From a virus (taxonomy: Duplodnaviria > Heunggongvirae > Uroviricota > Caudoviricetes): a DNA stretch of 9,665 nt. Within the stretch, counting starts at the first letter, position 1; each line of letters starts with the position of its first letter. Under the pieces are notes generated by a model. The model did not search any database and was not told the DNA's origin. It was given only the letters and a program-made list of their open reading frames with translations. A program made the position numbers and the translations under genes. The stretch spans positions 1 through 9,665 of IMG/VR virus record IMGVR_UViG_2681813316_000027. The stretch is one strand, 5' to 3'. Positions 1 to 9,665 of the stretch are shown here, in pieces.

Positions 1-201
1 TTACCCATTGGCGCGGCTTAAGAGCTTATTTTTGAATTCACAATGGTCACGATATAACCATCTTGCTCGCCCGTGGATAACTTTGGCTTTTGGAAGGTCT
101 CCGGACTTAATCCGGTCATAGATGAAGGTTTTACCGAATCCAGTATCGGCCATGATGAATTTCAAATCAACCAGTGAATCAGGCTGTAGTTCGTGTTGCA
201 T
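1..201 (-). CDS. xis: Excisionase / AlpA-family DNA-binding protein (66 aa), complete; integrase expected just beyond the left edge
   Basis: ORF track 1..201(-). ATG at 201..199 with GGAG upstream; stop TAA at 3..1. Core IMADTGFGKTFIYDRI...GRARWLYRD looks like the phage excisionase/AlpA helix-turn-helix family. Position at the distal end of the leftward early operon fits xis. Confidence 0.7.
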   Translation of the reverse strand: MQHELQPDSLVDLKFIMADTGFGKTFIYDRIKSGDLPKAKVIHGRARWLYRDHCEFKNKLLSRANG

Positions 202-246
202 GAGTGCTATCTCCGAATAGGGAATCGAACCTGCAAATCAGGCAAT

Positions 247-266
247 AAAAAACCGCCATCAGGCGG
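247..266 (-). terminator. Intrinsic terminator (minus strand) between the small ORF and xis
   Basis: Plus strand CCGCC(253-257)-ATCA-GGCGG(262-266) preceded by AAAAAA(247-252). On the minus strand this is a 5-bp GC stem followed directly by a U6 tract. The stop codon of the 259..426 ORF sits in the loop. Confidence 0.5.
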
Positions 267-426
267 CTTGGTGTTCTTTCAGTTCTTCAATTCGAATATT
301 GGTTACGTCTGCATGTGCCATCTGCGCCCACAGCATCCAGTGGTCATAGCAGTCGTTGATGTTCTCTGCTTCGATAACTCTGTTGAATGGTTCTCCATTC
401 CATTCACCTGTTACTCGGAAGTGCAT
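259..426 (-). CDS. Hypothetical small protein (55 aa), MHFRVTGEWNGEPFNRVIEAENINDCYDHWMLWAQMAHADVTNIRIEELKEHQAA
   Basis: Translated by hand; below the length cutoff of the ORF track. ATG at 426..424 with GGAGATGATAA immediately upstream (good Shine-Dalgarno spacing); TGA at 261..259. Same strand as all neighbouring genes. The overlapping plus-strand ORF 193..441 has no ribosome-binding site and is rejected. Confidence 0.45.
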   Translation of the reverse strand: MHFRVTGEWNGEPFNRVIEAENINDCYDHWMLWAQMAHADVTNIRIEELKEHQAA

Positions 427-438
427 TTATCATCTCCA

Positions 439-462
439 TAAAACAAAACTCGCCGTAGCGAG
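439..462 (-). terminator. Intrinsic terminator (minus strand) downstream of the 266-aa gene
   Basis: Plus strand CTCGC(449-453)-CGTA-GCGAG(458-462), extendable by two A-U pairs, preceded by ATAAAACAAAA(439-448). On the minus strand this is a stem followed by UUUUGUUUU. Confidence 0.5.
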
Positions 463-483
463 TTCAGATAAAAGAAATCCGCA

Positions 484-1284
484 TTAAGCGGCGTCGGTGA
501 ATTCAAATAAAAAACCGGCTTGCGCCGGCTCTCTCATCTTTCTGTCTACCCATGCTGATATCGATGGCGGGTGCACCTTTTCAATAGCAGCGCGAAGTAC
601 AGCTGTACGTGCCAGTTTGTCAGTAATCTCAGGAAATCGCTTCTCTGTCTTCGGTACGTTAACAGCAACATTAGTAGAATCCGCACTGGCGAACGGATAC
701 ATACCAAGAACTCTCACGTCGAGCATTCGAAGACCATGAATTTTCACTTTCAAATTACGATTGATATAAAGCTCAGTGAAAACTTCATCCATTCTCTGTT
801 CCCACCATTTAGAGCGTATGTGCCTGTGTGGGCCGCAGCATCCAATCGCCACCCATTCAAATTTGCCAGAAAGGCGTAAAAGACGTTCAATTGATTCGTC
901 GGTATGCCAGACCGGAACCGCTTTTGATTTTAGCCAATCAGGAACCAACTCAATCTGCTCGTCGTTTTCTGCCTCTGTCCCTTCGATAACGTCAGGTATA
1001 AGAAACCATTCAATTCTGCTGAACCACTTCCCAACAAAGTCGTAGAATTTTGCTCGCCTCTTACTCCAGTCTACCGGAGTGCCTTTCTTTAATGCTTTCA
1101 TCCAGTCGCTAAAAGCGCCGTTATCAAGGCGTATATCACAAGGGAACATGGCAATCTTTTTCATCTGCTCTGGTCTGGCAAATGAAACAAAAGCCCCACC
1201 ATCACGGTAAAGGGCTTTAATCAGCATATCTGTAGGGGCATGCTCATCCCCCCATATTGGGCTGCCGTGAAAGTGGATGGTCAT
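484..1284 (-). CDS. TGT-fold (tRNA-guanine transglycosylase / DpdA-like) protein, 266 aa; putative DNA or tRNA 7-deazaguanine transglycosylase
   Basis: ORF track 484..1284(-). ATG at 1284..1282 with GGGGA upstream; TAA at 486..484. Motifs in the same order as the TGT catalytic core, as I recall it: DIRLDNGAFSDW (cf. TGT TDSGGFQ), WFLIPDV (cf. IFDE), EWVAIGCCG (cf. YAVGGLAVGE), FASADST (cf. MFDCVMPTR). No C-terminal CxCxxC...H zinc subdomain, consistent with short phage DpdA-like proteins. Assignment made from motifs by eye, not from a search. Confidence 0.55.
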   Translation of the reverse strand: MTIHFHGSPIWGDEHAPTDMLIKALYRDGGAFVSFARPEQMKKIAMFPCDIRLDNGAFSDWMKALKKGTPVDWSKRRAKFYDFVGKWFSRIEWFLIPDVIEGTEAENDEQIELVPDWLKSKAVPVWHTDESIERLLRLSGKFEWVAIGCCGPHRHIRSKWWEQRMDEVFTELYINRNLKVKIHGLRMLDVRVLGMYPFASADSTNVAVNVPKTEKRFPEITDKLARTAVLRAAIEKVHPPSISAWVDRKMREPAQAGFLFEFTDAA

Positions 1285-1295
1285 ATTATCCCCAT

Positions 1296-1322
1296 ATAAA
1301 AGAAATCCCCGCGAGTGCGAGG
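1296..1322 (-). terminator. Terminator-like hairpin plus U-rich tract (minus strand) just upstream of the 266-aa gene
   Basis: Minus-strand RNA reads CCUCGC-ACUC-GCGGGG (6-bp stem with one G-U pair) followed by AUUUCUUUUAU. The stem is only favourable on the minus strand. The U tract is interrupted, so this is weaker than the other terminators. Confidence 0.35.
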
Positions 1323-1451
1323 ATTGTTATTCATTGCCGATATTTACATTTATTTCGAATATCTTTACTGGGTAATCGCCAAAGTCATATGTTTTTTATT
1401 CTGTTTTATAAGCACTACTAAGTACTGCTTATTACAAATAAGAAAAGGCTG

Positions 1452-1480
1452 AAAAAATATTTAAGGCCACAACTGTGGCC
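1452..1480 (-). terminator. Probable terminator (minus strand) immediately after the secreted-protein gene
   Basis: Plus strand GGCCAC(1465-1470)-AACT-GTGGCC(1475-1480), a perfect 6-bp GC-rich stem. On the minus strand it is followed by UUAAAUAUUUUUU. It lies 10 nt after the stop at 1491..1493. Confidence 0.4.
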
Positions 1481-1490
1481 CTAAATTTAC

Positions 1491-2189
1491 TTACGGCACT
1501 GCGTTAATCAGATTACAAATACCTCTTTTGGCAGGGTCTGAATTCAACTTCTGGAAATTGGCGTTCAACATAGCAGTGTGTAAGTGATTCTCAACCTCAA
1601 AGAATAGGTCGATTTTGCCCTCTTTGGCTGCATGTTTCTTCCAAACATTCACTTGGTCATCAGCAATACGACTGGCGCAAGTGAACAAGAACGAACTGCC
1701 TCTAGGAATGGATGTCGTGCTGTAATACTCACCATCTACTTCTACATATTTAGCTCGGAATGACTCTAAGGTTAGCTTATTGCCGTTCTTGACCGACTTA
1801 ACTTCTGCCTTACTTGTTTCTTCCTGCTCTTCAGAATGTTTCTGCGTCGACGTGGGTATCTCATTGGCCGCTGTTACGCTGACTGAACTCCCCAAACCTT
1901 TGAGGCCATTAATTTGGATAAGATAAGCCAGCTCCAGAGCCTTATTATCAGTGAGTTTTCCACGCATATTTACCCACTGACGTTGAACCATTTTTATGGT
2001 GTCTGCGTTCTCTGGGTTTTCTTTGAGGGCACTAGAATAGGCAGAGCTAAGCTGTTCGTCTAATTTTGACAGACGTTCGTTATCGCAGATTTTATGTTCG
2101 ATTGCTGTCGAAGCCTTTTGGCAGTCAAAGCTGGCTGCAAATGCACCCGGCGATGCCACTAACAATGATGCCAGTAGGATATTTTTCAT
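1491..2189 (-). CDS. Secreted protein with N-terminal DUF1311/LprI-like domain (232 aa) and an unrecognised C-terminal domain
   Basis: ORF track 1491..2216(-). I prefer the internal ATG at 2189..2187 because GGAGTGAAT sits directly upstream, whereas the ATG at 2216 has no ribosome-binding site. N-terminus MKNILLASLLVASPGAFAAS is a typical Sec signal peptide. The mature N-terminus FDCQKASTAIEHKICDNERLSKLDEQLSSAYSSAL...QRQWVNMR fits the C..A.T..E..IC...L..LD..L...Y ... Q..W..R pattern of the LprI/DUF1311 family. Flanked by about 130 and 200 bp of AT-rich non-coding DNA. Confidence 0.6.
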   Translation of the reverse strand: MKNILLASLLVASPGAFAASFDCQKASTAIEHKICDNERLSKLDEQLSSAYSSALKENPENADTIKMVQRQWVNMRGKLTDNKALELAYLIQINGLKGLGSSVSVTAANEIPTSTQKHSEEQEETSKAEVKSVKNGNKLTLESFRAKYVEVDGEYYSTTSIPRGSSFLFTCASRIADDQVNVWKKHAAKEGKIDLFFEVENHLHTAMLNANFQKLNSDPAKRGICNLINAVP

Positions 2190-2319
2190 ATTCACTCCAT
2201 AAATACAAAAGCGCATTACTATAGCACTTAACCGATCGCTTATCTCGCCCGTTCGTCATTCTTATCTAACCAGAACATGCGGCTGCCACAGCACATGTCG
2301 AGGATCGCTGCATGTCCAG

Positions 2320-2487
2320 TCACCGGTTGCCTCCTTTGCGCAACATCGCATTCAGATATTTGTTGTCATTAACAGAACCGAAACTCTTTCTCTTAAGCAA
2401 TTCCTCTCTCGATGGCATTGGCTTTACGCGTTGGCGAATAATCATTTCTGCCGGAAGAATGCCGGGATTGTATGCAAGTCCTCTCAT
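2320..2487 (-). CDS. Hypothetical small protein (55 aa), [55 protein letters not shown]
   Basis: ORF track 2320..2520(-). The first two in-frame ATGs lack a ribosome-binding site. The ATG at 2487..2485 is preceded by GAGGAA, which overlaps the stop of the upstream 98-aa gene. Confidence 0.5.
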
Positions 2488-2497
2488 GGTAAATTCC

Positions 2498-2794
2498 TCA
2501 GTCATTACTGATAGCGCCATAGCGTGAGCGGTAATTACGCAGGCGCGGGTCGATATATTCAGGGAAGTGGGTATATGTGGCTTTGCGGAATGGTCGGATT
2601 GATGTTTCGTTTATTCGGTCTTTTTCCTGTTTTTCTGCGAGTTGTATATCGCGTCGGTACTTCCGTTCTGCTTTTGTTTCTGGTGGCAGAGCAAGAAACG
2701 CGTCGAGATTATTCTTGATATTTTCCAGCACCTCCGATACGGAATTGCCGGAACAGCGGCGCGGGTCATCCGCACCATACAGAGGCGCTGGCAT
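2498..2794 (-). CDS. Hypothetical protein (98 aa), charged and lysine/arginine-rich
   Basis: ORF track 2498..2794(-). ATG at 2794..2792 preceded by CAGGAGAAAATC, 13 nt after the ssb stop. No family recognised by eye. Confidence 0.7.
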
Positions 2795-2807
2795 GATTTT
2801 CTCCTGA

Positions 2808-3314
2808 TTAAATTGCGTGAATAGCGTGACGAGGGAAGGGGAGAGTTACTGGTGCAAAGGGTATATCGTCGTCAAAATCCATCGGAGGTTCGTTGTGTTG
2901 TGCTGGTGATGATTGCTGCTGTGGCTTCTGTGATTGCCTGCTGGCTGCTTGTTGTTTGCTGTCGCCAATGCCGCCAAGCATTTGCATCACGCCATTAATT
3001 CCGACATGAACCTCGGTTGTGTAACGGTCTTGCCCTGACTGGTCTTTCCACTTTCTGGTTCTCAGCATTCCCTCGAAATAAATCTGATCACCTTTTTTCA
3101 CATACTGCCCCACGACCTCAGCCAGTTTCCCGGATACAGCAACACGATGCCATTCAGTCAATTCCTTTTGCTCGCCAGTATTTTTATCTCGCCATTGTTC
3201 TGACGTGGCTATTGTCAGGTTAGCGAACGCTGTTCCTGATGGTGAGTATCGAACTTCCGGGTCTTGTCCTACCCGACCAAGGATAATCACCTTATTTATC
3301 CCGCGAGAACTCAT
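2808..3314 (-). CDS. ssb: Single-stranded DNA-binding protein (168 aa)
   Basis: ORF track 2808..3323(-). N-terminus [29 protein letters not shown] matches the conserved SSB OB-fold start. Gln/Pro/Gly-rich linker and acidic C-terminal tail DFDDDIPF. Preferred start is the ATG at 3314..3312 after GGTGGAG; the GTG at 3323 is an upstream alternative. Confidence 0.9.
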
Positions 3315-3778
3315 TTGCTCCACCTCTTGCCAGTTTTTATGTTGCTTATAATTGATTGAGATACACCCATGTCTTTTGCTATCTTGTACTGACTCTCTTT
3401 TTCAGAGAGTCTTTTCCTAATTTCTATAACCTGCCACTCTGTTAATTTTGCACCATGATGAGCATGACCTTTCTTGGCTCCACGATGCCTTCCTTTTGCT
3501 ATCTTGTCGTCCATGTTTTCTTGCGCGCTACCTAAAAAGAGATGTTCAGGATTAACGCAGCATGGGTTATCGCATTTGTGGCAAACCATCTTCCCAGATG
3601 GAATGGGGGAGTGATAAAGCTCAAAAGCAACCCGATGAGAAAGCATTGTTACGCCAAATGCTACAAATTTTGTGTATCCTCCTTTGTTTTTTGAATAGGT
3701 AGACTCCCAGCAACCTGTTGTTTCATTAACTTTGTAGCTGGACTCGAATCTTTTAATAATTCCGTCCAAGTGAGACAT
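3311..3778 (-). CDS. HNH endonuclease (155 aa), homing-endonuclease-like
   Basis: ORF track 3311..3778(-). HNH core ...[58 protein letters not shown]... with a C-terminal basic helix-turn-helix-like tail. Its stop overlaps the ssb start (ATGA) and its start directly abuts the stop of the annealing-protein gene. Confidence 0.85.
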
Positions 3779-4486
3779 TTATGCCGCCTGTTTTAGTTCG
3801 TTAACTCTGATGCTCATTACCTGAACGCATTTAGCCTGCGCCTCCTCGTTGCCAGCCATTAATTGCCAGTCACGCTGATAACGCTCGATGAGTTTTTTCT
3901 TGTCAGTTTCTGTTGATGCATAATCGCTGAAGTCTTTCAGGATTTGTTCGCAGTCAACCGATGGAGATTTCTGGTTGGTATTTTCTGGTGATGGTTTGTT
4001 ATCTGATGCTGGGATTGCCCATCCCGGCAGCGATGGAGGGAGCCAGTAAAATCCTGTTCCATCCTTGAGTTTTGCCCTGTGCCATCCCTGCTTTTTATCG
4101 AGAGATGTTTGTGCAAAACCTTCCTCAAGGTTATACAGATACCGACCGATTCCCCACTGAACGGCAGCGCGCTTCATTGCACCGGAACGACCGCCTTTGA
4201 CGGCTTCTACCTGCGTGTTTTCAGCAGCATCCCATTTGGTTACCCATTCGGAATCAATCTTTATTGATATGCCGCATTCAACTCCGCCGTTGTTGGGAAT
4301 ATCGCGGTATTCATTGCGCCATCCTGCTTTGCCGCAAACATCGTCCAGGCGCTTCATGATTGCCCGGTTCGTGACATAAGCCAGCACCATAGCCCACACC
4401 TTGCCATCGCGTGTTTTACCGCTTTGCTGTATTCGCCATTCGATATCTTCAGGGCTGAATGGCTCATCGAATTTGTTCAAATCCAT
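3779..4486 (-). CDS. Rad52/Rad22-family single-strand annealing recombinase (235 aa)
   Basis: ORF track 3779..4486(-). ATG at 4486 preceded by GAGGTG. Motifs DDVCGKAGW and KGGRSGAMKRAAVQWGIGRYLYNL resemble the Rad52 core motifs EMFGYNGW and [23 protein letters not shown] as I recall them. Occupies the position of lambda bet. Confidence 0.8.
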   Translation of the reverse strand: MDLNKFDEPFSPEDIEWRIQQSGKTRDGKVWAMVLAYVTNRAIMKRLDDVCGKAGWRNEYRDIPNNGGVECGISIKIDSEWVTKWDAAENTQVEAVKGGRSGAMKRAAVQWGIGRYLYNLEEGFAQTSLDKKQGWHRAKLKDGTGFYWLPPSLPGWAIPASDNKPSPENTNQKSPSVDCEQILKDFSDYASTETDKKKLIERYQRDWQLMAGNEEAQAKCVQVMSIRVNELKQAA

Positions 4487-4585
4487 AATTCACCTCAGAA
4501 TGGACACGGCCCAAGGAAATAACGCTGATTTAATACTTCGACTCGGGACAAATTAAGGCATACCCGCATTCCTTCGCGGTCGCCA

Positions 4586-4744
4586 TTATGGCGATACCAG
4601 AGAGCTTTCTGCGTGTACATGCGTCTCTGTAACTTGCTCTCCTTCACTGTGGTTGCAAGTGACATGAATATCTCCTTCGTTACCGATTAATTCTTTCATC
4701 TGACGAATGAATTCTTCGTCTGACCAGTTATCTGTAAAACTCAT
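4586..4744 (-). CDS. Hypothetical small acidic protein (52 aa), MSFTDNWSDEEFIRQMKELIGNEGDIHVTCNHSEGEQVTETHVHAESSLVSP; in the position of lambda kil
   Basis: ORF track 4586..4774(-). Start moved to the ATG at 4744..4742, which overlaps the stop of the upstream cIII-like gene (ATGA), giving translational coupling. No sequence similarity to Kil recognised; the comparison is positional only. Confidence 0.5.
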   Translation of the reverse strand: MSFTDNWSDEEFIRQMKELIGNEGDIHVTCNHSEGEQVTETHVHAESSLVSP

Positions 4745-4911
4745 GGGCGGCCTTGTTGTTTCAAAATATCCCAAAGCTTTTCGAGCAAACTTTTCATTCT
4801 TGGTTGTTTAAAGTCTGCTCCGGTTAGAATGTTTTTTCGTGAATGCTGTACCGATAAAATCGGGTTGAAAGGGCGAACCGATGCCGCCCCTGCAATAGCG
4901 AACTGTTGCAT
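4741..4911 (-). CDS. CIII-like protein (56 aa), MQQFAIAGAASVRPFNPILSVQHSRKNILTGADFKQPRMKSLLEKLWDILKQQGRP; possible FtsH/HflB inhibitor
   Basis: ORF track 4741..5016(-). Start placed at the ATG at 4911..4909 because of the strong upstream site GAAGGAGCATCCT; the upstream part of the tracked ORF overlaps a terminator. MQ.AIAG at the N-terminus, a C-terminal amphipathic SLLEKLWDILKQQGRP and the size resemble lambda CIII (MQYAIAGWP...LRDGWKRLIDILNQPGVP) as I recall it. Confidence 0.55.
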   Translation of the reverse strand: MQQFAIAGAASVRPFNPILSVQHSRKNILTGADFKQPRMKSLLEKLWDILKQQGRP

Positions 4912-4977
4912 AGGATGCTCCTTCTGTTTGATTGCATAACGAAAACGCCTCGAGTGAAGCGTTATTGGTATGCATAT

Positions 4978-5001
4978 AAAAAAGCCCTCACACTGGAGGG
5001 C
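4978..5001 (-). terminator. Intrinsic terminator (minus strand) upstream of the cIII-like gene
   Basis: Plus strand AAAAAA(4978-4983) GCCCTC(4984-4989)-ACACTG-GAGGGC(4996-5001). On the minus strand this is a 6-bp GC stem followed directly by U6-7. Confidence 0.6.
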
Positions 5002-5063
5002 AAAGAAGATTTCCAATAATCAGAACAAGTCGGCTCCTGTTTAGTTACGAGCGACATTGCTCC

Positions 5064-5091
5064 GTGTATTCACTCGTTGGAATGAATACAC
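5064..5091. repeat. Perfect 9-bp inverted repeat GTGTATTCA / TGAATACAC with a 10-nt spacer
   Basis: Read directly from the sequence (5064-5072 and 5083-5091). Lies 5 nt downstream of the stop of the 62-aa gene on the minus strand. No U tract follows on either strand, so it is not a canonical terminator. Confidence 0.4.
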
Positions 5092-5096
5092 AGTGC

Positions 5097-5285
5097 TTAT
5101 TCGTCATGCATTTCAGGTAATTCTTCGTATTCGACTCCCCATACGTTTTTACACCAACTAACTCGCTCATATCTTTTACAAAAATCAGACCACATAACTT
5201 GTGTTCCATCATGGTTTGTTATTACTTCTGTAATATCACCAACACTAACAAAACTGGTATTAGAAGCAGTTATTTTTACTTTCAT
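5097..5285 (-). CDS. Hypothetical small protein (62 aa)
   Basis: ORF track 5097..5285(-). ATG at 5285..5283 preceded by GGAGGTGAGTA. Its start overlaps the stop of the upstream 44-aa ORF (TAATG). Confidence 0.65.
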   Translation of the reverse strand: MKVKITASNTSFVSVGDITEVITNHDGTQVMWSDFCKRYERVSWCKNVWGVEYEELPEMHDE

Positions 5286-5419
5286 TACTCACCTCCAAGA
5301 GCATTTGCAGCCTCTTTTGCTTTGTGAATCCATAGCAGAGCCATGTAGTACACAGCCTTTTCGTCGGCTCCTGTGATATCTTGCTCTGCCATCCATTTTG
5401 TAAATTCAACTGCGTTCAT
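5285..5419 (-). CDS. Hypothetical small protein (44 aa), MNAVEFTKWMAEQDITGADEKAVYYMALLWIHKAKEAANALGGE
   Basis: Translated by hand; below the ORF track cutoff. ATG at 5419..5417 preceded by AGAGGTGAAT. TAA at 5287..5285 overlaps the next start. Confidence 0.5.
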   Translation of the reverse strand: MNAVEFTKWMAEQDITGADEKAVYYMALLWIHKAKEAANALGGE

Positions 5420-5456
5420 ATTCACCTCTGTTGTTTATGCCAAAAATAAAGGCCGA

Positions 5457-6080
5457 CTATGCGACCTCGGAAGGAAGTCCAATCATCTTATTCAAATCTT
5501 CTACCCGTAAAGCAGGAAGTGCTGTACTTGCTTTATCTGCTTCTTTTGGTAGCAATTCTTTGCTTTCAGGCCAAACTTCAATAAGTCGCTTAACTGTTGT
5601 GACTGAGTTCAAAGCAGCCCATACATTTGATTCGATATCCTTTTTCTTGGCTTCAAGTTTTTGTTGCAATGCGCAGATTTCATCAAACCTTTTTGTTATT
5701 TCGTGTTCTGCGTCAAACATGCATTTATCTTTTTCTGGGGTGGGGAGCAATATATCTTCACCGTTGCCGTCTTTTCCGTATGAATGCCAGCCAACCCTTC
5801 TTCCAGATACAGTCAGATAAATCGAAGTAGAACGAACATCGCATGAGTAAAATGAACATCCCATCTTCTCAAGTTCTTCACTTATAGCTGCTAACTTGGA
5901 TGATAACCGATCCACTTCCTCAGTTTTCTTTTTACCGCCAAACGCAATAACTCTGGCGTCAAGTGCAAGCTGGTTCTTTAACTTTGTTACTTCTTCAAGT
6001 TCAGTGAAAACCCCAGACTTAATTAAAGCGTTACGAGCGATTTCCTCTTTCATTCTCGTAGTTAAGCGGATTGATGACAT
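5457..6080 (-). CDS. Hypothetical protein (207 aa), first gene after N; predicted helix-rich, no recognised family
   Basis: ORF track 5457..6140(-). Start moved to the ATG at 6080..6078 (MSSIRLTTRMKEEIARN...), which is preceded by GAGAGGAATTAAT 11 nt after the N stop. The upstream extension has no ribosome-binding site. Confidence 0.75.
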   Translation of the reverse strand: MSSIRLTTRMKEEIARNALIKSGVFTELEEVTKLKNQLALDARVIAFGGKKKTEEVDRLSSKLAAISEELEKMGCSFYSCDVRSTSIYLTVSGRRVGWHSYGKDGNGEDILLPTPEKDKCMFDAEHEITKRFDEICALQQKLEAKKKDIESNVWAALNSVTTVKRLIEVWPESKELLPKEADKASTALPALRVEDLNKMIGLPSEVA

Positions 6081-6091
6081 ATTAATTCCTC

Positions 6092-6418
6092 TCAAATAAG
6101 TGGTTTGCTGCCTAATTTCATTTTCTGGCGACCAACACAAGTCACCCCCATTTCACTGCGTGGCTTGCTGTACCATGTGCGCTGATTCTTGCGCTCAATA
6201 CGCTGCAGGTTGCTTTCAATCTGTTCGTGGTATTCAGCCAGCACTGTAAGGTCTATCGGATTTAGTGCGCTTTCTACTCGTGATTTCGGTTTGCGATTCA
6301 GCGAGAGAATAGGGCGGTTAACTGGTTTTGCGCTTACCCCAACCAACAGTGGATTTGCTGCTTTCCATTGAGCCTGTTTCTCTGCGCGACGTTCGCGGCG
6401 GCGTGTTTGTGCATCCAT
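6092..6418 (-). CDS. N: Antitermination protein N (108 aa), lambda type
   Basis: ORF track 6092..6418(-). MDAQTRRRERRAEKQAQWKAANPLLVGVSAKPVNRPILSLNRKPKSRVESALNPIDLTVLAEYH... matches my recollection of lambda N, including the arginine-rich boxB-binding motif; the C-terminal roughly 20 residues diverge. Ribosome-binding site CAGGAGAATCCAG then ATG. Confidence 0.9.
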   Translation of the reverse strand: MDAQTRRRERRAEKQAQWKAANPLLVGVSAKPVNRPILSLNRKPKSRVESALNPIDLTVLAEYHEQIESNLQRIERKNQRTWYSKPRSEMGVTCVGRQKMKLGSKPLI

Positions 6419-6686
6419 CTGGATTCTCCTGTCAGTTAGCTTTGGTGGTGTGGTGGCTGGTAGTCTAGCTCCAGCTTGTTGAGTCTCATTCGGAGGGGTA
6501 TAACCGGCACCCCAGCGATTTTTCCATGCGACAACGTGCGCGTTATGGCGGCCTTATCGCCCGCGGCTCCCCATCTCGTCCACGCTATTGCTAGCGTTGG
6601 GAGCGCTTCACCGCTCAACAGTAGGTAAGCACTTGCCAGTGACTAGCTGGCTTCACCACACCCCAAAGCCTTCTGCTTTGAATGCT
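6419..6686 (-). promoter_or_regulatory. N leader with long-range stem (probable RNase III processing structure) enclosing a GC-rich insert of about 215 nt
   Basis: In the minus-strand RNA, GGGGUGUGGUG (plus 6654-6664) can pair with CACCACACC within plus 6444-6456, about 200 nt apart. The two ends and the N ribosome-binding site match the lambda N leader as I recall it; the interior does not. Confidence 0.5.
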
Positions 6687-6717
6687 GCCCTTCTTCAGGG
6701 CTTAATTTTTAAGAGCC
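6687..6717 (-). promoter_or_regulatory. nutL: boxA (GGCTCTTAA) and boxB hairpin (GCCCTGAAGAAGGGC)
   Basis: Minus-strand reading GGCTCTTAAAAATTAAGCCCTGAAGAAGGGC. boxB at plus 6687-6701 and boxA at plus 6709-6717. Near-identical to lambda nutL as I recall it (CGCTCTTAA...GCCCTGAAGAAGGGC), with one change in boxA. Confidence 0.85.
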
Positions 6718-6761
6718 TCACCTTCATGGTGGTCAGTGCGTCCTGCTGATGGCTTAAAATT

Positions 6762-6829
6762 ACAAGAAAGATTGTATGTTGTAAACAAGAAATATTGTAA
6801 AAAGGGGCGTGAAAAACAAACTCCATTGT
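6762..6829 (-). promoter_or_regulatory. OL operators (three 434-type 14-bp sites) overlapping the pL promoter
   Basis: ACAAGAAAGATTGT (6762-6775), ACAAGAAATATTGT (6785-6798), ACAAACTCCATTGT (6816-6829). All fit the 434 repressor/Cro ACAA-N6-TTGT pattern. Candidate pL -35 TTTACA and -10 TAATTT lie on the minus strand within this block. The leftward transcript would reach nutL about 40-70 nt downstream. Confidence 0.8.
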
Positions 6830-6878
6830 TTTTAAATGAAAAATAGTTTGTTTTTGGTTATCGAGATTGAGGTGGGGA

Positions 6879-8231
<1,353 letters not shown>

Positions 8232-8239
8232 GACATTCC

Positions 8240-8271
8240 CGCTCTTACACATCCCAGCCCTGAAAAAGGGC
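8240..8271 (+). promoter_or_regulatory. nutR: boxA CGCTCTTAC and boxB GCCCTGAAAAAGGGC; the rho-dependent tR1 region follows up to cII
   Basis: boxA at 8240-8248 and boxB hairpin at 8257-8271. Near-identical to lambda nutR as I recall it. Confidence 0.85.
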
Positions 8272-8350
8272 ATCAAAATAAACCACACCTATGGTGTATG
8301 CATTTATTTGCATACATTCAATCAATTGTTATCTAAGGAAATACTTACAT

Positions 8351-8644
8351 ATGGTTCGTGCAAACAAACGCAACGAGGCTCTACGAATCGAGAGTGCGTT
8401 GCTTAACAAAATCGCAATGCTTGGAACTGAGAAGACAGCGGAAGCTGTGGGAGTTGATAAGTCGCAGATCAGCAGGTGGAAGAGGGATTGGATTCCAAAG
8501 TTCTCAATGCTGCTTGCTGTTCTTGAATGGGGTGTCGTCGACGACGACATGGCTCGATTGGCACGACAAGTTGCTTCGATTCTCACCAATAAAAAACGCC
8601 CGGCGGCAACCGAGCGTTCTGAACAAATCCAGATGGAATTCTGA
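8351..8644 (+). CDS. cII: Transcriptional activator CII (97 aa), lambda type
   Basis: ORF track 8291..8644(+) trimmed to the ATG at 8351. MVRANKRNEALRIESALLNKIAMLGTEKTAEAVGVDKSQISRWKRDWIPKFSMLLAVLEWGVVDDDMARLARQVASILTNKKRPAATERSEQIQMEF is essentially lambda CII. Confidence 0.95.
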   Translation: MVRANKRNEALRIESALLNKIAMLGTEKTAEAVGVDKSQISRWKRDWIPKFSMLLAVLEWGVVDDDMARLARQVASILTNKKRPAATERSEQIQMEF

Positions 8645-8666
8645 GGTTATTACTGGAACTATCAAC
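8590..8666 (-). ncRNA. oop: oop antisense RNA (about 77 nt), overlapping the 3' end of cII
   Basis: Placed by homology to lambda from memory. Minus-strand terminator GCCGCCGGGCG followed by UUUUUUAUU (plus 8587-8607). Transcript start is predicted about 7 nt downstream of the pO -10. Coordinates are approximate to within a few nt. Confidence 0.6.
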
Positions 8667-8673
8667 AGGAGTC

Positions 8674-8702
8674 ATTATGACAAATACAGCAAAAATACTC
8701 AA
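8674..8702 (-). promoter_or_regulatory. pO promoter for oop (minus strand)
   Basis: Minus-strand -35 TTGAGT (plus 8697-8702), 17-nt spacer, -10 CATAAT (plus 8674-8679, overlapping the O start codon). Confidence 0.5.
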
Positions 8703-9576
8703 CTTCGGCAGAGGTAACTTTGCCGGACAGGAGCGTAATGTGGCAGATCTCGATGATGGTTACGCCAGACTATCAAATATGCTGCTTGAGGCTTATTCAG
8801 GCGCAGATCTGACCAAGCGACAGTTTAAAGTGCTGCTTGCCATTCTGCGTAAAACCTATGGGTGGAATAAACCAATGGACAGAATCACCGATTCTCAACT
8901 TAGCGAGATTACAAAGTTACCTGTCAAACGGTGCAATGAAGCCAAGTTAGAACTCGTCAGAATGAATATTATCAAGCAGCAAGGCGGCATGTTTGGACCA
9001 AATAAAAACATCTCAGAATGGTGTATCCCTCAAAACGAGGGAAAATCCCCTAAAACGAGGGATAAAACATCCCTCAAATTGGGGGATTGCTATCCCTCAA
9101 AACAGGGGAACACAAAAGACACTAATACAAAAGAAAATAGAAAAGATTATTCGTCAGAGAATTCTGGCGAATCCTCTGACCAGCCAGAAAACGACCTTTC
9201 TGTGGTGAAACCTGATGCTGCAATTCAGAGCGGCAGCAAGTGGGGGACAGCAGAAGACCTGACCGCCGCAGAGTGGATGTTTGACATGGTGAAGACTATC
9301 GCGCCATCAGCCAGAAAACCGAATTTTGCAGGGTGGGCTAACGATATCCGCCTGATGCGTGAACGTGACGGACGTAACCACCGCGATATGTGTGTGCTGT
9401 TCCGCTGGGCCTGCCAGGACAACTTCTGGTCCGGTAATGTGCTGAGCCCGGCCAAACTCCGCGACAAGTGGACCCAGCTCGAAATCAACCGTAACAAGCA
9501 ACAGGCAGTCGTGACAGCCAGCAAACCAAAACTCGACCTGACAAACACAGACTGGATTTACGGGGTGGATTTATGA
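8677..9576 (+). CDS. O: Replication initiator O (299 aa), lambda type
   Basis: ORF track 8677..9576(+). MTNTAKILNFGRGNFAGQERNVADLDDGYARLSNMLLEAYSG... matches lambda O as I recall it. Contains the ori iterons. Its stop overlaps the P start (ATGA). Confidence 0.95.
   Translation: MTNTAKILNFGRGNFAGQERNVADLDDGYARLSNMLLEAYSGADLTKRQFKVLLAILRKTYGWNKPMDRITDSQLSEITKLPVKRCNEAKLELVRMNIIKQQGGMFGPNKNISEWCIPQNEGKSPKTRDKTSLKLGDCYPSKQGNTKDTNTKENRKDYSSENSGESSDQPENDLSVVKPDAAIQSGSKWGTAEDLTAAEWMFDMVKTIAPSARKPNFAGWANDIRLMRERDGRNHRDMCVLFRWACQDNFWSGNVLSPAKLRDKWTQLEINRNKQQAVVTASKPKLDLTNTDWIYGVDL
9026..9150. repeat. ori-lambda-type replication origin: four iterons followed by an A/T-rich tract, inside O
   Basis: Iterons TCCCTCAAAACGAGGGA (9026-9042), TCCCCTAAAACGAGGGA (9046-9062), TCCCTCAAATTGGGGGA (9070-9086), TCCCTCAAAACAGGGGA (9093-9109), each an internal inverted repeat. 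The tract 9110-9150 is about 80% A+T. Confidence 0.85.
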
Positions 9577-9665
9577 AAAACATCGCCGCACAGATGGTTA
9601 ACTTTGACCGTGAGCAGATGCGTCGGATCGCCAACAACATGCCGGAACAGTACGACGAAAAGCCT
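9573..9665 (+). CDS. P: Replication protein P (helicase loader), N-terminal 31 codons; truncated by the window edge
   Basis: ATG at 9573 overlapping the O stop. MKNIAAQMVNFDREQMRRIANNMPEQYDEKP matches the lambda P N-terminus as I recall it. Not in the ORF track because the ORF is open at the window edge. Confidence 0.9.
   Translation, partial: MKNIAAQMVNFDREQMRRIANNMPEQYDEKP

What the first reader, a model, noticed from the sequence alone, without database searches (positions are those of the whole stretch)
484..1284. Stand-alone TGT/DpdA-like transglycosylase between xis and the recombination genes: candidate 7-deazaguanine DNA-modification enzyme
The 266-aa protein carries, in the correct order, counterparts of the TGT catalytic-core motifs: LDNGAF (acid/base Asp loop), FLIPDV (substrate Asp), AIGCCG (glycine-rich strand) and FASADST (nucleophile Asp). 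It lacks the C-terminal zinc subdomain, which is the minimal architecture described for phage DpdA proteins that insert preQ0-derived 7-deazaguanines into DNA. No queC/queD/queE/folE genes are in the window, so the enzyme would have to use host preQ0. The gene is bracketed by hairpin-plus-U-tract structures on both sides (439..462 and 1296..1322), an insulated, moron-like arrangement. If active, the phage genome would carry a base modification that protects against restriction.
Basis: partly seen in the sequence, partly recalled or inferred. Interest (0 to 1): 0.7.

Follow-up and report, generated by a model that had tools for sequence, protein, structure and literature searches.

The report
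Known singleton phage DpdA transglycosylase gene
This prophage gene encodes a DpdA-type enzyme of the kind that swaps guanine in DNA for a 7-deazaguanine base, but its near-identical copy in phage HK106 was already catalogued as such in 2019, so it is a correct but ordinary finding whose real activity is still untested.

Summary

The finding is not new. The protein is 98.9% identical to HK106 gp29, which RefSeq names queuine tRNA-ribosyltransferase. Hutinet et al. 2019 list it under DpdA in their "DpdA-only" phage group.

No que, folE or yhhQ genes are in the window or in the closest complete prophage. A 76%-identical relative is fused to a Dam methylase and follows a preQ0-transporter gene.

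Protection from restriction is unproven. The closest tested relative, Salmonella phage 7-11 (58% identity), carries dADG at only about 0.02% of Gs.

The flanking hairpins exist but belong to the lambda-type backbone. They are tandem terminators split by an 812-bp gene insertion that is bounded by a 16-nt direct repeat. Interest is low.

The parts
484..1284 (-). dpdA-like CDS: 266 aa singleton phage DpdA, a predicted DNA-guanine transglycosylase
1111..1128 (-). LDNGAF motif (residues 53-58): candidate general acid/base Asp54 plus base-stacking Phe58
   Evidence: D54 is invariant and F58 is F or Y in 63 homologs. Aligns to 9g LDSGAF. Same D-x3-F spacing as E. coli Tgt D89/F93 and bacterial DpdA D95/F99. 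Role inferred.
988..1005 (-). FLIPDV motif (residues 94-99): candidate substrate-binding Asp98, just past strand 4
   Evidence: D98 is invariant in 63 homologs and follows strand 91-95. It aligns 3 residues away from 9g D114, so the equivalence is inferred, not shown.
904..906 (-). His127, invariant, at the end of strand 5: candidate counterpart of bacterial DpdA His181
   Evidence: Invariant across the window family, intermediates and the 9g family. Aligned to 9g H141. Role inferred from barrel position.
832..849 (-). AIGCCG glycine-rich segment (residues 146-151) at the end of strand 6
   Evidence: G148 is invariant and G151 nearly so. Aligns to 9g LGGLVG, which resembles Tgt VGGLAVGE.
733..738 (-). 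His183-Gly184, invariant, on strand 7
   Evidence: Aligns to 9g H196-G197.
673..693 (-). FASADST motif (residues 198-204): candidate nucleophile Asp202
   Evidence: D202 and S203 are invariant. Aligns to 9g D215-S216. Sits at the end of strand 8. Spacing to the preceding motifs matches Tgt D264. Role inferred.
1289..1293 (-). Shine-Dalgarno-like GGGGA, 4 nt upstream of the ATG
   Evidence: Read directly from the sequence.
481..1292 (.). 812-bp segment present here and in HK106 but absent from lambda: the gene cassette (ORF plus 3 nt and 8 nt of flank)
   Evidence: blastn: window 233..480 = lambda locus 1..249, and window 1293..1330 = lambda locus 234..271. Three-way alignment.
465..480 (.). 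Copy 1 of the 16-nt direct repeat CAGATAAAAGAAATCC, at the downstream junction of the cassette
   Evidence: 2 matches against 0.03 expected. Single copy in lambda.
1293..1308 (.). Copy 2 of the 16-nt direct repeat (CATATAAAAGAAATCC), at the upstream junction of the cassette
1304..1325 (-). Backbone terminator-like hairpin upstream of the gene (9-bp stem plus U-tract)
   Evidence: -13.1 kcal/mol, z = -4.55. Conserved in lambda, where it lies directly next to the 446..465 hairpin.
446..465 (-). Backbone terminator-like hairpin downstream of the gene
   Evidence: -11.9 kcal/mol, z = -4.05. Conserved in lambda.
509..534 (-). The cassette's own terminator-like hairpin plus U6 tract, inside the last ~17 codons of the ORF
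   Evidence: -17.2 kcal/mol, z = -4.47. It overlaps the poorly conserved, low-pLDDT C-terminal tail.

Best explanation
The gene encodes a singleton phage DpdA, a zinc-less TIM-barrel relative of tRNA-guanine transglycosylase that acts on double-stranded DNA.

Proposed mechanism, by analogy with bacterial DpdA and TGT:
1. A target guanine is flipped into the barrel pocket.
2. Asp202 attacks C1' and displaces guanine, forming a covalent enzyme-DNA intermediate.
3. Asp54 acts as general acid/base.
4. Asp98 and His127 read the Watson-Crick edge, and Phe58 stacks on the base.
5. A free 7-deazaguanine base, most likely preQ0 made by the host QueCDE/FolE pathway, resolves the intermediate and leaves dPreQ0 (or a derivative such as dADG) in the DNA.

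The gene lies in the N-antiterminated pL early-left operon with no promoter of its own. It would therefore be made early after induction or infection and would modify replicated phage DNA before packaging. The modification level is probably low and motif-restricted rather than bulk.

Shown here:
- Family membership and the barrel fold.
- Invariance of the candidate catalytic residues.
- Absence of pathway genes.
- Linkage of relatives to preQ0 transporter, QueD and DNA methyltransferase genes.

Inferred:
- The catalytic role of each residue.
- DNA as the substrate and preQ0 as the donor.
- Timing of expression and extent of modification.
- Any protective effect.
For: Family membership:
- PHROG 887 'queuine tRNA-ribosyltransferase' at 1.4e-102. 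The experimentally validated 9g DpdA hits the same PHROG at 2e-98 and, like this protein, has no Pfam TGT hit.
- hhalign of the window family against the 9g family gives 96.3% probability and E = 1.9e-9, with LDNGAFS/LDSGAFS, WH/FH, IGCCG/LGGLVG, KIHG/KVHG and ADST/CDSS aligned.
- D54, F58, H127, G148, H183, D202 and S203 are invariant across both families and the intermediates.

Fold:
- AlphaFold pLDDT 93 and pTM 0.89, with eight beta strands alternating with helices.
- In the viral structure library all 26 significant hits are unnamed or named queuine/queuosine tRNA-ribosyltransferase.

Prior classification:
- 98.9% identical to HK106 gp29 = YP_007151699.1, RefSeq product 'queuine tRNA-ribosyltransferase'.
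- Listed under DpdA, with no other pathway gene, in Supplementary Data 1 of Hutinet et al. 2019.

Function of relatives:
- 9g dpdA alone in E. coli puts dPreQ0 into plasmid DNA using host preQ0.
- Phage 7-11, whose DpdA is 58% identical, carries dADG.

Genomic context of relatives:
- The 76%-identical P0006 is fused to a Dam methyltransferase and follows an overlapping Vut_1/YhhQ gene, at the same position next to xis/int.
- A preQ0 transporter gene overlaps the homolog in Vibrio phage PS25B.1, and a VUT gene lies nearby in Pam5.
- QueD is adjacent in Caulobacter phage DMCA.
- DNA methyltransferase genes lie nearby in Serratia and Klebsiella prophages.

Reference mechanism:
- Catalytic roles in bacterial DpdA (D95, D130, H181, D256, F99) come from PMC10164549.
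Against: - No activity has been measured for this protein or for HK106 gp29.
- Direct sequence links to canonical TGT failed: Pfam and NCBIfam gave nothing, profile searches against PDB sequences gave nothing, and hhalign to a shallow Tgt profile gave 0.2% probability.
- D98 does not align exactly with the 9g Asp.
- Hutinet et al. 2019 themselves say the gamma-proteobacterial singleton DpdAs form a separate cluster that may have diverged in function.
- Another singleton-DpdA phage, Orion, has no modification, and 7-11 has only about 0.02% of Gs modified, as dADG rather than dPreQ0.
- Some E. coli copies appear frameshifted.
Confidence: 0.72

Rival explanations
1. Functionally diverged singleton. 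The protein keeps the DpdA fold but has a different substrate or target. It might act on tRNA or another RNA, insert a different base (preQ1, CDG or ADG), or simply excise a base as a glycosylase, rather than install preQ0 in phage DNA.
For: - Hutinet et al. 2019 note that gamma-proteobacterial singleton DpdAs cluster apart and may have diverged.
- 7-11 DNA carries dADG rather than dPreQ0, and at a trace level.
- DpdA2 enzymes are promiscuous for preQ0, preQ1 and CDG.
- Identity to 9g DpdA is only 16-22%.
Against: - All candidate catalytic residues shared with 9g DpdA are invariant.
- Close relatives are linked to preQ0 transporters and to DNA, not RNA, methyltransferases, including a direct Dam fusion.
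- 7-11 DNA does contain a 7-deazaguanine.
Confidence: 0.15
2. Cap10-like enzyme. The protein would be a TGT-fold enzyme that conjugates a deazaguanine base to a protein, as in type IV CBASS, rather than to DNA.
Against: - No QueC-like Cap9, CD-NTase or effector gene is in the window or in the closest prophage.
- PADLOC gives no hit.
- The protein shares a PHROG and an hhalign match with DNA-modifying phage DpdA.
Confidence: 0.03
3. Unrelated TIM-barrel enzyme, for example one acting on a sugar phosphate or in cofactor metabolism, whose resemblance to TGT/DpdA is only the generic barrel fold.
For: - There is no Pfam TGT hit.
Against: - hhalign to the validated 9g DpdA family at 96% probability, with co-linear conserved motifs.
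- Same PHROG as 9g DpdA.
- The viral fold neighbours that carry a name are exclusively DpdA-type proteins.
- Context of preQ0 transporter and QueD genes in relatives.
Confidence: 0.03
4. Decaying passenger gene. The enzyme would be inactive, or irrelevant in E. coli prophages, and carried along only by mosaic recombination.
For: - Some E. coli copies are split into two ORFs or truncated.
- A terminator-like hairpin sits inside the 3' end of the ORF.
- The gene is in only 82 of 5,426 complete genomes.
Against: - This copy is intact, with a good RBS.
- 66 of the 82 genome copies are at least 99% identical.
- The catalytic residues are invariant over homologs down to 44% identity, which indicates purifying selection.
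Confidence: 0.07

Closest known systems
Escherichia phage HK106 gp29 (YP_007151699.1 / AFH20717.1), a singleton DpdA of the 'DpdA-only' phage group in Hutinet et al. 2019
   Same: 98.9% amino-acid identity over all 266 residues. It occupies the same position between lambda-orf55/xis and the early-left genes. The same 1.1-kb module (window 233..1331, 97.9% nt identity) is shared.
   Different: The genes upstream of the module differ: HK106 has gp30-32, this window has an LprI-family gene. HK106 is a HK97-like siphovirus, whereas the closest prophage to this window is P22/Sf6-like. Neither protein has been tested.
Salmonella phage 7-11 DpdA (YP_004782407)
   Same: 58% identity. Also a singleton DpdA with no preQ0 pathway genes. 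It is the only member of this subgroup whose phage DNA was analysed, giving dADG at 50 per 10^6 nt.
   Different: It comes from a virulent 90-kb phage rather than a temperate lambdoid. The annotated 7-11 protein is shorter at the N-terminus (234 aa).
Enterobacteria phage 9g DpdA (YP_009032326), the prototype DpdA1
   Same: Same PHROG. hhalign 96% probability. Shared invariant D, F, H, G, HG and DS motifs. Neither has a CxCxxC zinc motif. Expressed alone in E. coli it inserts host preQ0 into DNA.
   Different: Only 16-22% identity. The 9g protein has a roughly 50-aa N-terminal extension and a roughly 90-aa C-terminal extension. It is encoded beside FolE, QueD, QueE and Gat-QueC, and its phage replaces about a quarter of its Gs with dG+.
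Bacterial DpdA (Salmonella Montevideo, PDB 7UI4) of the Dpd restriction-modification system
   Different: The bacterial enzyme is 413-436 aa with DNA-binding insertions and a structural zinc site. It needs the DpdB ATPase and sits in an 11-gene dpd cluster. None of these is present here.
Canonical tRNA-guanine transglycosylase (E. coli Tgt, Pfam PF01702)
   Different: No detectable sequence-profile similarity. No C-terminal zinc subdomain (C302/C304/C307/H333 in Tgt). The substrate is presumed to be DNA rather than tRNA.

Membership tests
Phage DpdA (9g-type; PHROG 887) | Significant profile similarity to experimentally validated members | tested here: met
   phrog_887 at 1.4e-102 for this protein and 2e-98 for 9g DpdA. 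hhalign A1 vs A2 at 96.3% probability, E = 1.9e-9.
Phage DpdA (9g-type; PHROG 887) | TGT-like (beta/alpha)8 barrel fold | tested here: met
Phage DpdA (9g-type; PHROG 887) | Conserved catalytic Asp pair (acid/base and nucleophile) and substrate-binding Asp/His | tested here: inconclusive
   D54, H127 and D202 are invariant and align with 9g D72, H141 and D215. D98 is invariant in its own family but aligns 3 residues from 9g D114. Equivalence to bacterial DpdA D95/D130/H181/D256 rests on strand position and motif spacing. I could not superpose the structures residue by residue.
Phage DpdA (9g-type; PHROG 887) | Exchanges guanine in DNA for a 7-deazaguanine base | not testable with these tools
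   Needs LC-MS/MS or a guanine-exchange assay. The nearest measured relative, phage 7-11, has dADG at about 0.02% of Gs.
'DpdA-only' (singleton) phage group of Hutinet et al. 2019 | DpdA present, with no FolE, QueC, QueD, QueE, QueF, Gat-QueC or ArcS encoded by the phage | tested here: met
   None is in the window. None is in the roughly 40-kb closest complete prophage. The HK106 ortholog is listed with DpdA only. The rest of this window's own phage is not available.
Canonical TGT (Pfam PF01702) | Match to the Pfam TGT model above the gathering score | tested here: not met
   0 Pfam families even at E <= 10. The same is true of the validated 9g DpdA.
Canonical TGT (Pfam PF01702) | C-terminal CxCxxC...H structural zinc site | tested here: not met
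   The only Cys are 49, 149 and 150, and there is no CxC motif. Tgt has C302/C304/C307/H333.
Bacterial Dpd system DpdA | Encoded with dpdB (ParB-like ATPase) and the dpdC-K cluster | tested here: not met
   The neighbours are lambdoid early genes. There is no PADLOC hit.
Bacterial Dpd system DpdA | Structural zinc site and DNA-binding insertions (about 410 aa) | tested here: not met
   266 aa with no zinc motif.
Cap10 (type IV CBASS TGT-like) | Operon with a QueC-like Cap9, a CD-NTase and an effector | tested here: not met
   No such genes in the window or the closest prophage. No PADLOC hit.
Phage moron (autonomous promoter-gene-terminator cassette) | Own promoter upstream and own terminator downstream | tested here: inconclusive
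   The terminator-like hairpin 534..509 belongs to the cassette. No sigma-70-like promoter lies between 1285 and 1460 on the minus strand. The flanking hairpins belong to the backbone. The gene is a discrete inserted cassette, but it appears to depend on pL read-through.

The most novel reading that the evidence does not exclude
The gamma-proteobacterial singleton DpdAs carried by temperate phages may not be bulk anti-restriction enzymes. Using only host preQ0, or imported preQ0 in the relatives with a Vut_1 gene, they might write a sparse, motif-specific 7-deazaguanine mark.

Such a mark could imitate the self-mark of host Dpd-type restriction-modification systems. It could also act together with Dam-type methylation, as the DpdA-Dam fusion suggests, as a combined identity tag.

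A further possibility is that a prophage-expressed copy marks the host chromosome.

None of this has been tested. It is compatible with the trace dADG in phage 7-11 and with the separate clustering of these proteins.
Probability: 0.12. Interest if true: 0.6.

Novelty: already known. Interest (0 to 1): 0.22.

Why it matters
The gene shows that ordinary lambdoid and P22-like prophages of E. coli can carry a DNA 7-deazaguanine transglycosylase with no biosynthetic genes. It occurs in 82 of 5,426 complete genomes, where PGAP calls it 'hypothetical protein'.

If active, it would make phage DNA modification depend on the host queuosine pathway. That matters for restriction evasion and for sensitivity to the recently described glycosylases that target 7-deazaguanine DNA. 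It also matters for sequencing and cloning of such phages.

The practical value here is limited. The annotation can be corrected, and the open question raised in 2019 is easy to test in E. coli: are singleton DpdAs active, and on what?

The precise 812-bp insertion between tandem backbone terminators is a clear example of how single genes enter lambdoid early operons.

Tried and rejected
- Pfam, NCBIfam and PADLOC scans of the protein found nothing.
- Sequence searches against PDB with phmmer and with two profiles found only noise: the window family and a broadened profile including the 9g family. 9g DpdA itself finds no TGT in the PDB either.
- hhalign of the family profiles against E. coli Tgt alone gave 0.2-0.4% probability, as did hhalign against an 80-sequence gammaproteobacterial Tgt alignment built from genome contigs. 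The profiles are too shallow (Neff 2-3.6), so this neither supports nor refutes superfamily homology.
- Foldseek against PDB was not discriminating. Cap10 came first and DpdA 7ui4 only at rank 50, among generic TIM barrels.
- I could not obtain residue-level structural superposition on 7UI4.
- I tested whether the Nmad5 gene in the same operon co-occurs with singleton DpdA. Nmad5 is in 331 phage records. Among the rows listed it overlaps the DpdA-like set only in Vibrio phage Athena1, and it is absent from HK106. I rejected a functional link.
- I checked whether the 2025 preprint on antiviral glycosylases describes a DpdA-like defence protein. It does not. Its enzymes target DpdA-modified phages.
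- Literature searches for HK106 or for temperate-phage DpdA experiments found nothing.
- The supplement of the 2023 subfamily paper is not held.
Full report
**What is there**

The window is the early-left and immunity region of a lambdoid prophage. In order it carries:
- xis/TorI-like, 1..201 (-)
- a lambda orf55 (lambdap35)-like ORF, 259..426 (-)
- the target ORF, 484..1284 (-)
- an LprI-family gene, 1491..2216 (-)
- ssb, an HNH endonuclease and a Rad52-like annealase
- an Nmad5-domain gene, then N
- a LexA-like repressor, cro, cII and a lambda-type O gene

The target ORF is 266 aa with an ATG start and a GGGGA Shine-Dalgarno sequence.

**Identity**

Pfam, NCBIfam and PDB sequence searches find nothing. 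PHROGs gives one strong match, phrog_887 'queuine tRNA-ribosyltransferase', at E = 1.4e-102. The DpdA of phage 9g inserts preQ0 into DNA when expressed alone in E. coli (PMC6884629). It matches the same PHROG at 2e-98 and likewise has no Pfam TGT hit.

A 63-sequence alignment of the window family (A1) compared by hhalign with a 23-sequence 9g-family alignment (A2) gives 96.3% probability and E = 1.9e-9 over 164 aligned columns. The paired motifs are LDNGAFS/LDSGAFS, VWH/CFH, IGCCG/LGGLVG, KIHG/KVHG and SADST/SCDSS.

I built a merged alignment that adds intermediates from phages 7-11, PS25B.1, SPN3UB, Pam5 and DMCA. In it D54, A57, F58, G102, P124, H127, G148, H183, P197, D202 and S203 are invariant.

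**Fold**

AlphaFold2 with A1 gives pLDDT 93 and pTM 0.89. The model has eight strands alternating with helices. The invariant residues sit at or just past the C-terminal ends of strands 3 to 8.

The margin over generic barrels is small, since PdxJ scores 13.7. Foldseek against PDB is not discriminating. In the viral structure library the 26 significant hits are all unnamed or named queuine/queuosine tRNA-ribosyltransferase, with a sharp drop after them.

Direct profile links to canonical Tgt failed, so I treat that test as inconclusive. The link to TGT rests on fold and on the bridge through 9g DpdA.

The motifs are co-linear with similar spacing in three proteins:
- E. coli Tgt: D89/F93, D143, Q187, G213-G-L, M244-G, D264
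- 9g DpdA: D72/F76, D114, H141, G162-G-L, H196-G, D215
- this protein: D54/F58, D98, H127, G148, H183-G, D202

In bacterial DpdA, D95 is the acid/base, F99 stacks on the base, D130 and H181 read the base, and D256 is the nucleophile (PMC10164549). The mapping of D54, F58, D98, H127 and D202 onto these residues is an inference. I could not superpose coordinates.

**Zinc subdomain**

This protein has no CxCxxC...H motif, and neither does 9g DpdA. Bacterial DpdA and TGT keep the zinc site. I found no paper that describes it in those terms.

**Already known**

The protein is 98.9% identical to HK106 gp29. The RefSeq record names that protein YP_007151699.1 'queuine tRNA-ribosyltransferase'. Supplementary Data 1 of Hutinet et al. 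2019 lists HK106 with this accession in the DpdA column and with no other pathway gene. The same list holds the other relatives I found: SfI, PEAT2, 7-11, SE131, SEN1, SPN3UB, BTP1 and Athena1.

That paper defines a third group of 76 phages that 'encode DpdA but no G+ or preQ0 biosynthesis protein homologs'. It proposes reliance on host preQ0 or on uptake. It also notes that the singleton DpdAs of gamma-Proteobacteria cluster separately and may have diverged in function.

Of the two singleton phages analysed, Orion had no modification. Phage 7-11, whose DpdA is 58% identical to this one, had dADG at 50 per 10^6 nucleotides, about 0.02% of Gs.

Its functional consequence, protection from restriction, remains unproven, and the only available measurement suggests at most sparse modification.

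**Context**

The gene is in 82 of 5,426 complete E. coli genomes. It is always chromosomal and always annotated 'hypothetical protein'. A few copies are split.

The closest complete prophage is in E. coli 20AR0354. It is P22/Sf6-like, sits at argW/intS, and has no que, folE or yhhQ gene.

Relatives give supportive associations:
- P0006 (76% identical) lies at the same position next to xis/int in another lambdoid prophage. It is fused to a Dam DNA methyltransferase, and the gene before it, overlapping by 4 nt, is a Vut_1/YhhQ-family (preQ0 transporter) gene.
- The homolog in Vibrio phage PS25B.1 overlaps a preQ0 transporter gene.
- Pam5 has a VUT gene two genes away.
- Caulobacter phage DMCA has QueD adjacent.
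- Serratia and Klebsiella prophage homologs lie near D12-class and MT-A70 DNA methyltransferase genes.

These associations point to a 7-deazaguanine substrate and to DNA as the target.

**The hairpins and the cassette**

They are not part of the gene cassette, however.

Against lambda, window 233..480 matches lambda locus positions 1..249, and window 1293..1330 matches positions 234..271. Lambda is therefore continuous across the site. The window carries an extra 812 bp (481..1292), made up of the ORF plus 3 nt after the stop codon and 8 nt before the ATG.

The 16 nt CA(G/T)ATAAAAGAAATCC occur once in lambda and are duplicated at both junctions, at 465..480 and 1293..1308. That is 2 matches against 0.03 expected by chance.

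In lambda the two hairpins are tandem, about 10 nt apart. HK106 shares the filled arrangement over window 233..1331.

The cassette's own terminator-like hairpin (534..509, -17.2 kcal/mol) lies inside the last ~17 codons. It overlaps a C-terminal tail that is variable among homologs and has low pLDDT.

No promoter-like site precedes the gene. Expression most likely depends on N-antiterminated pL transcription, that is, early in lytic growth. This timing is an inference.

**Rivals**

- A functionally diverged singleton, with a different base or target, is the main alternative (0.15).
- A Cap10-like role lacks the required partners (0.03).
- A generic TIM-barrel enzyme is contradicted by the 9g link, the viral fold neighbours and the gene context (0.03).
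- A decaying passenger gene is contradicted by the invariant catalytic residues (0.07).

**Verdict**

The finding is already known: a near-identical ortholog has been catalogued as a singleton DpdA since 2019 and is named as such in RefSeq and PHROGs.

What is new here is minor:
- the exact insertion anatomy with its 16-nt repeat
- the DpdA-Dam fusion coupled to a Vut_1 gene in a close relative
- the recurrent methyltransferase neighbourhood

Interest is 0.22.

Noticed in passing
window 465..480 and 1293..1308; insertion 481..1292: The dpdA ORF is an 812-bp insertion relative to lambda. It is bounded by a 16-nt direct repeat (CA[G/T]ATAAAAGAAATCC) that is single-copy in lambda, where the two 'flanking' hairpins are tandem and about 10 nt apart. 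The dpdA leader (TATGGGGATAATATG) resembles the leader of the neighbouring orf55 gene (TATGGAGATGATAAATG). This suggests exchange of single genes at conserved terminator/RBS linker sequences.
   Followed up: yes
window 509..534 (-): A strong terminator-like hairpin with a U6 tract (-17.2 kcal/mol, z = -4.5) lies inside the last ~17 codons of the dpdA ORF, about 20 nt before the stop codon. Transcripts terminated there would lack a stop codon. The encoded tail (residues ~251-266) is not conserved and is predicted to be disordered.
   Followed up: partly
window 5457..6140 (-): An Nmad5-domain protein (PF18757, E = 3.8e-71; phrog_1965, function unknown) is encoded directly after N in the same pL operon. 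PGAP names it 'Nmad5 family putative nucleotide modification protein'. It is widespread (331 phage records) and is not generally linked to the DpdA-like gene. A 2025 paper connects Dhillonvirus nmad5 mutations to escape from Tmn defence.
   Followed up: partly
L091 5540..7383 (metagenome contig ERZ28588666 scaffold_78); also L092: A 76%-identical homolog is fused to a C-terminal Dam DNA adenine methyltransferase domain (460 aa). It is preceded by an overlapping Vut_1/YhhQ-family gene, in a lambdoid prophage next to xis/int. I did not find this fusion mentioned in the papers I read.
   Followed up: partly
MG640035.1 (Vibrio phage Athena1) 6656..7396 and 8351..8965: Athena1 carries both a DpdA-like gene (36% identity) and an Nmad5 gene (37% identity) about 1 kb apart on the same strand. 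It was the only phage in the listed rows with both.
   Followed up: no
window 1..2400: Terminator-like hairpins are enriched: 10 found against 2.3 +/- 1.5 expected. One follows nearly every small gene of the xis-proximal region (250..269, 446..465, 509..534, 1304..1325, 1459..1486, all on the minus strand).
   Followed up: partly
window 3311..3778 (-): An HNH/homing-endonuclease-like ORF (PADLOC HEase, 1.9e-7) sits between ssb and the Rad52-like annealase gene. The closest E. coli prophage instead has a 3'-5' exonuclease gene on the other side of ssb. This is a local mosaic difference.
   Followed up: no
window 1491..2216 (-): The gene upstream of dpdA encodes an LprI-family (lysozyme-inhibitor-like) protein with an apparent N-terminal signal sequence (phrog_4675, function unknown). 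It is followed by its own strong terminator hairpin (1459..1486) and a roughly 130-nt AT-rich spacer.
   Followed up: no
E. coli genomes, e.g. NZ_CP121087.1 1432629..1433428 (hits H122-H126): Several E. coli prophage copies of the gene match over 800 rather than 801 nt, or are truncated. They are annotated as two hypothetical proteins, which indicates frameshifted or decaying copies.
   Followed up: no

Follow-up and report, generated by a model that had tools for sequence, protein, structure and literature searches.

The stretch of DNA analysed here (9,665 nucleotides; hereafter the window) represents the early-left and immunity region of an E. coli lambdoid prophage. On its minus strand the gene for a cI-like repressor is followed by a 158-aa ORF, the nutL site, the antiterminator gene N, the ORF that is the subject of this report and small ORFs, after which come the genes for a Rad52-like recombinase, an HNH endonuclease, SSB, Abc2, an LprI-like protein, a putative DpdA-like transglycosylase and a TorI-type excisionase (Table 1). 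The boxA-like sequence and boxB hairpin upstream of N resemble the nut sites of lambda and make up nutL; they place the ORF of interest, a member of the Nmad5 family (see below), in the N-antiterminated pL operon. A boxA of nutR is present downstream of cro, and the nut sites of the window are of the lambda type.

Table 1. Coordinates of the features discussed in the text (window positions).
Feature	Coordinates	Strand	Basis
nutR boxA, CGCTCTTA	8240..8247	+	
cI-like repressor gene	7280..7912	-	
158-aa ORF	6879..7355	-	
nutL: boxA-like GGCTCTTAA (6716-6708) and boxB hairpin GCCCTGAAGAAGGGC (6701-6687)	6687..6716	-	sequence; boxB also in terminator scan
Antiterminator N gene, directly upstream of the Nmad5 gene and probably on the same transcript	6092..6418	-	ORF list; RefSeq "antitermination protein N" on near-identical prophage gene
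Cassette-specific ribosome-binding region, GAGGAATTAAT	6081..6091	-	sequence; other cassettes have different Shine-Dalgarno sequences at the N junction
Nmad5-family CDS, 207 aa	5457..6080	-	translation, Pfam PF18757, phrog_1965, pN/pS
Whole mobile cassette: Shine-Dalgarno sequence, ORF, 3' hairpin and ~20 nt	5427..6091	-	junction alignments
Terminator-like hairpin over the Nmad5 stop codon, then UUUAUUUUU; weak tL1-like candidate	5449..5468	-	pattern scan, folding, conservation with the cassette
Two tandem terminator-like hairpins (stronger hairpin, 5001-4984)	4944..5001	-	
HNH endonuclease gene	3311..3778	-	
LprI-like protein gene	1491..2216	-	
Candidate DpdA-like transglycosylase gene, 266 aa	484..1284	-	

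Translation of the minus strand yields 207 aa and a stop codon, from an ATG at 6080-6078 to a TAG at 5459-5457. The N ORF terminates with a TGA at 6094-6092, and the 11 nt which separate this stop from the ATG (6091-6081 on the coding strand) contain a strong Shine-Dalgarno sequence (GAGGA) directly after the N stop. A longer version starting from a TTG (227 aa, 5457-6140) and overlapping N is not supported, since the homologues start at MSSIRLT. The pN/pS ratio, calculated over 56 distinct alleles of related prophages, is 0.28, which indicates purifying selection. The ORF is a genuine gene, and in this respect an earlier reading of the DNA, made without database searches (hereafter the sequence-only reading), was right.

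The gap between N and the Nmad5 gene is too short to hold a terminator, and the first terminator-like hairpin is the one that spans the Nmad5 stop codon; therefore, the gene is probably co-transcribed with N, at the start of infection or induction. This is earlier than "delayed-early", the class in which the sequence-only reading had put it, and that designation needs to be corrected. No promoter-like site was found by a pattern scan between nutL and the Nmad5 start. The hairpin folds with -10.5 kcal/mol (z -0.9) in the window and with -13 kcal/mol (z -1.5) in the commoner allele, values that are thermodynamically unremarkable, and it is regarded as a candidate terminator only.

The cassette at the N stop codon

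The boundaries of the unit carrying the Nmad5 gene were taken from lambdoid loci with aligned flanks. Upstream, homology between the phages breaks exactly at the N stop, after TTATTTGA. In the window and its relatives this sequence is followed by GAGGAATTAAT-ATG, and phages with a similar N have GGTGAGAT-ATG, GGTGATAT-ATG or GGTGATGGA-ATG at the same junction instead. The proteins encoded after N by these alternative cassettes (156, 149, 210 and 107 aa) are unrelated, and among phages with similar N the slot at the N stop is filled by no fewer than six unrelated cassettes, all of which bring a Shine-Dalgarno sequence of their own. The alternative cassettes were searched for known anti-defence genes; all of them fell into PHROGs to which no function is assigned, and none matched Pfam. 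At the 3' end the conserved part comprises the hairpin over the stop codon, UUUAUUUUU and ~20 nt; it ends after GGCATAAACAACAGA, beyond which the flanks diverge. As judged from these junction alignments, the Nmad5 gene of lambdoid phages is a self-contained, one-gene optional cassette inserted exactly at the N stop.

The junction itself, TTATTTGA at the N stop (window position 6092), recurs as a fixed mosaic boundary in loci L170, L174, L177, L181, L189, L211 and L058. In L058 the junction sequence is repeated after the Nmad5 cassette and is followed by a second cassette, an instance of stacking.

The N-proximal slot was recognised by the sequence-only reading as the one where lambda carries ral, and to this can be added that the slot is hypervariable. 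The genes for lambda Ral, P22 ral/17, HK022 Nun and lambda SieB share it: each comes first, or among the first, behind N in the pL operon, and like the Nmad5 gene of the window they are optional and mosaic. No sequence relationship accompanies this shared location: a Pfam scan of the window protein at E≤1 revealed, besides Nmad5, coiled-coil noise only, so that Nmad5 is the sole match above noise, and similarity to Ral-type restriction alleviation was not found in it. What is shared is the genomic position alone. Lambda Ral is a protein of 66 aa, compared with the 207 aa of the window protein, and unlike the Ral-type genes the Nmad5 family reaches well beyond lambdoids, into the replication modules of virulent phages.

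Exclusion genes are known to reside around cI and N in lambdoid prophages. Given this location and the hypervariability of the slot, a prophage defence or superinfection-exclusion function deserves mention, in which the protein would be expressed from the lysogen and act against other phages, as do SieB, Nun, RexAB and BstA, whose genes are found in this neighbourhood. The predicted defence domains of a machine-learning study do include a "nucleotide modification associated domain", but which Nmad domain is meant is not specified there (PMC13092281). Exclusion nevertheless appears very improbable to us, because the gene belongs to the repressed pL operon, where it follows N with no promoter-like site from nutL to its start, a PADLOC-DB scan of the window protein (E≤0.01) gave no defence-system match, and virulent phages (such as Yuavirus, Bas95 and 70-kb podoviruses) commonly carry family members too, inside replication clusters.

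The Nmad5 family and the structure of the window protein

The window protein matches the Pfam family PF18757 (Nmad5) with 240.3 bits (gathering cut-off 27; E 2.7e-71), and the alignment is full-length, with residues 4-203 on profile positions 1-206 of 206. It also matches phrog_1965 (function unknown; E 2.6e-83), and identical or near-identical proteins carry the RefSeq name "Nmad5 family putative nucleotide modification protein". All the motifs of the family, namely the N-terminal RLT..R..I..NA..KxG, the GG turn, WPExxELLP and the C-terminal LPAxxVxDLNxxIGLP, are present (R5, N17-A18, K21-G23, G48-G49, W170-P171-E172...P178 and L188...P203). We therefore assign the protein, on the strength of these profile matches, as a full-length, single-domain member of Nmad5, which the sequence-only reading had been unable to place in any family. 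The gene is already catalogued and annotated, and its identity will not surprise a specialist. No match to the window protein was obtained from NCBIfam, and nothing was detected in the window with Rfam. Homology to a structural or metabolic protein, which the sequence-only reading had named as one outcome that would speak against it, was likewise sought and not found.

The family is large. Searched with a profile, a set of 1.84 billion cluster representatives yielded 2324 Nmad5 clusters (at 50% identity); the best 150 of these 2324 representatives are mostly 190-220 aa long, a range into which the window protein fits. PF18757 is the only domain in every one of the 115 relatives with precomputed domains, and no domain fusion was found among these 115 or among the 150 listed relatives. 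Members occur in lambdoid, Yuavirus, Vibrio, Salmonella and other phages; a scan of genome contigs added little (4 loci only). The gene itself (≥90% nucleotide identity) is present in 211 of the 5426 complete E. coli genomes (~4%), and its carriers include mEp235, HK542, HK244, Kapi1 and many Stx1a/Stx2a-converting phages. In the original Nmad description the family name was reportedly based on the association of the genes, by neighbourhood, with those for nucleotide or base modification, and gene neighbourhood is all that the "nucleotide modification" label of this 2324-cluster family goes back to. We found no experimental characterisation of nucleotide or DNA modification by an Nmad5 protein in the searchable literature.

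In order to describe the fold, an AF2 model was built with 22 homologues. The model is confident (mean pLDDT 84.9, pTM 0.71) and begins with three N-terminal helices (residues 8-22, 24-47 and 50-72), to which a beta hairpin (86-100) and a long helix (127-158) are added. Two short helices (163-176) come next, and a disordered linker (183-192) leads to a short C-terminal helix of low confidence. Helix makes up ~55% of the model, and D, E, K and R account for 67 of the 207 residues, in agreement with the "helix-rich and charged" protein of the sequence-only reading. Structure prediction, which that reading had proposed as a check, has thus provided a confident model; comparison of this model with solved structures revealed no relative.

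Conservation was assessed from 43 sequences at 26-58% identity. G48, P178 and N197 are the only invariant residues among them, and R5, I14, A18, G23, R43, G93, T162, L166, W170, P171, E172, E175, L176, L196 and G201 are near-invariant. Conservation peaks in the N-terminal helices (R5, I14, A18, G23, R43 and G48), in the segment T162..L166..W170-P171-E172..E175-L176..P178 and in the C-terminal tail LPAxxVxDLNxxIGLP (L196, N197 and G201). The central Cys/Gly-containing stretch highlighted by the sequence-only reading (GCSFYSC...GKDGNG, residues 74-107) is the variable part of the family, with an insertion of ~90 aa in P0208 and a deletion in P0148, and the emphasis put on it was misplaced. A metal site within this stretch was considered and rejected, since the segment is prone to insertions and deletions and its cysteines are not conserved. 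A catalytic fold or a conserved constellation of catalytic residues was sought in the AF2 model and among the 43 sequences and was not found; the lack of catalytic-looking residues would still be compatible with catalysis.

Recurrent association with DNA replication and recombination genes

The gene neighbourhoods of the family were surveyed in IMG/VR loci and four genome-contig loci that keep the WPE..EL[LI]P motif, sorted at 70% Nmad5 sequence identity into 25 groups. ORFs within 7 kb were clustered; the counts that follow stem from crude ORF calling and BLAST clusters, labelled from one representative each, with the representatives confirmed by Pfam. The recurrent neighbours, usually on the same strand as Nmad5, encode DNA polymerase A (9 of the 25 groups), a DUF2800 PD-(D/E)XK nuclease (7), a DUF3799 exonuclease and a ParB-HTH protein (5 each), an Enc34-type ssDNA-binding protein, an SF2 helicase and SSB (4 each) and an Rv2179c-like 3'-5' exonuclease (3). 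In temperate phages Nmad5 is located ~0.8-4.6 kb downstream of the gene for a cI-like repressor, on the same strand. Nmad5 is recurrently associated with DNA replication and recombination genes.

It could be that Nmad5 is simply a replication or recombination accessory, such as a mediator or loader linking the polymerase, SSB or recombinase of the phage with DNA ends, which would make replication or recombination more efficient with no host target. The recurrent same-strand neighbours (PolA, DUF2800, Enc34-type SSB, DUF3799 exonuclease, helicase and ParB), the position of the window gene upstream of the module of Rad52-like recombinase, SSB and Abc2, and early expression are what such a protein would lead one to expect. 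In lambdoids, however, the presence of Nmad5 is independent of the type of recombination module, and unrelated genes substitute for it at the same junction. Moreover, the homologue of phage SM_S22 is dispensable, its reported toxicity in cloning suggests a host-directed activity (PMC11846954), and the related phage HK578 lacks the gene despite having the same kind of replication module. On balance we regard a pure accessory of this kind as unlikely.

No modification enzyme was found among the recurrent neighbour clusters of the 25 groups. Genes for base modification do occur beside Nmad5 in Yuavirus SN1, and sometimes, as DpdA-like genes, in lambdoids, but they are not recurrent across these diverse groups. 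In SN1, Nmad5 is positioned between the genes for aGPT-Pplase1 and thymidylate synthase/pyrimidine hydroxymethylase, inside a thymidine-hypermodification cassette, a context that fits the family name and a modification role. The protein concerned, SN1_019 of the Sphaerotilus/Pseudomonas Yuavirus SN1/M6, is a PF18757 member detected by a profile of the relatives of the window protein, and the two are alike in being single-domain proteins of ~190-210 aa with the WPE..ELLP and LPA..DLN..IGLP motifs. BLAST finds little similarity between the SN1/M6 and window lineages, most of it in the C-terminal third. They also differ in setting: the SN1/M6 gene lies within a hypermodification cassette beside aGPT-Pplase1, whereas that of the window stands alone after N, with no coupled modification gene.

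The 266-aa protein encoded near the far end of the window matches phrog_887 ("queuine tRNA-ribosyltransferase", E 1.4e-102), with no Pfam or PDB sequence match, and is a candidate DpdA-like DNA transglycosylase. Since there are no preQ0-synthesis genes in the window, the candidate would need host preQ0; phages with dpdA alone are known and can use preQ0 of the host (PMC6884629). Both this gene and the SN1 cassette bear on the reading suggested by the family name, according to which Nmad5 would be an accessory of DNA or nucleotide modification, either a targeting or scaffolding subunit or an unrecognised enzyme, acting with a base-modifying partner; in the window the partner would be the DpdA-like protein, encoded 4.2 kb downstream in the same operon. 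Close copies of the DpdA-like gene (76-100% identity) are present in ~40 IMG/VR loci, most of which can be recognised as lambdoid, and sit towards the xis end of the operon. Nmad5 and the DpdA-like gene are independent of one another in lambdoids: a DpdA-like gene is found within 10 kb in only 4 of the 80 Nmad5 loci, Nmad5 accompanies only 2 of the ~30 DpdA-like loci that reach the N/cI region, and in mEp235 Nmad5 follows N and Nun in an operon devoid of a DpdA-like gene. A coupling between the two was rejected for these reasons. Together with the neighbour clusters devoid of modification genes and the missing catalytic constellation, this makes a modification accessory unlikely.

A Dhillonvirus homologue and the proposed role of Nmad5

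A single paper on an Nmad5 protein was found in the searchable literature (PMC11846954). It reports that Dhillonvirus phages evade the Tmn defence through the substitution K296E in "nmad5" of SM_S22, or the equivalent K216E in SM_A8, and that reversion of these substitutions brings back sensitivity to Tmn (PMC11846954). Deletion of nmad5 from SM_S22 gave a viable mutant and did not relieve Tmn, and the gene could not be cloned, apparently owing to toxicity (PMC11846954). Because the deletion leaves Tmn unrelieved, K296E may be a gain of function. The SM_S22 protein is labelled a "DNA modification enzyme" in that work (PMC11846954), a claim for which the family name is the sole basis.

As the type Dhillonvirus HK578 has no Nmad5 homologue anywhere in its genome, in searches where positive controls score well, mis-annotation of the Dhillonvirus gene was suspected. 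This was rejected: CDS0006 of SM_S22 is a true PF18757 member (E 1.2e-55; hhalign probability 99%, ~23% identity to the profile). K296 aligns with R165 of the window protein, within the T-x-K/R-K/R-L...WPE segment, the most conserved one. Compared with the window protein, CDS0006 (334 aa as annotated) has an N-terminal extension of 80 residues and a longer central insert, and its gene sits among the clustered head genes of a virulent siphovirus, on the strand opposite to theirs, rather than after N. As in lambdoids, the gene is an optional insert, being absent from HK578.

In the SM_S22 genome (locus L214, 5005-6009, minus strand) nmad5 has the appearance of a moron-like insert, oriented against the head-gene cluster around it. 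HK578 (L212/L213) carries a different gene, of 140 aa, at the corresponding place.

Taking these results together, we tentatively favour the view that Nmad5 is a non-enzymatic, dispensable early accessory protein which binds DNA or a factor of DNA metabolism and has a role of the host-takeover or counter-defence type; this is a real possibility, if somewhat short of an even chance. Most likely, the window protein is not a base-modifying enzyme. We read it as a non-enzymatic accessory because neither an enzyme fold nor enzyme residues were recognised, the gene is modular and dispensable, its position is early, and its neighbours belong to replication and recombination. Modularity and dispensability follow from the unrelated cassettes at the same N junction, the lack of the gene in HK578 and the viable SM_S22 deletion. 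A link to DNA metabolism is supported by the PolA, DUF2800, SSB, exonuclease, ParB and helicase neighbours, or by a cI-like gene shortly upstream. The position of the Tmn-escape residue in the most conserved segment also speaks for this view. The Yuavirus Nmad5 inside a thymidine-hypermodification cassette counts against it and fits a role in modification.

In mechanistic terms, the favoured accessory protein would be a helical bundle with a variable beta-hairpin tip. Its conserved end, made up of the N-terminal R-L-T...N-A..K-x-G helices, the G-G turn, T-x-K/R-K/R-L...W-P-E..E-L-L-P and the flexible LPAxxVxDLNxxIGLP tail, would bind DNA or a conserved factor of DNA replication or recombination, and this binding might tune phage DNA metabolism or shield it against host interference. 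That these elements form a "conserved basic end" is predicted from the order of the secondary-structure elements. An anti-restriction or anti-defence role of the window protein can be hypothesised on the same lines; the one experimental pointer towards it is indirect, namely the Tmn-escape substitutions in the SM_S22 homologue, whose deletion leaves Tmn unrelieved (PMC11846954).

More boldly, Nmad5 could represent a widespread, unrecognised class of non-enzymatic phage effectors, whose basic end and LPA..DLN..IGLP tail would dock on a conserved bacterial DNA-metabolism protein or on phage DNA and so decide whether replication-sensing defences such as Tmn fire. We think it improbable that the family as a whole will prove to be of this nature. 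If it did, the cassette behind N in lambdoids would carry an immediate-early gene for counter-defence or host takeover. The lambdoid members behave as a swappable and dispensable early cassette, and our results suggest that the "nucleotide modification" label is too narrow or misleading for them. The Tmn-escape mutation, which falls on the most conserved basic position, offers a testable handle in the form of R165 and the C-terminal tail.

Other features of the window are of some interest in their own right. The position between cI and pL/nutL is that of lambda rexAB and of defence genes of other prophages; in the window it is taken by the 158-aa ORF, the product of which has a signal-peptide-like N-terminus and matches phrog_2651 (unknown function), and the 5' end of which extends into the region of the cI stop. 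Two tandem terminator-like hairpins are found behind the small ORFs that come after the Nmad5 cassette, and the stronger one (GCCCUC...GAGGGC) precedes UUUUUU; no convincing ORF is discernible in ~4741-5016. None of the 86 related loci examined has the HNH endonuclease gene (PF13392, with a C-terminal HTH) that lies between those for the Rad52-like recombinase and SSB, and it looks like a recent homing-endonuclease insertion. Finally, the gene between those for Abc2 and the DpdA-like protein encodes a secreted LprI-like protein of the lysozyme-inhibitor family (PF07007), an unusual early-operon cargo for pL.

Follow-up and report, generated by a model that had tools for sequence, protein, structure and literature searches.

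An unannotated allele of the lambdoid N-leader hairpin with an exchangeable apical domain, probably the counterpart of the RNase III-processed hairpin of lambda

The N leader of phage lambda is a textbook example of translation being repressed from a distance of 200 nt by an elongation complex tethered at nutL, with RNase III tuning the outcome. In lambda, N bound at nutL together with the Nus factors and the elongating polymerase represses the translation of N about 200 nt downstream. The structured leader brings nutL and the N start region together, and cutting by RNase III relieves the repression. The window (the whole stretch of 9665 nt that was analysed) contains an N leader whose ends resemble those of lambda and whose interior does not. 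The initial annotation described this interior as a GC-rich, non-lambda insert of about 215 nt within a conserved long-range stem, and considered either a structured RNA module or simply the native leader of phage 434. This raises the question of what the enclosed sequence is, and whether it is an element added to the leader of this genome or a part of the leader itself. The leader and its neighbourhood are laid out as follows.

6750, minus strand: equivalent of the pL transcript start
6710-6717, minus strand: nutL boxA, GGCTCTTA where lambda has CGCTCTTA (alignment to lambda)
6687-6701, minus strand: nutL boxB, GCCCTGAAGAAGGGC, identical to lambda (alignment, and the expected hairpin in the fold)
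6654-6675, minus strand: 5' strand of the long-range stem, CAG..GGCUUUGGGGUGUGGUG (MFE and centroid folds)
6440-6668, minus strand: portable hairpin module of 229 nt, stem plus core, CTTTGGGG...CCAAAG (three-way alignment)
6453-6656, minus strand: type B core, the non-lambda apical domain of 204 nt that replaces 94 nt of lambda (alignment)
6635-6651, minus strand: first core hairpin, GCCAG-CUAGUCA-CUGGC, 2 nt past the stem (folds)
6583-6596, minus strand: GNRA-capped hairpin, CGCUA-GCAA-UAGCG, the sole core element with covariation
6495-6513, minus strand: hairpin GGGGU-GCCGGUUAU-ACCCC (folds)
6456-6475, minus strand: last core hairpin, GCUGG-AGCUAGACUA-CCAGC, abutting the 3' strand of the stem (folds)
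6433-6455, minus strand: 3' strand of the long-range stem, CACCACACC-A-CCAAAGCU..CUG, with a bulged A (MFE and centroid folds)
6426-6430 and 6416-6418, minus strand: N Shine-Dalgarno sequence AGGAG and ATG start codon, both identical to lambda (alignment)
6092-6418, minus strand: N antiterminator gene, 108 aa, about 91% identical to lambda N (PHROG 'anti-termination protein N-like')

In the alignment of the minus strand, identity with lambda ran up to 6657 and resumed from 6452. The 204 nt in between and the 94 nt that lambda has at the same place could not be aligned with each other, which agrees with the initial description of the enclosed sequence as unlike lambda. The leader measures 332 nt here vs 222 nt in lambda. 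Relative to lambda the sequence has been replaced, at a net gain of about 110 nt, and has not simply received an insertion of 215 nt. On the pL transcript the segment lies between nutL and the N Shine-Dalgarno sequence, where a lambda-type N-leader hairpin is placed, and nutL and the N ribosome-binding site are indeed lambda-like, with boxB, Shine-Dalgarno sequence and ATG identical. The first base of boxA (6717) is variable: in the 49 of 51 cassette copies that cover the site it was G in 19, A in 12, C in 10 and T in 8. In these 49 copies the remaining boxA bases are conserved inside each nut type. The GC content is 0.565-0.575 across 6400-6699, falls to 0.37 on the side of pL and to about 0.39 past the end of N, and lies at about 0.49-0.53 within the N gene. 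The stretch is thus GC-rich against AT-rich surroundings, as was noticed initially; yet every one of the alternative cores found at this place, that of lambda included, has 51-59% GC, and GC-richness is therefore not special to the type B core. Further upstream, between the pL operators and a 210-aa CI-type repressor (7280-7912), a 158-aa ORF without assigned function (phrog_2651) was found on the minus strand at 6879-7355, at the position that rex has in lambda. Its true start is probably further downstream, because the listed ORF overlaps the repressor ORF by 76 nt.

The ends of the leader can still pair, as had been proposed. In the MFE and centroid folds GGGGUGUGGUG...CACCACACC pairs as the upper part of a 17-bp stem that contains a single bulged A and is continued below by CAG/CUG. 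The pairing of GCAG..GGCUUUGGGGUGUG(G)UG with CAC(C)ACACC-A-CCAAAGCU..CUG was found in the window leader and in the lambda leader alike. Both folds place the stem after the boxB hairpin, with a few nucleotides between its end and the Shine-Dalgarno sequence. Window and lambda agree in the lower 14 bp and in the bulged A, whereas the top reads GUGUGUG/CACACAC in lambda and GUGUGGUG/CACCACAC in the window, with changes that compensate each other. The lambda sequence GGCUUUGGGG / CC-A-CCAAAGC, which we take to be the mapped RNase III cleavage region of the lambda stem, is present in the long-range stem of the window. The lambda N-leader hairpin was reportedly described as an RNase III processing site by Steege in 1987, Kameyama in 1991 and Wilson in 1997 and 2002.

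Pairing was judged sequence by sequence among the relatives, the MAFFT alignment of the stem strands being too poor for the counting of pairs. All 17 distinct combinations of stem strands were able to pair, including several with wholly different stem sequences (e.g. GAGUAGCGCG/CGCGUUACUC, GGGAUUGGAUG/CAUCCAAUC-A-CC and GGCGGUGAUGUG/CGCAUCAC-A-GCC). Since every combination pairs, the comparative support for the long-range stem is strong, and the comparison shows that the predicted pairing is kept through compensatory change. The whole leader was also more stable than its dinucleotide shuffles (z = -3.97, with none of 100 shuffles as stable; the lambda leader gave z = -2.91). The 198-nt core alone gave z = -0.42 and the lambda core -0.25. 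This indicates that the stability of the whole leader stems from the long-range stem and not from the insert. A special thermodynamic stability of the type B core was accordingly rejected, the cores of other classes ranging from -2.4 to 0.0. The idea of a structured RNA module is thus strongly upheld for the enclosing stem and weakly for the core, which has no excess stability, no Rfam match and one covarying hairpin.

The extent of the exchangeable part was defined by a three-way alignment of the window, an H-19B-type N leader (L171) and the leader of a third N family (L246). The identical block begins at CTTTGGGG and ends exactly at CCAAAG in the comparison with L171, and L246 shares a further CTAACT. 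Outside this block of 229 nt the flanks are unrelated among the three leaders. According to this alignment, the unit of exchange is the whole hairpin (6440-6668). Among 51 IMG/VR copies the core (6453-6656) was polymorphic in 7 of 204 columns, with 0.0023 mismatches per site, whereas divergence reached 0.09 for the 5' leader and 0.165 for N. The flanks diverge far more than the core because 11-13 of the copies precede a different nutL/N type. Type B was found ahead of lambda-type N (MDAQTRRRER, about 53 copies), of H-19B-type N (MTRRTQFKGN, 10 copies) and of the third N family (MNAKQRCKLR, 4 copies), as well as ahead of small ORFs inserted before N. The core is still about 93% identical to copies that adjoin an N gene and an upstream leader which can no longer be aligned. 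Conversely, in 80 IMG/VR loci with near-identical N the interval from the conserved GCAGAAGGCTTTG to the conserved CAAAGCTAACTGACAGGAGAAT was filled by one of at least seven unrelated sequences. When the IMG/VR loci were taken together with scans based on the 5' strand of the stem and on a second N family, at least 34 unrelated cores of about 15-200 nt were counted in the same or equivalent N-leader stems. These comparisons show the whole hairpin as a mosaic cassette, which leaders exchange by recombining at the conserved stem or directly beside it. In the literature searched, no description of a hypervariable, portable apical domain was found.

Several arrangements of other leaders were recorded alongside. 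The mosaicism is nested: some classes share their first and last hairpins and differ inside, and the same pair of hairpins was found on two different basal stems (loci L004-L083 and L172-L303). In L145 (about 6600-7300) a type B and a type C hairpin follow each other in tandem, with a duplicate of the nutL-to-N-start junction between them; this junction leaves an ORF of six codons, MTRRAQ*, in which the N start is fused to the end of boxB. A small extra ORF between the leader hairpin and N, using the position of the N Shine-Dalgarno sequence, was seen in seven loci (L037, L074, L086, L140, L128, L147 and L142), with starts such as MNMKHNEHFM, MLDIMTNPIL and MTMNNEALKE. The third N family of L246 has an rrn-like boxA (TGCTCTTTAACAA), and its type B-like hairpin is preceded, from about -330 to 0 of the hairpin, by a further GC-rich stretch of leader, about 250 nt long, which contains the tiny ORF MVH*.

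Type B is not confined to the window. The 342-nt leader is 100% identical in Sf6 (where it is the leader of gene 37), HK633, HK446 and Sf101, and 98.8-99.7% identical in HK544, mEp043, mEp213, vB_EcoP-720R6 and Bas106; the 204-nt core is unchanged in HK544, mEp043 and mEp213 and is 100% identical in all 19 phage records that carry it. Phage 434 and lambda imm434, in contrast, match the flanks only (43% of the query, in two pieces), and the 434 leader is of the lambda type. The segment is thus not the native 434 leader. Neither is it an extra element in the sense of the initial annotation, because known lambdoid and P22-like leaders align with it end to end (those of Sf6, HK633, HK446 and Sf101 at 100%); it is a standing allele and not an addition to one genome. 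With blastn against phages, plasmids and E. coli genomes only copies of the core with at least 98% identity were found, always in a phage or prophage. At this identity 60 of 5426 complete E. coli genomes (about 1%) carry the core, at 69 places, mostly one per genome. Two of these places were inspected: one is an N leader, with the copy between a LexA-family repressor and N, and the other a deleted prophage remnant. The IMG/VR copies of the block were likewise all found in N leaders or in truncated prophage remnants. In two such remnants, L084 (E. coli P276M) and L322 (metagenome), the endpoint of a deletion or rearrangement falls inside the type B core. In the records of Sf6 and HK544 only pL and nutL are annotated and the hairpin and its core bear no feature. 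Both the allele and the regulatory hairpin to which it belongs are known, but the allele lacks annotation: it stands in many phage and prophage records without an Rfam family and is miscalled as a protein in at least one of them.

The predicted fold of the apical domain is a GC-rich, multi-branched structure of about 200 nt. The GGGGT...ACCCC hairpin that had been noticed from the letters is present in the folds, one base away from where it was first placed (6495-6513 and not 6494-6512). The loop sequence UAGUC of the first core hairpin is complementary to GACUA in the last one. Known RNAs were not recognized: Rfam 15 gave no match in the window at the gathering threshold, and at E values up to 10 chance hits only, the sole match in the window being 'algC', on boxB. 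ARAGORN found no tRNA or tmRNA in the window or in nine related loci, and the type B core has no GTTCGAnTC T-loop motif. The prophage anti-sRNAs AgvB and AsxR and the Pas sRNAs were rejected as candidates; they lie near PR'/Q and not in the N leader.

For a comparative test of the core a single diverged lineage was available, represented by L246/L281, L279/L295 and L313 (metagenome), with 13-16 substitutions in 229 nt; two IMG/VR scans, a scan with a second N protein and one metagenome scan otherwise returned random hits. The GNRA-capped hairpin reads CAUUA-GCAA-UAAUG in L246, where two compensatory pairs account for 4 of the 16 substitutions, and CGUUA-GUAA-UAACG, with one compensatory pair, in L279 and L313. 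The GNRA loop is retained in the L246 and L279 versions. The probability of at least two compensatory pairs arising by chance is 0.009 for this hairpin. The diverged copies also retain the stability of their own fold (own MFE, P = 0.037). The substitutions were no better than random at preserving the whole MFE structure (P ~0.26), and RNAalifold favoured a long-range alternative over the GNRA hairpin, an alternative that tolerates the changes through G-U pairs only. UAGUC and GACUA are untouched in the diverged copies although four neighbouring loop bases changed; in the loop of the last hairpin three bases differ in L246 and L279 and GACUA is kept. The hairpin at 6495-6513 is uninformative because it is invariant in these copies (its outermost pair is broken in one other copy, L077). 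Covariation and conserved loop pentamers hint at a specific fold, with the covariation in the core amounting to 2-3 pairs since there is a single diverged lineage.

Other classes of cassette carry elements that are more easily recognized. Canonical T-loop hairpins (GTTCGAnTC in a 5-bp stem) were observed in three independent classes, in four modules against 0.035 expected, a number that none of 2000 shuffles reached. They are found in L080 (about 1020-1163), L106, L203 and L178 (e.g. GCTGG-TTCGACT-CCAGC), and two of them sit directly against the 3' strand of the stem, like the T-arm of a tRNA on its acceptor stem. L080 has in addition a D-arm-like hairpin, GCTC-AACGGC-GAGC, two bases past the stem. 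Class G has a D-arm-like hairpin, and its sole covariance match was a 17-nt T-arm, with 5 bits. In the class with AATGCGCAGGCTGATGCGC (L022, L025, L188, L194, L228, L253, L268, L277 and L285) the first loop GGCUGAU is complementary to the last loop AGAUCAGCG over 5-6 bases. In a short class (71-72 nt) the last loop AGAUAAGCA is conserved on covarying stems (CCGUGG/UCACGG, GCCG/CGGC and CCAGA/UCUGG). Complementarity of at least 5 bp between first and last loops was found in 19% of self pairs vs 4.4% of cross pairs, with one homologous class dominating; these statistics are weak because many cassettes are homologous. Together the T-loops and the complementary loops suggest compact, elbow-like folds. 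The likeness to tRNA-like RNAs (tRNA, the tRNA-like domain of tmRNA and YrlA, which resembles bacterial Y RNA) extends to type B in its terminal stem made from the 5' and 3' ends, its hairpin 2 nt after the 5' strand, its hairpin abutting the 3' strand and the complementary loops of these two, and is underlined by the true GGTTCGAnTCC T-arm hairpins of the other classes. Type B differs in that it has no T-loop consensus, anticodon arm or CCA end and was negative with ARAGORN and Rfam.

Three known leaders can be set beside that of the window. The lambda N-leader hairpin shares with it the site between nutL and the Shine-Dalgarno sequence, the lower 14 bp with the bulged A, boxB, the ribosome-binding site and the general form of a long stem with a multi-branched top, and differs in its apical domain (94 nt, against 204 unrelated nt in type B). 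The leader of P22 gene 24, which was examined in L336 (the P22-like phage As3, 270-525), has a boxB, a long-range stem of about 17 bp, a three-way junction and an end about 20 nt before the start codon, whereas its stem and core sequences are unrelated to type B. A 96-nt RNA from the P22 gene 24 leader, P22B, accumulates in infected cells (PMC13397905). P22B maps to the P22 core and the 3' strand of the stem, starting 14 nt inside the core and ending after the 3' strand. These ends are not those of a clean cut across the stem, which means that P22B did not arise by simple RNase III cleavage there; its accumulation implies that processed leader fragments can persist. P22B lends indirect support to a possible processed small RNA embedded in the leader of the window, one of the options named initially. 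In the leader of rRNA operons a boxA/Nus complex is followed by a long-range RNase III stem that encloses the 16S rRNA (PMC4807359, PMC5725501). Both systems combine a boxA-tethered elongation complex with distant complementary strands that make up an RNase III substrate (a predicted one here) round a structured RNA. In the window, unlike the rRNA operon, the enclosed RNA has 200 nt and is not rRNA, and by analogy with lambda the output would be control of N translation.

We consider it probable that the segment is the type B allele of the RNase III-processed, N-autoregulatory leader hairpin of lambda, with a replaceable apical domain. The anatomy of the leader, the compensatory change in the stem and the portable nature of the block argue for this, as do the lack of any coding, promoter or known-RNA signature and the flanks (nutL, lower stem, Shine-Dalgarno sequence and ATG), which are identical or nearly identical to lambda. 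In lambda, N autoregulation involves nutL and a 'highly structured' intervening leader and is modulated by RNase III, according to PMC5725501 (citing Wilson 1997, 2002), and processing of the leader is attributed to Steege 1987 in PMC5371410. As all cis elements are intact in the type B allele, the same circuit would be expected to operate there, with RNase III cleavage and N autoregulation as deduced from lambda genetics. The stem would bring the nutL-bound complex of N, Nus factors and RNA polymerase near the N Shine-Dalgarno sequence, and N would thereby repress its own translation. Cutting of the stem by RNase III would remove nutL from the N mRNA and relieve the repression. The apical domain would mainly have to fold on itself, such that the strands of the stem meet and the ribosome-binding site is not mispaired. 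Self-folding as the main requirement would explain how unrelated cores substitute for each other, and replacement of the apical domain appears to be tolerated provided that the new sequence folds on itself. For a core that is a mere spacer, more drift might be expected than 0.0023 mismatches per site, and the T-loop hairpins in three other cassette classes are likewise a counterpoint. The interchangeable tops amount to natural swap experiments on whether the top of the hairpin matters for the regulation of N, and they raise a second question, whether the excised pieces are phage small RNAs in their own right.

The latter bears on an alternative that we regard as unlikely but give some weight, i.e. 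that the apical domain is itself a functional RNA. Excision by RNase III would then free a stable, structured RNA about 200-230 nt long with a function in trans, for instance that of a decoy, a sponge or a binding partner of a protein, and the many cores would be different payloads on which diversifying selection acts. The core hardly varies between one N or immunity context and another, as such a function would have it, but near-identity is also typical of recently exchanged segments of lambdoid mosaics. The covariation of the GNRA hairpin (P = 0.009) and the fold stability held by the diverged copies (P = 0.037) are in its favour; they derive from a single diverged lineage and 2-3 pairs, whereas the overall MFE structure is not preserved beyond chance and the core has neither excess thermodynamic stability (z = -0.42) nor an Rfam match. 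The conserved loop pentamers UAGUC/GACUA have an analogue in the GCUGAU/AUCAGC pair of another class, but loop complementarity exceeds the cross-pair controls mainly through one homologous class. T-loop hairpins are enriched in other classes, and P22B accumulates in infected cells (PMC13397905), but P22B has a different core and no assigned function. In a wider form of this reading the conserved stem would act as a frame on which any of a set of interchangeable structured RNAs can dock, each excised by RNase III and each with its own function in trans. We hold this to be rather improbable, and the same is our estimate for the cores being functional excised RNAs. Were it true, type B would be one payload that stayed near-invariant while moving between three N families, and the cores could serve e.g. 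as decoys or sponges against factors of the host or of rival phages; some of the at least 34 cores do carry tRNA-type T-arms or potentially kissing first and last hairpins.

Compared with these readings, which keep to the leader RNA, those that do not are very much less credible. That the segment is a small mobile element, MITE-like or cassette-like, inserted in the leader with the stem strands as terminal inverted repeats is very improbable. The block boundaries do coincide with an imperfect inverted repeat of 15-16 nt, and the block occurs in three unrelated leader contexts and, in L145, in a tandem of two cassettes. The 'repeats', however, are the conserved functional stem that lambda shares, the tandem is accounted for by a recombinational duplication of the interval from nutL to the N start, neither a transposase nor a duplicated target site was seen, and no dispersed copies were found among 5426 E. 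coli genomes, plasmids and phages (with two of the E. coli sites inspected). It is hardly conceivable that the 60-aa ORF within the segment (6436-6618, minus strand) is a small protein translated from the leader. Its frame is uninterrupted in the canonical copy and in the two diverged ones, and one phage record annotates it as a 'hypothetical protein'. Against this, it begins with TTG without a Shine-Dalgarno sequence, 11 of its 14 substitutions are non-synonymous (including the radical pairs LR->HE and EL->GK), a variant with a 1-nt deletion shifts its frame, PHROG has no matching family and most of it is base-paired in the predicted fold. Because of the substitution pattern, the frameshift variant, the missing Shine-Dalgarno sequence and the lack of a PHROG family, the ORF is very probably non-coding, as it had looked from the sequence alone. 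Equally remote from what was observed is an action of the segment as DNA or on the other strand, be it through an antisense transcript, by binding a protein or as a signal for recombination. Nothing specific points to it, except that the conserved sequences on either side could be recombination anchors. No promoter-like or terminator-like site was found in the insert on either strand, the sole terminator-like site being boxB on the opposite strand, and no repeats or known sites were noticed, nor a Chi site on reading the sequence. With no promoter or intrinsic terminator of its own, the segment does not qualify as an independent sRNA gene either.

One group of loci from the scans stands apart. 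Most hits of the scan of genome contigs with N were short contigs of low coverage assigned to Paenibacillus, Capnocytophaga, Desulfovibrio and others (L087-L102, L104, L105, L107 and others), carrying lambda N behind a lambda-type leader. The presence of lambda N on contigs of such unrelated species is most simply explained by contamination of the assemblies with lambda DNA.
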